DNA of 64,000 nucleotides from Bacteroidales bacterium. Lineage in GTDB: Bacteria; Bacteroidota; Bacteroidia; Bacteroidales; BM520. Positions 1 through 64,000 of the stretch are shown piece after piece. Every line of letters starts with the position of its first letter. The first letter of the stretch is position 1. The position numbers were made by a program, and so were the translations under genes. The notes below the pieces were generated by a model. It worked only from the letters and a program-made list of their open reading frames with translations. It made no database searches and was not told the DNA's origin. The stretch is from assembly GCA_028707815.1 (NCBI GenBank), contig JAQWAE010000004.1, forward strand, positions 55,986-119,985, given 5' to 3'.

Positions 1-1
1 A

Positions 2-145
2 AGAATGATTTACTGCACAGTCTCAAGAAGCGAATTTGTTAAACTAAAATCCGCAATACACTCTATCGACCCTAATGCTTTCATCAACGTTATCAACAGC
101 AATGAAATAATGGGCGAAGGTTTTAAAGCGCTGACAAAAGAATAA
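2..145 (+). CDS. C-terminal end of a YitT-type membrane protein (DUF2179-like tail); gene starts before the window
   Basis: Frame 2 is open from the window edge to TAA at 143-145. The tail ...EFVKLKSAIHSIDPNAFINVINSNEIMGEGF resembles the DUF2179 C-terminal domain (family pattern recalled, not searched). Confidence 0.4.
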   Translation, partial: RMIYCTVSRSEFVKLKSAIHSIDPNAFINVINSNEIMGEGFKALTKE

Positions 146-147
146 TC

Positions 148-2862
148 TTATTCAACAACTTTAGCAACATCTTCATTACCGACAATAACAAATTGCATGT
201 CGTTGAAATTAAGATGTTTGCGTATTATCTCTTTGATTTCGTCAAAAGTAATATTGTCAACTATTTCCTGCTCTCTATTGACGAAGTCATAAGGCAAATC
301 CATTGTTGCTATTTCCATTAGCACATCAATAAGGTCGGAAAGTGTTTCGTATTGGCTTGTTGCTTTACGTTTCAACGAATATTTTGTTATCATTAAATCT
401 TCTTCAGTATAGTTTTCGCCATAATTTTTAATGATATTTTCGAACAATTCGACAGACTCTTTCGTAACAGAAGCCTGAACGCTTGAATAAGCCATGAAAG
501 AGCCAAAAGTTTTATTAGCTGCGAACGAAGAATATGCGCCGTAAGTATAGCCATGCTCTAATCGCAGCACGCGGAACAGCACACTGCCGGACGATTGTCC
601 TAATCTGTAGTTTGCAACGACAGCCGGCACATAATCAGCATCGGTGCGGGCTAAAGAATTTTTACCTAAATATATAATTGACTGCTGCAAGCCCGGATAT
701 TCGACAAAAGTCGACTTGTCTTTGATTATACTTGAAATAGACGGCACATAAGATTTCTGAACATCAAAAGCCGACCAATCATGCTCAATACAGGCAATTG
801 AAGTTAACACATTTGCTTTATCAACATCACCGACAACGACAAACTTGCTGATAGAAGGAGAATAATATTTTTGATAGAAATTCTTTACATCTTCAAGCGT
901 AATATTGTCAATAGTATCAATATCACCTTCGTTTGGAAGAGCTATCGGGTGATTTTGTCCATAAATGATATTATAAAAGGTATCATCGGCAATGCGTTTA
1001 GGGTCTGATTGTGATTGAATTATTTTAGATTTTGTCTGTCTTAAAATTCTGTCAAATTCATTTTCATCCCATCGCGGAAGAGTGATGATTTCATTAAGCA
1101 GCTGCATCAATTCGGCGAAATTGTCTTTCAAGCAGAAGCCCGAAACAGATGTCCATTCTTTTCTTCCCTGAAAATTAAGGTAAGCTCCGAGATTTTTTAT
1201 TGCTATTTCTAATTCTTCTGCCGATTTATTTTTTGTACCTTCATTTAGAAGTTGTGCTGTAATATTAGCTGTACCTGCTTTCCCTATTTCATCATTAATA
1301 GAGCCGGCTTCAATGACAAGAGAAAAGCATACTAAAGGAAGTCTATTATCTTCAATACCAATAACTTTGATACCATTTTTTGTTTTATAGTCCCATATTG
1401 GAGGTATTTTCACAGGGTGCAACACCGACAATTCCGGTTCTATATTTCTATCGATTTTTGAAGCTGTGTACTCATAATCTTCGTCTACAATTACGCCTTC
1501 TTCAGATTGTATATCCTGTTCTTCAACATTTTCCTCGTTGACGTAAGCCTTGCTTGAACCTTTTACAGCCAAGTTAGCTTTTCCGGCAGGCACAAAACTT
1601 GTTGCAACAAAACATTTATTTTTTACATATTTGTCAAATACGTTTTTAACATCTTCAACGCTTACACCATTTATCATATCTACCTCATAATCAACCATAT
1701 TAGGGCTACCGCCAAAGGTATTTGCTTCAGCAATATAAAATGCTTTATTCATATTGGAATACAAGCCATTATAAAACTGTGTAAGGAAAACATTTTTCAG
1801 CCTTTTAACATCTTCTTGCGTAATATCCTGTTGCTCAAACCGTTCAAAAGACTCATTGACAGCTTCAAAAACATCTTGCAAAGATTTATCAGGAAAAGCT
1901 CTAACTTTTATTACAATCTCTCCGGAAATTTCTTTTGAATTTTGATATATTGACACAGAAGGTGCGAGTTGTTTATCTTCGACAATAACTTTATAAAAAG
2001 GAGATTTTTTGCTGTCGCAAAGGATGTCGCAAAGGATATTCAGAGCGTAAGAATCTTTGCTATACATTGGAGGACAAGGAAATACTATTGAAAGTTCCGG
2101 CATGTTGGCAAACTTATCTTCATGATATAAAAATTTACTTTCAGATAGTACAGGCACATCAACAACGACCATTGCGGGTGCCGGTCTTTTTTTGATTTCT
2201 CCGAAATACTTTTCCACCCATTGTTTAACAACTTCAGTATCAATGTCGCCACAAATAACTAAAGTCGCATTATTAGGAGAATAATATTGATTATAGAAAT
2301 TTTTAACATCATCTATAGTGGCTGTTTTCAAATCGTCCATTTCGCCGATAACAGTGTGATTATAAGGATGTTCCTTAGGATATAGATTATTTATGAGTAC
2401 GTACTTGGTAAATCCATAAGGCGTATTATCCATTGTTTGACGTTTTTCATTGATAACCACATCGATTTCTCTTTCTAATCCTTTTTGGTTTACAGTATTG
2501 ATAAAGAAGCCCATTCTATCGGCTTCCATCCAGAGGATTTTTTCGAGTGAGTCGTTAGGAACAGCTTCATAATAGATAGTACCGTCTTCCCATGTACCGC
2601 CATTAAAACTTCCCCCCAAATTATTGATTTTGCTAAAAAATTCGTTGCGTTTCAAATGTTCTGAGCGTTGGAACATGGTATGTTCAAAAAAGTGAGCAAA
2701 TCCGGTTTTGCCGACAACTTCTCTATTGGATCCCACATGATAAAGTATAGCCACCGCTACTACGGGGTTAGAATGTTCTTCATGTAATATCAGCTGTAAT
2801 CCGTTATCGAGTATATATTTTTCGTATTGTATATTTTTCCCGCCTTTTTCTATCAATTGCAT
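148..2862 (-). CDS. M16 (pitrilysin/insulinase) family zinc peptidase, double-length form
   Basis: 904-aa ORF with the inverted zinc motif HFFEH (HxxEH) near the N-terminus. Its length fits two tandem M16 units. Confidence 0.9.
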   Translation of the reverse strand: MQLIEKGGKNIQYEKYILDNGLQLILHEEHSNPVVAVAILYHVGSNREVVGKTGFAHFFEHTMFQRSEHLKRNEFFSKINNLGGSFNGGTWEDGTIYYEAVPNDSLEKILWMEADRMGFFINTVNQKGLEREIDVVINEKRQTMDNTPYGFTKYVLINNLYPKEHPYNHTVIGEMDDLKTATIDDVKNFYNQYYSPNNATLVICGDIDTEVVKQWVEKYFGEIKKRPAPAMVVVDVPVLSESKFLYHEDKFANMPELSIVFPCPPMYSKDSYALNILCDILCDSKKSPFYKVIVEDKQLAPSVSIYQNSKEISGEIVIKVRAFPDKSLQDVFEAVNESFERFEQQDITQEDVKRLKNVFLTQFYNGLYSNMNKAFYIAEANTFGGSPNMVDYEVDMINGVSVEDVKNVFDKYVKNKCFVATSFVPAGKANLAVKGSSKAYVNEENVEEQDIQSEEGVIVDEDYEYTASKIDRNIEPELSVLHPVKIPPIWDYKTKNGIKVIGIEDNRLPLVCFSLVIEAGSINDEIGKAGTANITAQLLNEGTKNKSAEELEIAIKNLGAYLNFQGRKEWTSVSGFCLKDNFAELMQLLNEIITLPRWDENEFDRILRQTKSKIIQSQSDPKRIADDTFYNIIYGQNHPIALPNEGDIDTIDNITLEDVKNFYQKYYSPSISKFVVVGDVDKANVLTSIACIEHDWSAFDVQKSYVPSISSIIKDKSTFVEYPGLQQSIIYLGKNSLARTDADYVPAVVANYRLGQSSGSVLFRVLRLEHGYTYGAYSSFAANKTFGSFMAYSSVQASVTKESVELFENIIKNYGENYTEEDLMITKYSLKRKATSQYETLSDLIDVLMEIATMDLPYDFVNREQEIVDNITFDEIKEIIRKHLNFNDMQFVIVGNEDVAKVVE

Positions 2863-2892
2863 ATCAAAATATCTTTTTATAAATTAAGATTG

Positions 2893-2900
2893 CAAAGGTA
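2893..2900 (-). promoter_or_regulatory. Bacteroidetes-type -7 box (TACCTTTG = TAnnTTTG) for the M16 peptidase gene
   Basis: The reverse complement of caaaggta is TACCTTTG, about 30 nt upstream of the ATG at 2862. Confidence 0.45.
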
Positions 2901-2968
2901 AAAAGAAATATTAGTTATCTTTCAAAAAAGGTTATAAAACTATTTTTGTATTTTATAAAACACATTTT

Positions 2969-4390
2969 TTACACGCCACGTCCTTGGAAGACAATTTTCA
3001 CTGTGAATATCAATATTTTGAAATCCATGGCGATAGACATATTTTGGATATACAGCAAGTCGTAAGGCAGTCTTTCTATCATTTGGTCAACATTTTCCGC
3101 ATAGCCGTATTTAACTTGCCCCCAGCTTGTAATTCCGGGTTGTATTTTCAGCAGCAGGCGATAATACGGAGCTTTTTCGGTTATTTTATTGATATAATAT
3201 TCTCTTTCCGGTCGTGGACCGACTATGCTCATATATCCACGCAAGACTGTATAGAACTGTGGAAGTTCATCGAGGCGATATTTTCTAATAAAATGTCCGA
3301 AAGGTGTTATTCTGCCATCTCCTTTAGAAGATAATTGTGGACCTGCATCTTCGGCATTAACATACATAGAGCGGAATTTATACATTTTAAATGGCTTTCC
3401 ATTCTTTCCAATTCTTTCCTGTCCATAAAATATAGGACCCTTTGAAGAGCATCTTACTCCGACAGCAGTAAATAAATATATTGGTGATGCAAGTATCAGC
3501 ACTAAAAAAGAAGCTATAACATCAAAAATTCTCTTAAGAACTTTCTGCCATATTGGTAATAGTTCGGGGTTAATTTCAATCATCGGGACATTGAATATTC
3601 CGGATGCTTTAACAGCTCCAAAAAGAATATCTTGCATCACGGGGTGTATCTTAATAGACACATCTTTTTTATCCAAGATAGAAATCATAGATTCAGCCAT
3701 CTTTAATTCAGAGCGTTCAATTGCAACAACGACTTCCTCTATATTATATTTATCAATAATTTCAGACAATTCTGTATAGTTGCCAAGACGTGGTAGAAAT
3801 TGTTCTAACTTATAATCGTCATATTGTACTGCATTAACAAATCCGACAAAAAGATTTCCGGAATGGTTCGACTTAGCATTCAATTCGTTATATACAGCAA
3901 GTGCATGTCCGTTACTGCCGACAATTACAGTATTAAAGCCAATAATTTTTTTCTCTATCTTTCTAATAGTTGATGTAGAGATAATCAATCTACAGATGTA
4001 TGTTATAAAAAAATGAGAAAAAAGAAGGACAAAGAAATATTTATAATAACCTTTATAATTAGCCACATTATCATCTAAAATAATAACAAAGAACAAGAAG
4101 ATACAACCTATAACCGAGATGATGGCAGTTTGTCCCAATTCAGCAAGTCGCGACTTATGAAATATTTTGCGATAAGTTCCGATAAGTACGTACAACAATA
4201 GCCAGAACAGTGGAATTATTATCAATCCGAGCCAGAAGTTTCTATCAGTTATTATATTTATATATAAATTGTTGAAATCGTAGATTTCAAAACTTTTACG
4301 GATAAAAAAGAAGATAATCCAAGCTACAACAGCGGCTACATAATCACTTATCACACATCTTGCGGTTTGCAGTTTTATATTTTTACTCAT
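2969..4390 (-). CDS. Polyprenyl-phosphate glycosyl-1-phosphate transferase (WbaP/WcaJ-like bacterial sugar transferase)
   Basis: 473 aa with an N-terminal multi-TM region. The C-terminal sugar-transferase blocks are KRIFDVIASFLVLILASP, MSIVGPRPERE and GITSWGQV. Confidence 0.85.
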   Translation of the reverse strand: MSKNIKLQTARCVISDYVAAVVAWIIFFFIRKSFEIYDFNNLYINIITDRNFWLGLIIIPLFWLLLYVLIGTYRKIFHKSRLAELGQTAIISVIGCIFLFFVIILDDNVANYKGYYKYFFVLLFSHFFITYICRLIISTSTIRKIEKKIIGFNTVIVGSNGHALAVYNELNAKSNHSGNLFVGFVNAVQYDDYKLEQFLPRLGNYTELSEIIDKYNIEEVVVAIERSELKMAESMISILDKKDVSIKIHPVMQDILFGAVKASGIFNVPMIEINPELLPIWQKVLKRIFDVIASFLVLILASPIYLFTAVGVRCSSKGPIFYGQERIGKNGKPFKMYKFRSMYVNAEDAGPQLSSKGDGRITPFGHFIRKYRLDELPQFYTVLRGYMSIVGPRPEREYYINKITEKAPYYRLLLKIQPGITSWGQVKYGYAENVDQMIERLPYDLLYIQNMSIAMDFKILIFTVKIVFQGRGV

Positions 4391-4395
4391 AGCTA

Positions 4396-5277
4396 TTAAT
4401 AAAGTAATTTAATATTATCTATGCAGAACTCTTTTTTTCCAATAGTTTCTAAAGAAGACGAGCCGCCTGAGAAATAGATAGCAAAATGTTCGGCGGCATA
4501 GTAATTTGTCAGAGCAGTAGTTATGTTAACATATATCTTTTTCCATGTATTGGTAGCCTTAAGATACACAATAGGGTATTGTATGTCGGTACCGCTGTCG
4601 TATTGAGCGATTGCGCCAACGCACATCACCGTATCTATTTTATAATTAAGTTCCAAATAGACGGCACTTCCATCTACCGGCAAATCGGCAAAACCGTCAG
4701 CATTAGCTATTGCAAAATATGTTCTATCATCTTCTAACACAATCTTTCCGCAAAAGAATCCTTCAAACACATCACCTTCATTTTTATTTAGAATTGTGAT
4801 AGTAGTATCGCTGTTGGCATACTTAGTCAACGAAGTTGACATATTTTCATAATCTTCAATCCAGACAAAATCGGCTGCAGATGAATAAGTAAATGTAGGA
4901 TTAAGGGTTGTAATTTCTCCGCGTGTCAGGTTAACATCTCCGAAGTCGCAGATGTCATAAAAAGGATAATAAATCCACTGACCTGAAACGCCATTAATTT
5001 TTATTCCTGCACGCATTTTTATAGCTGTAGCACCGGAAGCTATAATCGGGAAAGTAACCGGAATATCGTACACTCCCTGAATAGTATTATCGACATAAAC
5101 CCACACTTCGCTAATATTATGGCTGCTGCTACCCTGAATACTCGGATAGTTAACATTAAAATAAGTTGTATCAACAGTTATATAAGCAGGTATACCATCA
5201 ACATCATTATAGTTGCAGGAAGAGAGCAGCAAAGTTGAGATGATAAATGATAAGACAATAAAATAAAAATTCTTCAT
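4396..5277 (-). CDS. Hypothetical lipoprotein
   Basis: 293 aa with a signal peptide ending in the lipobox LLLSSC. No family recognised. 5-nt gap to the upstream gene. Confidence 0.55.
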   Translation of the reverse strand: MKNFYFIVLSFIISTLLLSSCNYNDVDGIPAYITVDTTYFNVNYPSIQGSSSHNISEVWVYVDNTIQGVYDIPVTFPIIASGATAIKMRAGIKINGVSGQWIYYPFYDICDFGDVNLTRGEITTLNPTFTYSSAADFVWIEDYENMSTSLTKYANSDTTITILNKNEGDVFEGFFCGKIVLEDDRTYFAIANADGFADLPVDGSAVYLELNYKIDTVMCVGAIAQYDSGTDIQYPIVYLKATNTWKKIYVNITTALTNYYAAEHFAIYFSGGSSSLETIGKKEFCIDNIKLLY

Positions 5278-5317
5278 GGTAACAATCTAACAAATATCAA
5301 ACGTATAAAAGCAATAT

Positions 5318-6310
5318 TTATTTTAAGTCTGTAAATATTTTTAGATATTTCATTACGAGTTCATTAATTTGATGAGCCAACTCCAAAGCTGCAATACCGT
5401 CATTCATACTTACAACCGGTTCAACATTATTAACGATAGCATCATAAAAGCTCTGTAATTCTGTTTGAATAGCGTTAATATCATGGACTTCAGGTTCTTC
5501 AAAAGACAGTTGTTTAATTTTGCCGTCATTAGATTCGAGGCACATAGCGAACGGGTTATTTTCGTCTATTTCGTCCGATATGCTGATAATTTTCGATTTT
5601 TTTTCAAGAAAATCCACAGTAATGTAAGCATTTTTTTGAAATATTCTACACTTACGCATTTTCTTCATTGACATTCTGCTGGCTGTAAGATTAGCGACTG
5701 CACCATTTTCAAATTCTATTCTTGTATTAGCTATATCTGCTGTGCTGCTGATAATGGGGACACCGCTGGCGCTAATATGTTTAACTTTTGATTTAACCAA
5801 ATGCAGGAGTATATCTAAATCGTGTATCATTAAATCGAAGATGACAGGGACATCTGTTCCGCGTGAATTATACTGTGACAACCTATGAACTTCAAGGAAC
5901 ATTGGATCTTTTATTTTATCTTCAACAGCCAAGAAAGCAGGGTTAAATCGTTCTACATGACCAACTTGTACTTTGACGTTAGCTTCGTCGGCAATTTCAG
6001 CCAAGTGCCTCGCTTCCAACGGAGTAGCGACTATGGGCTTTTCAAGAAAAACATGCTTGTTTTGTCTTAAAGCTACTGATGCGCACTCAAAATGTTTAAT
6101 AGTTGGCGTAACTATGTCCACAACATCTACTTTAGAAACTAAATCTTCTATGGTATTAAAAGATTTTATTCCAAATTCTTTTTCAACGCTACGAGCGACA
6201 TCATCATTTATATCATAAAAGCCAACAAGCTCATATTCAGGGATATTTTTAATACATTTTAAATGTATCTTGCCTATATGACCGGCTCCAAGAACTCCGA
6301 TTTTCAGCAT
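5318..6310 (-). CDS. Gfo/Idh/MocA-family NAD(P)-dependent oxidoreductase
   Basis: Rossmann motif GVLGAGHIG at the N-terminus. The track start at 6328 is a TTG lying inside the -7 box, so the ATG at 6310 (MLKIGVLGAG) is preferred. Confidence 0.85.
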   Translation of the reverse strand: MLKIGVLGAGHIGKIHLKCIKNIPEYELVGFYDINDDVARSVEKEFGIKSFNTIEDLVSKVDVVDIVTPTIKHFECASVALRQNKHVFLEKPIVATPLEARHLAEIADEANVKVQVGHVERFNPAFLAVEDKIKDPMFLEVHRLSQYNSRGTDVPVIFDLMIHDLDILLHLVKSKVKHISASGVPIISSTADIANTRIEFENGAVANLTASRMSMKKMRKCRIFQKNAYITVDFLEKKSKIISISDEIDENNPFAMCLESNDGKIKQLSFEEPEVHDINAIQTELQSFYDAIVNNVEPVVSMNDGIAALELAHQINELVMKYLKIFTDLK

Positions 6311-6325
6311 AAAAAATTTTTTTTG

Positions 6326-6333
6326 CAAATGTA
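6326..6333 (-). promoter_or_regulatory. -7 box TACATTTG for the oxidoreductase gene
   Basis: The reverse complement of caaatgta is TACATTTG, 16 nt upstream of the ATG at 6310. Confidence 0.45.
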
Positions 6334-6382
6334 ATAAATTTGTTGAAACTATGTATTAAATTCGCACTTTCAATTAGTGATA

Positions 6383-7030
6383 ATGGAAGATAATTATAGA
6401 CATCAGGGATTACGCAGAAAATTAGTAGATCAAATCCGGAAAAACGGCATTTGCGATGAAGTAGTTTTAGAGGCTATTTTTAATGTGCCTCGTCATTTCT
6501 TTATAGACTCCGGCTTTGTAGAATACGCTTATGAAGACAAGCCTTTTTCCATTGGCTGTGGGCAAACAATTTCTCAACCCTCTACTGTAGCAGCACAATC
6601 TGAGCTATTACAAATTTCTAAAGGGATGAAAGTACTGGAAATAGGCACCGGCTCGGGCTATCAAGCTGCAGTACTCTCGGCAATGGGTGCCAGAGTTTTT
6701 ACCATCGAACGACAAAGAGAGCTTTATTTTCGCACCAAAACCTTTCTTGCTGCTTCATATCCCAACATAAAGTGCTTTCTCGGTGACGGCTACAAAGGGC
6801 TAAAGACATTCGCTCCTTTTGACAGAATTATTGTCACCGCCGCCGCACCTTTTATTCCAGAAGACCTAAAATCGCAACTGAAAATAGGCGGACGAATGGT
6901 AATCCCCATTGATGATGAAAACAACTGCCAGAAAATGTGCTTGATAGAAAAAACAAGCGAAACTGAATTTACTCAAACTCAACATGGCGACTATTGTTTC
7001 GTTCCAATGTTGAAAAAAATCAACGAATAG
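6383..7030 (+). CDS. pcm: Protein-L-isoaspartate O-methyltransferase
   Basis: SAM motif VLEIGTGSGYQAAVL, plus the conserved VPRHFF and TISQPS blocks. ATG at 6383 is preferred to GTG at 6377. Confidence 0.9.
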   Translation: MEDNYRHQGLRRKLVDQIRKNGICDEVVLEAIFNVPRHFFIDSGFVEYAYEDKPFSIGCGQTISQPSTVAAQSELLQISKGMKVLEIGTGSGYQAAVLSAMGARVFTIERQRELYFRTKTFLAASYPNIKCFLGDGYKGLKTFAPFDRIIVTAAAPFIPEDLKSQLKIGGRMVIPIDDENNCQKMCLIEKTSETEFTQTQHGDYCFVPMLKKINE

Positions 7031-7114
7031 AAATTATCCGGCAATAATTTCCATGTTCAAATTTGCATAATAATTTTAATAGAAAGAAATTCAATCAACT
7101 AAATATTAATAATA

Positions 7115-7957
7115 ATGAACGTAAAAGAATTACAAGATGTTGCTGCACAAGTTCGCAGAGATGTTTTAAGAATGATTAACGGTGCCAAGTCAGGTCATCC
7201 GGGTGGGTCTTTAAGTTGTACTGATTATTTGACAGCTCTTTATTTTAAAGAGATGAATGTTGACCCATCTCATTTTACTATTGAAGGGAAAGATGAAGAT
7301 ATTTTTTATCTTTCCAACGGACACGTATGTCCGGCATGGTATAGCGTACTTGCCCGCAGAGGTTATTATCCCGTATCGGAGCTAAGTACTCTCCGCAAAA
7401 TCGGCTCTAGGCTTCAGGGACACCCTTCATTGTCTCACAAATTACCCGGCATACGCTCTGCATCAGGCTCTCTCGGACAAGGCTTATCCGTAGGCATCGG
7501 ACATGCTCTCGCCAAGAAAGCCGATAACGACGACAGCCTCGTATTTACGCTCCACGGTGACGGAGAGCTGCAAGAAGGTCAAATATGGGAAGCCGCCATG
7601 TTCGCAGCTTCTAAACATGTTGACAACATAATCGCCGCTATTGACTATAACCATCAGCAAATAGACGGAACTATAGAAGACGTAAACTCTCTCGGAAACC
7701 TCAGCGAAAAATGGACAGCTTTCGGCTGGCATGTCATCAACATAAACGGCAACAACATGTTAGAGGTGGTTACCGGACTGGAACAAGCAAAATCAGCAGC
7801 TCATAAAGGACAGCCTGTTGTTATCATCTTAAATACAAAAATGGGCTTCGGTGTCGATTTTATGTATGATTCTCATAAATGGCACGGTGTCGCTCCTAAC
7901 GATGAGCAACTTGCCAACGCTTTATCTCAGATACCCGAAACTCTCGGCGACTATTAA
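7115..7957 (+). CDS. Transketolase, N-terminal (TPP-binding) subunit
   Basis: GHPGGSLS, LSNGH and GDGELQEGQIWEA motifs. 280 aa, the typical size of a split transketolase subunit. Confidence 0.9.
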   Translation: MNVKELQDVAAQVRRDVLRMINGAKSGHPGGSLSCTDYLTALYFKEMNVDPSHFTIEGKDEDIFYLSNGHVCPAWYSVLARRGYYPVSELSTLRKIGSRLQGHPSLSHKLPGIRSASGSLGQGLSVGIGHALAKKADNDDSLVFTLHGDGELQEGQIWEAAMFAASKHVDNIIAAIDYNHQQIDGTIEDVNSLGNLSEKWTAFGWHVININGNNMLEVVTGLEQAKSAAHKGQPVVIILNTKMGFGVDFMYDSHKWHGVAPNDEQLANALSQIPETLGDY

Positions 7958-8005
7958 TATTTGTAATTTATCAATAACATTTTATCATTATTTAAAATAT
8001 ATATC

Positions 8006-8959
8006 ATGAAAGATTTCCCTATATTAGACAAAAAAGATACACGTTCAGGTTTTGGCAAAGGGCTTTACGAAGCTGCGCTTAAGAATCCAAATATTGTAGC
8101 ATTATGTGCCGACCTCACAGGTTCTGTTAAGATGGACGAATTTGCGAAAGCATTTCCTGACAGATTTTATCAGATGGGCATAGCTGAAGCAAATATGATA
8201 GGCGTTGCTGCCGGACTTGCCACTGCCGGCAAGATACCTTTTACCGGCACATTTGCCAACTTTTCTACCGCCCGTGTGTTTGACCAGATAAGACAAGCTG
8301 TAGCTTACTCCAACAAGAATGTCAAGATATGTGCTTCACACGCCGGCATCACTCTCGGAGAAGACGGAGCAACTCACCAGACACTTGAAGACATCGGCAT
8401 GATGAAGATGTTGCCCGGAATGACAGTTGTCGTACCTTGCGACTATGAGCAAACACGACTTGCCACCCTCGCTGTAGCGGAATATGAAGGTCCTGTTTAC
8501 CTGCGCTTCGGACGTCCTAAACAAGTAGTGTTCACTACGGCTGCTCAAGATTTTGTTATAGGTAAAGCTCAGTTATTAGATGTTGGCAGAGATATTTCCA
8601 TTTTTGCAACAGGCATAATGGTCTGGGAAGCTATTCAGGCTTGTAAAAAGTTAGAAGAGATGGGAATAGATGCCGAAATCATCAACATTCACACTATCAA
8701 ACCGTTAGACAATCACGCAATTTTAAACTCCGTAAAGAAGACCGGCTGTGTTGTCACCGCTGAAGAACATCAAATCAATGGCGGCTTATGTGACTCTATT
8801 TCGCAACTTCTCTGTCGCGAGTACCCTGTCCCTGTCGAAGCTGTCGCTATCTTTGACCAATGGGGACAAAGCGGCACACCCGATGAACTGATGAAACTGT
8901 ATAACTTGACATCAGATGCCATAGTCAACGCCGCCGTTAAAGCAATACAAAGAAAATAA
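8006..8959 (+). CDS. Transketolase, C-terminal (pyrimidine-binding) subunit
   Basis: 317 aa with the GIAEANMIGVAAGLA and EDGATHQTLEDI blocks. It directly follows the N-terminal subunit. Confidence 0.9.
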   Translation: MKDFPILDKKDTRSGFGKGLYEAALKNPNIVALCADLTGSVKMDEFAKAFPDRFYQMGIAEANMIGVAAGLATAGKIPFTGTFANFSTARVFDQIRQAVAYSNKNVKICASHAGITLGEDGATHQTLEDIGMMKMLPGMTVVVPCDYEQTRLATLAVAEYEGPVYLRFGRPKQVVFTTAAQDFVIGKAQLLDVGRDISIFATGIMVWEAIQACKKLEEMGIDAEIINIHTIKPLDNHAILNSVKKTGCVVTAEEHQINGGLCDSISQLLCREYPVPVEAVAIFDQWGQSGTPDELMKLYNLTSDAIVNAAVKAIQRK

Positions 8960-8980
8960 TAAAAAAATACTTGAAAAATA

Positions 8981-9017
8981 AAAGTCTTCGGCTTTAAAGT
9001 CGAAGACTTTTATTTTG
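8981..9017 (+). terminator. Rho-independent terminator after transketolase
   Basis: Perfect 10-bp stem aaagtcttcg / cgaagacttt followed by a T-rich tract. Confidence 0.7.
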
Positions 9018-9029
9018 ACATAAAATCAC

Positions 9030-9632
9030 ATGGATATTAACCTAATTCTTGAAATCATCGCCGCTGCACTTGGCATTGCCGGTGTATGGTTAGCAAAAAA
9101 AGAAAATATACTTACATACCCCATCGGCATTATAAGTACTACTATCTACGTATATATATTGCTGATGGGAAAGTTGTACGCCGTTTCATGCATCAACCTG
9201 TATTACACCATAATCAGCATCTACGGATGGTATGCGTGGACACATAAATCATCAGACAACAAACCTCTTGAAATATCAAAATTATCAGGTAAACACCAAA
9301 CAATTTACATCATAACCGCCACCGTATTATATTTACTTTTAATAGGATTTATCAGGTTATTTAAACATTCTGACACAGGCTATATAATGTCCGGAGTGAT
9401 GTATGTAGATACTTTTACGTTTTCTTTGTTTTTGATAGCAATGTTTTTGCAGGCACGAAAAAAGTTAGAGTGCTGGATTTATTGGATTATTGCCGACTTC
9501 ATTTGTATACCGTTTTATATATGGCAACATTTGTATTTTACGGCAATCCAATATCTTGTATTTACGATAATTGCGGTGTTTGCATTTTTTGAATGGCAGG
9601 GAAAATACAACAAATCTATTGGCAAATTATAA
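9030..9632 (+). CDS. pnuC: Nicotinamide riboside transporter PnuC
   Basis: 200 aa, multi-TM. The N-terminal pattern (GVWLAKKENILTYPIGIIST...IYGWYAW) is typical of PnuC. Confidence 0.8.
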   Translation: MDINLILEIIAAALGIAGVWLAKKENILTYPIGIISTTIYVYILLMGKLYAVSCINLYYTIISIYGWYAWTHKSSDNKPLEISKLSGKHQTIYIITATVLYLLLIGFIRLFKHSDTGYIMSGVMYVDTFTFSLFLIAMFLQARKKLECWIYWIIADFICIPFYIWQHLYFTAIQYLVFTIIAVFAFFEWQGKYNKSIGKL

Positions 9633-9691
9633 TAATTGCAACAGATAAGAACATGCGACCACCTTCGGTGTCGCATGTTTGTATTCTCCGA

Positions 9692-11728
9692 TTAATCCAC
9701 AATCTTGCGTACGGCTTCGAGCAACGGCTCTACCGAAACATCGCTTCCAACAGCATTATTCATCCAGATATTCGGTGTTAATCGTCCGGCAGGGAAAATT
9801 CTTTGAATTTCATCAGCAATATTTTTACCTTCTATCTGCTTTTCTAACTGAAATTGAACTATATGTCCAAACGGATAATTCGGCAAATACAAAGGAATAT
9901 CTATCATGTGAGAATAAACTGCAAGTATCGGCGAATTTTCACTGCCAAGAACAGGAGCATAATACATATTCCATATTTCTTTTGCATTCTTGATTATAGT
10001 TTCTTTAAGTTCTGCAACGCCGGCATCAGGATTTTCGTACAGCCATTTCCATGTTTTCATATCTACAAGAGCCACGCCCATAATTTCATAACAGCCCCAG
10101 AAAATATCCAAAGTCTGCATTGCCTGTTTATCCGGATTATCATCTTTAATTCCAAGTAACTCCAAATCACGAGTTTGAAAAACGAAAGCCAAAGCTTCCG
10201 TAAAAGCTGTATTAGGGACACCATTCATCATATAATTATCCACATCGTTGAGGGTTATTGTCTGTTCGACATTATGTCCGAACTCGTGGACCGCGATATT
10301 ATAACCTTTATAATCCATTCCATCTTCGGCGATTCTGGTACGGAGACGAGCTTTGTCGCCACGCATTTGAGCGCCCCAAGCATGTCCTGCGCCACGCGAA
10401 GGATCAACCTTTATCATAGAACATATCTCCACTGCCCTATCATCGGCGAAGCCGAGTTTACACAAAACTGACGGCAAGCCGTTCTGTACAGCTGCAACAT
10501 CAGGATACAACGCTCTCGTCTGTTCACTAAGATAATCTTCAGAGATATTACTACGCGACTTAAAGCCGTCATACCAAATATCAAAAGGCTCTAAATCTCT
10601 GCCAAGTCGCTCGGAAATCATCTTACCAACCTTCGCAACTTCCGGAGAACTGACAAAATCGGTAAACATTTGCTCTATCTGATTGTATGACACCTCCATC
10701 TGCTGGTCAAACGACCTTTGAACATAAGTAGGGTAAGTAGGACAAAAATCATCAATAGCCTTTTGCGCCAGATATATATTGTACAACTGCTCATAGCGTG
10801 TGTTCGGCTCAGCAACCACATCAACCGGCTTTCCGTCTTTTAACACCTTATTCGACTGCGGATACCATACATATTCGTCATTATTAATAACTTGCTGCGG
10901 AATTGTCTGATATATAATATGTTTCATAATCTCATATATCATCTTTTGTTTTTCTAAGCCGTTATCTTTATTAGCATAATTAGATTTCAGTTCATCGCGT
11001 AAGCCCCAATGAGAAATAAGGTTCATACCATCAGGAAACAATTTTTCGGAATTTTCGTTTCGCAGATTTCCCATCACAATATTGTAATTGGAGATATAAT
11101 TATCGGCATCAGAACTAGCCTTTGCCAACTTCTGACTCAACTCCGCAGGCACTCTCGAAGAAAATACGTCACCCATTCTCGCATAAGCCCACTCCTGACG
11201 AGACCATGTTTTACCCAATGTATTCTTCTCATCAAGATTATAAAACGGGAAATTCAGCATGATGATAAAAGCCACTTTGTCAGCATACATATCATCGGCA
11301 AGATGAGCATAAGGATCCCAAGCTCCAAAAATTTCATCTATCTGGGTAATCTCCTTACCATCAGCAACATGCAACGGCAACTTAAGGTCTACACTTATCT
11401 TGTTGAAATTACCGTACAGCACTTCAAGATTAGTCTGAATTGTTTCAAACAACTGCTGTTTGCTATTTTTATCTCCTTTAAAATTATCTATGCAAAACTG
11501 TTTAAACTCATCTTGAGAACCATCAGAGTTCATCCAAAAATTGGCAACTTGAGTAACACCACGTTTAATCAGTACTTTGTCATAATCAGGATATGCCACA
11601 GCAATCTGCTCAATAGTTGCATCAACTATCTGACTATCTATCACATTCATTTTATTAAGATTTTGAGGGTTATTGCATCCGCAAATCACGATGGCAACAA
11701 CAATAAGGGGTAATATAATCTGTTTCAT
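9692..11728 (-). CDS. Gluzincin metallopeptidase lipoprotein (M3-like HEFGH family)
   Basis: HEFGH motif with a downstream Glu (FTEALAF). Starting at the internal ATG 11728 gives the lipoprotein signal MKQIILPLIVVAIVICGC. The 27-aa extension in the track is judged spurious. Confidence 0.6.
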   Translation of the reverse strand: MKQIILPLIVVAIVICGCNNPQNLNKMNVIDSQIVDATIEQIAVAYPDYDKVLIKRGVTQVANFWMNSDGSQDEFKQFCIDNFKGDKNSKQQLFETIQTNLEVLYGNFNKISVDLKLPLHVADGKEITQIDEIFGAWDPYAHLADDMYADKVAFIIMLNFPFYNLDEKNTLGKTWSRQEWAYARMGDVFSSRVPAELSQKLAKASSDADNYISNYNIVMGNLRNENSEKLFPDGMNLISHWGLRDELKSNYANKDNGLEKQKMIYEIMKHIIYQTIPQQVINNDEYVWYPQSNKVLKDGKPVDVVAEPNTRYEQLYNIYLAQKAIDDFCPTYPTYVQRSFDQQMEVSYNQIEQMFTDFVSSPEVAKVGKMISERLGRDLEPFDIWYDGFKSRSNISEDYLSEQTRALYPDVAAVQNGLPSVLCKLGFADDRAVEICSMIKVDPSRGAGHAWGAQMRGDKARLRTRIAEDGMDYKGYNIAVHEFGHNVEQTITLNDVDNYMMNGVPNTAFTEALAFVFQTRDLELLGIKDDNPDKQAMQTLDIFWGCYEIMGVALVDMKTWKWLYENPDAGVAELKETIIKNAKEIWNMYYAPVLGSENSPILAVYSHMIDIPLYLPNYPFGHIVQFQLEKQIEGKNIADEIQRIFPAGRLTPNIWMNNAVGSDVSVEPLLEAVRKIVD

Positions 11729-11930
11729 ACTTAAAAATTTAACAACGATACAAAGGTAATCAATTTTTATGTAATTTGGTTTTAATGTTAAATAATTCCA
11801 TATTATCAATATCTAAGACTTCATGCAAATATTTAAGATTTGTTTTTGTCTCAGAAGATTTATTAAACGAAGTGTTGCGTTGAGCCGGCGGCATTGCATA
11901 CAATTATGCTGTCCGTCATACGCCCTAAGG

Positions 11931-12929
11931 TTATGACTCGCTGCAATAAAAGTCAGCGGTATTTAGGTTGCCATCAGCAACAAAATTCACATAGTCAAAT
12001 GATTGAAGCAATTGTTTTTTGTTGCTGCTGCAATAGCCTATAGCGTAATTAATTTGTTGAGGGTTTGTATGTATGACAAGTCTCTTTCCTTCAACTTTAA
12101 CATTACTCAGGCGGTCTTTCCAAACATCGGTCATAACAAGTTCTTTAAAAGACACATGAAATGGACCGGCGACAAGATTTTTGCCGGTAAGCAAGCCTTC
12201 TGACGGATGAAGTCCGACCCTGAGAATTATTACTCCATTATCATTAAACAATTGCATTAAATATTTTGACCATTCTACAGCCTCTTCGAGCGAGAGCGGC
12301 TTATACAAGCCTTTATTATACATATCCTCCAAGTCGGTGTCTTTGATGACCAAAGTCGGATAAATTCTTGTATATTTGGCACCCCAATCAATAATTTTCT
12401 GTGCTGTCATCAATGATTTTTCGATAGTATCTCCGGGAAGTCCTATCATCATTTGTAAGCCTAAATCGAAGCCGTTATTTAGTATTATTTTTGAAGATTC
12501 TTGCACAGTATAAGACGTATGTCCACGTCCTGAATTTGATAGTACCTCATCATCAAGAGACTGCGCTCCGAGTTCGATAATTTTAACTTTATATTGTTTC
12601 AGATTATTCAATATTTTCTGATTTATATAATCCGGACGAGTAGAAAGTTGTATTTCATCAACAAGATTATTTTTTGTGTAAGGCAAAGTAATGTCAAGGT
12701 ATTGATTTTGTTCTGCGATGCTCATGCCGGTAAAACTGCCGCCAAAGAATGCTATACGCTTGCCCGCCGATGCAGGTATCGTATTAAGATAATTGTCTAT
12801 TACAGCTTTTACTGATGCGGGACTAATCGAATCTTGTCTATCAGAAATATTTCGCTGATTACAATATAAACATCTGAAAGGGCATGCTTTTTCGGGGATA
12901 AATATTGGTATTGTATAATGTGTTTTCAT
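11931..12929 (-). CDS. Radical SAM protein (ELP3-like core, no acetyltransferase domain)
   Basis: CPFRCLYC (CxxxCxxC) motif near the N-terminus. 332 aa. Confidence 0.75.
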   Translation of the reverse strand: MKTHYTIPIFIPEKACPFRCLYCNQRNISDRQDSISPASVKAVIDNYLNTIPASAGKRIAFFGGSFTGMSIAEQNQYLDITLPYTKNNLVDEIQLSTRPDYINQKILNNLKQYKVKIIELGAQSLDDEVLSNSGRGHTSYTVQESSKIILNNGFDLGLQMMIGLPGDTIEKSLMTAQKIIDWGAKYTRIYPTLVIKDTDLEDMYNKGLYKPLSLEEAVEWSKYLMQLFNDNGVIILRVGLHPSEGLLTGKNLVAGPFHVSFKELVMTDVWKDRLSNVKVEGKRLVIHTNPQQINYAIGYCSSNKKQLLQSFDYVNFVADGNLNTADFYCSES

Positions 12930-13001
12930 ATAAATTGCAGAATAACATAAATGATAAGATAATATTTTTAGCAGAATGTGTTTTTTTTCAAAAAAATGCG
13001 T

Positions 13002-13009
13002 TACATTTG
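13002..13009 (+). promoter_or_regulatory. -7 box TACATTTG for tRNA-Val
   Basis: TACATTTG lies 11 nt upstream of the first tRNA base. Confidence 0.5.
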
Positions 13010-13019
13010 CAACGCGAAA

Positions 13020-13094
13020 GAGATATTAGCTCAGTTGGTTTAGAGCGCTTGCTTGACAGGCAAGAGGTCACTGGTTCGATTCCAGTATATCTCA
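13020..13094 (+). tRNA. tRNA-Val (anticodon GAC)
   Basis: Hand-folded cloverleaf. Acceptor stem GAGATAT/ATATCTC; D-arm GCTC..GAGC; anticodon stem CTTGC/GCAAG with loop TTGACAG; T-arm ACTGG-TTCGATT-CCAGT. No CCA is encoded. Confidence 0.9.
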
Positions 13095-13095
13095 C

Positions 13096-13127
13096 AAAAA
13101 ACGGGTTTTACAAGCCCGTTTTTTTAT
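13096..13127. terminator. Bidirectional hairpin terminator shared by tRNA-Val and the convergent PAS gene
   Basis: The stem aaaaaacggg / cccgtttttt has an A-run on one side and a T-run on the other. It overlaps the stop codon of the minus-strand gene at 13124. Confidence 0.6.
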
Positions 13128-13465
13128 TTAGACTCTCTAACATAATGAGGCACAACATCAGGCAACACCATTGATATTTCAATCAAACCACCAACTTTAT
13201 CTTCTTCAAACCACGCCGTTTGATATATCATTTTTTTCACGCCGTTTTTCTCAATAGTATAGGCATTTGAACCGCCGGTAGTAATCAGTTCTTGTATCTT
13301 TGACCACGCTTTAGGCGGGTGACAATCTTTTAAATTATGCCCTATCAATGACTTACCTTCACGAGAAAAAGTAGAAATCGACTTTTCATTCATATAAATA
13401 ATAAAACCATCTGCATCACAAATAGTAATGGCACAATTAGTATTTTTAATCCAATCTTTTATCAT
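13124..13465 (-). CDS. Single PAS-domain protein
   Basis: 113 aa with a PAS-like pattern (ITICDADGFIIYMNEKS...GKSLIGHNLKDCHP). Confidence 0.65.
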   Translation of the reverse strand: MIKDWIKNTNCAITICDADGFIIYMNEKSISTFSREGKSLIGHNLKDCHPPKAWSKIQELITTGGSNAYTIEKNGVKKMIYQTAWFEEDKVGGLIEISMVLPDVVPHYVRESK

Positions 13466-13534
13466 AATTAAAATTTATATAACATAAAAAAAGCAGCAAC
13501 AATTATATATTGTTGTAAGCCATAGAAATTTGCA

Positions 13535-15133
13535 TTAATTGATTAAAAATCTGCAAGTATAATTAGCATCACAGCCTTTAGCAACGATTATATAACATCC
13601 TGATTTAAGCGAAGATACATCTATTTCACACTCATCAGAATTAACATTATCAATATTAAGCACCATTTCACCTGTTAAAGAGAATACAGAGACTTTTTCG
13701 ACCATAAAATCTGAGGTTATAAACAGTACGCCGGAAGCAGGATTAGGGAACACTTTTACAGAAGGCTCGGCAATTTTGTTGATACCAACATCATCATGAA
13801 AATTTGCTGTAATAGTTCTATTTTCGGTTACGATAAAAGAGAGTAGCGGTTCGATAGACAGTTCCACACCATCTTCAGTCCAATTGACAAAAGAGAATCC
13901 ATCGTTAGCGACAGCTTCCAATACGACTTCCGTACCTTCTTCATATTCGCCGATGCCTGTAACTGTGCCGGCATTTTCCGGAAACACCTCAACAATAACG
14001 ATATAAGTAGCAGGGATAGTTTCAATTTCAATAGTTATATCAACGCCATTATCTTCAGCAACCATTGGATAATTAGAAGAGACAACTCTGATTCTATAAC
14101 CTTCGCCGCTGACAACATCAGCAACATTGATTAAAGCATTTATGGTTCCGCTTTCATCAGTTTGGAGGCTTCCGATTTCGATAGGGTTATCGAAATTACC
14201 GTCAGCATCTGACAGTTGTGCTGTGACGACATTTGCCGGAGCATTAAGATTTTCGGGCGACATGGTACCTATCAAGGTAAAAGGTATGTCTATTTCTATA
14301 CTCTGTTCATCTACAGGAAAGAACAGATACGTCTCGGCAATTTCGCCGGTTTCGAGAGAGGGGTTATAAATCAGCAAGACATCATCGAAAAACATATCCT
14401 CTGTGCCGGAGCCTGTGCCGACAGACATATTGGTAGTAGCCATAAATAAAATATATGCCGGTTCTGTGCAAGGACCTGTAAACACTATAGGTATGGAAAT
14501 ACGTTGCCAATTATAGTCTGTAGAGTTAGCAGTAGTAGTTCTGCTTAGGTTGATTGCCGTTGTTGCAACTACAAGTTCCGGCGTATTTACAGTCATATCT
14601 GCTTTAACACGGAAATCGCCTTCTCCATGTACGAAAGCTCCGATAGCACCTTGCTGAGTTTCATCATTACAACGAAAACTATACCATATAGTCAGCGAAT
14701 CCGGCGACTCCTCTATAGGCGTATTAAAATGCTCATCAGTCAAATCAGAAGTAATATAATTGTCCGGACTGTCTAACGAAGTACCATAAAGACACAACCT
14801 GCCGTTTGTCATCAAGCCATTGACAGAATAAGACATTATAGGTAATGGAAATATCCTGACACTTTTTGAGCCGCTACTTTCCGGACGAACTGCTGTAGAT
14901 TCATCTATCTGCTTGTTTTGTAAAATAATATAAAACAAACCGGAACCGGACATCGACATAAAAGCATGCCAATCAAGAGGTTCATAACTATTAGAATTTG
15001 AAGGCGTATAATTTGCCCATTCTTCAAAACCTCTATTATCATATTGAGAGCCATAATTAGCTTGTGAAAAAGATTGTACACAAACTAAAATAAAGATACT
15101 CAGAAAAAAAATTTTTTGTATAACTGAAGACAT
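13535..15133 (-). CDS. Secreted T9SS cargo protein with an InlB-B-repeat-like domain
   Basis: Signal peptide at the N-terminus. The segment FPENAGTVTGIGEYEEGTEVVLEAVANDGFSFVNWTEDG looks like a Listeria-Bacteroides repeat. The C-terminal type-A sorting domain begins KVFPNPASGVLFI. Confidence 0.7.
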   Translation of the reverse strand: MSSVIQKIFFLSIFILVCVQSFSQANYGSQYDNRGFEEWANYTPSNSNSYEPLDWHAFMSMSGSGLFYIILQNKQIDESTAVRPESSGSKSVRIFPLPIMSYSVNGLMTNGRLCLYGTSLDSPDNYITSDLTDEHFNTPIEESPDSLTIWYSFRCNDETQQGAIGAFVHGEGDFRVKADMTVNTPELVVATTAINLSRTTTANSTDYNWQRISIPIVFTGPCTEPAYILFMATTNMSVGTGSGTEDMFFDDVLLIYNPSLETGEIAETYLFFPVDEQSIEIDIPFTLIGTMSPENLNAPANVVTAQLSDADGNFDNPIEIGSLQTDESGTINALINVADVVSGEGYRIRVVSSNYPMVAEDNGVDITIEIETIPATYIVIVEVFPENAGTVTGIGEYEEGTEVVLEAVANDGFSFVNWTEDGVELSIEPLLSFIVTENRTITANFHDDVGINKIAEPSVKVFPNPASGVLFITSDFMVEKVSVFSLTGEMVLNIDNVNSDECEIDVSSLKSGCYIIVAKGCDANYTCRFLIN

Positions 15134-15196
15134 AGCATATATATTTTATTGATTTATAGAACAAAATTATTTGAGTTGCATCAAATTTACAACTCG

Positions 15197-15204
15197 CAAA
15201 TGTA
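15197..15204 (-). promoter_or_regulatory. -7 box TACATTTG for the T9SS cargo gene
   Basis: The reverse complement of caaatgta, 64 nt upstream of the ATG at 15133. Confidence 0.4.
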
Positions 15205-15298
15205 CTCTAAAATTTTTAAAATTTATTTGATATAAAAATTTTTATGATTATTAATATCATCGAGCTTTCAATAGTATTGCAAAAATACAATATCACGT

Positions 15299-16009
15299 CT
15301 ATTCCATCAACAATTTTTGTTTTAATGTAGAGATGTCTGTGTTCCATGTGCTACCATCAAAATAGGAAGTCGCCGGACTTAATGTCAATTTATAAAAAGC
15401 ATGCTTAGAATAGCATGTTCCAATATAGTAATCGACATAATTATTTGATTTACACCACTCTATAACTTTAAGGATTATCCATTTGCCAAAATCATTAATG
15501 TTGATGTTTAAATCATAAAAAGAAAACCATGTATGAAAAAATCTATTATTTTCTTCCACAACAAATTGATATGCAAGAACTTGGTCTGTATTTTTAAGAA
15601 CTAAAATATTTTTTAAATACGGGCGACTTAAAATATAATTCAATCTTTCTTCTGTCAAAAAATGATTTTTTGCATTTTGAAGGCACCATTTTTTAAAATC
15701 CGCATCAGCAATAACAAGCTGTTTATCAAGCAATTGTATCTTCAAGTCTGCATCGGAGAATATTTTTAACATTTTATTAAAAACATTATATTGCTTATAA
15801 TTCCAAATTTTTCCTGTCAAATCGACTTTAACACTTCGTGCGAGATAATAAATTTCATCTTCGATATTAAAGTCGTTTGTATAAGGCAAAAAACCTTTAG
15901 AATAGATGTCGTTATATGTATCTTCCTGTTCTTTAATACAATACACACAATAAGGGAAATAATATCGGTTATAATCTATTACAGAAAACTCTTTAAAAAT
16001 TAATTTCAT
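15299..16009 (-). CDS. Hypothetical protein, possibly a divergent ATE/Bpt-like aminoacyl-tRNA-protein transferase (GNAT fold)
   Basis: 236 aa with an ATGA start/stop overlap with the upstream gene. The tail YYIGTCYSKHAFYKLTLSP..YFDGSTW loosely resembles the ATE_C core. This is a weak assignment from memory. Confidence 0.35.
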   Translation of the reverse strand: MKLIFKEFSVIDYNRYYFPYCVYCIKEQEDTYNDIYSKGFLPYTNDFNIEDEIYYLARSVKVDLTGKIWNYKQYNVFNKMLKIFSDADLKIQLLDKQLVIADADFKKWCLQNAKNHFLTEERLNYILSRPYLKNILVLKNTDQVLAYQFVVEENNRFFHTWFSFYDLNININDFGKWIILKVIEWCKSNNYVDYYIGTCYSKHAFYKLTLSPATSYFDGSTWNTDISTLKQKLLME

Positions 16010-16689
16010 TTTATTCTCAACGATTTTAGATATTCTTTACGGTCGTCAGTTATTCTAAAACTTTCGACTGCTTTTTGTATAGACTTATTATGCAACCACT
16101 TAGACATAATTTTATTTTCAATGATATAAATACTTGCATCCCATTGCTTAATCAGGGCATAACTAAAATACCATGCAATAGCGATATTGATATAATATTC
16201 ATCGCTTTTAACGCTAAGTACCAAGTCATTAATCTCCGGTTTAAAATTATCATCAAGGAAAAACTGTAACAAAGACACTATACCAAATCTTACGGTATAA
16301 GTATGGTTGCTTTTTATCCATTGCTGTATTTTTTCATACACCAAATCAGGATATTTTTTAAATATTTTAGGGCTGAAGCAGTCACAAGTTGCCCAATTAT
16401 CTATATAAGGCAAAAATTCCTCAACATACTTCATCACCACATTGATATCTTTGCTAATAGAAGAGACTATAGCGGCATGAAGATTATTTTCTTCATAATA
16501 TTGATGTGGTAATTCACTAAGGAACAAGTACTTATCATCATCTTTTGCAAACTCTTTTACAAGCATTTTCATTTGAGGAGATCGCACACCAATCATATTT
16601 TCGATATTTACAGTACGCACAATTTTACAATTAAACTCGCGATAAACAGTATCTTGCATAGAGAATAAGCGGTCAGTAATTTTTTTCAT
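16006..16689 (-). CDS. DNA alkylation repair protein (AlkD-like HEAT-repeat family)
   Basis: 227 aa with the family blocks IDNWATCDCF and HTYTVRFGIV. Confidence 0.8.
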   Translation of the reverse strand: MKKITDRLFSMQDTVYREFNCKIVRTVNIENMIGVRSPQMKMLVKEFAKDDDKYLFLSELPHQYYEENNLHAAIVSSISKDINVVMKYVEEFLPYIDNWATCDCFSPKIFKKYPDLVYEKIQQWIKSNHTYTVRFGIVSLLQFFLDDNFKPEINDLVLSVKSDEYYINIAIAWYFSYALIKQWDASIYIIENKIMSKWLHNKSIQKAVESFRITDDRKEYLKSLRIK

Positions 16690-16732
16690 TTTAATGTTTT
16701 ATTTTAGAGCAGCATTATTACAGATAAACATG

Positions 16733-16740
16733 CAAAATTA
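16733..16740 (-). promoter_or_regulatory. -7 box TAATTTTG for the alkD-like operon
   Basis: The reverse complement of caaaatta, about 44 nt upstream of the ATG at 16689. Confidence 0.45.
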
Positions 16741-16788
16741 CAGCATTTTTTGTAATTGCATAGAAATTCAGTTAGTTTTTAAATAAAG

Positions 16789-16834
16789 GTAGATTCATTG
16801 TAGGTACGCAGGCATCTTTATCAAAAATAAAGTC
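16789..16834 (+). repeat. Diverged copy of the L-module repeat (core GTAGATTCA)
   Basis: gtagattcattgtaggtacgcaggcatctttatcaaaaataaagtc shares the core and the flanking ...aataaag... with the copies at 23270, 28733 (reverse strand) and 53324/53340. Confidence 0.5.
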
Positions 16835-16860
16835 TATTTGTTTGATATTGCTATTTGAAA

Positions 16861-18471
16861 TTAAGGTATCAACAGGTAGACTAACAGCAAGCATATACAA
16901 GTAAGAGCCGCATTAATATTTTTTATTGTCATGCCGGAGTTCAAGATTAATTTAAAGATGATTAAAAAGACGAAACAGAACAGCACAATCATAAAATCTA
17001 TTTTGTTGACCATTGACACGGAATTAGGAATACTTTCCACAGCTTTCACAGCATTGTTCAACAATCTTACGAAGCCGTAGAACAGTTGTCCGGTCACATC
17101 TGCGATCAAAGGCAGCGGTGACAGTATTAACAAACTGACACCCAAATATATAATCACTGAAGCCAATGGAATTACTATTATGTTAGTCAACAGAAAGTAA
17201 TTTGAAAAAGAGCCGAAATAGTATAATAATATTGGCGACAGTAGCAGTTGTACGGCAACGGACACAGAAATTATGCCGATTATTTTAGCAGGCAACCAAG
17301 CATATAGCTTTTTCATTTTAGAAAAGGGTTTAATCATAAAATTATTTATAGGAGTTTGAAAAAGGACAATACCTAAAACAGCGGCGTAAGACAATTGGAA
17401 GCCTATATTAAAAATTATATCGGGGTTAATAAAAATGAGCAGGAGTGCTGAGCCGCACAAAGTATTGATTATATTTGTTTTACGCTTGCAGGCATTTCCT
17501 ATCACGATAAAGCTGAGCATAAATGCGGCTCTACTGACAGAAGGGGAAAAGCCTGTAACGGCGGCGTACATCCACAAAAAACATAAGATAATAACAGGAG
17601 CGCAAAAACCGGTAAACCATTTATTTTTCACCAAAGCGAGTAAATAGCCTAACAGCAGATAGATAGTAGAGACGTGCAAACCTGAAACGCATAGCACATG
17701 TATAGCGCCGGACGAAGAAAAGCTCGCACGTGTTTCATCAGACAGCTCATTGACACCCAACAATATAGCTTTTGCGATTGAACTTTCTATGTCACCGGGT
17801 GCATGTTTTTGAAGCACTGAAGCCAATTTATCGCGCAAAACATAAATCTTAGTCATAATATTATCTGTTTTTGCCGAATCTATTATCATATAATCATCTT
17901 TATTCAGATAAGATATATAGCCGATATTATTATTAAAGCAATATTTTTTATAATTAAAATCGTTGTCGGATTTAGGCGGAGGTATTTTTCTGATTGTTTT
18001 TTTTATTGCCAATATATTTCCCTGTTGAGGAACATATATTGAATCTTCATTATTTTTTTTAAGATAAACAATAACCTTAGGCAACTTTTTAGCTTCTTTA
18101 TCAATCAGACTACATTGCAAGCGGTAATTTTTCTCACGATTTTCGGGTTCAGACACTACCTTCATGATAGCATAGCAATTTTCGTTATACACATCTTGTT
18201 CGTAAGAATAATTAGCGAACAAGGTATTATCGCACAATTGCAGGCATGCGCCGAGCGAAATGCCTGCAATTGCCATTAATAATCCGGTAAGCATGCGTAA
18301 TTTATAAGTAAGTGCATTAGCCAAACGGCATAGTAATACAGTCGTCATCAAAGTTGATGTAACGCAGCACGTTGCTGTTATATCATCGACTATCAAGCTA
18401 TTACATATCGCGTTACCTAATATCACGGTTATCACGAATTTTGGCAAAGCAGGCATCAAGTGTCTATACAT
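16861..18471 (-). CDS. comEC: ComEC/Rec2-family competence membrane protein (no metallo-beta-lactamase domain)
   Basis: 536 aa, polytopic, with the competence-domain block HVLCVSGLHVSTIYLL. Confidence 0.8.
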   Translation of the reverse strand: MYRHLMPALPKFVITVILGNAICNSLIVDDITATCCVTSTLMTTVLLCRLANALTYKLRMLTGLLMAIAGISLGACLQLCDNTLFANYSYEQDVYNENCYAIMKVVSEPENREKNYRLQCSLIDKEAKKLPKVIVYLKKNNEDSIYVPQQGNILAIKKTIRKIPPPKSDNDFNYKKYCFNNNIGYISYLNKDDYMIIDSAKTDNIMTKIYVLRDKLASVLQKHAPGDIESSIAKAILLGVNELSDETRASFSSSGAIHVLCVSGLHVSTIYLLLGYLLALVKNKWFTGFCAPVIILCFLWMYAAVTGFSPSVSRAAFMLSFIVIGNACKRKTNIINTLCGSALLLIFINPDIIFNIGFQLSYAAVLGIVLFQTPINNFMIKPFSKMKKLYAWLPAKIIGIISVSVAVQLLLSPILLYYFGSFSNYFLLTNIIVIPLASVIIYLGVSLLILSPLPLIADVTGQLFYGFVRLLNNAVKAVESIPNSVSMVNKIDFMIVLFCFVFLIIFKLILNSGMTIKNINAALTCICLLLVYLLIP

Positions 18472-18517
18472 ATCTTTTTATTATAGTCGTAAAAATGGAG
18501 AAAACGTTACCATAAAA

Positions 18518-18556
18518 AAGAAAAAAAAAGGCTGCTCTGAAATTCAGAACAGCCTT
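18518..18556 (-). terminator. Rho-independent terminator of the hydrogenase operon
   Basis: Hairpin ggctgctctgaa/ttcagaacagcc (one mismatch) followed on the minus strand by a 9-nt T-run. Confidence 0.65.
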
Positions 18557-18579
18557 AACACGTATTAAAAATCTGACAA

Positions 18580-19065
18580 TTAGTCGTTAAATTCGGCTAA
18601 TATTTCTTTTACTCTATCGGGCGTAACACGACCATAAGTTTTATCTCCTACTATCATAACAGGAGCAAGACCGCAAGCGCCTACGCAGCGGAGGCAGCTA
18701 AGGGAGAAATTACCGTCAGGGGTAGTACCGCCGACTTCAATTTTCAGTTGTTTTTTAGTTTCTTCGAGTATTTTTTCTGCTCCACGAACATAGCAAGCGG
18801 TGCCGAGACATATAGATATTGGGTGTTTACCTTTAGGTTTCATTGTAAAGAAAGAATAGAATGTAACCACGCCATACACTTTAGCTACAGAGATATGAAG
18901 TTCTTCTGCGACTAATTCTTGGACTTCTGCCGGAAGGTATCCGAATAGACCTTGCGCACCATGCAGTACATTTATCAGTTCACCCGGGTCATTATTAAAA
19001 TTTTTACAAATTTGTTTCAACTGTTCTACATCACTATTACGTAGAGTTATTTTAATTGTTGACAT
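18580..19065 (-). CDS. hydC: [FeFe]-hydrogenase NuoE-like [2Fe-2S] subunit (HydC)
   Basis: 161 aa with Cys ligands in CLGTACYVRG and CLRCVGACGLAP. Confidence 0.9.
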   Translation of the reverse strand: MSTIKITLRNSDVEQLKQICKNFNNDPGELINVLHGAQGLFGYLPAEVQELVAEELHISVAKVYGVVTFYSFFTMKPKGKHPISICLGTACYVRGAEKILEETKKQLKIEVGGTTPDGNFSLSCLRCVGACGLAPVMIVGDKTYGRVTPDRVKEILAEFND

Positions 19066-19098
19066 TTCAAGTACATTTAATAGTTATACAAAAAAACA

Positions 19099-20871
19099 TT
19101 ATTTAACTTTTATTTCGACTTTACTTTTATCGAAATAATGAGTATGGAGTAAGTGATGAGATAATTCACCGCAAGGTTTACCTAAGAACTCCTCATACAA
19201 TTTAGTTATATAAGGATTTTCGTGAGATTTTCTTATAGGTTTATCATGGTCTTCTTGGTATATAGCGGCATGACGTGCTTTAATTACGTCAGCGTTACCG
19301 TGGTGTAGAGGTTGTCCGCCGCCGGCGATACAACCGCCCGGGCAAGCCATAATTTCGATAGCATGGAATTGGCACTCACCTTTTTTAACGCTTTCGAGAA
19401 GTTTACGGGCGTTACCGAGACCATGAGCGATACCTATATTAATAGGCAGTCCGTTAAAGTCGATAGTAGCGCTACGAACATTTTCGAGACCACGTAATTC
19501 TTCGAAGTCGATTTTTTGTAATTGTTTGCCGGTAAACAGTTCGTAAGCTGTTCTTACAGCAGCTTCGATAACGCCGCCGGTAGTACCGAAGATAACAGCA
19601 GCACCTGTAGATTCACCGAGAGGATTATCGAAATCTTCTTCATCAAGTTTAGCAAAATCTATATTAGCTTGTTTAATAAGATGAGCCAGTTCTCTTGTTG
19701 ATATTGAATAATTAACGTCCGGGTCGCCATCAGTTTTAAACTCATCACGTCCGCATTCATATTTTTTAGCGAGGCAAGGCATAACAGAGACGACTACGAG
19801 GTCTTTTCTATCTACGCCGATTTTCTTCGCAAAATAATTTTTAGCTATAGCGCCGAACATTTGCTGCGGGGAGCGTGATGTTGAAGGAATATCTCTCATT
19901 TCCGGGAAATAATGTTCAAAGAAGTTAACCCATGCGGGGCAGCATGAAGTCAGGATAGGCAATTTAACATCTTTGTCGCCATTTAAGAATTTAGACAGAC
20001 GACCAAGAAGTTCGGTACCTTCTTCCATGATGGTCAAGTCGGCAGCGAAATCAGTATCGAAGACGTAGTTGAAGCCAATTTCTCTGAGGGCGGCAGCCAT
20101 TTTACCGGTGACGATACTTCCGGCAGACATGCCGAATTCTTCGCCGAGGGCAACTCTGACAGCAGGAGCTGTTTGTACAACTACGGTCTTAGTCGGGTCT
20201 GCGAGGTCTCTGATAAGTTGTGGTGTATGGTCTACTTCAGTAAGAGCGCCTGTCGGGCATACAGCGACACACTGTCCGCAGAAGGTACACGGAGACTTGA
20301 TAAGGTTTTGTTCAAAAGCAGGAGCCACAACAGCTTCGAAGCCACGGTTGATAGCTGATAGTGCGCCAACGGTTTGTATTGTATTACACATAGTTTCGCA
20401 GCGGCGGCACATGACACATTTATCAATATCTCTTATAATAGAAGGTGAAGTATCTTTACGGTAAGTAGATTGTGCGCCTTTATAGGTTATTTGTCTGATG
20501 CCCAAATCTTGAGCTAAAGTTTGCAATTCACAGTTTCCACTTTTAGCACAGACCAAACAATCAGCGGGGTGGTCGGATAAGATAAGTTCCACAACTGTTC
20601 TACGTGCATTAAGAGCTCTTACGCTATGGGTTTTAATAACCATACCTTCGAGGCATTCGGTAGCGCAAGCCGGTGCGAGGTTTTTTCTTCCCTGTACTTC
20701 GACTACGCATACACGGCAACCGCCCGGTTTATTTTCTATGTGCATATCTTCGAGGTTAAGATAGCATAAAGTAGGTATATGGATACCGTTGTTTCTTGCT
20801 GCTTGTAATATAGTAGTTCCCTTAGCAACTTCTATATTTTTATTATCAATATTAATTTTTATAGTTTCCAT
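19099..20871 (-). CDS. hydA: [FeFe] hydrogenase catalytic subunit (HydA, group A3-type)
   Basis: H-cluster motifs TSCCPAW, MPCLAKKYE and EIMACPGGCIAGGGQP. N-terminal 2Fe-2S and 4Fe-4S Cys clusters are also present. Confidence 0.95.
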   Translation of the reverse strand: METIKINIDNKNIEVAKGTTILQAARNNGIHIPTLCYLNLEDMHIENKPGGCRVCVVEVQGRKNLAPACATECLEGMVIKTHSVRALNARRTVVELILSDHPADCLVCAKSGNCELQTLAQDLGIRQITYKGAQSTYRKDTSPSIIRDIDKCVMCRRCETMCNTIQTVGALSAINRGFEAVVAPAFEQNLIKSPCTFCGQCVAVCPTGALTEVDHTPQLIRDLADPTKTVVVQTAPAVRVALGEEFGMSAGSIVTGKMAAALREIGFNYVFDTDFAADLTIMEEGTELLGRLSKFLNGDKDVKLPILTSCCPAWVNFFEHYFPEMRDIPSTSRSPQQMFGAIAKNYFAKKIGVDRKDLVVVSVMPCLAKKYECGRDEFKTDGDPDVNYSISTRELAHLIKQANIDFAKLDEEDFDNPLGESTGAAVIFGTTGGVIEAAVRTAYELFTGKQLQKIDFEELRGLENVRSATIDFNGLPINIGIAHGLGNARKLLESVKKGECQFHAIEIMACPGGCIAGGGQPLHHGNADVIKARHAAIYQEDHDKPIRKSHENPYITKLYEEFLGKPCGELSHHLLHTHYFDKSKVEIKVK

Positions 20872-20882
20872 TATTCGCTGTT

Positions 20883-22676
20883 TTATTTAATTTCGATAGC
20901 ATTGAATTTACATCTTTCTTTACATGCGCCACATTTGATACAGATAGACTGGTCAATTGAGTGAGGAGATTTACGTTCGCCTTTGATAGCACCGACTGGG
21001 CAATTACGAGCGCAAGCTGTACAACCCACACAAACTTCGGGATTAATGACATAGTGCATCAAGCTGCGGCATACACCGGCGCGACATTTTTTATCAACAA
21101 CGTGTTCAACGTATTCGTCCCAGAAGTTATCAAGAGTAGATAAAACAGGGTTTGGAGATGTTTGACCTAAGCCGCAAAGAGCTGTATCTTTAATGACTTT
21201 GCTGAGGTTTTTCAGGTCATCGAGGTCTTGCATTGTACCTTCGCCTTTAGTAATTTTGTCTAAGATTTCATAAAGTCTCTTATTACCAACGCGGCATGGA
21301 GTACATTTACCGCAAGATTCTTCTACGATAAATCCCATATAGAATTTTGCTATACTGACCATACAGTCATCTTCGTCCATAACTATCATACCGCCGGAGC
21401 CCATCATAGAGCCTGCTGCGATAAGGTTATCATAGTCGATAGGTGTATCGAGGTGTTTTTCGGTCAAGCAGCCGCCGGAAGGACCGCCGGTTTGTACAGC
21501 TTTAAACTTTTTACCGCCTTTGATACCGCCACCGATTTCGTATATAACTTCACGGAGAGTTGTTCCCATTGGAACTTCTATCAAACCTACGTTATTGATT
21601 TTGCCGGCGAGGGCGAACACTTTAGTACCTTTAGATTTTTCGGAGCCTATGGCAGTAAACCAGTCGGCACCTTTATTAATAATTACAGGTACACAGGCAA
21701 AAGTTTCAACATTATTTACGTTGGTTGGTTTTTCCAGATATCCGCTAACTGCTGGGAATGGTGGTTTAAAAGTAGGTTCACCGCGTTTACCTTCCATTGA
21801 ATGGATAAGAGCGGTTTCTTCACCGCAGACGAAGGCACCTGCACCATAACGTAATGTTATGTCGAAAGAGAAATCGGTACCAAGTATATTATCACCTAAC
21901 AAGCCATATTCGTGAGCTTGTTTGATAGCGACTTGTAAGCGATGAATTGCGAGTGGGTATTCAGCTCTGATATAGATAAGACCTTTATTTGCGCCTATAC
22001 AATAGCCGCAGATAGCCATAGCTTCGAGAACAGAGTGTGGGTCGCCTTCAAGAATTGAACGGTCCATAAATGCGCCCGGGTCACCTTCATCAGCATTACA
22101 CACAACATATTTCTGTTCGTTAACGCTTTTTCTTGCCAATTCCCATTTCAATCCTGTAGGGAAACCACCGCCGCCACGACCTCTTAAGCCGGATTTTTTC
22201 ATTTCGTTAATACATGCTTCGGGAGTCATTGTACTTAACACTTTGCCTAAAGCAGCATAAGCATCACGGGAAATAGACTCTTCAATATTTTCAGGGTCTA
22301 TGAAACCACAGTTTCTAAGAGCAATTCTAAGTTGTTTTTGATAGAAGCCCATGTGTTTAGAGTCGCTGATATGCTTATTTGTATCAGGGTCAACATATAA
22401 AAGTCTTTCAATTTTACGACCTTTGATAATATGTTCTGCGATAATTTCTTTTACGTCATTAGGAGTTACATGTACATAGAATGTATTGTCGGGCATAATT
22501 TTCACTATCGGACCTTTTTCACAGAATCCGAAGCAACCGGAAGCCACAACCTTAACATCATTTTCGAGATGTTGAGCTATTATTTCTTTTTTCAGGTTTT
22601 CAGCGATAAGTTCGCTTTGGGAAGCGTGACAGCCTGTGCCACCGCAAACCAAAATATGATATTTAAAAGTTGCCAT
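20883..22676 (-). CDS. hydB: NuoF-like NAD(P)H/FMN-binding hydrogenase subunit (HydB)
   Basis: N-terminal Trx-like 2Fe-2S domain (CGGTGC...CFGFC), GRGGGGFPTG and ESCGKCTPCR blocks, and two C-terminal CxxCxxCxxxCP ferredoxin motifs. Confidence 0.95.
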   Translation of the reverse strand: MATFKYHILVCGGTGCHASQSELIAENLKKEIIAQHLENDVKVVASGCFGFCEKGPIVKIMPDNTFYVHVTPNDVKEIIAEHIIKGRKIERLLYVDPDTNKHISDSKHMGFYQKQLRIALRNCGFIDPENIEESISRDAYAALGKVLSTMTPEACINEMKKSGLRGRGGGGFPTGLKWELARKSVNEQKYVVCNADEGDPGAFMDRSILEGDPHSVLEAMAICGYCIGANKGLIYIRAEYPLAIHRLQVAIKQAHEYGLLGDNILGTDFSFDITLRYGAGAFVCGEETALIHSMEGKRGEPTFKPPFPAVSGYLEKPTNVNNVETFACVPVIINKGADWFTAIGSEKSKGTKVFALAGKINNVGLIEVPMGTTLREVIYEIGGGIKGGKKFKAVQTGGPSGGCLTEKHLDTPIDYDNLIAAGSMMGSGGMIVMDEDDCMVSIAKFYMGFIVEESCGKCTPCRVGNKRLYEILDKITKGEGTMQDLDDLKNLSKVIKDTALCGLGQTSPNPVLSTLDNFWDEYVEHVVDKKCRAGVCRSLMHYVINPEVCVGCTACARNCPVGAIKGERKSPHSIDQSICIKCGACKERCKFNAIEIK

Positions 22677-22693
22677 ATTATATCCTCTTTACG

Positions 22694-23086
22694 TTAGTCA
22701 ATAGTATTATAATTTTTCGGTATGATACCTTCTACGAGTTCACCGTTTTTGATGTACTTTTCGATAATTTCATCCGCTTTTGCAACATCTACATATCCAA
22801 AAACTACAGGTTCTTGTCCTGGGAGTGTGACCTCTATGGTCGGCTCCGCATAACAATAGCCCATATCTCCGGTTTGGGTAACAACAGCATCAATATTTCT
22901 TTTATCAAGTTCTTCACTTAAATAGTTAAAAACTTTTTTTGCACCTGATGCGATACCGCTTGTAGCCATTCCCACCTTTATCTGAACCATTGCTTCAGGG
23001 TGGTCAGCATGTTCCCTAATCTTAATTTTAGCTTGTAATTCCGATTTCATGTTTCTGAGATCGTCAAGTGATTTGATTTTTGCCAT
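22694..23086 (-). CDS. Thioredoxin-like [2Fe-2S] ferredoxin-fold protein lacking the cluster ligands (HydD-like relic)
   Basis: 130 aa, first gene of the operon. It aligns by eye to the HydB N-terminal domain, but three of the four ligand positions are no longer Cys (VGMATSGIASGA in place of C..C) and the protein has a single Cys (GYCYAEP). Confidence 0.6.
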   Translation of the reverse strand: MAKIKSLDDLRNMKSELQAKIKIREHADHPEAMVQIKVGMATSGIASGAKKVFNYLSEELDKRNIDAVVTQTGDMGYCYAEPTIEVTLPGQEPVVFGYVDVAKADEIIEKYIKNGELVEGIIPKNYNTID

Positions 23087-23202
23087 GATTTTTTAATATT
23101 AATACTACCTTCTTAAATCAACAAGATAAGCAGTAATCAATTAATAATTAGTTAGTTAATAATTTAATATTTAATTTTTTACTTTGATTTCAATTTGAAT
23201 TG

Positions 23203-23210
23203 CAAATATA
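23203..23210 (-). promoter_or_regulatory. -7 box TATATTTG for the hydrogenase operon
   Basis: The reverse complement of caaatata, about 117 nt upstream of the ATG at 23086. Confidence 0.4.
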
Positions 23211-23269
23211 GTCTTTATTTTAGAATTAAAGATTAATTTATCGTAATATTTTTAGCGATATAAAAACCC

Positions 23270-23342
23270 GTAGATTCAAGTAGCAAGTGCGAAAATACAA
23301 TAAAGAGTTGAGAATTTCTTCTTTTACTTTTTTTATGATTAG
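23270..23342 (+). repeat. L-module repeat (core GTAGATTCA ... TGCGAAAATACAATAAAGAG)
   Basis: About 80 percent identical by eye to 28672-28733 (reverse complement) and 53340-53390. Confidence 0.7.
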
Positions 23343-23377
23343 AAAAGTAACAAAAAAGTCTTCCGCTGTGTCAAAAC

Positions 23378-23453
23378 CACATCAGCCAAGGCGGGTCTGC
23401 CTTGTCAGTTTATAAATCTTCTGACATGACCCCGAAGGGGTCACATATTTATA
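23378..23453 (+). repeat. R-module repeat (CACATCAGCCAAGGCGGGTC ... CATGACCCCGAAGGGGTCACATATTTATA), hairpin-rich
   Basis: A second copy lies at 54165-54270. It contains the stems caaggc/gccttg, gtcag/ctgac and tgacccc-gaa-ggggtca. Confidence 0.7.
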
Positions 23454-23752
23454 TCTCTAAATTTATGACACCGCCGTCATTACCAAAAAATAGAATCTCT
23501 TCTAATGATAACAGCCATGGCTATGCCTGACATTTTGTCATTTTGTCATGAAATTTTTATTAAAAAATCAAGCTGTTTTTAGCTTCATAAAAGCATAACA
23601 AACTGTTTTAACATGATTTAACGGGCTGATAAACAACAATAACAGCCAATATACGTTTTTCAATAGCGCAATTAAAAATGGTATACTTATTGATTATAGC
23701 ACAGAGCTGAAATTTTTTCAGGATAAATTATTTTACAAAAAATTAAAGGATT

Positions 23753-25126
23753 ATGAAGAAGAAAATTTTTGCGTTAATAGTTTTAGCTATCATTATTTTT
23801 ACAGGTACGGATAGCCTTATGGCTCAAGGTGGTTATGTTGATTTTACATCAGCGGCGGAGAAGAGCGTTCATGCTGTAGTTCACATAAAAACCGAATTTG
23901 CCAGAAAGAACAATTTATATGATTATTATTTTGATTTATTTGATTTAAGAGATTTGTTCAACTATCAGCAACGTAACGCAGCGCCCATAATTGCCACCGG
24001 TTCAGGTGTTTTGATTAGTCAAGACGGCTACATTGTAACCAACAACCATGTAGTTCAAGATGCGTTAAAAGTAGAGGTAACGCTAAACGACAAGAGGTCT
24101 TACACGGCTGAGATTATCGGCACTGATCCTTCATCTGATTTAGCATTATTAAAGATTGATGCAAGCGGTTTACCATATCTGACTTATGGAAATTCAGATG
24201 AATGTAAAATTGGTGAATGGGTTTTGGCTGTAGGTAACCCATTAAACTTGACATCTACAGTTACTGCCGGCATCATATCAGCTAAAGCGCGTAATATCAA
24301 TATCATACCTGATACAGATAGCGGAAATGCCATAGAATCTTTTATACAGACAGATGCAGCCGTCAACGCCGGAAACAGTGGTGGTGCCTTAGTTAACACT
24401 AAAGGCGAGTTGATAGGAATTAACACGGCGATAGCAAGCGGCACAGGATATTATGCAGGTTATTCTTTTGCCGTTCCGGTAAACATTGTAAAGAAAGTCA
24501 TTGGAGATATTAAAAGCTATGGCAAAGTACAACGCGCATTGTTAGGAGTTTCCATCAATGACATTAACAGCGATTTTGCTTCAAAAGAAGGACTGAACAC
24601 CCTCAAAGGAGCTTATGTAAATGGGATGTCAAGCATGGGAGAAGCAGAAAAAGCCGGCATCAAAGTCGGCGATGTCATAACAGCTATTGACGGAAAAGAT
24701 ATTAACTCTACATCGGAATTATTGGAAAGAGTAAGTCAATATAGTCCGGAAGAAACTGTTTTTGTTACAGTTAACAGAGGCGGAAAAGTTATGGACTTTG
24801 ACGTTAAATTATCAAATCCAAATAAATCTCAAACCACGCAACTATCAGGTACTAAGGACAATATAACCGGATGTATATTTTTAGATGCAAAAAATGAAGA
24901 TTTGATAAAATATAATTCAAAAAATGGCGTTATAGTAGTTAAGGTTAATGATGGCGTTTTCAAATCTGCGGGTATACAGACAGGTTTTCTTATAACCAAA
25001 GTAGATAATGTAGCCATCAGAAGCGTAAGCCAATTACTTGATATTCTTTCTTCAAAACGAGGTGGAGTATTAGTTGAAGGAAAGTATGGTAATGGTGTTA
25101 AGGCATATTATGGAATCGGGCTATAA
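23753..25126 (+). CDS. HtrA/DegQ-family periplasmic serine protease with PDZ domains
   Basis: Signal peptide, then the catalytic blocks TNNHVV, DLALLKI and GNSGGALV. Confidence 0.9.
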   Translation: MKKKIFALIVLAIIIFTGTDSLMAQGGYVDFTSAAEKSVHAVVHIKTEFARKNNLYDYYFDLFDLRDLFNYQQRNAAPIIATGSGVLISQDGYIVTNNHVVQDALKVEVTLNDKRSYTAEIIGTDPSSDLALLKIDASGLPYLTYGNSDECKIGEWVLAVGNPLNLTSTVTAGIISAKARNINIIPDTDSGNAIESFIQTDAAVNAGNSGGALVNTKGELIGINTAIASGTGYYAGYSFAVPVNIVKKVIGDIKSYGKVQRALLGVSINDINSDFASKEGLNTLKGAYVNGMSSMGEAEKAGIKVGDVITAIDGKDINSTSELLERVSQYSPEETVFVTVNRGGKVMDFDVKLSNPNKSQTTQLSGTKDNITGCIFLDAKNEDLIKYNSKNGVIVVKVNDGVFKSAGIQTGFLITKVDNVAIRSVSQLLDILSSKRGGVLVEGKYGNGVKAYYGIGL

Positions 25127-25193
25127 CCCGATTCTGATTGTATGTTTATTTAATTGAGTAGTAATTAATATTTTTTTATGTAATAATTGTACA

Positions 25194-26057
25194 ATGCGAC
25201 AGCTAAAAATTTCAAAGTCAATTACCAATAGGGAAGTTGCAGCTCTTGACAAATATTTGTCGGACATCAGTAAGGAGCAATTAATCACACCTGAAGAGGA
25301 GGTAGAACTTGCTCAAAAAATTAAAGCAGGAGACGACAAAGCTCTTGAAAAGTTAGTAAATGCAAATTTACGATTTGTCGTTTCAGTTGCCAAGCAATAC
25401 CAAAATCAGGGATTAAGTTTACCTGATTTAATCAATGAAGGTAATGTCGGATTAATCAAAGCAGCAAAGAAGTTTGATGAAACGAGAGGTTTCAAATTCA
25501 TTTCTTATGCTGTGTGGTGGATTCGTCAATCTATTTTGCAAGCTCTTGCCGAACAATCAAGGATTGTAAGATTACCCTTAAACCAAGTTGGTACTATCAG
25601 TAAAATCAAAAAGGAATATTCTCGTCTGGAACAAAATTTACAAAGAGTTCCATCTGCTGCAGAGATTGCAGACAGTTTAGATATTCCAGACAACAAAATT
25701 GATTCTGCATTCAGAATGAATTTAAAGACAGTATCTGTTGATGCACCTTTACCTAATGAAGAAGGTAATTGTTTATTAGACGTACTGAACAACAACTCAA
25801 GTCCTGACCCGGATGCTATTCTTATGGACGAATCTCTCTCATTAGAGATACAGAGATCATTAGCTCTTTTGAATGAAAAAGAGAGAGAGATTTTAATGCT
25901 CCATTTTGGCATCGGCATTGGCTACAGCCTTACTCTTGAAGAAATCGGTACAAAATACGGCTTAACACGTGAAAGAGTACGTCAAATTAAAGAAAAAGCA
26001 TTACGAAGATTGAGATCTAATTTAAGGTGTAACAATCTAAAACCTTTTTTAGGCTAA
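25194..26057 (+). CDS. rpoD: Primary RNA polymerase sigma factor (Bacteroidetes sigma-A)
   Basis: 287 aa. Region 2 block [12 protein letters not shown] and region 4.2 block [28 protein letters not shown]. Confidence 0.95.
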
Positions 26058-26071
26058 ATCAAAATTTACTG

Positions 26072-26109
26072 ACAGGGGCTTCTTAAACAGATTCCCCTGT
26101 TTTTATTTT
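26072..26109 (+). terminator. Rho-independent terminator after rpoD
   Basis: Stem acagggg / cccctgt followed by ttttatttt. Confidence 0.7.
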
Positions 26110-26153
26110 AAGGCATTCTTATTAAAATTATTCTATCAATATAACAAATCAAA

Positions 26154-26581
26154 ATGAGCATAAAATTTTTACGCAAACTATTAATTTTCTGGACATTGTT
26201 CATTGGCATCGGTGCCGTATGGGGAATGCTGATGATGTTCATCTCACCGTCAGGCGAGATGTGGGAAATGGAGCCGATACTGCCAATGTTGCAACAATCA
26301 CTGCCCTACCCTGAAATCTTTTTCACCAACTTCATCTTTTCCGGCATTGTGTTATTCTTTGTCAACGGTGCCACACAGCTTTTCAGCGCCGTGATGCTGT
26401 GCGTAGAAACCGCTATGCCTCCCTATTCGCCTTCATAAGCGGCATAATCCTGATGCTGTGGTGTATATTAGAATGGATTATCTTCGGATTTAACTTTTTG
26501 ACAAACCTCTATTTTGTATTCGGCGTATTAGAAGCCATCAACGCCATCATCTTAAAAATAAAAGAAAAAAAATTGCAATAA
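26154..26581 (+). pseudogene. Small polytopic membrane protein interrupted by a frameshift near 26395-26405
   Basis: Two overlapping ORFs (26154-26438 and 26399-26581) read as one hydrophobic protein if one base is added or removed. This could be a genuine frameshift or a sequencing error. Confidence 0.5.
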
Positions 26582-26651
26582 AAAAAAATTTTGACACAAA
26601 CTGTCAAAGTGCTGTCGTTTCTTTGCAACGTTAATTTAAAATATAGACATT

Positions 26652-27014
26652 ATGAAGAAATTACAGAAGCGCAGACATTATCTCACTACCCACGTAGCAG
26701 GCTTTACTTATTGGGAAGGTCCCATGGTTTTCGGGGAGTTACACATAGGCACTGAACTACATCTTGAACGCGAAGACGACAACAAGTTCGATCCTTATGC
26801 CATTGCATTATATTATGATGAATATAAAATTGGCTATATACCCAGAGAAGATAACGAAGATATAAATAAATTTCTTGAGATGGGCTGGGAAGATGTTTTC
26901 GAAGTCCGCATTAACCGTGTGATACCGGAGCAGCATCCGGAGCAACAAATCGGGATTATCGTCTATATCAAGTTGAATGCGAAGGAGGAAGGAAAAGAAG
27001 ACTTTATCCAATAG
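26652..27014 (+). CDS. Stand-alone HIRAN-domain protein
   Basis: 120 aa. The block HVAGFTYWEG...ELHLEREDDNKFDPYAIALYYDEYKIGYIPRE matches the HIRAN pattern as recalled. Confidence 0.7.
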   Translation: MKKLQKRRHYLTTHVAGFTYWEGPMVFGELHIGTELHLEREDDNKFDPYAIALYYDEYKIGYIPREDNEDINKFLEMGWEDVFEVRINRVIPEQHPEQQIGIIVYIKLNAKEEGKEDFIQ

Positions 27015-27183
27015 TAATGAAAAAAGCGACTATCATAAAGCCGATGGAGATATTGAAAAATTAGAAAATCATGATAAATGATTCTACTGTTTTCAATAAT
27101 CATGTTATGACTTATTACCTTGCCGAGATTACATATCTGTAGCCAGAGACAACGCTCTTGAAACCATAATCTCGTTGACACTG

Positions 27184-28539
27184 TCAGAAAATAATATTGT
27201 CATCTTCTACGGAAGTGCCGATAAACATTGAATAATAAATCGGCATATAGACTATTTTATCTTTGTGTTTTATTTCTCTTTTGTTATATAGAACTAATCC
27301 GTATTTTATGTGATAATCAGGTACTTCGAGCAATTTGTTTAATGCGCTGTGTATGGTATAGCCTTTACCTGATTTCACTTCAACAGGTAGTACGCACATA
27401 TTGTAATAATCGTCAATGATAAAATCTACTTCTCCTCGCTGCCGATTGTCATAATAAAATAGATTGTGACTGTGAGCTTTTAATTCCTGTGCTACAACGC
27501 TCTCATAAACAGAGCCTAAATTAATGCTGCATTCGTCATTTAATATTGCTTGTATGTTATTGTGATATAACTGTGAAGTTAACAGCCCTATATCGCTTAA
27601 ATATAACTTTATCAGATTTTTCCTCGCTGATTCTGCCAAAGGATAATGCGGATTGGAAATAGCGTGTACATCAATGGCTATACCGGAACCGATAAGATAC
27701 TCGAATTCGTCGTTATAATTATTTAACCTGTCACCCTTTTTGTTATTTATTTCTTTAGCAATGATTCTCTTCTTTTTATTCTCCATTTGAGATGGTACCA
27801 TGTCGTATATGCGCTTGATAAGTAGATGTTTACCTGAGCTTTCAGCATATTTTGCGGCATCATCACCATACAGAGAATAGATTGAGTTCTGAACATCACG
27901 TATGCGTACAATATTATGCGTTGCTAAATATTCGTTAATAGCGTCAGGCATTCCTCCTACAAGCAAATAGCGATGAAAGAGTTTCATGATGTAGGAATGA
28001 AGATTCTCGTCAAGACTTTCTTGGTGAAGATATTTATCCTTTATTGCACTAAGTGCATCATTGCCAAATCCATTTGCAATTAAAAATTCTTCAAAGTCAA
28101 GTTGATACATCTGTTTTCTAACAATACTGCCAATCGGAATTGATGTTGTTGAACGTAGAGCGAGACCAAGTAAACTGCCACTTGCGATATAAGTGTAACG
28201 ATGTTCCTGCCTCAAAAATTTCAGCATGGTAAGAAACATCGGATACTGCTGTATTTCATCAATAAACACTAAGGTGTTCTCCACTTTATCTAACTTGTCC
28301 CCGGCAATTGAACTTAAAGTTAGGTAGAAGGATTCTGTGGTAGAAATGTTCTTAAATAATTGCATCCCGGCATAATCTTCAGCAAAATTTATTTCAACGA
28401 AATTTTTAAAAAGACGGGAACCGACTTCTCTGATAATAAATGACTTTCCGACTTGTCGAGCACCTTCAATTATTAAAATCTTGTCGGATTCTGACTTCAA
28501 ATACTTTTCAATATAAGCTTCTATCTTTCTATACAACAT
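27184..28539 (-). CDS. AAA+ ATPase of the AAA_14/DUF4143 (COG1373) family
   Basis: Walker A GARQVGKS and Walker B VFIDEIQ. The start is set at internal ATG 28539 (MLYRKIEAYIEKY), because the track extension reads through the upstream direct repeats. Confidence 0.85.
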   Translation of the reverse strand: MLYRKIEAYIEKYLKSESDKILIIEGARQVGKSFIIREVGSRLFKNFVEINFAEDYAGMQLFKNISTTESFYLTLSSIAGDKLDKVENTLVFIDEIQQYPMFLTMLKFLRQEHRYTYIASGSLLGLALRSTTSIPIGSIVRKQMYQLDFEEFLIANGFGNDALSAIKDKYLHQESLDENLHSYIMKLFHRYLLVGGMPDAINEYLATHNIVRIRDVQNSIYSLYGDDAAKYAESSGKHLLIKRIYDMVPSQMENKKKRIIAKEINNKKGDRLNNYNDEFEYLIGSGIAIDVHAISNPHYPLAESARKNLIKLYLSDIGLLTSQLYHNNIQAILNDECSINLGSVYESVVAQELKAHSHNLFYYDNRQRGEVDFIIDDYYNMCVLPVEVKSGKGYTIHSALNKLLEVPDYHIKYGLVLYNKREIKHKDKIVYMPIYYSMFIGTSVEDDNIIF

Positions 28540-28628
28540 GGTTTTTACACTTTTCAATATAATTTCACACTGCAAAATTACACTTTTCAATATAAAATCC
28601 AAACAAAAACATACATTTTTCAATATAT
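28501..28628 (-). repeat. Four direct repeats TTATATTGAAAAGTGTA (gene orientation) around the ATPase promoter and start
   Basis: Plus-strand copies lie at about 28501-28516, 28546-28562, 28579-28595 and 28611-28628. The two central 17-mers are identical and 33 nt apart. Confidence 0.7.
28573..28580 (-). promoter_or_regulatory. -7 box TAATTTTG for the ATPase gene
   Basis: The reverse complement of caaaatta. It lies between repeat copies, 34 nt upstream of ATG 28539. Confidence 0.45.
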
Positions 28629-28671
28629 TTTACGTTTTTGCAGATCTATCTTCTAAACGCCACACATTAAT

Positions 28672-28733
28672 ATCATACATAAAAGAGTAAAAGAAGAACT
28701 TTTTATTATATTTTCGCAATGCTAATGAATCTA
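28672..28733 (-). repeat. L-module repeat, reverse orientation (ends ...TGAATCTAC on the plus strand)
   Basis: atcatacataaaagagtaaaagaagaactttttattatattttcgcaatgctaatgaatctac aligns with the reverse complement of 23270-23342. Confidence 0.7.
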
Positions 28734-28766
28734 CCTATAATAACATTCAAAACTTAATATTATTAA

Positions 28767-28774
28767 GTAACTTT
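28767..28774 (+). promoter_or_regulatory. -7 box TAACTTTG for the CDP-alcohol transferase/TauE operon
   Basis: TAACTTTG lies 25 nt upstream of the ATG at 28800. Confidence 0.5.
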
Positions 28775-28799
28775 GCAGGCAATTTTTTAAATATTATCA

Positions 28800-29348
28800 A
28801 TGTCAAACAATGTCGTCAATATTCCAAACACTATCAGTATAATCAGGCTTATATTGTCACCTTGTTTATTACTAACAGCTCCATTATCACTGCCTTTTTT
28901 TATCCTCTACTCTATTATCGGCATTAGCGATGTAGCAGACGGCTTCATCGCAAGAAAATATAACCTTGTAACAAATTTAGGTGCCAAGTTAGATTCAATT
29001 GCCGATATTGTCTTTGTTGCTGTTTTCCTCATCATCTTTATTCCTATATTGAAATTCAAAATATGGATGTGGATTGTATGCGGCATAGTATTATTGCTAA
29101 AAATGACTTCAACAATAGTCGTTTTTGCCAAATATAAAAAGATAGCTTTCTTACATACAATAATGAATAAAATCTGCGGAATAGTTCTGTTTTTTGTCCC
29201 GTTTTTATTGCTGAAAATCGATTCAGAAACAGTAATTATTTCTATTTTTGCAGTTGCCTTGTTAGCAGCGACAGAAGAATTGATAATCAATATTTTATCT
29301 AAAAAATTAGATGTAAATATAAAGTTTTTGGTAAAAGTTTTTAATTAG
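28800..29348 (+). CDS. CDP-alcohol phosphatidyltransferase (PgsA-like size)
   Basis: Complete D-x2-DG-x2-AR-x8-G-x3-D-x3-D motif (DVADGFIARKYNLVTNLGAKLDSIAD). 182 aa, polytopic. Confidence 0.85.
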   Translation: MSNNVVNIPNTISIIRLILSPCLLLTAPLSLPFFILYSIIGISDVADGFIARKYNLVTNLGAKLDSIADIVFVAVFLIIFIPILKFKIWMWIVCGIVLLLKMTSTIVVFAKYKKIAFLHTIMNKICGIVLFFVPFLLLKIDSETVIISIFAVALLAATEELIINILSKKLDVNIKFLVKVFN

Positions 29349-29354
29349 AAAGAG

Positions 29355-30074
29355 ATGATGTGGTTAGTTCTCATAATAGTAGGTTTTATTGCCGGTGCGC
29401 TCTCCGGCAGTATAGGTTTTGGTGGCGGCATGATTTTGCTGCCGGTGATAACATATTTTTATGGTGTAGAAGTTGCCGTTCCGGTTTCTACAATTGCGCA
29501 GTTGATGAGTAACTTGTCGCGAATGGTTTTTGGTTGGAAGGAGATACAGTGGAAGAAAGCGGGCTGGTTTTTACTGACGGCGGCTCCGCTTACAGCTCTT
29601 GGTGCTGCAGGATTTGCCATAGCTCCGAAAATACCGATGACACGCATATTAGGAGTTGCACTTATCATCTTCGCCATTATCAAGCTCACAGGAAAAATAA
29701 AACTTCCGCAAGGCAAAGGCACTGTTCTGATTGGCGGCGGGATAACCGGCGTCATCAACGGACTGTTGGGCATCTCCGGACCTTTGAGCAGCGCAGTATT
29801 CATGACACTCGAACTTACACCTGTGGCTTATATAGCAACAGAAGCCACCGCCGCAGCTGCCATGCACATAGTGAAAATCATCGTCTATAACAAGTTGGCT
29901 CTGATGAACTTAAATGTTTTCCTTAACGGCTTCTATATCGGATTGGCGATGATAGCAGGCAACTTCTTAGCTAACAGATTTATACGTGTCGCAGACAAGA
30001 AAAAATACAAAAAGGTGATTGCAATATTTATGATTGCCGTATCATTATGGCTTGTGATACAGACATTTATGTAA
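29355..30074 (+). CDS. TauE/SafE-family anion (sulfite-type) exporter
   Basis: 239 aa with 7-8 TM segments. Glycine-rich N-terminus GSIGFGGGMILLPV. Confidence 0.8.
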   Translation: MMWLVLIIVGFIAGALSGSIGFGGGMILLPVITYFYGVEVAVPVSTIAQLMSNLSRMVFGWKEIQWKKAGWFLLTAAPLTALGAAGFAIAPKIPMTRILGVALIIFAIIKLTGKIKLPQGKGTVLIGGGITGVINGLLGISGPLSSAVFMTLELTPVAYIATEATAAAAMHIVKIIVYNKLALMNLNVFLNGFYIGLAMIAGNFLANRFIRVADKKKYKKVIAIFMIAVSLWLVIQTFM

Positions 30075-30078
30075 TTAG

Positions 30079-31212
30079 TTATTTTTTCTCTTTCACGTTC
30101 TTCACCGGATTAGCATAGATGCCAAGAAATATTTCGCACAGCTCATCATAATCACCAATCAGACGTTTTAAGCCATTCTCCATATAAGCGACAAATGCCG
30201 TCTTTTCATCCGGAGAGTAATAGTTTTTAAATTTCTCGCCGGCAGTTAACATGTCGTAAGCGATATAATTCGTTTTCCAGAGAGTGTAATTATCATAAAT
30301 TCTCTTATCTATTATTTGTCCAAGATGATGAAATTTTTCATTCTTGAGATAGGTATCGCATTCTTTGAGTTCGTCTTCGGTAATAGTGTTGGTAACTGCA
30401 AGATGTATTTGCCCTTTCGGTTGCATTATGCCATGTAAGATACTGTTAAGGTCTTCCCTTTCACTTTTAACATATTTCTGATACTTAGAGACAAAGAGTT
30501 CCTGCGTTTTCAAAAAAACGCAAGGCTCATATTCATAAGATACGGCTATAGGCGTAATATTCAGCTCGTTTAAATTATCTGCAAATGGCTTGTCGCTGCT
30601 GAGCGAGAACATTTTAAGCACGCCAAGTTCCGTTTTATCATCGCCGTCTTTTGTTCTGCCGTTGCGTTGTGCTATCCACGTAGACTGGTGCTTCTCTGTA
30701 ATGGCATAACGCATATAAGATGACACCTCGACCGAATTTCTATAGAAATCTTTAATGTTTCCGCCGCGCTCGATACGGAACATTTTATTCAGTTTACCAA
30801 TGTCAATAACAGTCTGACCCTTCATCAGATTGCTGCCGAAAGTAATTTCAGAAGTCTCGATTTCATTATCAAACAATAACACTTGCAAAATAGCGGCATC
30901 AAGAAGTATATCTCTATGATTACTCAGAAACATATATCTATGATCATTATTCAGCTTGTCAAATCCGGAAAATGTAAGTTTTTCAGATGTTTTAGAGATA
31001 ATGCCGTTAATAGCTTTGTGCATTATGTTCTCTTGAAAGTCGCGTACAGTTTTTATTGTCGAGAACATTTCTTTACATTTTTGCGGTGGCACGTCAGGAA
31101 ATACATATTTCACTATTTCATCAAAATACGAACTTTCAACAACGCGGGCGACAGCGGCAGGCACTTCATCGTCATTATATGGACGTATATTTTCAAATTT
31201 TTGTTGAGACAT
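30079..31212 (-). CDS. PlsC/LPLAT-superfamily acyltransferase (last gene of the pigment operon)
   Basis: 377 aa with acyltransferase-like blocks FLSNHRDILLDAA and QRNGRTKDG. Confidence 0.6.
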   Translation of the reverse strand: MSQQKFENIRPYNDDEVPAAVARVVESSYFDEIVKYVFPDVPPQKCKEMFSTIKTVRDFQENIMHKAINGIISKTSEKLTFSGFDKLNNDHRYMFLSNHRDILLDAAILQVLLFDNEIETSEITFGSNLMKGQTVIDIGKLNKMFRIERGGNIKDFYRNSVEVSSYMRYAITEKHQSTWIAQRNGRTKDGDDKTELGVLKMFSLSSDKPFADNLNELNITPIAVSYEYEPCVFLKTQELFVSKYQKYVKSEREDLNSILHGIMQPKGQIHLAVTNTITEDELKECDTYLKNEKFHHLGQIIDKRIYDNYTLWKTNYIAYDMLTAGEKFKNYYSPDEKTAFVAYMENGLKRLIGDYDELCEIFLGIYANPVKNVKEKK

Positions 31213-31217
31213 AATAA

Positions 31218-32513
31218 TTATCTTTTATCGATGAATTTGACAGGTTTTCTTTTACTTTCGGGGTATTGGATTTTTCTAATTTTATCGATGTCGTCAAACA
31301 CGATATCGGGTGCGACACGCAGTCTTGCTCTAAATCTATCTTTCAAATCTTTAATAAGTTCTTCTTTTTCATTTGCGACACTTCCGACAATTACAGTAAC
31401 TTCATCGGTACCTATATCATTAGATGAGACTTCGACAATATAATTTTCGACATAGTCGACATTATCGAGGACGTCGAAGATGCTTGCGGGGTATAGAGTA
31501 GTTCCTTTAAATTTAATCATCTGGTTTTTGCGTCCGATGATCGGGCTTATGCGCATAGTAGTTCTTCCGCAGGAGCAAGGTTCGTAATGGAAGCGGGCTA
31601 TGTCGCCGGTTTTGAAGCGTAGCAGCGGCATACCTTCAACGCCGAGAGTAGTTACAGTAAGCTCGCCGGCTTCGCCTTCCGGAACAGGATTATTGTCATC
31701 ATCAAGTAATTCACAAATAATAAGTTCAGGGTGATGATGTCCGCCGTGACCGGCTTCACATTCGCAGAAAGTGGTACTCATCTCCGTTGAGGCGTAAGTC
31801 GAATAAAGGTCGATATTCCACTTCTCTTTGATTTTTTTACCGAGAAGGTTAAGAGAGAAGTCGTCTTCGCGAAGGTTTTCGCCTATGCAGACAGCTTTTT
31901 TGATAGAAGAATTTTTATAGTCTATGCCATGTTCTTCGGCATATTTGATGATACGCAGGATAAAAGACGGCACGCAGATTATAGCTTGCGGTTGAATACG
32001 TTTTATGGTATCCCATTGCAGTTCGGGGATGCCGTTGCCGACACGGATTACACTGCCGCCCATCATTCTGATACCGAGAAAATAAGCAAGTCCCGCCATA
32101 AAACGCTTGTCGATGGTAGTCATAAGTTGATATATTTCACCTTGATAGCCGCCGGCACAGGTAAACGAGATAGCTTCGTTATAAGCAAGTCTGTCTAAAT
32201 CTTTATCTGTCATGGCGAAAGTGGTTGGGTCGCTCAGTGTTCCCGAAGTAGTGATATAATCTACTATTTTTGATTTCTCGACACAGAAAAAATCTTCGTT
32301 ATGCAGTTGCAAGTCTTCCTTAAGTGTAACAGGTATATACGACAAATCTTCGAGTGTTTTTATTTTTAGCGGGTCGATTTTTTCGCTCATAAACATCTGT
32401 TTATAGAAAGTCGATTTTTCATTCACATACGCCAACATTTTTTGGAGTTCATTTTCTTGAAACTTTTTAATAATATCTCTCGGCTGATATTCTATTTCGG
32501 GTTTAAAATTCAT
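31218..32513 (-). CDS. PaaK/F390-synthetase-like adenylate-forming aryl-acid CoA (or ACP) ligase
   Basis: 431 aa with TSGTLSDPTTF and YSTYASTEM. The C-terminal ...KRKPVKFIDKR is as in phenylacetate-CoA ligases. Confidence 0.75.
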   Translation of the reverse strand: MNFKPEIEYQPRDIIKKFQENELQKMLAYVNEKSTFYKQMFMSEKIDPLKIKTLEDLSYIPVTLKEDLQLHNEDFFCVEKSKIVDYITTSGTLSDPTTFAMTDKDLDRLAYNEAISFTCAGGYQGEIYQLMTTIDKRFMAGLAYFLGIRMMGGSVIRVGNGIPELQWDTIKRIQPQAIICVPSFILRIIKYAEEHGIDYKNSSIKKAVCIGENLREDDFSLNLLGKKIKEKWNIDLYSTYASTEMSTTFCECEAGHGGHHHPELIICELLDDDNNPVPEGEAGELTVTTLGVEGMPLLRFKTGDIARFHYEPCSCGRTTMRISPIIGRKNQMIKFKGTTLYPASIFDVLDNVDYVENYIVEVSSNDIGTDEVTVIVGSVANEKEELIKDLKDRFRARLRVAPDIVFDDIDKIRKIQYPESKRKPVKFIDKR

Positions 32514-32518
32514 GATTT

Positions 32519-33382
32519 TCAGTTAATTATAGATAATTCTTTAAGCCATTGTATAAATTCATATTTCCATTTTGCTGCTTCCGGTGCAATATTTTCGTTA
32601 AGTCCATATCCGTGTCCACCATTGTCATAAAGCAAAAAACGGTGCGGAACATTTTGTTTTGTCAGAGCTTTATCAAGTTGAATACTGTTTTGGTACATAA
32701 CGACAGGGTCGTCTTTAGCTGTTACCAAGAACGTAGGCGGCATATCTTCAGGGATTTGCATTTCCATTGATAGTTCATCTTGTTGAGCTTTAGTATATTT
32801 TTTTGTAAAGAGATTTTTGCGAGAGCGTTTATGGGCGATACTGTCCTGCATTGAGACGACCGGATAAATCGGGGCGATGAATGCCGGTTTAAGATTTACA
32901 GTTTGTTGTGGGCATACTTCTGCTATAAAATTCCGTGCATGAAATGCTCCCGCCATAATTACAAGATGCCCGCCGGCGGAGAAGCCTATCATTCCGACTT
33001 TTTCGGGGTCAACATTATAATTTTTAGCATTTTCTTTCACATACTGCAAAGCTCTTTGTGCATCTTGAATCATATCAGGATGATGATGTCCTTTAGAGCC
33101 GACTCTGTATTGAAGGACAAAAGCAGTGATACCCTGCGAATTAAGCCATTCGGCTGTTTGAGATCCCTCAACTTTGATTCTCAGCAGATGGTTATAACTT
33201 CCGCCCGGACAGACTATCACGCTCGCTTTTGTATTAAGGCTGTCCGGAGCCTGATATACATACAGCTTAGCATGCTGACATTTCATGCCTTCTACTTCTT
33301 TCCAAAGTGATACTTTTGCCGTTTGTCCCAAAGACGACAAGCAAACCGCTATCAGCAATAAAGTAAGGAAGATTCTACGCAT
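32519..33382 (-). CDS. Secreted alpha/beta-hydrolase (esterase/lipase type)
   Basis: Signal peptide MRRIFLTLLLIAVCLSSLGQ and nucleophile elbow GFSAGGH (GxSxG). Confidence 0.75.
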   Translation of the reverse strand: MRRIFLTLLLIAVCLSSLGQTAKVSLWKEVEGMKCQHAKLYVYQAPDSLNTKASVIVCPGGSYNHLLRIKVEGSQTAEWLNSQGITAFVLQYRVGSKGHHHPDMIQDAQRALQYVKENAKNYNVDPEKVGMIGFSAGGHLVIMAGAFHARNFIAEVCPQQTVNLKPAFIAPIYPVVSMQDSIAHKRSRKNLFTKKYTKAQQDELSMEMQIPEDMPPTFLVTAKDDPVVMYQNSIQLDKALTKQNVPHRFLLYDNGGHGYGLNENIAPEAAKWKYEFIQWLKELSIIN

Positions 33383-33386
33383 ATCA

Positions 33387-33758
33387 TTAAGATAACAAAG
33401 TTTTAACTTCTTCCTGAGAGAGTTGTTTATATTTAAGGTTGACAGGAAGACCGTTTTCTAATTCATAATCAACTTTAAATATTTCTTCATCATAGAAAGA
33501 CAGTTTGGAATTAGTATTTGGGTTACATTCCAAATAAACTATATTATTAATACTTAAGTTTTTAGCATCACAGATTTGTTTAATCAGGGAGCCGCCGGCG
33601 TAAGTGACGGAAGTACCCGGATTATCCTGATACAGTTCAGTAACGACAACAATTACTTTTTCGCCGGAGTTCAATATTTTCAGACCGCATTTAGAGGGCA
33701 TATCCCATTGACCGGCGAAGTCAAAAATTTCATCAAAATACTTATCATCGACTTTCAT
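33387..33758 (-). CDS. Hypothetical 123-aa cytoplasmic protein embedded in the pigment operon
   Basis: No signal peptide and no motif recognised. 4-nt gaps to both neighbours. Confidence 0.5.
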   Translation of the reverse strand: MKVDDKYFDEIFDFAGQWDMPSKCGLKILNSGEKVIVVVTELYQDNPGTSVTYAGGSLIKQICDAKNLSINNIVYLECNPNTNSKLSFYDEEIFKVDYELENGLPVNLKYKQLSQEEVKTLLS

Positions 33759-33762
33759 TTCA

Positions 33763-35043
33763 TCAAGCTTTATTAATATTTCTAACTACATCTTTTCCAA
33801 AACTTTTATTGGCGAGGGCGCGGTTTCTTGGGCGGAAAGTGCCGTCATTCATTTCTCTAAGCATCACTTTAGTAAACAATTTAAACATTTTTTCTTCCTG
33901 AGATTCATCTTGATAGAATGCTTTCCAAGCGTATTCATAAAGTTCCTGTAATCTTTCGGGTGATATATGTTTAGGCTGATACACCACTTGACCGGCGTTA
34001 TAATGGTTCCAGTCGTGGTCGAAAATTCTGCCTTGGCGCATCAAATCGTCATAAGCTTTAGTATGCGGGAATGGAGCGAGGATAGTAAACTCGGCGAGGT
34101 CTAAGTCGATTTTGAGCAAGAAGTCAATAAGGCGAAGTATGTCGTCTTCTGTCTGATTATCAAGACCAAAAAGGATAGTTCCTTCGACACCGATGCCATA
34201 GTCGTGGTATCTTTTCACTCTTTCTTTGATATAATCTGAGGTATCATAGACAGCCTGATAAACGTACCAAGCTCCGGCTTGAGCTGCGAGGTCGAGTACT
34301 TTCGGATTATCTTCGATGGTGTGGCTGATAAATTTCTTTTTAAAAGGTATCATAGCTTTAAAAAGTTCCATTTCCCACTCTGTATTTTGTGCCAAAGAAT
34401 TATCGACAACAAAAAGGCGGTTATTATCTATAGTAGCGAGTTCTTCGACTACTTTTTCTATGGGGCGTGGGCGGAAGTTACGACCGCCGAGATAAGATAC
34501 GGCGCAAGGATAGCAGCTGAATTTACAGCCCCGCGAAGCATGAAACAAGTCGACCATTTGCACACCTTTATGATTATACAGTTCACGTTTATACAGGTCA
34601 CGGCGAGCCGGTCCCACCAATTCTATAGGAGGCTGCTTTCCCATGTAATTATAAACCTTTTTCAGCTTATTATTTCTCCAGTCGTCAAGAAATTCCTCTG
34701 TACGACCTTCCGATTCGCCCAAAAAGATACTGTCGGCATGAAGCATTGTTTCTTCTGCATGAAGCATGGTAGAGATACCGCCGAACATTACTGTTTTTCC
34801 TTTTTTACGAAATTCATCGGCAATAGCCCAGCCTCTTTTAACCTGCGTTGTGAGCATCATAGAGATAAACACGATGTCGCAATCGTCATCAAAGCTCAAC
34901 TCTTCAACATTTTCATCTGTAAATGAGACCTCCACATAATCGGGCAACGAAGCGGCGAAGACTACGGGACCGTGAGGCGGCAGATTAAATGTAGTCTGTC
35001 CGGGTAATTTTTTCCACTTAGGATAAATTAATTTTGCTTTCAT
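33763..35043 (-). CDS. B12-binding-domain radical SAM enzyme
   Basis: 426 aa. N-terminal Rossmann-like B12-binding segment (DIVFISMMLTT...KTVMFGG) and CKFSCYPC (CxxxCxxC). Confidence 0.8.
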   Translation of the reverse strand: MKAKLIYPKWKKLPGQTTFNLPPHGPVVFAASLPDYVEVSFTDENVEELSFDDDCDIVFISMMLTTQVKRGWAIADEFRKKGKTVMFGGISTMLHAEETMLHADSIFLGESEGRTEEFLDDWRNNKLKKVYNYMGKQPPIELVGPARRDLYKRELYNHKGVQMVDLFHASRGCKFSCYPCAVSYLGGRNFRPRPIEKVVEELATIDNNRLFVVDNSLAQNTEWEMELFKAMIPFKKKFISHTIEDNPKVLDLAAQAGAWYVYQAVYDTSDYIKERVKRYHDYGIGVEGTILFGLDNQTEDDILRLIDFLLKIDLDLAEFTILAPFPHTKAYDDLMRQGRIFDHDWNHYNAGQVVYQPKHISPERLQELYEYAWKAFYQDESQEEKMFKLFTKVMLREMNDGTFRPRNRALANKSFGKDVVRNINKA

Positions 35044-35057
35044 ATTTTATTTTTTAT

Positions 35058-36557
35058 TTATTCATTATCTATTTCGTTAATTATTTCGTTCAAGCCCAGA
35101 AACTCGGCGCAAGTAATTGCAGCTCCGATAGTTACGCCTAAAATCCCATGTGAATTTATATTTTGTCCCGTCATAAAAAGATTTGGAATTTTTGTCCGTT
35201 GTGACACCAATGTTTGTGTCGGAAAATTTTTATCTCTGATAATACCATACATAGAGCCTTCGTGAGTTCCTGTATAATCGCGATACGTAAGAGGTGATGA
35301 TGTTTCATAACCTTCTATTGCGCTATTAATTCCGGGAAACGACTCTTCGAGTTTAGCAAGAAGCTGCTGTGCTTTCATCTCTTTAAAAGTCTTGTAATCT
35401 TCGCCGCGCCGTTCCACTTTAGTATTTACCCACTGCCGCACTTCATCAAATTTCATATAACCTATCAGCTCTGCACTTTGCGCATACTGTGGATTTTCTT
35501 TATGACATTGGTGCATGTACAGATAGCTCTGCGGGTATTTATTTACGTCATAATTATTTACATTCCACACATTTCCATCTTCATAAAAATAGTAGTTATA
35601 ATTTAGATACGGGGTCGTATTTTCTTTAAACTTAATATAGACAGTAAAATTTGAGATGGTATTTTCAAGTGCATTAATACGGTCACGGTATGCCTTACGT
35701 ATAAGGCGGGTATCTAACATAGTTAGCATTTTCTGCGGGTGTATATTAGACACAAAAGAATCGGCTTCAATACGCTCACCGTTAGCAAGTTGCACTGCGA
35801 CAGCTTTATTATCATCACAGATGATATTTGTTATTTCACAATCTGTATAGATTTCTCCGCCAAAAGAGCGGATAGATTTAGCGAGCGACTGTGCAATAGC
35901 ATCGCTGCCACCAACTATGCGATAAGCACTTTGGATATAAAAATTATTGATAAGCGCATGAATATATGTAGGTGTCTTACCTTTAACACCGGCATAAAGC
36001 GGCAGATTTCCGGCAAGGATATTTTGCAAAATCGGGTTAGAAGTCACGGATGCAATAAATTCATCAACACTTGTTTTTATATAATCGGCATCTATAAAGG
36101 TATGAGTATTGATTTTTCGCATATTATACAATGGCGATGAGGCGGCAATTTGTCTGACACGGCGGATATATTCTTCAATATCCTTATGATTTTCGGGGAA
36201 ACTCTCACTTAAAGTATTTATAAATGCCTCATAACCTGAAGCATAACGGTATTTTTGTCCTGCCAAAGAAATCACATCATATCCATCTGTATCCAGAGAA
36301 TGAACTTTTACATCATCTAAAACATTAATAAAATCAAACAATTTATGAAGAATTTGTCCTTCTTGAAGGCTGCCGATATAGTGCATACCGGTATCAAACT
36401 TTACTCCAAAGCGTTTAAATGTCTGGAGACAACCTCCTATCTGATGATTTTTCTCTAAGATGACAACCTTATAACCTTTTCGCGACAAGATATAACCGCA
36501 TATCAATCCGCCTAAGCCGGTACCTAAAATTGCTATTTCGTATCTATTATGCGCCAT
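35058..36557 (-). CDS. FAD-dependent oxidoreductase of the CrtI / phytoene-desaturase / retinol-saturase type
   Basis: GxGxxG block ILGTGLGGLICGYIL...EKNHQIGG. About 500 aa. ATG at 36557 is preferred to GTG at 36563. Confidence 0.8.
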   Translation of the reverse strand: MAHNRYEIAILGTGLGGLICGYILSRKGYKVVILEKNHQIGGCLQTFKRFGVKFDTGMHYIGSLQEGQILHKLFDFINVLDDVKVHSLDTDGYDVISLAGQKYRYASGYEAFINTLSESFPENHKDIEEYIRRVRQIAASSPLYNMRKINTHTFIDADYIKTSVDEFIASVTSNPILQNILAGNLPLYAGVKGKTPTYIHALINNFYIQSAYRIVGGSDAIAQSLAKSIRSFGGEIYTDCEITNIICDDNKAVAVQLANGERIEADSFVSNIHPQKMLTMLDTRLIRKAYRDRINALENTISNFTVYIKFKENTTPYLNYNYYFYEDGNVWNVNNYDVNKYPQSYLYMHQCHKENPQYAQSAELIGYMKFDEVRQWVNTKVERRGEDYKTFKEMKAQQLLAKLEESFPGINSAIEGYETSSPLTYRDYTGTHEGSMYGIIRDKNFPTQTLVSQRTKIPNLFMTGQNINSHGILGVTIGAAITCAEFLGLNEIINEIDNE

Positions 36558-39500
36558 ATACACTTATAATTTTATTTTCATCAACGATATAATCAAACTG
36601 TTCAGTATCGGGAATACTTTCCACATAGCACAAGTTCTCAGGTACTGACACGCAATTCTTCGCCAACGCCAAGTTATCCGCATCATCATCGGTAGCAAAG
36701 ATTTGTAACTGTTTTTTGACTAATGCAATTAGCAATGAAAATTCGCCCTGTCCACAACGTTTGACAAGTATTTTACCATTATCCGGCAACTCGTTTATCA
36801 TCTTAGTCCACGAATTTATATTTTTTAATTTTCTACGACAAGTTATCTCCGCATTATTACCTTTATAGATATAATTATAAATCACCAATTGTTTAAAATA
36901 TTCCGGTGTTTCTACTGATTTTACGATGTCTGCATATTTATTCACATAGAAAGCACGGATTTTTTGCGATATTTTTAAAGTTGGCAAGTCTTTTCTATAT
37001 GTTGCATCATCAGGTTTAATTCTGTCAGCGATTTCCACAGTAACAGTTCCCTTTCGGAGCAGGAACTCTTTTTTAGGCAACACCTGCCCCACGCCGTGAA
37101 TAATAATCGGCAGAATGTCAATGTTCAGTTGTTCTGCCAAATAAAACGCACCTTGATGAAAACGAAGTATAGAATAATCTATAGAGCGAGTACCTTCGGG
37201 AAATATAAGCACCGAGTAGCCTTTATCTATAAAACTTTTTAATTTCGGAACATTTTTCTCTATTCCGTCTGCAACCGGCAGATAATCAGCAAATTGCAAT
37301 ATCCATCCGTAAAAAATCGATTTACTGACCCATTCATTAGTAAGGACAACAATCTTCGGTGAAAGCATCAAAAGATACATCAAGTCGAGGTGTGACTGAT
37401 GATTGCAGATAATTACAGATGGCTTATCAAAACATTCATCGTTTTTATTTATGACATTACATGCAACTTGCGGCATAATCTTACTCAAAAATCGGAACGT
37501 TTTACATATTGCTACATGGAAATGATATTTTGCTTTATCACTTTTATGACCTAATACGACCATAAAAAAGCCCGTTATTGTCATAATTAAAGAGCCTATA
37601 ATAAAGCCGAAGAAAGATAAGCCGGTTTTTATCAAGCCCCAAAATGTAATCGGCACGAGACGTTGTCTGCCTTTTTTACGTGTCAGCCATTTGAATATCA
37701 ACGGCGGGAAAATATATGCCATCACAACAACGGATAACATTCCCACAATAGTAACTTCGGCAAGAGATTTCATGGCAGGATGCTTTGCAAAGATAAGCAT
37801 GCCTATGCCGATAAACATAATAGAAGACGACAAGAAGATGGAATTTTTAAATTGTGCCAGCATCTTGCGCCCATATCGATATTCGTACATTAATCCTTCT
37901 GTAACAAAAATAGAGTAATCATCACCCTGTCCAAAGATAAATGTAGCTAAGATAATATTTACAATATTAAATTTCATGCCTGTCATTCCCATGATACCCA
38001 GAATCCATATCCACGCAACAGCCAAAGGAATAAAAGCCATAATGCTTATTTCAAGTCGTCCGAAAGATATTAGCAGGAACACAAAAACGATGCAGCCGCA
38101 TATATAAAGCACATAATCGAAGTCATCGGACAAGGCATCGACCATTCGCGAGGCGATAGAACTGTCTGTAAAAGCAAATATTTCATCATCGATTTTGTTC
38201 AAAGTACACTCCACCTCATTCATGGCATTTTTATCCACAGTGAGAATATTATAAATCATAGATTTATCATTTTCAACTACCACATAAGATTCAGCCAAAT
38301 CGTGCATTACGGGTGCAAAATATTCTATTTTTTCCGGTTGAAATTTGCGATTAATCATTTCTCTGAAACGATTAAAAGATTCTGTTCTAAAGCCTGTTTC
38401 TATAGCGGCAGCATCAAATTCAGACAAGAAATTTTCACGTTTATCCTGCCAAAAATCATCCCACAGTTTCAGACGTTCTATTTGAACAGCTTGTGACGGC
38501 AGGAACACTCCTACTCCGCTGATTTTCTTTATCTTACCACTATTGGCAAGCGACTGTATAATCATTGATGCCGTTTCATTATTACTCAGTGCTTCGTCAA
38601 CGTCTTTTCCTTCGGCAATACAATACAAAGTCAAAGTAGTTGTATCTGTTTCTGCCACAAGTTTATCAAACGCATCGCGCTGTTCATCAGTCATATAATT
38701 GATAGCGTGCATATTCGTTTCAAACGAAGTACGTTTACTGAAGAAGAAAAAGACAACAGTTAGAATGATGACCGGCAGTACAATATAGAACTTCGTTTCG
38801 GGTGCAAATTCGGCAACACGTTTAAAAGCGAGAGTGCTTTCGCGAGATGATTTCATACGTTTAGACGGCAGAAAATGCGGTAGAAAAATAAGCACAAAGA
38901 GAATTGTCCCAACAAGAAGCAGCGAAGCAAACAAACCCAAGTCTTTCATAGCATCGGAGCTGATAAACAACAGGCTCAAGAAAGCTCCTACTGTGGTGAT
39001 ATTTCCAATCATCAACGGATTAACAATATCTTTTATGATTTGCTCCTTATCCGCCGTGCGCTTAAAATGCGACAGAAAATGTATTGGATAATTGATTGCA
39101 ATACCGAAGATGATAGAAGCAACGCCGACAGCAATAATCGACACCGGATTTTTAATCAGCGGAATTATGCCGAGAGCGAAAAGTCCGCCGAAAAGCACCG
39201 AAATAAAGATAAGAGAAATACTTCGGAAATTGCGATAATAATAAATCAGCAGAGCTAAAATAAATATGATAGACAATGCAATTGCGATAAAACTATCTTT
39301 TTTAATTTGAGTAGAATTGGTAAGAGACACTAAAGATGCTCCAAAGCTGCTTAACTCCACTTGTCCGTCAAGTTCAAGCTCAACAGCTTTCATCGCTTTA
39401 TCTATATTGGAAATCAGCTTGCCGTTATTATCGGTTTCACTTATCGGATAATTAGAATTAATAACCACAACAGCTTCTGTTTCTTCTTTATTAAATATGT

Positions 39501-40116
39501 AATCGTCTAAGTTATGATATTGTTCATTAAGTTGGAAGCCGGCAAGTTTTTTCAAAACATTTGATGAAAAGAACAGCGGGTCGGAAATGACAACCGGTTG
39601 CAAAGTACTTACCGGAGAGGCAAGCAACATTTTATCGTTATAAAGTTGTTGTCTGATATTGTCTTGTGTCAGCAACGTATCCATACGGGCATAGTCATCT
39701 TCCGTTAAAAAATACGGCATATTATTGATAACGAACTCGGTAACTTCGTTAATTTGTTGTTGAGTAACGCCATAAAATATTTCTTTAATATAATTTGAAG
39801 AATCGCTATCTTCCATTTTTTCTACGAACATATCGACAGCTTCCATCAACAGGTCGTAATCTACTTTCTGCGTATCGCCGTCTGCATCGGCATCTTTTAT
39901 ATTTACAACAATTTTATTTGAAGATCCAAGATGTTGATAAGCATAGTTGATCCTTTTATTATCTTCATTTTGAGGAAGAAAGCTGCTGATGTCTTCTACA
40001 AAGCGCAGTCGAGAGGCAGCAAAGCCCAATGAGACAACTAAAATGGCAAAAATTGTCCACAACACGACAGGCTGTCTATTCAAAAAATGATAAATATTTA
40101 CGAATAATTTTCTCAT
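36547..40116 (-). CDS. Fusion protein: MMPL/RND-type transporter + PlsC-type acyltransferase + methyltransferase-like C-terminal domain
   Basis: 1189 aa. About 800 aa form a polytopic MMPL-like part. This is followed by NHQSHLD (HX4D) and FPEGTRS, then a tail with the motif-I-like VKRCGQGEFSLLIAL. Confidence 0.85.
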   Translation of the reverse strand: MRKLFVNIYHFLNRQPVVLWTIFAILVVSLGFAASRLRFVEDISSFLPQNEDNKRINYAYQHLGSSNKIVVNIKDADADGDTQKVDYDLLMEAVDMFVEKMEDSDSSNYIKEIFYGVTQQQINEVTEFVINNMPYFLTEDDYARMDTLLTQDNIRQQLYNDKMLLASPVSTLQPVVISDPLFFSSNVLKKLAGFQLNEQYHNLDDYIFNKEETEAVVVINSNYPISETDNNGKLISNIDKAMKAVELELDGQVELSSFGASLVSLTNSTQIKKDSFIAIALSIIFILALLIYYYRNFRSISLIFISVLFGGLFALGIIPLIKNPVSIIAVGVASIIFGIAINYPIHFLSHFKRTADKEQIIKDIVNPLMIGNITTVGAFLSLLFISSDAMKDLGLFASLLLVGTILFVLIFLPHFLPSKRMKSSRESTLAFKRVAEFAPETKFYIVLPVIILTVVFFFFSKRTSFETNMHAINYMTDEQRDAFDKLVAETDTTTLTLYCIAEGKDVDEALSNNETASMIIQSLANSGKIKKISGVGVFLPSQAVQIERLKLWDDFWQDKRENFLSEFDAAAIETGFRTESFNRFREMINRKFQPEKIEYFAPVMHDLAESYVVVENDKSMIYNILTVDKNAMNEVECTLNKIDDEIFAFTDSSIASRMVDALSDDFDYVLYICGCIVFVFLLISFGRLEISIMAFIPLAVAWIWILGIMGMTGMKFNIVNIILATFIFGQGDDYSIFVTEGLMYEYRYGRKMLAQFKNSIFLSSSIMFIGIGMLIFAKHPAMKSLAEVTIVGMLSVVVMAYIFPPLIFKWLTRKKGRQRLVPITFWGLIKTGLSFFGFIIGSLIMTITGFFMVVLGHKSDKAKYHFHVAICKTFRFLSKIMPQVACNVINKNDECFDKPSVIICNHQSHLDLMYLLMLSPKIVVLTNEWVSKSIFYGWILQFADYLPVADGIEKNVPKLKSFIDKGYSVLIFPEGTRSIDYSILRFHQGAFYLAEQLNIDILPIIIHGVGQVLPKKEFLLRKGTVTVEIADRIKPDDATYRKDLPTLKISQKIRAFYVNKYADIVKSVETPEYFKQLVIYNYIYKGNNAEITCRRKLKNINSWTKMINELPDNGKILVKRCGQGEFSLLIALVKKQLQIFATDDDADNLALAKNCVSVPENLCYVESIPDTEQFDYIVDENKIISVYGA

Positions 40117-40853
40117 AGCAGATGTCTTTTAATATAATGGACGAGCATAGCGGGATAACCGTAAACGACAGCCAAGAGGCAGAAGCATGTATTCAGAATG
40201 CTTATACGGGCAAAGTCGCGAGCAGGTCTGAAATGCGACACACGATTTTCAGCATCCGGATAAAACACATTGATATTCAAAGGCACAATAGCTATTCCGC
40301 GCCACGCACATCTGACAAGGAGCTCAAGTTCGGCTTCATAACGTTTTGTGACAAGCCGCATTTTCCCCATTTTACGTAAAGGATACAGCCGAAAGCCGGT
40401 TTGAGTATCAGGCAATTTTTCCCCTGTTTGAAGAGTAAACCAGAAATTCGAGAATTTATTGGCAAAAGTATTCTTTTTGGGCATTCCATCACAACCAAGC
40501 TGACGACTGCCGATAAGCATTGCATCAGGATTATTTTCAATTAGATACACAAAAGCCGGAATGTCGGAGGCAAGATGTTGTCCATCAGAATCTATAGTAA
40601 TTGCATAGCGAAAGCCTCTATCTGTCGCAGCTTTAAAACCTTGACACAAAGCATAGCCCTTCCCACAATTTTTTTCGTATGATATTAATGTAATATTCGG
40701 AATATTTTGAACGATGTCTGAAGTAGCATCTGTAGAGCCATCATTGACAACAATGACATCAGGACAATATTGCAACACCGAAACAATGACTTTTTCGATA
40801 GTTGTCGAGTTATTATAAGTCGGAATAATTACACAAATGTCATGTTCTTTCAT
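40113..40853 (-). CDS. Family-2 glycosyltransferase, GtrB/ArnC-like (polyprenyl-phosphate sugar synthase type)
   Basis: VIIPTYNN, NDGSTDAT and DSDGQH motifs, with a C-terminal TM segment. ATG at 40853 forms a TGATG overlap with the upstream stop. Confidence 0.85.
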   Translation of the reverse strand: MKEHDICVIIPTYNNSTTIEKVIVSVLQYCPDVIVVNDGSTDATSDIVQNIPNITLISYEKNCGKGYALCQGFKAATDRGFRYAITIDSDGQHLASDIPAFVYLIENNPDAMLIGSRQLGCDGMPKKNTFANKFSNFWFTLQTGEKLPDTQTGFRLYPLRKMGKMRLVTKRYEAELELLVRCAWRGIAIVPLNINVFYPDAENRVSHFRPARDFARISILNTCFCLLAVVYGYPAMLVHYIKRHLL

Positions 40854-41218
40854 CAGCACACCTCCATTTTTATTTTGACAAAAACCATATCATCATGAAA
40901 TACTACTATGGTAAGCATGCTACTATCGTTATTTGCAGACTCGCGATGAATACGAAAACAGACCACAGGATTCTCCAACGGGCTGATAATATTTAAGAAT
41001 TTAATATTTTTAGCACTTTTGATTTGGAATTTTTTACAGAAAGCTATGCTTGCCAACTCAAGAGCAATTTTTACGACACATACACCCGGCGTAATAGGTT
41101 CTTCGGGAAAATGTCCTTTAAAGATGTCGTGGAACTTATTCAGTTCTATCTCAAATTCAACATCATCGCCATTAACGTTCCGTGATATAATATTGTAAAA
41201 ATTATCCATATCTGTCAT
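40853..41218 (-). CDS. Small hotdog-fold dehydratase (FabZ/FabA-like)
   Basis: 121 aa with GHFPEEPITPGV. Confidence 0.7.
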   Translation of the reverse strand: MTDMDNFYNIISRNVNGDDVEFEIELNKFHDIFKGHFPEEPITPGVCVVKIALELASIAFCKKFQIKSAKNIKFLNIISPLENPVVCFRIHRESANNDSSMLTIVVFHDDMVFVKIKMEVC

Positions 41219-41878
41219 TTAATTAAACACATCATCAAGAATTTCCGTATTAACTTTCTCATTAGTAAACATAATTTTAGTACTGTCGCCGTTAGCTTCT
41301 TCCATCACGACTTCATCAGCGAGAAAACTTTCAGCATCTAATCGTACCACTATCTTACCATAAAGAGCTTTAATTTTTCTGCTCTTTGGAGTTAAAACGG
41401 CATCTATGCCGCCATTTTCATTTTTTATATATTCGAGAGTGAAATTTTTATTATCAATAAAATTGTCACCATTTACGGTACTTATTATCATTTTGCCGAG
41501 TTCATCTATCATTTTATTGGGGGCATCAACCTGACCGGTAGCAGTCTTCAACAAAGATTTTCCTTGATTAAAAATAATGATAATCGGTTGAGGCTCTGTG
41601 TATTCCCATCTTAATTTATCAGGAGATTTAAAGTACATCTTCCCTTTTTGCACAACCGGTTCAGCGAATACGGCAGAAGTACGTTCCTGCACAAAATCTG
41701 CCTGCAAGCACAGGAGGTTGCTATGAGCGAGGACTACTTTATCCGCCACAGACTTATATTCTTCTTCCGTCAATATTTTATCGGCTTGAGCGTCAGCAGC
41801 TACTGTCTGGGCAAAAACAGGCACGGCAAAAGCCACAATTGTTATCAGGCATAAAATATGTATTATCATCTTTTGCAT
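41219..41878 (-). CDS. LolA-like outer-membrane lipoprotein-carrier protein
   Basis: The signal peptide begins at internal ATG 41878 (MQKMIIHILCLITIVAFAVPVFAQ). LolA-like block DFVQERTS...GKMYFKSPDKLRWEY. Confidence 0.7.
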   Translation of the reverse strand: MQKMIIHILCLITIVAFAVPVFAQTVAADAQADKILTEEEYKSVADKVVLAHSNLLCLQADFVQERTSAVFAEPVVQKGKMYFKSPDKLRWEYTEPQPIIIIFNQGKSLLKTATGQVDAPNKMIDELGKMIISTVNGDNFIDNKNFTLEYIKNENGGIDAVLTPKSRKIKALYGKIVVRLDAESFLADEVVMEEANGDSTKIMFTNEKVNTEILDDVFN

Positions 41879-41889
41879 TTTATTCTTTT

Positions 41890-42243
41890 TTATTTTACGA
41901 CAAAAAACACACCAATCATAATGATGACTACGCCGAGCCAGCGTGTCAAAGGTACAGCTTCGTGAAACACGAAACACGCAGCAAGCAGCCCGATAACATA
42001 ACTTATCGACAACATTGGATAAGCAACACTAAATTGGTAATGCTTAAGCACATACATCCATATAAACATTGCACTCAAGGCACATACACCTGAAGCTGCA
42101 AACTGCCATGTGGTAAATACTGTTTTAAAAAAGTGCCATGTCCATGCAAATTTTCCGAATAATTCCATGGAAATTTTCAAAAATGTTTGTGCTGCAACAA
42201 GCAAAACGGACTGTATTATTACAAAAATTATCAATCTAAGCAT
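41890..42243 (-). CDS. Four-TM EamA/SMR-like small membrane protein (ArnE/ArnF-like)
   Basis: 117 aa with four hydrophobic segments. It overlaps the upstream gene by 13 nt. Confidence 0.55.
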   Translation of the reverse strand: MLRLIIFVIIQSVLLVAAQTFLKISMELFGKFAWTWHFFKTVFTTWQFAASGVCALSAMFIWMYVLKHYQFSVAYPMLSISYVIGLLAACFVFHEAVPLTRWLGVVIIMIGVFFVVK

Positions 42244-43301
42244 GACAAAAGAATTATTGAATGGTCTATATTATGAAAATGATTATACACCAAGATATTT
42301 CGCGGGTTACGAATTTCATCTTTCGAAGAATACAGCAGGTGTGCAGGTACTTTTTTACGTGCGATAGCAGTAGCTGCAACATAAACGCCATAAGCTGACG
42401 AGCAGAAAGATTCTCCAAATATATGTTTATAGCACATCGCCGGTATATTTTGTGTTATTTGCAAAACAATATTTTTATACACCTCATCATTATCTTTATC
42501 TCCGCTGAAACCCATAACCACGGCATCGACATCGGCAAGTTTCATGCCATTAGCTTGGAGTATTGCGTTAGTTTTAGCTTTAATTTCATCAATTGAAGGC
42601 ATATATAACATTTCCACCGCTTTTATTTTGCAAAGAGCATCAAAAGTTTCTTTATTAGTGAGTACCATTGCTAATGAAGCATTTCCGGAAATAGAGCCGG
42701 CGGTGTTTGCAGAATGAAACGACTCTTCTGTCAGCGGTGCATCTTTCCAATAACCAACTTTTTGCAAAAGCGTAAAATAAGCCGGTGTCATCTCATCATG
42801 ACCGCCGACAAGCGCATTGGAAATCATACCAAGTTTCATCTGGACAAAAGCATCAAGAACACAAGCATCGAATGACGTTCCTCTATGGGAATAAGTTGTA
42901 TTATAGCCATGACATTTGATGAACAAAGCTATCTGCGAAGAAATCGTATTATGAGTCGACTGAATAAAATATGTCGGCTGTAGACAAGTTTCATCATTAT
43001 CTAAAACTGCATTTAAAAAATGCTCCGTATTTTCGATACAACCAAGTCCGGTACCTGTAATAACAGCTTCAAGACTATCGCCGGTAAGTTCGCACTTCTT
43101 TAACACGTCAACAGATGTAACGATAGCTCGTTTCATCAATTTCCCCATTCTTCTGGCAACCATAACCGGAATATAAAGCTTAAAGTCCGGATCTATAGAT
43201 TCGTTAAGTATCTTCTCTGAAAATACCGGACTATCGAACCATTGTTCGCTTAAAGGTTCCTGAGTAGATATTTGTGAAGCCGCCTGAATAAATATGTCCA
43301 T
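42231..43301 (-). CDS. KS-like chain-length-factor-type protein (no active-site Cys)
   Basis: Thiolase-fold-like length. The position of the KS Cys reads IQSTHNTISS. A start at internal ATG 43301 (MDIFIQAAS) removes a 32-nt overlap. Confidence 0.7.
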   Translation of the reverse strand: MDIFIQAASQISTQEPLSEQWFDSPVFSEKILNESIDPDFKLYIPVMVARRMGKLMKRAIVTSVDVLKKCELTGDSLEAVITGTGLGCIENTEHFLNAVLDNDETCLQPTYFIQSTHNTISSQIALFIKCHGYNTTYSHRGTSFDACVLDAFVQMKLGMISNALVGGHDEMTPAYFTLLQKVGYWKDAPLTEESFHSANTAGSISGNASLAMVLTNKETFDALCKIKAVEMLYMPSIDEIKAKTNAILQANGMKLADVDAVVMGFSGDKDNDEVYKNIVLQITQNIPAMCYKHIFGESFCSSAYGVYVAATAIARKKVPAHLLYSSKDEIRNPRNILVYNHFHNIDHSIILLSCLD

Positions 43302-43305
43302 ATTG

Positions 43306-44502
43306 TTATAATTTAGATAAAATACATGAAGAATCATTACCTCCGAAGCCGAAAGAGTTTGTCATTACGTGTGAAAGTTTCACATTGCGGATACATTCTT
43401 TCACAGGAGAAAAGCTAAGAGAATCTATTTTCTCCGAAAAATTAAGGTTATTCGGAATAAAATCGTTAATCATAGCGAGTACGGAGATGACGCTTTCTAC
43501 GCCGCCGGCTGCGCTGGTTGTATGACCGGTAAACGACTTAGTAGAAGACACCGGAGGTATTTTATCACCAAAGATGCGCATGATAGCTGCACCTTCGCTT
43601 TCATCATTATTGCCGGTACCTGTACCGTGAGCATTAATATAATCAATATCACCAGAATTTAGTCCGCTCATTTCCAATGCCTTAGCCATAGCCTTGCAAG
43701 CACCTTCGCCGGTTGCGGAGGAAGCTGTTTGATGGAAAGCATCACAGGCGTTGCCGTAGCCGGAAAGTTCGCACAGAGGCTTTACATTTCGCCTTTGCAC
43801 AGATTCTTCGGATTCAATAACAAGATATGCAGCACCTTCGCCAAGGTTAAGTCCCTGCCTGTTTTTATCAAAAGGCTTACATTCTTCTTTGTCAAGAATC
43901 ATAAGAGTATTAAATCCGTTAAGATGAAATTTGGAAAGACATTCGGTGCCGCCAACTATTGCTGCGTCAACATAGCCTGCCTTGATAAGATTAGCACCAA
44001 GAATAGCCGCGTTAGCGGCAGAAGAGCAAGCTGTAGAAATAGTTGTAACAATGTCGAATTTCCCTTCATACTGTTTACCTATCATATCCGTACAAGCACC
44101 GCAATCGTGCATCGCAATATACTCATTATGAGCATCATTATTCAAAAAGTCGTGATAATACAGCTCACTTTTTTCCATGCCGCCAACAGTAGTACCTGAG
44201 ATAAAAGCTAATTTACGCGGGCGGCAAAGATTTATATTTGCTTCTTCGAGAGCTTCTTTCAAAGCGACTCTTCCGAGCAGTGAAGTCCTTGTTATCGGCT
44301 TAGAAGAAGTATATCCGGCGATAGCTTTCAGCTCCTCATCATCACATTGCACCTCTCCAACGGGAAGTTCTATATGTTTTGTCTTAAGGTATTTAATAGA
44401 GCCTATTCCGGATTTGCCGTCCAACAACGACTGCACGGTTGCTGCCTTCCCAACTCCAATTGCGGAGATAATCCCCATGCCGGTAACAAGTATTTTATTC
44501 AT
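43306..44502 (-). CDS. Beta-ketoacyl-ACP synthase (FabF/FabB-type)
   Basis: Cys in ISTACSS, His in NAHGTGTG and His in GHTTSAAG. Confidence 0.9.
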   Translation of the reverse strand: MNKILVTGMGIISAIGVGKAATVQSLLDGKSGIGSIKYLKTKHIELPVGEVQCDDEELKAIAGYTSSKPITRTSLLGRVALKEALEEANINLCRPRKLAFISGTTVGGMEKSELYYHDFLNNDAHNEYIAMHDCGACTDMIGKQYEGKFDIVTTISTACSSAANAAILGANLIKAGYVDAAIVGGTECLSKFHLNGFNTLMILDKEECKPFDKNRQGLNLGEGAAYLVIESEESVQRRNVKPLCELSGYGNACDAFHQTASSATGEGACKAMAKALEMSGLNSGDIDYINAHGTGTGNNDESEGAAIMRIFGDKIPPVSSTKSFTGHTTSAAGGVESVISVLAMINDFIPNNLNFSEKIDSLSFSPVKECIRNVKLSHVMTNSFGFGGNDSSCILSKL

Positions 44503-44512
44503 CTGATGATAA

Positions 44513-44770
44513 TTATTTTGTTCTATGTTCTGAAACGTATTTTGCCATAGTAGCCACCGACTTAAAAATGTCGCGTCCTTCAGCGGCGTTAGCTAATTTT
44601 ATGCCGTAACTTTTTTCCATCAGCACTATCAATTCGAGTGCATCAATAGAATCTAAGCCAAGACCTTCGCCAAATAGCGGAGCATTCTCATCAATATCAT
44701 CAGGTGTCATGCCATCAAGGTTCAACACTTCAATAATTTCTTTCTTCAATTCTAAAATTAAATCTTCCAT
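44513..44770 (-). CDS. Acyl carrier protein
   Basis: 85 aa with the phosphopantetheine site in GLGLDSIDALE. Confidence 0.9.
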   Translation of the reverse strand: MEDLILELKKEIIEVLNLDGMTPDDIDENAPLFGEGLGLDSIDALELIVLMEKSYGIKLANAAEGRDIFKSVATMAKYVSEHRTK

Positions 44771-44778
44771 AATTTATT

Positions 44779-45393
44779 CTAAATTTTATATAAGTTATTA
44801 ATATTATTTTCTGATAGTTGTAGTTTATCTAAATCCGAAAAGCGACAAGCTCTAATCATAAGCACATCGCAGCCATTATCGTAATTTACCCAGCCGGCTA
44901 TCACATTAGACATACTCGGATTATTAAGAATATCTTTTATCGCATTATACATCTTTTCAGCGGAAAATTTTTCATATATATAAAACGATGTTTCTCCGAA
45001 AATCTTATTTCTGATAGCTATCTCGCCGGTTACAATATTAGCGAGAGTATAGACGAACACAGCCGGGCTTGGAAAGAAATTTTCTTTATCTGATATAGTC
45101 TGCTGATAGATTCTGTCATCATCTATAGACGAAGCGTTGTTAAGGCACACGACAGAATAATCTTCACGTGCGGCAGATGTTTCAGCGTTACGCATTACAA
45201 CTTCAGCTGCCAAAAATCCTGCTTTCGCCTGATTATCCATTTTGAAGAACTTCGGATATTGTATTCCTAAAGTACGATAGACGGTGTTCAGCCATGCAGA
45301 ACCTTTTTCGCAAGTGCGCATGAGGATTGTCTTACCGTCTGCGACTACGCAATCATCTGTAATTCTGCAACTTGATAATATATATGCTTCCAT
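44779..45393 (-). CDS. Half-size KS-like protein without catalytic residues
   Basis: 204 aa. The blocks MDNQAKAGFLAAE and PSPAVFVYTLANIVTGEIAI mimic the KS N-terminal half, but LAN replaces the Cys site. Confidence 0.5.
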   Translation of the reverse strand: MEAYILSSCRITDDCVVADGKTILMRTCEKGSAWLNTVYRTLGIQYPKFFKMDNQAKAGFLAAEVVMRNAETSAAREDYSVVCLNNASSIDDDRIYQQTISDKENFFPSPAVFVYTLANIVTGEIAIRNKIFGETSFYIYEKFSAEKMYNAIKDILNNPSMSNVIAGWVNYDNGCDVLMIRACRFSDLDKLQLSENNINNLYKI

Positions 45394-45396
45394 CTG

Positions 45397-46539
45397 TTAT
45401 ATCTTATTATTTTCGGTAAATAAAAGTGCCGCATTACAGCCGCCGAAGCCCGACATCATCTTAATAAAAGAATGTTTGGAGATTTCAGCGTTTGCGAGAC
45501 ATACGTTAACCGGATTTATTGTACCCGGTATTTCAGTACCGGCAGTTTTAAGCACAATATTATTTTGCAATGCGTGACACGACATAATAGATTCCAACAC
45601 GCCGGCAGCTCCGAGTGTATGTCCGAAATAACCTTTCAAACTTGTGACGGGAACATCTTGTAAGCCGGCACGATTTATCGCCACCGACTCCATGTCATCG
45701 TTGTACGATGTAGCTGTACCATGCGCACTGATAAAGGCTATATCTTCATAACGCAGCTGCATAATACATCTGTAAAGACCTTCGCCCGTCCGCGAAGGTG
45801 CCGAGATATGATTCGAGTCGTTGTGCATAGCTCCGGCTTTCAGACTAACCGCATGCTCCGGTAAATCACAGCCATTATCGGCAGCATATACTATTGTCGC
45901 CGCCGCCTCACCCAAATTCAGCCCACAGCGGTTTTTATCAAACGGCATACACAAAGATGGCGAGAGTGCTTTAAAAGACTGAAAACCGGAAACAATAAAT
46001 TTCGACAAGACTTCTGCTCCAACTACAACAACATATTTATATCCATGATGATTTATTTGATTCATAGCCATTATTTGAGCCGCACAACCCGAAATACAAG
46101 CGTTACTGACCACTATCGGCTCATTCTTATTGCCGAAATATTCAGCTATAAGCTGAGCGGAACGCCACAGATAAACTCGTGCTTTTTCAAAAGGATTATT
46201 TAGATTGTCAAGCAAGTCAATATTTCCTTTAGTTGTAGAAAATATGAACAATACATCTTCGGCGGCAGCATCTATGCCGGCAGCTGATATAGCGGAGAAG
46301 GCAGAAAGTATAGCCATCTTTTCAAGACGAGTATATTTTTCTACACTTACAGATGATAATGCAGTAAAAGCATCATTCAGTTTATCTTCATCAATAAGAG
46401 AAGAATAGAAAGGCTCCGGCAAATCGAATTTGTCGGAATAATAACGAAGACCGCTTCTACCGAAACACACTGCTTCATAATTTTCTGCCGTTGAAAATCC
46501 TAAAGAAGAAATAATATTATCGCCGAGTATATACATCAT
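45397..46539 (-). CDS. Beta-ketoacyl-ACP synthase
   Basis: Cys in SNACISG, His in SAHGTATS and His in GHTLGAAG. Confidence 0.9.
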   Translation of the reverse strand: MMYILGDNIISSLGFSTAENYEAVCFGRSGLRYYSDKFDLPEPFYSSLIDEDKLNDAFTALSSVSVEKYTRLEKMAILSAFSAISAAGIDAAAEDVLFIFSTTKGNIDLLDNLNNPFEKARVYLWRSAQLIAEYFGNKNEPIVVSNACISGCAAQIMAMNQINHHGYKYVVVVGAEVLSKFIVSGFQSFKALSPSLCMPFDKNRCGLNLGEAAATIVYAADNGCDLPEHAVSLKAGAMHNDSNHISAPSRTGEGLYRCIMQLRYEDIAFISAHGTATSYNDDMESVAINRAGLQDVPVTSLKGYFGHTLGAAGVLESIMSCHALQNNIVLKTAGTEIPGTINPVNVCLANAEISKHSFIKMMSGFGGCNAALLFTENNKI

Positions 46540-46967
46540 CTTATACCATTAAGTTTTTCCCATTCACAATAAAAATCGGGCTTTGTCCACATAAGTTCAA
46601 AGTTTTTGTCAAGAAAAACCTGAGTTGTATAACCTGTAGCTCTCAATTCACCGGTGACTACATCAAATATCTCGTAATCAAAAACGATTTTTGCAGCTTC
46701 AGTATTTCTATATGTTATAACCACTCTAATCTTATCCGTATATTTAATAGGGCTTTTATAATTAAAGTGCATTTCCACCAAAGGAGAATAAAAACCTTTG
46801 TCGAACATATAAAGATATTCGAGATGATAAATTTTTCCGAACTCTTCGCGAGCATCTTCAAAATACAGCGGATAAGAGCCGTGCCAGACTATTCCCATAG
46901 AATCGACTTCATTAAATCTGATTTCGACTATTTTTTCCGCTTTTAAAATTTTCCTGTCTATATCCAT
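46536..46967 (-). CDS. 4HBT/YbgC-type hotdog thioesterase
   Basis: 143 aa with RFNEVDSMGIVWHGSYPLYFEDAREEF. Confidence 0.8.
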   Translation of the reverse strand: MDIDRKILKAEKIVEIRFNEVDSMGIVWHGSYPLYFEDAREEFGKIYHLEYLYMFDKGFYSPLVEMHFNYKSPIKYTDKIRVVITYRNTEAAKIVFDYEIFDVVTGELRATGYTTQVFLDKNFELMWTKPDFYCEWEKLNGIR

Positions 46968-47386
46968 CAGTTTTTTTCTCCTTCCATGACAAAAACTTTC
47001 ATATTACATTTTGCTATCATTTTTTCATTACAGACTATCTCGGCATCTACCATTGTTGCGGTATATACAGACGAGCATACTGTAATTTTAGTATTAAGAA
47101 TATCATCTACATAAACACAATCGAACACTTCAAAATCTTTAATTCCGCCGATGACACCTATTTTAACAGTCTGATTACGATTAAGATAGCCTATACGCGT
47201 AGCGCATGTCTGAGCGATATTTTCGAGTAATCCAACCTCTGTAAGCCGTCCCTGTTCAACAAAAATACAATCCTCACGAACAAGAAAATCCGTAGCAGTG
47301 ACGACCTCATCGCTATAAACAAGATTATCCACCATCACCATTGGCTGTCGTTGAGGAATATATTTCAAAGCAGGTTCTTTTTCCAT
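46967..47386 (-). CDS. Hotdog-fold dehydratase partner
   Basis: 139 aa. The N-terminal IPQRQPMVMVDNL is typical of APE-cluster dehydratases as recalled. Confidence 0.65.
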   Translation of the reverse strand: MEKEPALKYIPQRQPMVMVDNLVYSDEVVTATDFLVREDCIFVEQGRLTEVGLLENIAQTCATRIGYLNRNQTVKIGVIGGIKDFEVFDCVYVDDILNTKITVCSSVYTATMVDAEIVCNEKMIAKCNMKVFVMEGEKN

Positions 47387-47410
47387 CTCTACTGATGTTA
47401 TTTATGTTAA

Positions 47411-48499
47411 TTATTTAATGCTACATTGCATAATACTATGACCGAGACCTAATCCATCATAGATATTGTCGATTTTCAATCCGGCTTTATCGACACACGC
47501 CGCCATATCGCCGGAATAATACATTTTACTGTTACCATTGGCTATTGCTGTAAAATAAAGACTTATCTGTGACAAGCAATAGCTTGCCGTTTCAAAACGT
47601 TGACTGTCCCAGAAGGTCTCCATGATATACAATTTACAATCTTTAGCCATCGATTTTGCGGCGCGGGAGAGAATGCTTATCACTTCTGTTTCGGAGAAAC
47701 AGTCGAGAAATTGGCTCATCCATATAGCATCGAAGTTTTCAGGAAATTTTGTTGCCGGATTCAGTAAATCGCAGCCATAGCCGTTAATACGTTCCGCACC
47801 TTCAATGCCGGCGGTCTGTTTACGCATCATCTCAAGCTGTTGAGGTAAATCCATGATTGTGACGGTAACATCTTTATTATATTTCACACACTGTAAAGCC
47901 CAGCGACCGGTATTACCGCCGACATCTAACAATGTGCGAGGTTTGTTTTTGAATACTATTTTGAGAGCTTGCGCAAAAGAATTATCGGAATAAAAATGGT
48001 CGAAGCCGAACCAGCTTTTCTGTACTTGCGGCGGCAGTTGAGAAAGACCTTCATACACTGTTTCCCAATCGCCAAAGACCTTAAGACCTTCCGGCTTGCC
48101 GTTTAAAAGAGCTTCTTCCAAATTGAACATTCCCAAATAATTGACATCATGGTTAAAATCCATATTCACTCTTGCCATCTCATCGTGCAGCAAAAACCAG
48201 CCGGGTTTCGCCAAAAAGAACTTGTCATTTTTAAAAAGCACCGTACCTGTCGTCAAAGACGATTCGAGCAGCACCTTTGCAGCATAACCCGAAATATTGG
48301 CAGCTTTAGACACTTCGTCCATAGTCATACCTTCTTTGCTGCAGTCGTCAAGCATCTGAAAAATGCCAAATTTTATCATCAGCCTCGACACCTGAAAAAT
48401 TATAGGCCCAAAAGCTATTTCCTGTGCTAATCGTTGTGCTTGAAGAGCCGTAAAACGTTCCTTTGAATATATCTCTTTTTGCGGACTTTGTAATTTCAT
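47411..48499 (-). CDS. Class I SAM-dependent methyltransferase (O-methyltransferase family-2-like, with an N-terminal dimerisation domain)
   Basis: Motif I LLDVGGNTGRWA. 362 aa. Confidence 0.85.
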   Translation of the reverse strand: MKLQSPQKEIYSKERFTALQAQRLAQEIAFGPIIFQVSRLMIKFGIFQMLDDCSKEGMTMDEVSKAANISGYAAKVLLESSLTTGTVLFKNDKFFLAKPGWFLLHDEMARVNMDFNHDVNYLGMFNLEEALLNGKPEGLKVFGDWETVYEGLSQLPPQVQKSWFGFDHFYSDNSFAQALKIVFKNKPRTLLDVGGNTGRWALQCVKYNKDVTVTIMDLPQQLEMMRKQTAGIEGAERINGYGCDLLNPATKFPENFDAIWMSQFLDCFSETEVISILSRAAKSMAKDCKLYIMETFWDSQRFETASYCLSQISLYFTAIANGNSKMYYSGDMAACVDKAGLKIDNIYDGLGLGHSIMQCSIK

Positions 48500-48542
48500 A
48501 AATAATATATTTGTTTATAATAAACCACTGCTAATCATCAAT

Positions 48543-49439
48543 TTATATTTTCCAAAAGTCATAGTAGTTAAACCACTGTTCGGGATATTTTCTCACTATT
48601 TCTTCAAGATATTTCACATATTGTTTAAGCATATTTTCAGCTCTTTTATTGATAGATTGTTCTTGTTCATCAACATCAAGAGGGAAAATATATGTTGTAT
48701 AATTAAGTTTTTTCTCTTTCATGGTAAAAACACAGACCATATCTGAATTAGTATGAGCGGCGAGGATAAAAGTACCTAATGGAAAATATGCTTCTTTACC
48801 GAGAAAATCGACTTTTTTCTTTTTATTTCCTCCCATCAGTCTGTCGCACAGGATTGTTACAACTCCACCTTTTTCGAGAGCTTCTTTAATGGCAAACAAA
48901 TGCGACATGTCATCAGCAATAGGAATAAGATTAATATGTGTTCTTTGTAACGATTGCTCACGATGTTGAAGCATCACTTCTGTCTCTGCGCCGAACATCA
49001 CACTATAAAACGGCTTTTTATTTTGACTGAGACAATGTCCTGCCAATTCAAAATTGCCAACATGAGAACTGACTATCACAAATCCTTTATTATTATCTAA
49101 CATTGACTGAAAAGCATCTTCATTCTCTATATGAATATGGAACTGTGCCGTTTTTCCGCTTTGCATAGCAAATTTGTCTAAGACCACTTTGCCAAAAACA
49201 TAATAATTTTTGGCGGTAGCACGAAAAGCCTTACATTTTCCATAGCCAAGAATATCATGGAAATATGAATATACAGCTTTACGTCCTTTGACAGCAAAAA
49301 GCAGATAAAACGGGATAACAAAAACAAGAACAGGATAAAGGACAGTTACTTTAAAAAATCTGAAAAAACAGAATAAAAATTTCTGCCCGAATTTTCCCCC
49401 TCCTGTCGTCCCTCTCCATTGGCGACTTTCAGATGGCAT
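48543..49439 (-). CDS. LpxL/HtrB-type lysophospholipid (lipid A-like) acyltransferase
   Basis: N-terminal TM segment and HVGNFE (HxGNxE) motif. Confidence 0.75.
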   Translation of the reverse strand: MPSESRQWRGTTGGGKFGQKFLFCFFRFFKVTVLYPVLVFVIPFYLLFAVKGRKAVYSYFHDILGYGKCKAFRATAKNYYVFGKVVLDKFAMQSGKTAQFHIHIENEDAFQSMLDNNKGFVIVSSHVGNFELAGHCLSQNKKPFYSVMFGAETEVMLQHREQSLQRTHINLIPIADDMSHLFAIKEALEKGGVVTILCDRLMGGNKKKKVDFLGKEAYFPLGTFILAAHTNSDMVCVFTMKEKKLNYTTYIFPLDVDEQEQSINKRAENMLKQYVKYLEEIVRKYPEQWFNYYDFWKI

Positions 49440-49442
49440 AAA

Positions 49443-49685
49443 CTATTTAACTTTTGTCTCTATATAATCATAGAATTGAGCTAATGTTCTAACATCTTTC
49501 ATTTCTTCCGGTTTAATCTTAAAGCCAAAATTACGCTCTACAATCACAACGATATCCACAAAATCAAGACTATCAATACCGAGGTCTTCTTTAAGACGAG
49601 CATCATCTTTCAACAAAGATTCTTCTATCTCTATTTCATCTACGAGAAATTTATTCACTTTTTCAATTACTTCTTCTCTTTTCAT
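49443..49685 (-). CDS. Acyl carrier protein
   Basis: 80 aa with DLGIDSLDFVD. Confidence 0.9.
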   Translation of the reverse strand: MKREEVIEKVNKFLVDEIEIEESLLKDDARLKEDLGIDSLDFVDIVVIVERNFGFKIKPEEMKDVRTLAQFYDYIETKVK

Positions 49686-49704
49686 TATGTAATATTTTAT
49701 GATG

Positions 49705-50931
49705 TTATTTAATTTTCTGAATAATCAATGCGCTATTTGTTCCGCCGAATCCGAAAGAATTTGACAGATAAGTATTAATGATTTTAGGTGTAGTTTTAGT
49801 AATAATATTAAGATTTTTCGAATACTCGTCAGGATTTTCGAAGTTAATATTTGGTGCTATAAATGAATTCAGCATCATTATATTTGAGTACACCACTTCG
49901 GCAGCACCTGCCATCCAACATTCATGACCTGTCATAGACTTTGTTGAGCTGACAGGTGTATGATATGCAGTAAACATTTTATCGATAGCCATTGCTTCGT
50001 ATGCGTCTCCCTGCAATGTTGATGTTGCATGGGCGTTAATATAATCTATATCCGCAGGAGTTACGCCGGCATCTTTTAAAGCTCTTTCCATAGCTATTAC
50101 AGAGCCTATGTCGCTCGGCTGCGAAATATTAGCACCGTTAGATGAGAAGCCGTAGCCTGACACTTCGGCAATGATATGCGCTCCACGTTTAACAGCATGT
50201 TCATACTCCTCGAGGATTACTGCTGCGCCTCCACCGCTGGGGACAAGTCCGTCTCTGTCTCTGTCAAAAGGACGAGAAGCTTTTGTCGGCTCATCAATAC
50301 GAATAGAAAAAGCACCAAGTCCATCAAAACTGCCCATAGAAAGATAATTAGTCTCCTGCGCACCTCCACAAATAATCATATCTTGCAAGCCATCACGGAT
50401 AAACATCATGCCAAGACCAATTGCATGAGAGCCGCTGGCACAAGCTGCACTGATTGTCATGTTTATTCCACGTAATTTGAATATGGTAGACAAGTTCATG
50501 GTAACAGTAGAGTTCATCGACTGAAATATTGCTCCCGACCCCATCAGAGTAGTATCTTTAGTACGCAACGCAGTCGTATGAGATTCTATCACCGCCTTAG
50601 CAGAAGAATCGTTACCGAAAAGTACACCTACCTCATTATTAGTTAGATAATCCATATCTACGCCGGCATTTTTCAATGCCTCGGCAGTAGCCATATAAGC
50701 ATATTCTCCTTCTTCGGCAAGCCCGACACGCATACGCCTGTCTAAAACACCTTTCAACACAGGACGTTCCACCATCCCGCATAGCGGCGACCGATAACCG
50801 TACTCAGTACGTACAGGATCTACTGTTATGCCCGACTTACCTTCGTATAGTGACTTCGTCACTTCTTCTATATTTTTTCCTAAACAAGACCAAATGCCCA
50901 TCCCTGTTATAACTACTCTCCTTTTACCCAT
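49705..50931 (-). CDS. Beta-ketoacyl-ACP synthase (FabF/FabB-type)
   Basis: Cys in SAACASG, His in NAHATST and His in GHECWMAG. Confidence 0.9.
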   Translation of the reverse strand: MGKRRVVITGMGIWSCLGKNIEEVTKSLYEGKSGITVDPVRTEYGYRSPLCGMVERPVLKGVLDRRMRVGLAEEGEYAYMATAEALKNAGVDMDYLTNNEVGVLFGNDSSAKAVIESHTTALRTKDTTLMGSGAIFQSMNSTVTMNLSTIFKLRGINMTISAACASGSHAIGLGMMFIRDGLQDMIICGGAQETNYLSMGSFDGLGAFSIRIDEPTKASRPFDRDRDGLVPSGGGAAVILEEYEHAVKRGAHIIAEVSGYGFSSNGANISQPSDIGSVIAMERALKDAGVTPADIDYINAHATSTLQGDAYEAMAIDKMFTAYHTPVSSTKSMTGHECWMAGAAEVVYSNIMMLNSFIAPNINFENPDEYSKNLNIITKTTPKIINTYLSNSFGFGGTNSALIIQKIK

Positions 50932-50985
50932 AAATATATCCTCATATATTTTTCTAATTATCGTTTTATGCTAAACAACTAAACA

Positions 50986-51714
50986 TTACGTATACAATCC
51001 TCCGTTTATAGAGATAACCTCTCCCGTGATATATGCAGCTTCGCGCGAAGCCAAATAATTCACCAGCGAAGCCACTTCTTCGGGACGTCCGAAACGTCCT
51101 ACAGGAATCATTTTTTTCAAACTTGCTTCATCTAAACTCGCTGTCATATCGGTAGCAACAAAGCCGGGAGCTACCGCATTAACAGTAACTTTTCTTGCGC
51201 CGACTTCCTGCGCCAACGACTTTGTAGCGCCTATCAACGCTGCCTTTGCCGCCGAATAATTTACCTGCCCAGGCAAACCTTTAATACCTGAAAGCGATGC
51301 CACATTGATAATTCTACCGTAACGATGCGTCAACATATCTTTCAGCAACCGGCGAGTAATATAAAAAAAACCGAAAAGATTAGTATTGATAACATCTGTC
51401 CAATCTTCATCCTGCATAAAAATCATCATCGTATCCTTACGGATGCCGGCATTGTTTACCAACACCGAAATATAATCATCAAGGTGTGAAGACTGCCATT
51501 GTTCAACAGCCGCATCTACAGCTTTACCATCTGAAACATCAAAAGGCAAAAGCTCTGCAATGCCACCCGTCTCTGTTATCAACTTTTGTGTTTCTAACGC
51601 AGCCGCCTCATTAGATTTATAATTTATTATAACCGAAAAACCGCTATCTGCCAACTTCTGACATATCGCCCGCCCTATTCCGCGAGAACCACCGGTAACT
51701 AATGCGTATTCCAT
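50986..51714 (-). CDS. FabG-type 3-oxoacyl-ACP reductase (SDR)
   Basis: TGGSRGIGRAI, NNAG and S...YSAAK motifs. Confidence 0.9.
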   Translation of the reverse strand: MEYALVTGGSRGIGRAICQKLADSGFSVIINYKSNEAAALETQKLITETGGIAELLPFDVSDGKAVDAAVEQWQSSHLDDYISVLVNNAGIRKDTMMIFMQDEDWTDVINTNLFGFFYITRRLLKDMLTHRYGRIINVASLSGIKGLPGQVNYSAAKAALIGATKSLAQEVGARKVTVNAVAPGFVATDMTASLDEASLKKMIPVGRFGRPEEVASLVNYLASREAAYITGEVISINGGLYT

Positions 51715-51715
51715 A

Positions 51716-53221
51716 TTACAAATATTTATCGTTTTTCAAATAATCAATGACAGCTGCTATTTCTTTATATTTCGTCGTATCTTCGATAAACAGCGGCACC
51801 AGACTTCTGACATCATGATAAATCTTAGCAGTATATTTCGACAGCTTATTTTGAACTTTAAGACAATCAACAGCCTGAACCAATGCGATATAATGAATTG
51901 CCATGACCTGAAACGCATTTTCTATAACACGTTTCGTCAAAATCGCCGAATTAGTACCCATACTTACAACATCTTGGTTATCATTATTATTCGGAATGCT
52001 GTGTACACACATAGGATTTGACAAAGTCTGACATTCTGCCGTAGTAGATGTGGCGGTAAACTGCATAGCTTGAATGCCATAATTCAATCCAAGTTGTCCC
52101 AAATTCAAAAACGGCGGCAGTATGCCGTTAATTTTATCATGACATAGATAATTCAACTGACGTTCCATCAACATTGTCAACTTAGTCATAGCTATCTTAA
52201 TTTTATCCATCTCAAAAGATATATAGTCGCCGTGGAAATTGCCGCCATGGTATACTGTTTTCGTATCAATATCGACAATAGGATTATCATCAACGCCATT
52301 AAATTCGTCAATGATAATTTCTTCGGCAAAATCAAGTGTATCTGCAACAGGTCCTAAGACCTGAGGAACGCAGCGCAGTGAATAATACGGCTGTACTTTA
52401 TGATCGAAAATCTTTTCTGAGTGAACATGATACATCTCGACAGCACGTTTCAGCAACAATTCACTGCCTTCTGACATTTTGCGCATAGTAGCAGCCACAT
52501 CTATCTGTCCTTTATGACCTTTCAATTTATTAAGTTCCGGAGCCATAAAATCATCGTAAGACGAAGCAATTTCATTAATCATTACTGATGCAGCTATTGC
52601 ATGATGCAACAACGTTTTAGCATAAATAAGATTGACAACTCCAACGCCGGTCATCATAGCCGTGCCGTTAGTAAGAGCCAGCCCCTCACGCACCTTCATC
52701 GTAATAGGCTTAAGATTAAGCTCTTGCATCACCTCGGCAGTAGGTCGTTTCTCTCCATGATAAAAAACATCACCCTCACCGATAAGTGTCAATGCCAAAT
52801 GAGCAAGCTGCACCAAATCGCCACTCGCACCAACACTGCCATGCTGAGGAATTACAGGATAAACACCTTCATTGATAAAATCTTGTAAAAGCCTGATAAC
52901 CTCTATATTAACTCCTGATTTCCCTTTAAGAAAAGTACTGAGCCTCGACATCATAGCTGCCTTAACATATACATCTTCAAAAGGTTCTCCGGCTCCTGTG
53001 CTATGACTTCTGATGATATTATACTGTAAAGCCTTTAAATCGGCATCATTAACATGATATTGTGCCATAGGACCAAAACCGGTGTTAATACCATATATAA
53101 CTTTCTCCCTTGCAAAAGACTCCAAAAAAAAGAAACTGTTATTCACTCTCTCTATGTCGTCTTGCGATAATTCAAAACATTTATTCTCAAATAAAACGTC
53201 TTCTATCTCTCTTAAAATCAT
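51716..53221 (-). CDS. Aromatic amino acid ammonia-lyase (HAL/PAL/TAL family), probably a flexirubin-type tyrosine ammonia-lyase
   Basis: MIO motif GASGDL. The blocks GINTGFGPMAQY, YNIIRSHSTG and HSIPNNNDNQDVVSMG closely resemble Bacteroidetes TALs as I recall them. First gene of the operon. Confidence 0.85.
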   Translation of the reverse strand: MILREIEDVLFENKCFELSQDDIERVNNSFFFLESFAREKVIYGINTGFGPMAQYHVNDADLKALQYNIIRSHSTGAGEPFEDVYVKAAMMSRLSTFLKGKSGVNIEVIRLLQDFINEGVYPVIPQHGSVGASGDLVQLAHLALTLIGEGDVFYHGEKRPTAEVMQELNLKPITMKVREGLALTNGTAMMTGVGVVNLIYAKTLLHHAIAASVMINEIASSYDDFMAPELNKLKGHKGQIDVAATMRKMSEGSELLLKRAVEMYHVHSEKIFDHKVQPYYSLRCVPQVLGPVADTLDFAEEIIIDEFNGVDDNPIVDIDTKTVYHGGNFHGDYISFEMDKIKIAMTKLTMLMERQLNYLCHDKINGILPPFLNLGQLGLNYGIQAMQFTATSTTAECQTLSNPMCVHSIPNNNDNQDVVSMGTNSAILTKRVIENAFQVMAIHYIALVQAVDCLKVQNKLSKYTAKIYHDVRSLVPLFIEDTTKYKEIAAVIDYLKNDKYL

Positions 53222-53270
53222 TCGTTTGTAAATTTATACTTATATATATTTTTAATAAAAAATCAATTTA

Positions 53271-53278
53271 CAAAGTTA
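53271..53278 (-). promoter_or_regulatory. -7 box TAACTTTG for the pigment operon
   Basis: The reverse complement of caaagtta, about 50 nt upstream of the ATG at 53221. Confidence 0.45.
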
Positions 53279-53323
53279 TATATTTTTATTGATTTTTGAT
53301 GATTTTACCATAGAAAAAATTGG

Positions 53324-53390
53324 GTAGATTCAAGTACGCGTAGATTCATTAGCATTGCGAAAGTACAATAAAGAGTCGAGAAATAATAAA
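53324..53390 (+). repeat. L-module repeat with a tandemly duplicated core (GTAGATTCA at 53324 and 53340)
   Basis: gtagattcaagtacgc gtagattcattagcattgcgaaagtacaataaagagtcgag. Confidence 0.7.
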
Positions 53391-53394
53391 GAAT

Positions 53395-53907
53395 TTATTT
53401 TTTTGTCATAATTACAATATATTCGTTACTCATTGTATCTACTTTTGCGCCATGTTTATTGGTAGGACTTGTTTTAGACGGCATACGTTTATTTGGTATT
53501 CGGCGAACAATAGTTTTTTCATGATTAAAACCTTGTTTTTCAAACATTTCAGCTGTAAAATAATCCAGCGGAATTTGAACACCTTTCACATTACGATTTC
53601 CTACGACATAACAAATACATCCACCACTTCGTATAGTTGGAGCTATGTTTTTGATAGAATTGTAGTAATCATTCAGAAAGGCTACCACTTCCGAATATCG
53701 CTTACAGTCAGCTTGTTCTATTTTTTGCAACTCGTTTTTTATAGTTTTGGTTTCAAAAATTGCTTTTTTTTGCTTTTTTCCACCCATTAGAAGATTGTCT
53801 AAATTTTTCGCATTTGGCAAATTAAACCACTCGTTTGCCCAACGAGAAAATTGTCCGTAAGCGACTGTTGTATGGCTATCGCCGTAAGGTGGTGAAGTAA
53901 CAATCAT
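53395..53907 (-). pseudogene. N-terminally truncated N6/N4 DNA methyltransferase (begins at catalytic motif IV, SPPY)
   Basis: The ORF begins MIVTSPPYG. An in-frame TGA lies 18 nt upstream, and no AdoMet-binding motif I is found anywhere in the 170 aa. Confidence 0.55.
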
Positions 53908-54135
53908 ATCAAAGGAACGGAATCATTTTATTTTCATAAAGCAGATATTTATGAAAAACCCACTTTGCGTAAATTTCTAAATTTATTAGATAAAGACTTG
54001 ATTATGTTCGATATTCGTATTGGCTCATATCAATCCGGGAGAAATTTCGGAAAAGCACACGACCACGGTAGCGGATTTAGAATTTTGGAAAAGAATCTAA
54101 ACAAGCTATATTCTGAACACGAAAAAGTAGAGTAA
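53896..54135 (+). pseudogene. Unassigned ORF remnant (possible 3' fragment of the partner restriction gene)
   Basis: The frame is open over 53896-54135, but the only ATG gives 43 aa (MFDIRIGSYQSGRNFGKAHDHGSGFRILEKNL...). It is divergent from the truncated methylase. No family recognised. Confidence 0.25.
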
Positions 54136-54164
54136 ACACACAATAATCTCCATCTTTTTTAACA

Positions 54165-54270
54165 CACATCAGCCAAGGCGGGTCCGCATTGTTGCTTCGC
54201 AACAATTTTGTGTTTGCCTTATCAGCTTATAAATCCTTTAACATGACCCCGAAGGGGGCACATATTTATA
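54165..54270 (+). repeat. R-module repeat, second copy, carrying a ~30-nt hairpin insertion
   Basis: It has the same ends as 23378-23453. The insertion attgttgc-ttc-gcaacaat sits inside the loop of the caaggc/gcctt stem. Confidence 0.7.
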
Positions 54271-54281
54271 GACAGAAATTA

Positions 54282-55184
54282 TTACACCCGTAATTTTACA
54301 GCATCTAACAAAGTATCTATTTTAAAATCGAAAACACTACGCATTTCACCCGCCATACAAAAACCGCATTTGTCACACATTCCCATTGTTTTACCAACAC
54401 ATTCATTTAACAGTGTGCCATCGGGCAATATGTAATTTGTAACCCAACACTGACGCTCAAAATTATTATGCTTCATAAACTCCAAACCCGAAACAGAGTT
54501 CATAATAGGATATTTAGCCTTTTTCATCGATATCAACAAGTCGATAATTTCCACACGCTTATCCAAGTCAAGAAACAAAGACTCAGTACCTTTATACGGC
54601 GTATGAAAATTCAAAGAAATCAATTTAATTGCCGGATTGTCTTTTGCATAATTCACTGTATCTCTGACGTTTGTATAATTCAAACTGTTGATAGTCATAT
54701 TCACGTTAAGATTTTTATGATGACTTTCGGCTATGTTTTTTTCGAGCTTTTTAAAAGCTCCCGCTCCGCGTATTTCATCATGAAATTTCTCCGTTCCATC
54801 TAAACTGACCCAGATAGAATCTGCCAAACTACCGGCAAAAGAACCTTGCGCATTAGTGGTTATAGTCGTGGAAAAAAAGCCGATTTCTTTCGCAAGACGT
54901 ATCAAGTCGTTGACAGTCTTATCTCCATCACGCCAAATTGTAGGCTCACCACCTTCAAAATCAATAAAACGCGATCCTAATTCATAAGAATAACGCAACT
55001 CGTCTTCCACTTGATTATACGATTTAACTATCGGATTATCAATATTATAAACACCACAATGTCTACATCGCAAATTACATTTATCTGTGATAAACAACAC
55101 TGTTTGTAATGGTTTTTGTCTTGCGAACAGTCTTACATCAACAAACCATCCGCCAAGATACATCATTTCCAATATTTTATTCAT
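54282..55184 (-). CDS. Radical SAM protein with a C-terminal Cys-rich (SPASM/twitch-like) region
   Basis: CNLRCRHC near the N-terminus and a C-terminal CDKCGFC. The start is set at ATG 55184 (MNKILEMM), 1 nt after the upstream stop. Confidence 0.8.
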   Translation of the reverse strand: MNKILEMMYLGGWFVDVRLFARQKPLQTVLFITDKCNLRCRHCGVYNIDNPIVKSYNQVEDELRYSYELGSRFIDFEGGEPTIWRDGDKTVNDLIRLAKEIGFFSTTITTNAQGSFAGSLADSIWVSLDGTEKFHDEIRGAGAFKKLEKNIAESHHKNLNVNMTINSLNYTNVRDTVNYAKDNPAIKLISLNFHTPYKGTESLFLDLDKRVEIIDLLISMKKAKYPIMNSVSGLEFMKHNNFERQCWVTNYILPDGTLLNECVGKTMGMCDKCGFCMAGEMRSVFDFKIDTLLDAVKLRV

Positions 55185-55185
55185 A

Positions 55186-56178
55186 TCAATCAAGTAATAA
55201 AGATACAACAATAAGTACAAAAGAGAAAGCCATCAACAAATTTCTGGCTAAGAACCATCTTATCATAAACCAATCTATTCCGGCGAGTTTTATCTGCTCC
55301 CATTTTTCCATTGGCAGCATCCAGAACTTAGGCTTGACAGCAGTAATTTTACCTTTAACAAATTGACACATCAGATAAAACAGATAACAAGCAAGCGGCA
55401 ATGCTAAAAACACTAATAGATACCACAGGCTTAAGCCGGCAAAAATTACAGCTGCTGCTACAACCAAAAATGGAAACAAGATAAAGCAGAAAGAAAAAGC
55501 CAACATCGCTTTTTTATTATTAAGCAAGACGGCGAGTGTCACCTTCCCAACTTGCTTATCAGGTTCAAAGTCCATGATAGAATGAGTAAACAGCACGTTA
55601 GCCACAAGCAGCCCGAGTGCTATTGAAAATGTCCATATTTCGTTGGAAAAACATCCGCAGGCAGAGTAATAAACGCCTATCATATTTAAAACACCAAACT
55701 CTATAGCCACTATTATTTCGCCCAAACCTCGATAAGCAAGTTTCAGCGGAGAGCCGGAGTAAGAATATCCTAATACGCCGGCAATCAAGGCAATATAAAC
55801 AACAGGCATTCCTCTTTTCAAAAATATCACCACACCTAAAGCAACGGCGATAAGACAAAAGACGGCGGCTACACTTAGCAGTTGTCTCATAGTAGCCTTT
55901 CCGGAGGTAAGATATTCACATTTTGCAATTCTTGCGCGCATGCCGGCAGCAGCCATGTTATTACGAATTTCTACACCCTTGTTTTTGTAGTCGAAATAAT
56001 CATCTAACAAATTACATCCAAGATGTGCACACACTACGCCGACAATCGCAAGGACAGCATACAGCCACGAAAATGAAGGAGACTTACAGGCAAGACATAA
56101 AGCGACAACAGCAGGTAACAAACTCTGAGGCAGAGCATTATATCGAGCGTTGTTTAACCAGAAAAGGATTTTCATCAA
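55186..56178 (-). CDS. UbiA-superfamily prenyltransferase, MenA-like
   Basis: 330 aa, polytopic, with Asp-rich motifs NLLDDYFDY and MDFEPDKQVGK. The N-terminal WLNNARYNALPQS resembles MenA. Confidence 0.8.
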   Translation of the reverse strand: MMKILFWLNNARYNALPQSLLPAVVALCLACKSPSFSWLYAVLAIVGVVCAHLGCNLLDDYFDYKNKGVEIRNNMAAAGMRARIAKCEYLTSGKATMRQLLSVAAVFCLIAVALGVVIFLKRGMPVVYIALIAGVLGYSYSGSPLKLAYRGLGEIIVAIEFGVLNMIGVYYSACGCFSNEIWTFSIALGLLVANVLFTHSIMDFEPDKQVGKVTLAVLLNNKKAMLAFSFCFILFPFLVVAAAVIFAGLSLWYLLVFLALPLACYLFYLMCQFVKGKITAVKPKFWMLPMEKWEQIKLAGIDWFMIRWFLARNLLMAFSFVLIVVSLLLD

Positions 56179-56195
56179 AAAAAAATAATTAGCTG

Positions 56196-56203
56196 CAAAG
56201 TTA
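56196..56203 (-). promoter_or_regulatory. -7 box TAACTTTG for the prenyltransferase/radical-SAM pair
   Basis: The reverse complement of caaagtta, 18 nt upstream of the ATG at 56178. Confidence 0.45.
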
Positions 56204-56379
56204 AATTATTTTTTTCAATTACACACGGAGTAAATTCAACTAAGAAATGTAATTTAATTCATGATAGAATTATCCAAATTGTACTACATTTGCAGATTAA
56301 AAGTAAAATTAAACATGTTGCTAATTTTTGCAAATGCCAAATCAACGACAAAAGAATAATAACAAATTAAATATATATC

Positions 56380-57399
56380 ATGAAAATCAAGATTTTATCA
56401 ATACTTATAGGATTAAGCTCTATACTTATGATGTCTTCGTGCAACACCGGCACAAGCGGCGGCAGCAGATTATCAGGTTCTACAGGCAGCACTTACGAAT
56501 TACTTGTCGTAACCTCTCCGACAATATGGGAAGGCGAAGTTGGTGAGACTGTACAAAATTTCTTTCATCAAGATGACACAACTTTGCTGATGGTAGAGCC
56601 ACTGTACACAACACCGCAAATAAGCATGAAGCAGTTTGAAGAAAACATTATGTTTCAGTATTTTAAGAACATTCTTTTCATAGATATTGACCCGACAAGG
56701 GAAGCGAGCATAGAAACTCGCGATACAATTTGGGCGCGACCACAGAGAATATTTAAGATTGTCGCCCCTGATAACGCTTCTTTTGATGTAATATTTGACG
56801 AATACAAAGATTATATGTTAGAAAGATACATTGAAAACGAAAGAGAGAAGTTAAATGTTTATTTTCAGACGGCATTGAACAAGAAGGTAATGCAACGTGT
56901 TTATGAAAAATTCGGCTGCAATATGAACATCACAACAGGCTTTTACATTGCCAAAGACTTAGACGACTTTATGTGGCTCAGGAGCGAGACCTCTAAAACC
57001 AGCACCAACATAATGATTTATAGTGAAGATTATGTCAAAGAATCACAGTTAAATCCGAACTACATAGTTCTAAAAAGGAACATCATCACTAAAGAAAACA
57101 TTCCTGCGAGTTTGCCTGATTCGTATGCTAAGATTTCGGATTATCATCCGGTAAGTTCAAAAGTTGTAGACCTCAATGGCTTGTACGGCATCGAAACACG
57201 CGGCGCATGGGATTGTTCCGGCGATTTTATGGGCGGCACATTTTTAAATTATACCCTGATAGATGAGAAAAATAATAAAGTATTAACTGTTGACGGATTT
57301 ATTTATGCACCGAGCAGAGAAAAACGTGTGTTTATGATGCAACTCGAAGCACTATTCTGGTCTTTGCATGTCGACAAAATGAAAAATGACAAAAAATAA
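56380..57399 (+). CDS. Lipoprotein, DUF4837-like
   Basis: Lipobox MMSSC. The 339-aa size and composition resemble the Bacteroidetes DUF4837 family (recalled). Confidence 0.5.
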   Translation: MKIKILSILIGLSSILMMSSCNTGTSGGSRLSGSTGSTYELLVVTSPTIWEGEVGETVQNFFHQDDTTLLMVEPLYTTPQISMKQFEENIMFQYFKNILFIDIDPTREASIETRDTIWARPQRIFKIVAPDNASFDVIFDEYKDYMLERYIENEREKLNVYFQTALNKKVMQRVYEKFGCNMNITTGFYIAKDLDDFMWLRSETSKTSTNIMIYSEDYVKESQLNPNYIVLKRNIITKENIPASLPDSYAKISDYHPVSSKVVDLNGLYGIETRGAWDCSGDFMGGTFLNYTLIDEKNNKVLTVDGFIYAPSREKRVFMMQLEALFWSLHVDKMKNDKK

Positions 57400-57402
57400 A
57401 GA

Positions 57403-57435
57403 CAAAAAAAAGGAGCTGTTGCAAGCAACAGCTCC
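57403..57435 (-). terminator. Rho-independent terminator of rpmB
   Basis: Perfect 11-bp stem ggagctgttgc/gcaacagctcc followed on the minus strand by a T-run. Confidence 0.7.
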
Positions 57436-57477
57436 CCAAAATCAATTATTACAACACACACTTAATGTTCTATCAAA

Positions 57478-57723
57478 TTAATCTTCAAGGCAGATTAAAC
57501 CTTTTTGCTCTGCATCTTTAAGAACTGCTGAAATACCTTTCTTATCAATAGTTCTCATTGCAGATGTCGAAACTTTTAAATATACCCAACAATCTTCTTC
57601 GGGAATATAAAACTTCTTAGTCTGAAGATTCGGATAAAATCTTCTTCTTGTTTTAGCGTTGGAGTGAGAAACATTATTTCCCGACATCATTCTCTTTCCT
57701 GTAAGTTGACAAATACGTGACAT
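57478..57723 (-). CDS. rpmB: 50S ribosomal protein L28
   Basis: 81 aa beginning MSRICQLTGKR...GNNVSHSNAKTRRRF. Confidence 0.95.
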   Translation of the reverse strand: MSRICQLTGKRMMSGNNVSHSNAKTRRRFYPNLQTKKFYIPEEDCWVYLKVSTSAMRTIDKKGISAVLKDAEQKGLICLED

Positions 57724-57929
57724 TTCTTCTTATATTTTAAATGTTTTTTTCTACTAATTAAGACGGTGCAAAGGTCGCATTTTTTTTTGAATAAACAATA
57801 TTTTTTCGATAATTTTTTTACAAACTAAACATCATTGACTATCAGACAATTACGCCAACCATCATCTTTTATTCACAAATTCCAAACAGTTAAAACGCTC
57901 AAAAACGACTCAAAAAAAATCTCAAGAAT

Positions 57930-58454
57930 TTAATTAATATCCAATAATCCGTCCGGCAAGTCAAAAACAACAGATTTGTCATCAAAATTGACACTACATA
58001 TAAGGTCTTCATGAAAAGGTATCATAAATTCCGCTTTCCCATCATATACAATTAACAATGTTTGTTGTTTCGTTTCAACTATATCATTGACAACAGCAGA
58101 AAATTTGTTTTTTTCGCAAGATACCTTCCAGCCTTTCAAATCGAAGTCGGATATTTTCTGCAAATCTTCAGGTATCAAATTTTTAGGAAGATACACGTCT
58201 TTATTCAGATAAAAGTCGAAATTTGCGCCTTCGTATGGAATTTCAAAATGCACTCTCAATTCCTCCGGTGGCTTTTCAAAATATTCTGAAGGAAAAATCG
58301 GTAGTAAATCACCACTGCCGAGGTCTAAAAAAAGTGTGTCTTCTACAATAGAGAAAACATCAAAATTGACTGTAAGCCCGAGTATTAAATCATTATTCTT
58401 ACCGAATTTACGTTTAAAAGAGCCTATCTTTATATAATCGTTACGATTTATCAT
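57930..58454 (-). CDS. rimM: 16S rRNA processing protein RimM
   Basis: C-terminal PRC-barrel pattern LKGWKV...FMIPFHEDLI...DLPDGLLDI. The start is set at internal ATG 58454. Confidence 0.7.
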   Translation of the reverse strand: MINRNDYIKIGSFKRKFGKNNDLILGLTVNFDVFSIVEDTLFLDLGSGDLLPIFPSEYFEKPPEELRVHFEIPYEGANFDFYLNKDVYLPKNLIPEDLQKISDFDLKGWKVSCEKNKFSAVVNDIVETKQQTLLIVYDGKAEFMIPFHEDLICSVNFDDKSVVFDLPDGLLDIN

Positions 58455-58538
58455 AGTAAGAAGCATAAAATTGGCTGACAAAGTTAACATAAAATTTTAA
58501 TTTTGCATTTAAAACAAGACAAAAATGTTCGACAAAAT

Positions 58539-60386
58539 TTACTCTTGAGTGGAAAATCGCAAATAAACGTCTTTACATTCAACTGAAATATCACATTGCT
58601 CTATCAAAATTCTTGACACATCTACCCCATTATCAATTAAATAATTCTTAATCTCTACAGCATATAATGGTTTTCCTACTATAGTAATTATAAGCTCCGG
58701 CTTATCGGTCAACAGCAGCAACAAACGTAACAGTTCACCCTTGGACTTATCTTCATTAAAATGATTTGTTTCTTTAACAAATGATATGTTTTTAAGCAGC
58801 ACCAAAGAGTCGGGCGCATATTTATCTAACTGAAAATCAAATTTATGCGACATAAAGACAGACGTTCCCGGAATAATCATTTCATCCGGACAGAAAAAAT
58901 ATTCATCATTATGTAAAACAAAGCCGTAACTTCGTCCTGAAGGTAAAGATATAGAAAATTTTCCTGATTTAGGATGTGTCTCAAAAGATGCAATAATCTG
59001 CAAAGTCGAATTACAAACAACATCAATTTTCAGAGTTAAAGGCGTTTTGGCATCAGCATCAAGAAATTTACCGCTAACAGTATTCATAACGTAAGAATTG
59101 ATTTCGATAAAATCTTGGCAGCCAAAAGCAAAGTAATCGTCAGCAGGTGGTAATGTTAACAACGGCAAATCCGAATTTTCTTCAAGAAACAAACTCTCAA
59201 CATTAATCAGCTCAACCGAAAACAATTTAGTTTCGGCAGCCATCGTCTGCCTTTTCAACAAAAAATAATCATTACGCAAAAAATATCTAATATAAGTCTC
59301 GTTACTTGATGAATTAAGTGGATATCCTATGTTCTCTATCTTTGTCCAACCGTCATTTTCAAATTTAGATTTAAAAACATCGTAACCACCTATAGAACAC
59401 TCATTGTCAGAACATACGTACATAAAATTGTCGAACAAAGAAAAAGACAAAGAGATTTCGTTATACGGAGAATTTATATTAGAGCCGAGATTACGACAAT
59501 TTTCGCAATATATTTGTTCTTCAGGACTTATACTAATGACATCTGCCGCATAAATATCTTTACCGCCAAACCCGCCACTACGATCACTGACAAAATAAAT
59601 TTTTTTCATGTCTCTTGAAAAACAGGCAAAAGATTCTTCATATTTAGAATTAATACACCCTTTTATTTTTTTCAGATTAGCCCAATTTCCATGCTCGTCT
59701 TTAACGGAGAAAAAAATATTTCCCTTTCTGCAAACAAGTAAAACATTATTCTGAGAAACATCAGTTACAACGTCACCTGACTTTAGAATTTCGGTTGGCA
59801 TGATAAAATTTCTAACTCCGAAATTATTCATTATGTCACTAAGTGAGTCATTAGCCGTTTTTATTGCACAACGCAAGGAATTTGTGAGTAATTTTTCGCC
59901 GGCAGTACATTGAGCTTTATATTTATTTACGACAGTATCATACAAATCAAAAAATTTGTTATCTGTTAATTTATTATAAAACAGCAAGGCAGAATCTAAC
60001 TCATAATCAATTTGATAAGAACGGGCAAGTAAAAAAATATTATCATAAAGTTGTTCAGCAGAAGTAGTTAAAGAATCGTGTAAATAAAAAGCCGAATAAA
60101 GAAACCTTTTTGCAGAATTATCGCCAAGATAAAATTTGCATTTACCTATTTTATAATTCAGAGAAGCATTTTCTTGAACAACAGAATAAACTGTATTATA
60201 GTAATTTAAAGCTGTTTCGTAGTCAGGATTTTTAGCAGCCGTCAATTTATCCGCTTTGCGTATTGATGTCCGTACTATTTTCAGCTGCTTTTTGTCAATA
60301 GTCTGACTATCAGCAATTTCATTACTTTGTCCGCACAAAGTAAAAGTTGATACCAAAAACGTTAAAATAACAAATAAACGTTGCAT
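58539..60386 (-). CDS. Secreted TPR + PD40 (TolB-like) repeat protein with a degenerate OmpA-like C-terminus
   Basis: Signal peptide and N-terminal TPR-like helices. PD40 signature KKIYFVSDRSGGFGGKDIY. The C-terminal LKNISF...IITIVG...IKNYLIDNGV resembles OmpA_C but lacks the GHTD/RA residues. Confidence 0.5.
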   Translation of the reverse strand: MQRLFVILTFLVSTFTLCGQSNEIADSQTIDKKQLKIVRTSIRKADKLTAAKNPDYETALNYYNTVYSVVQENASLNYKIGKCKFYLGDNSAKRFLYSAFYLHDSLTTSAEQLYDNIFLLARSYQIDYELDSALLFYNKLTDNKFFDLYDTVVNKYKAQCTAGEKLLTNSLRCAIKTANDSLSDIMNNFGVRNFIMPTEILKSGDVVTDVSQNNVLLVCRKGNIFFSVKDEHGNWANLKKIKGCINSKYEESFACFSRDMKKIYFVSDRSGGFGGKDIYAADVISISPEEQIYCENCRNLGSNINSPYNEISLSFSLFDNFMYVCSDNECSIGGYDVFKSKFENDGWTKIENIGYPLNSSSNETYIRYFLRNDYFLLKRQTMAAETKLFSVELINVESLFLEENSDLPLLTLPPADDYFAFGCQDFIEINSYVMNTVSGKFLDADAKTPLTLKIDVVCNSTLQIIASFETHPKSGKFSISLPSGRSYGFVLHNDEYFFCPDEMIIPGTSVFMSHKFDFQLDKYAPDSLVLLKNISFVKETNHFNEDKSKGELLRLLLLLTDKPELIITIVGKPLYAVEIKNYLIDNGVDVSRILIEQCDISVECKDVYLRFSTQE

Positions 60387-61409
60387 CTAATCACAAGTTT
60401 TCAATAATTCATCAGATTCTTTAATTCCCAACAAAGACGCTCGTTGCCAGTCTTCACAAGCAGCCTCATTTTTTCTCATACGCTCCATTACATTTCCACG
60501 ATTAATATAAGCAACTCCATCATCAGGAAACAAATTAATCAATTTATCGAAGTCATTTTGAGCTTCAAGATATTTTTCCACTTTAAAGAAAGCTACACCA
60601 CGATTATTAAGCAAATACTTGTTGTCAGCATCAAATTCAAGTCCTTTGGAAAACGCTTCTATAGCGCGAGGATAATTTTTAAGATTATAAGCAACCATAC
60701 CTCTATTCAAATAAGCATCAACATAAGTAGAGTCTATTTCTAAAGCCTTTTCAAAATTTCTGACAGCCTCTCTGTTTTTGTCAAGTTTCGAGTAGCAATA
60801 TCCTATGTTATTGTAAGACTGTTTGTTATTTGGAATTTTTTCATTATAGTCAGAATAAAACCGTATGGCATCTTCATAATTATTCAATTTTTGATAAGCG
60901 CAAGCCAAATTAAACAGATATTCTTCTTTATAATTTATTTTCAGTGCTTTAACAAAATTTTGAGCCGCCAATTCGTAAGATTTACAGTCGAAGTATATCT
61001 TTCCCGAATAGAAATAAGCTCCATCAGCGTCGGGATTTTTCTCGACAGCCAACTTATAGCAATACAAGGCAGAATCTGTCTCTTGCAAATTATCAAAAGC
61101 TCTTCCTTTTAAAAAATAATTTACTCCTTCATCATTAGTTTGCAGAAACACATCAATATTTTTGACAGCCGCATTGAAATCACCTTTTACATAATAAGCC
61201 ACAGCAAGATTATAGTAAGATTTTGTCAAATCCTCTTTCAGCGACACAGCTTTTTCCAAATAAAACACGGCAGAATCCAACTCATCAACTTTGAGGAAAG
61301 CCACACCTTTATTATAACTTTCAAAAGCAAGAATGTCATTTTGAGTATAACCCGATAAACACAGAAAAAGCAAAAACAAGCAAGCAAATATTCTGCAAAC
61401 TTTAGACAT
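60387..61409 (-). CDS. Tetratricopeptide-repeat protein (secreted)
   Basis: Signal peptide, then about 8 TPR units (repeated A..YYN.G.....G....A...F..AL). Confidence 0.8.
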   Translation of the reverse strand: MSKVCRIFACLFLLFLCLSGYTQNDILAFESYNKGVAFLKVDELDSAVFYLEKAVSLKEDLTKSYYNLAVAYYVKGDFNAAVKNIDVFLQTNDEGVNYFLKGRAFDNLQETDSALYCYKLAVEKNPDADGAYFYSGKIYFDCKSYELAAQNFVKALKINYKEEYLFNLACAYQKLNNYEDAIRFYSDYNEKIPNNKQSYNNIGYCYSKLDKNREAVRNFEKALEIDSTYVDAYLNRGMVAYNLKNYPRAIEAFSKGLEFDADNKYLLNNRGVAFFKVEKYLEAQNDFDKLINLFPDDGVAYINRGNVMERMRKNEAACEDWQRASLLGIKESDELLKTCD

Positions 61410-61415
61410 AAAAGA

Positions 61416-64000
61416 CTACAAATTTACTATTTTAATTTTTTTGTTGGAATTTTTAGCATTTACAACTACAAAATAAACGCCCTTAGCTTTATCACTCAAG
61501 TCAATATTGGCGATTTCAGAGCTATATGTATTGGTTTTCAATAGTTTACCAACTAAATCAAATACTGAAACGGTATATTGTTCTCCGGAATTTCCGGCAA
61601 CTTTCACATTAAACGAACCGTTAGATGGATTCGGATAAACTACCACATTCCCATTATCTTCATCTTCAAAGTCGTCAATTCCGACAAATGCTTCAAAATG
61701 AATATCATCTATAAATAAATTATTACCGGTAATTTTTACCGATTCAAATCTTATCAAAGCTGATTGAGAGCCTTTATAATATGACAAGTCGACAACATTA
61801 CATGGAGCTTGAGTGCCGCACCATTCATCGTTACTTGAAGGAATAAAGTTAGTGTACAGATGTTCTCTTGTTGCGAAACTATAAGAGCCGTCTTCAAAAT
61901 AAGTAGCAAGTCTATCCCACGTATTACCGCAATCTACAGAAATGCTTATGCACAATGAGTCCGAGTAGCTATTTCTTCCCAAGCAAAAAGCATGTCTAAA
62001 CGACATCATATAGTTGTCATCAAGATTCAGTAATGGGAGAGTAAAATAATCTCTTTCAGTGATATGAGTATATTTGAACAGATTAATATAAGCAGCGCCA
62101 TCGCCGTCAATGTCAATGAGTTCCCATGTTTTATCTCCATCAGGATTGTCCACTATTACGCCAAGTTCTTCAAAATTAGAAGCATCATTAAAGTCGAGTA
62201 CAAAAGTTATAGGACTTAATCCGACAGTAGTTAAATAATTTTCTTTGGTAACAGCAGAAATTCCGTTGCTATTGCTTACATTAAGTGTAACGGTGTATTC
62301 ATCGGGTTGAGTAAGCCGAATAATTGGATTTTGAGACGAAGCCGAATAACCTTCAGCAAACTCAAAAGTATTTGGTTGAACAGACCATTCCCAAGCGTTA
62401 GGGCATATAGAGCTGTTATCAAACAACTGAATTTCTGCACCTATGCAGACAGATGTAGAGAACACATAAAAATCTGCCTGAGGAGCCAAGTTATTACTAA
62501 CATTGATAAAGCCCTCTTTAACTTCGGTGTTAGAGCCATGAGTATTAGTAACAGTAAGTTTCACTGTTTTCAATCCGGGTTGAGAAAAAACGACTCCGGC
62601 AGGATTTTGTTCTGTGGAAGTAGCCGGCACGCCGTCTTCGAACTCCCAAAACCACTCGTCTACGACATAGAAAGATGTTGCGGTAAAGTCGACTTCGCAA
62701 TTTGTGGTTACCACTTCTTGAGAAGCAGTAAAATCAGCTTCAGGAGCAGTATTTAGGACTACTTCAAATGATATTGTCGGACCGCCGGCTTCGCCCACAT
62801 TACGGATATAAATACCTCCCGGCTGGTTGTTTATCAAAAAGCAAGGCGGATCAGTAGTGTCATTAAACTCTGTCCTTCCGGAATTCATCGAAAAATAAGC
62901 GTTGTCGACATCTCCATTAGTGGTAGTATTTACTCCGCCCGGTCTGAATACATACAATTCGTCTGGTGGACCGTCTGCATTGCCGTTTACTGATGGAAAC
63001 ACACGGTATATCAGCAATCCTTCGCCCGGCAACTTGCTATCGAAAGTATGAAGTTTATTTCTATATTCGAGCAAGAAAAACTCACCATTTGAATTAGGAG
63101 AGGCAATTTTATAAAAACAATTCTCTTGACTCCACGGCGTATGTAAGGTATAAACACCGCCTTCGGTGATTTCAGGAATGCTATTCAACCAACCACCGTA
63201 TTTATATTTCATATAAGCAGCCATTGTTTGAGCCGGATTAGTATTTCCGGACATCACATCCCAAGAGCCGATAGGAGTTATGGTATTATCACTATATCTA
63301 TACAAATCAGGCGAGCCAAGCGAGTGAAACATCTCGTGACACAGCACGCTGGCTTCGGAATCATTCAAATGAGTCTCAAGTTGAAAATTAAAATCGTACA
63401 CCTGTTTACCGTTGATATATACTTGTTCCCCATACAAAACCCATCTGTGAGGCCACAAAAGAGTTGCCCATGCCGTAGGCGCTCCCCTGACAACGAACAC
63501 AACATTATCAACTAAACCATCGTCATTATAATCTAAATTCAAATCTGTCGGCACCATACCGGCTATATATTCAGTCGCATCTTTCAGAAGTTTAAACTCT
63601 CTCTCCGCTCGCTGATTGCCGTTTTCGTTATAGCCAAGTGGCGCATTAACAGCATCATAAGGCATATAATATTGACGCGGATGCTCATCTTGATAAGACA
63701 AAATAGTTGTAGTCTCCGTCAATGGATAAAAAGAGGAAACTATACTGAGTTGATGATAAGATGCTTGATAAAAATAATTCAATAATGATTGATAAGTGTT
63801 ATCATCATTTTTATCAAACATATTCCAATAATGAGTTGTATCTTCCGGAAAGTCGGTTTGGTCGGCAAAGCGGATATACACCACAAGGTTATTCATCACG
63901 CCGACATTTTTAGGACTTTTAGGTTCTCTATATTCTTTAATGGAAGTCTTATCCGGAACATCTTTCCACATAGCGTTTTTGCGTGCAATTTTAGCCTCAG
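61416..64000 (-). CDS. M6-type (immune-inhibitor-A-like) metalloprotease with two PKD domains and a T9SS sorting domain; the N-terminus probably lies beyond the window
   Basis: HEMFH zinc motif in ...CHEMFHSLGSPDLY. Two PKD-like repeats and a C-terminal VVVYPNPSNGSFNV sorting domain. The frame stays open upstream of Met 63971 to the window edge. Confidence 0.75.
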   Translation of the reverse strand, partial: EAKIARKNAMWKDVPDKTSIKEYREPKSPKNVGVMNNLVVYIRFADQTDFPEDTTHYWNMFDKNDDNTYQSLLNYFYQASYHQLSIVSSFYPLTETTTILSYQDEHPRQYYMPYDAVNAPLGYNENGNQRAEREFKLLKDATEYIAGMVPTDLNLDYNDDGLVDNVVFVVRGAPTAWATLLWPHRWVLYGEQVYINGKQVYDFNFQLETHLNDSEASVLCHEMFHSLGSPDLYRYSDNTITPIGSWDVMSGNTNPAQTMAAYMKYKYGGWLNSIPEITEGGVYTLHTPWSQENCFYKIASPNSNGEFFLLEYRNKLHTFDSKLPGEGLLIYRVFPSVNGNADGPPDELYVFRPGGVNTTTNGDVDNAYFSMNSGRTEFNDTTDPPCFLINNQPGGIYIRNVGEAGGPTISFEVVLNTAPEADFTASQEVVTTNCEVDFTATSFYVVDEWFWEFEDGVPATSTEQNPAGVVFSQPGLKTVKLTVTNTHGSNTEVKEGFINVSNNLAPQADFYVFSTSVCIGAEIQLFDNSSICPNAWEWSVQPNTFEFAEGYSASSQNPIIRLTQPDEYTVTLNVSNSNGISAVTKENYLTTVGLSPITFVLDFNDASNFEELGVIVDNPDGDKTWELIDIDGDGAAYINLFKYTHITERDYFTLPLLNLDDNYMMSFRHAFCLGRNSYSDSLCISISVDCGNTWDRLATYFEDGSYSFATREHLYTNFIPSSNDEWCGTQAPCNVVDLSYYKGSQSALIRFESVKITGNNLFIDDIHFEAFVGIDDFEDEDNGNVVVYPNPSNGSFNVKVAGNSGEQYTVSVFDLVGKLLKTNTYSSEIANIDLSDKAKGVYFVVVNAKNSNKKIKIVNL

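Follow-up and report, generated by a model that had tools for sequence, protein, structure and literature searches.

The paired short repeats found upstream of a hydrogenase and a pigment operon in the window (i.e., the whole stretch of 64,000 nt of Bacteroidales DNA analysed here) stem, with high probability, from an IS30-family insertion sequence (IS), of which they represent decayed copies no longer able to move autonomously; in one of these copies a restriction-modification (R-M) cassette became lodged and was then centrally deleted. Both the repeats and the dead cassette are of a known kind, IS30-family debris, and the new aspect of this otherwise ordinary debris is its promoter-anchored placement.

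Extent and architecture of the repeats in the window

The initial annotation had described two modules, L and R, at two loci (locus 1 next to the hydrogenase operon and locus 2 next to the pigment operon), and the similarity of both modules, being real and far above chance, survives statistical scrutiny. The R copies align over 59 nt at 88% identity (23395-23453 vs 54212-54270; repeat search within the window), with a BLAST E=3e-16, and an identical 20-mer (CACATCAGCCAAGGCGGGTC) lies upstream of the 59-nt block in both of them, the two blocks being split by a 30-nt indel. For the L core (GCGAAARTAYAATAAARAG), the window contains three instances vs 0.01 expected. The 30-nt length difference represents a deletion in locus 1, the long form seen at locus 2 being the norm for the family.

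The boundaries, however, had to be redrawn. Both of the L copies originally placed at 23270-23342 and 53324-53390 exist, but an inverted third (28697-28735) and a reduced fourth one (16788-16860) are also present, which brings the window to four L copies (at ~16788, ~23269, ~28735 in inverted orientation and ~53339) and two R copies. The stretch common to both L loci amounts to ~47 nt only (23269-23315; 53339-53382) and is referred to as T hereafter; the remainder of the formerly described L, ending at 23342, belongs to an AT-rich hairpin (H), whose left arm it forms and which is absent from locus 2, and 53324-53337 is a separate, older remnant. Locus 1, rather than consisting of two modules with a 35-nt spacer, is a single uninterrupted element running from 23269 to ~23479. 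The similarity possibly, albeit weakly, extends ~25 nt beyond the previously assumed end of R. The resulting architectures (parts in Table 1) are T-H-R(short)-E' for locus 1, T plus half of H for locus 3, 12 nt of T joined to an inner module for the copy at 16.8 kb, and T ... X'-R-E' with an R-M cassette remnant in between for locus 2. The possible E-like hairpin of locus 2 covers, at 54282-54293, the stop and the last three codons of the radical-SAM gene.

Table 1. Parts of the repeat copies, neighbouring predicted promoter boxes and cassette remnant in the window.
Feature	Position	Strand	Evidence or remark
Predicted -7 box of the fourth copy, TAATTTTG	16733-16740	-	Distance to the terminus: 48 nt
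Fourth copy: T terminus GGTAGATTCATTG joined to inner module J by internal deletion	16788-16860	+	Abuts the stop codon of a ComEC-like gene
Predicted -7 box of the hndB/hydrogenase operon, TATATTTG	23203-23210	-	Distance to the T1 terminus: 59 nt
T1, IS30-type terminal inverted repeat (core of L)	23269-23315	+	nhmmer E=7e-12; first 10-11 nt as in both E. coli IS30A inverted repeats
T1 outer end, CGTAGATTCAA			Points to the hydrogenase operon
H, AT-rich imperfect palindrome adjoining T	23316-23358	+	nhmmer E=3e-11; in 11 aligned copies
R1, sub-terminal GC-richer module with three hairpins; short variant without the 30-nt inner hairpin	23359-23453	+	nhmmer E=4e-25
Possible partial E module, hairpin TGACACCGCCGTCA (tentative)	23454-23479	+	Aligns with AAATTTATGACACAGCTGYCA of L049, L082 and L096
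Third copy: T3 (28697-28735) and left arm of H (28680-28696)	28680-28735	-	nhmmer E=2e-7; points to a CDP-alcohol phosphatidyltransferase gene
Predicted -7 box of the third copy, TAACTTTG	28769-28776		33 nt away from T3
Remnant (14 nt) of the terminus of an older T, other subtype, GTAGATTCAAGTAC	53324-53337	+	Arrangement recurs independently in L108
Predicted -7 box of T2, TAACTTTG	53271-53278	-	61 nt from T2
T2, IS30-type inverted repeat	53339-53382	+	nhmmer E=5e-13; points to the tyrosine/aromatic ammonia-lyase (flexirubin-type pigment) operon
N4/N6 DNA methyltransferase, C-terminal 174 codons; true stop kept, ~59 N-terminal codons lost	53395-53916	-	Pfam PF01555; 75% identity to the intact 232-aa L173 homologue, aligned to the stop
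MvaI/BcnI-family restriction endonuclease, C-terminal 74 codons; stop kept, ~175 N-terminal codons lost	53914-54135	+	Pfam PF15515, E=3e-10; tblastx to the 3' end of the L173 REase gene
3' end of optional module X, CTCCATCTTTTTTAACACA	54143-54164	+	Identical placement before the R core in L141 and L157
R2, canonical long R with inner hairpin ATTGTTGC-TTCG-GCAACAAT	54165-54270	+	nhmmer E=5e-31
Possible E-like hairpin TTACACCCGTAA (tentative)	54271-54293	+	Overlaps the stop codon of the radical-SAM gene

A dispersed modular family

Counting copies in related DNA, which the initial annotation had put forward as a check, revealed a dispersed family: a metagenome scan with the L core returned at least 118 stretches, and, among the matches listed, at least 35 distinct true T copies were found, all of them in metagenome Ga0265294. 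Over 2332 nt, a contig of this metagenome (L125) shows 100% identity to the window, and the extra copies, all coming from this one metagenome, are inferred to belong to the window's organism. Many of the T copies are situated at contig ends, and Logan contigs from other samples break inside T2, both being the signature of a multi-copy repeat.

The order of the modules is fixed in the alignments (T, optional B, H, R, E and then further modules, with X being optional as well), and copies differ from one another by internal deletions and small insertions (B, X) that leave this order unchanged, most of them being devoid of both transposase and far end. T spans 47 nt, its outer boundary being sharp at CGTAGATTCA in ~35 copies and its inner boundary being GAGAA(A)T; B is ~120 nt long; H, the AT-rich palindrome/hairpin, follows T (or B); the canonical form of R comprises ~125 nt including the inner hairpin, of which R1 of the window is a deletion variant; and X (~105 nt) is an insertion close to where R starts. 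As a rule, T, H and R are contiguous (at least 10 other copies), and solo T copies, whose neighbours among the matches listed are ordinary or defence genes and no transposase, are also common. Module J (L049:1696-1830, L142:1-113 and window 16811-16860) contains a hairpin resembling a terminator (GGGACTTTAT...ATAAAGTCTC, then a T run), as well as a long inverted repeat (ATTGATGTTCTTTGG...CACAAAAGAACATCAAT), and lies within the 5' untranslated region of the decayed transposase gene described below. Two near-consensus -7 boxes (CAAATTTG and TGCATTTG) directed from T to H-R are found in module B of L082:6117-6257, and B-containing copies might have their hairpin region transcribed.

Such boxes, along with the three to four hairpins of R, the terminator-like hairpin at its 3' side, a 30-nt indel which is itself a clean hairpin inserted in a loop, and one compensatory stem variant (GACCCC/GGGGTC vs GATGCC/GGCATC in L068), are what one would expect if R (with H) were a structured small-RNA gene or riboregulator family and the repeats its paralogous RNA genes. 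We consider this decidedly unlikely: Rfam 15 yielded no credible match even at E<=5-10 for locus 1, a canonical copy or an X-containing copy, fold z-scores were modest (-1 to -2.9), the covariation term was ~0 on either strand with both strands folding equally well (the R copies being too similar to reveal covariation), and R is always linked to an IS end and absent from relatives. Riboswitch, sRNA, SRP-RNA and tmRNA-like readings of R were rejected on the same lack of Rfam matches, weak folding and lack of covariation, the likeness of CAGCCAAGGC to SRP RNA being coincidental.

IS30-type termini and transposase remnants

Elements of the IS30 family, of which IS4351 of Bacteroides is a member, have terminal inverted repeats of 20-30 bp and generate target duplications of 2-3 bp. 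The terminal 10-11 bases of T (GTAGATTCAA) are those of both terminal inverted repeats of E. coli IS30A (IRL as well as IRR). Each of these repeats starts with TGTAGATTCAAT... in strain K-12, and T begins CGTAGATTCAA or CGTAGATTCAT. In four of the contigs (L049, L082, L096 and L119), T-H-R-E runs into frameshifted coding remnants on the opposite strand (MMYKQLTSEQRYVISA, RPPEVDGKRFGDWEMDT and FAHPYSSWEKGAIENMNKLIR), which, once concatenated, match the NCBIfam model NF033563 "IS30 family transposase" with an E=7e-17 and 62 bits (below the 80-bit full-length cut-off of the model, the queries being fragments). Profile ranking of the remnants placed IS30 best and IS21 a distant second, and the IS30 signatures GDWEMDT and AHPYSSWEKG..EN.N.LIR are recognisable in them. 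At the far end of L049, ~760 bp from T, a degenerate inverted T is found.

As the C-terminus of the transposase remnant is directed toward T, T is the transposase-distal inverted repeat (IRR), and, because the order T...R, E, transposase remnants, inverted T is fixed, L is, on sequence grounds, a real terminus of the IS, with R representing non-coding IS DNA in a sub-terminal position instead of the other end. Neither an intact transposase nor a complete element with two good ends was recovered, the assignment being made from the remnants and the 10-11 terminal bases, and all four of the window copies have a single end and no transposase DNA. The earlier observation that terminal inverted repeats and target duplications are lacking holds for typical copies because these are truncated IS remnants; no consistent flank repeat that could be taken for a target-site duplication was found, the far ends being missing or decayed. 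The T...T' pairs present in L132 and L155 look like two elements joined at H.

Identical transposase-remnant peptides are encoded in L049 and L082, and remnants recur in four contigs, which suggests that the family may have been amplified after its decay, like a MITE mobilised in trans. IS30 is known to select targets in two ways, one of which is to insert beside inverted repeats of its own (PMC9333248), and the nested or abutting copies observed here (window 53324-53337; L108; L090, where an R end abuts a new T; L132 and L155, arranged head-to-head) fit this habit. The history that we favour would begin with an IS30-family IS colonising the uncultured Bacteroidales species, with L (T, 47 nt) being the IS end downstream of the transposase gene and H, R and E making up a long hairpin-rich non-coding stretch between the T end and that gene; copies would have arrived by IS30-type copy-out/paste-in transposition, presumably mobilised in trans, and the nested termini would have stemmed from insertion beside the element's own inverted repeats.

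Some features set the family apart from IS30 elements as they are usually known. It shares with them the beginning of the terminal inverted repeat, (N)GTAGATTCAA, and the DDE transposase remnants, but the hairpin-rich non-coding stretch from gene to end is unusually long (250-400 nt), the copies are placed with respect to promoters and not at a palindromic hot-spot sequence, and neither an intact copy nor a visible target duplication is present.

A centrally deleted R-M cassette at locus 2

Pfam recognises, within the 775-bp segment that separates the two modules at locus 2, part of an N6_N4 methyltransferase as well as the C-terminal portion of an MvaI/BcnI endonuclease. An intact homologous cassette was found in contig L173, where it spans 2383 bp and consists of two divergent arms (a C-protein gene followed by that of the 248-aa REase on one side, and ORF179 followed by the gene of the 232-aa MTase on the other), with no T or R modules nearby. 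The window retains both of the outer cassette ends, with their stop codons, fused at one point, whereas the C-protein gene and the 179-aa ORF of L173 are missing from the remnant (53395-54135); as the two outer ends with stops remain and are joined at one point, a single central deletion of ~1.64 kb is indicated. As the REase is reduced to its last 74 codons and the MTase to its last 174, the cassette of the window is not an intact type II MvaI/BcnI R-M system. Such a deletion amounts to the inactivation of the endonuclease and the methylase together in one step.

The cassette is found 12 nt from the inner edge of T, while on its other side the last ~20 nt of X are followed by R. No cassette DNA is present in other family copies among the matches listed. 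Of the three options that had been considered initially, the first one, i.e., a small non-autonomous element that received an R-M cassette which later decayed, was essentially right: contiguous T-H-R is usual (at least 10 copies), the intact cassette is devoid of T and R, and that of the window has lost its middle ~1.64 kb. At locus 2, in this reading, the compact cassette replaced H, the start of R and most of X, after which one central deletion removed the 5' parts of both divergent R-M genes.

The second option, under which a mobile element with R-M cargo is bounded by L on one side and R on the other and has the 185-bp unit as its miniature derivative, was correct in that L is a mobile-element end (an IS30-type inverted repeat), but R is internal, and the cargo of the parent was a transposase, the R-M system being found in no other copy listed. 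Passenger genes are known to occur in IS elements, T does represent the end of a transposon, and T and the R core are as close as ~12 and ~30 nt, respectively, to the stop codons of the cassette; in its full form, however, we judge this option very improbable, given that longer copies continue from R into E, transposase remnants, J and an inverted T, that R-M DNA is absent from all other copies among the matches listed, that the intact homologue has no T/R flanks, and that locus 2 is without H and the start of R, which fits replacement and not an original architecture. A further arrangement that could be quoted in favour of cargo is that of L141:11147-14409, where two TIR-domain (defence-type) genes and a small ORF are flanked by a solo T on one side and by a T-B-H-X-R unit on the other, T supplying the last ORF with its final codons and stop. 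The third option, a recombination hotspot, is plausible and has some support in the nested or abutting copies, the IS30 habit (PMC9333248) and these TIR-domain genes. IS remnants may recurrently trap defence genes, the present instances being two cases only and no proof.

Genomic context and comparison with relatives

Locus 1 is situated in the divergent intergenic region between the hndB/NuoF-like/[FeFe]-hydrogenase operon and htrA, and locus 2 has a radical-SAM gene on one side and an aromatic ammonia-lyase/flexirubin-type polyketide operon on the other. Identical loci are carried by the metagenome-assembled genome GCA_028699335.1 and many metagenome assemblies, both regions being ~100% identical across all conspecific contigs, with every conspecific assembly carrying identical copies and none documenting a recent movement. 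Two MEGAHIT contigs from different samples (L017 and L018) end 84-97 nt upstream of hndB (window ~23170-23183), in unique DNA between the hndB promoter box and the gene and not in a repeat, and may represent strain variation.

Comparison of orthologous intergenic regions, which had been suggested for sister strains, was carried out with relatives instead, and L and R are missing from the hndB and TAL upstream regions of the nearest relatives examined (HndB identity of 82-88% and TAL identity of 72-73%, with the next relative, at 73% TAL, being too distant to provide an empty site). A reading of the repeats as operon-specific regulatory DNA that is conserved along with these operons was rejected for this reason. 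Scanning of GTDB species-representative contigs with an 18-mer of R gave 24 matches, all of which were chance ones of 18-21 nt in unrelated phyla, so either the species representative is without these loci or the species is unrepresented. No module matches were found in plasmid and phage collections, and a viral collection gave no match with the T pattern and three with the R-core pattern, none of which carries a module.

Two other features of the window were recorded along the way: two to three tandem copies of a ~33-nt unit (TTACACTTTTCAATATAA...) in the intergenic stretch 28545-28640, adjoining T3 and upstream of an AAA_14/DUF4143 gene, and a tRNA gene at 13020-13094 (Rfam, 70.8 bits), which is the sole match in the window reaching the gathering threshold.

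Placement relative to predicted promoters

The initial annotation had also noted that the unit has the same orientation toward the downstream operon at both loci, and this is general across the family: among the matches listed, 26 of 31 T copies have their outer end pointing to the 5' side of the gene closest to them (26 vs 5). When promoters are predicted from the Bacteroidetes sigma-A -7 consensus TAnnTTTG, the predicted box starts 57-61 nt beyond the T terminus in 19 of the 34 distinct copies (mode 59; matches listed), with a minor group spaced at 48-53 nt; the window copies (16.8 kb, locus 1, locus 3 and locus 2) are 48, 59, 33 and 61 nt away from the predicted boxes of their neighbours, respectively. 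TAnnTTTG occurs in the window at 5.9e-4 per nt, and the binomial probability of at least 19 out of 34 is 4e-11 even if a 10% chance (p=0.1) is allowed per 5-nt window.

Hidden homology or a target motif within the 59-nt spacer was rejected as a cause, as the spacers are unrelated (mean pairwise identity of 0.39 vs 0.35 for shuffled ones) and no flank motif next to T was found beyond the terminal base; T being itself the promoter was likewise rejected, the consensus -7 boxes being outside the element, in unique DNA. The distance from T to the start codon varies widely, and the genes downstream are unrelated housekeeping ones (pheT, gyrA, rpsF, ftsY, gpsA, a DEAD-box helicase gene, argF, Dpp5, GlsA and others). 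In L155, each of two divergent predicted promoters has a T at 60 nt, and at locus 2 and in L108 a full T is found at 59-61 nt even though an older terminus remnant fills part of the spacer, which looks like re-targeting of the same position. Given that positions -12 to -5 with respect to the transcription start are taken up by the -7 box (PMC9723704) and that the spacing is ~59 nt, the T terminus would be near -72.

It is quite possible, if somewhat short of probable, that this IS30-family Bacteroidales element picks its targets by measuring from sigma-A promoters, placing its transposase-distal inverted repeat ~59 bp upstream of the -7 box (~-72) in one orientation and with no motif at the insertion point; this would make it a second, independently evolved promoter-anchored system in bacteria, relying on another transposase family than TnGBS/ISLre2/ISKra4 and operating in a phylum whose promoters are unusual. 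The 59-nt spacing to the -7 box would then result from promoter-anchored target choice analogous to that of the latter elements. To our knowledge, promoter-anchored placement has been described neither for IS30-family elements nor for Bacteroidetes promoters.

Selection, and not insertion preference, could arguably have produced the same spacing if T or the whole T-H-R were a functional cis-regulatory cassette (an upstream activator or architectural-protein site at ~-72 to -118). Fixed spacing and constant orientation would be expected of such a site, the minor 48-53 nt cluster is about one helical turn closer, the T terminus is retained even in the most reduced copies, and the downstream genes are growth-related housekeeping ones. 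This, nevertheless, seems unlikely to us: 47 nt at 85-100% identity and linked transposase remnants speak for recent descent by transposition and not for convergent sites, orthologous promoters of relatives work without T, and no known factor or motif was identified for T, while more than 19 independent random insertions within ±2 nt are implausible without targeting. A cis-regulatory role is, moreover, compatible with an IS origin, in which case it could be co-option.

Likeness to known mobile and repetitive elements

Promoter targeting of the TnGBS/ISLre2/ISKra4 kind is carried out by Mutator-like (p-MULT) transposases, which insert 15-17 bp upstream of the -35 box (PMC3942029). The copies described here resemble those elements in being oriented, at a fixed distance upstream of sigma-A promoters and with the same end promoter-proximal, in a way that avoids gene disruption (PMC3942029), but their transposase remnants are IS30-type and not Mutator-like (p-MULT 3/4), and their end is 59 nt upstream of the predicted -7 box, i.e., ~35 nt upstream of a would-be -33 element.

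Miniature inverted-repeat elements (MITEs) and mosaic repeats offer another comparison. The family is short, non-coding, multi-copy and IS-derived as MITEs are, whereas an inverted-repeat pair and a target duplication per copy are lacking, T being on one side only in the window copies and in the majority of the remaining ones. Comparable mosaic intergenic repeats/MITEs include pneumococcal BOX and the Correia elements of Neisseria. With BrickBuilt of P. gingivalis (PMC4596501), the family shares being short, non-coding, multi-copy, species-restricted, strictly intergenic, modular, hairpin-rich and promoter-near, but its typical copies have one IS end instead of a terminal inverted-repeat pair, and its modules are deletion variants of one parent order and not tandem bricks.

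The GTAG motif at the extremity of a dispersed intergenic repeat is, in turn, reminiscent of the GTAG REPs, i.e., RAYT-associated GC-rich palindromes of 20-40 bp with a terminal GTAG, unreported in Bacteroidetes (PMC3733652). T, however, although having GTAG near its tip, is no palindrome of this kind, REPs are mostly situated downstream of genes whereas T copies are upstream, and the linked transposase is a DDE one of the IS30 type and not a Y1 RAYT, no RAYT having been seen. REP/RAYT, integron attC and IS200/IS605-derived palindromic elements were dropped as candidates after the IS30 end and the transposase remnants had been found.

Implications

At face value, all of the repeats are remains of an IS, the split copy holding a dead R-M cassette in addition, and they should be annotated accordingly. 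The case also illustrates how IS remnants may turn into landing pads for defence genes. Most importantly, however, a transposon end is found here at a near-constant distance and in a near-constant orientation from the predicted promoters of unrelated essential genes (gyrA, pheT, rpsF, ftsY), a geometry which suggests a safe-harbour targeting mechanism that would read promoters rather than sequence. If true, promoter-directed transposition would extend beyond the Mutator-like elements of Firmicutes, and the family would provide a handle on what is recognised of Bacteroidetes promoters upstream of -33, as well as, possibly, a tool for inserting DNA beside Bacteroidales promoters without gene disruption.
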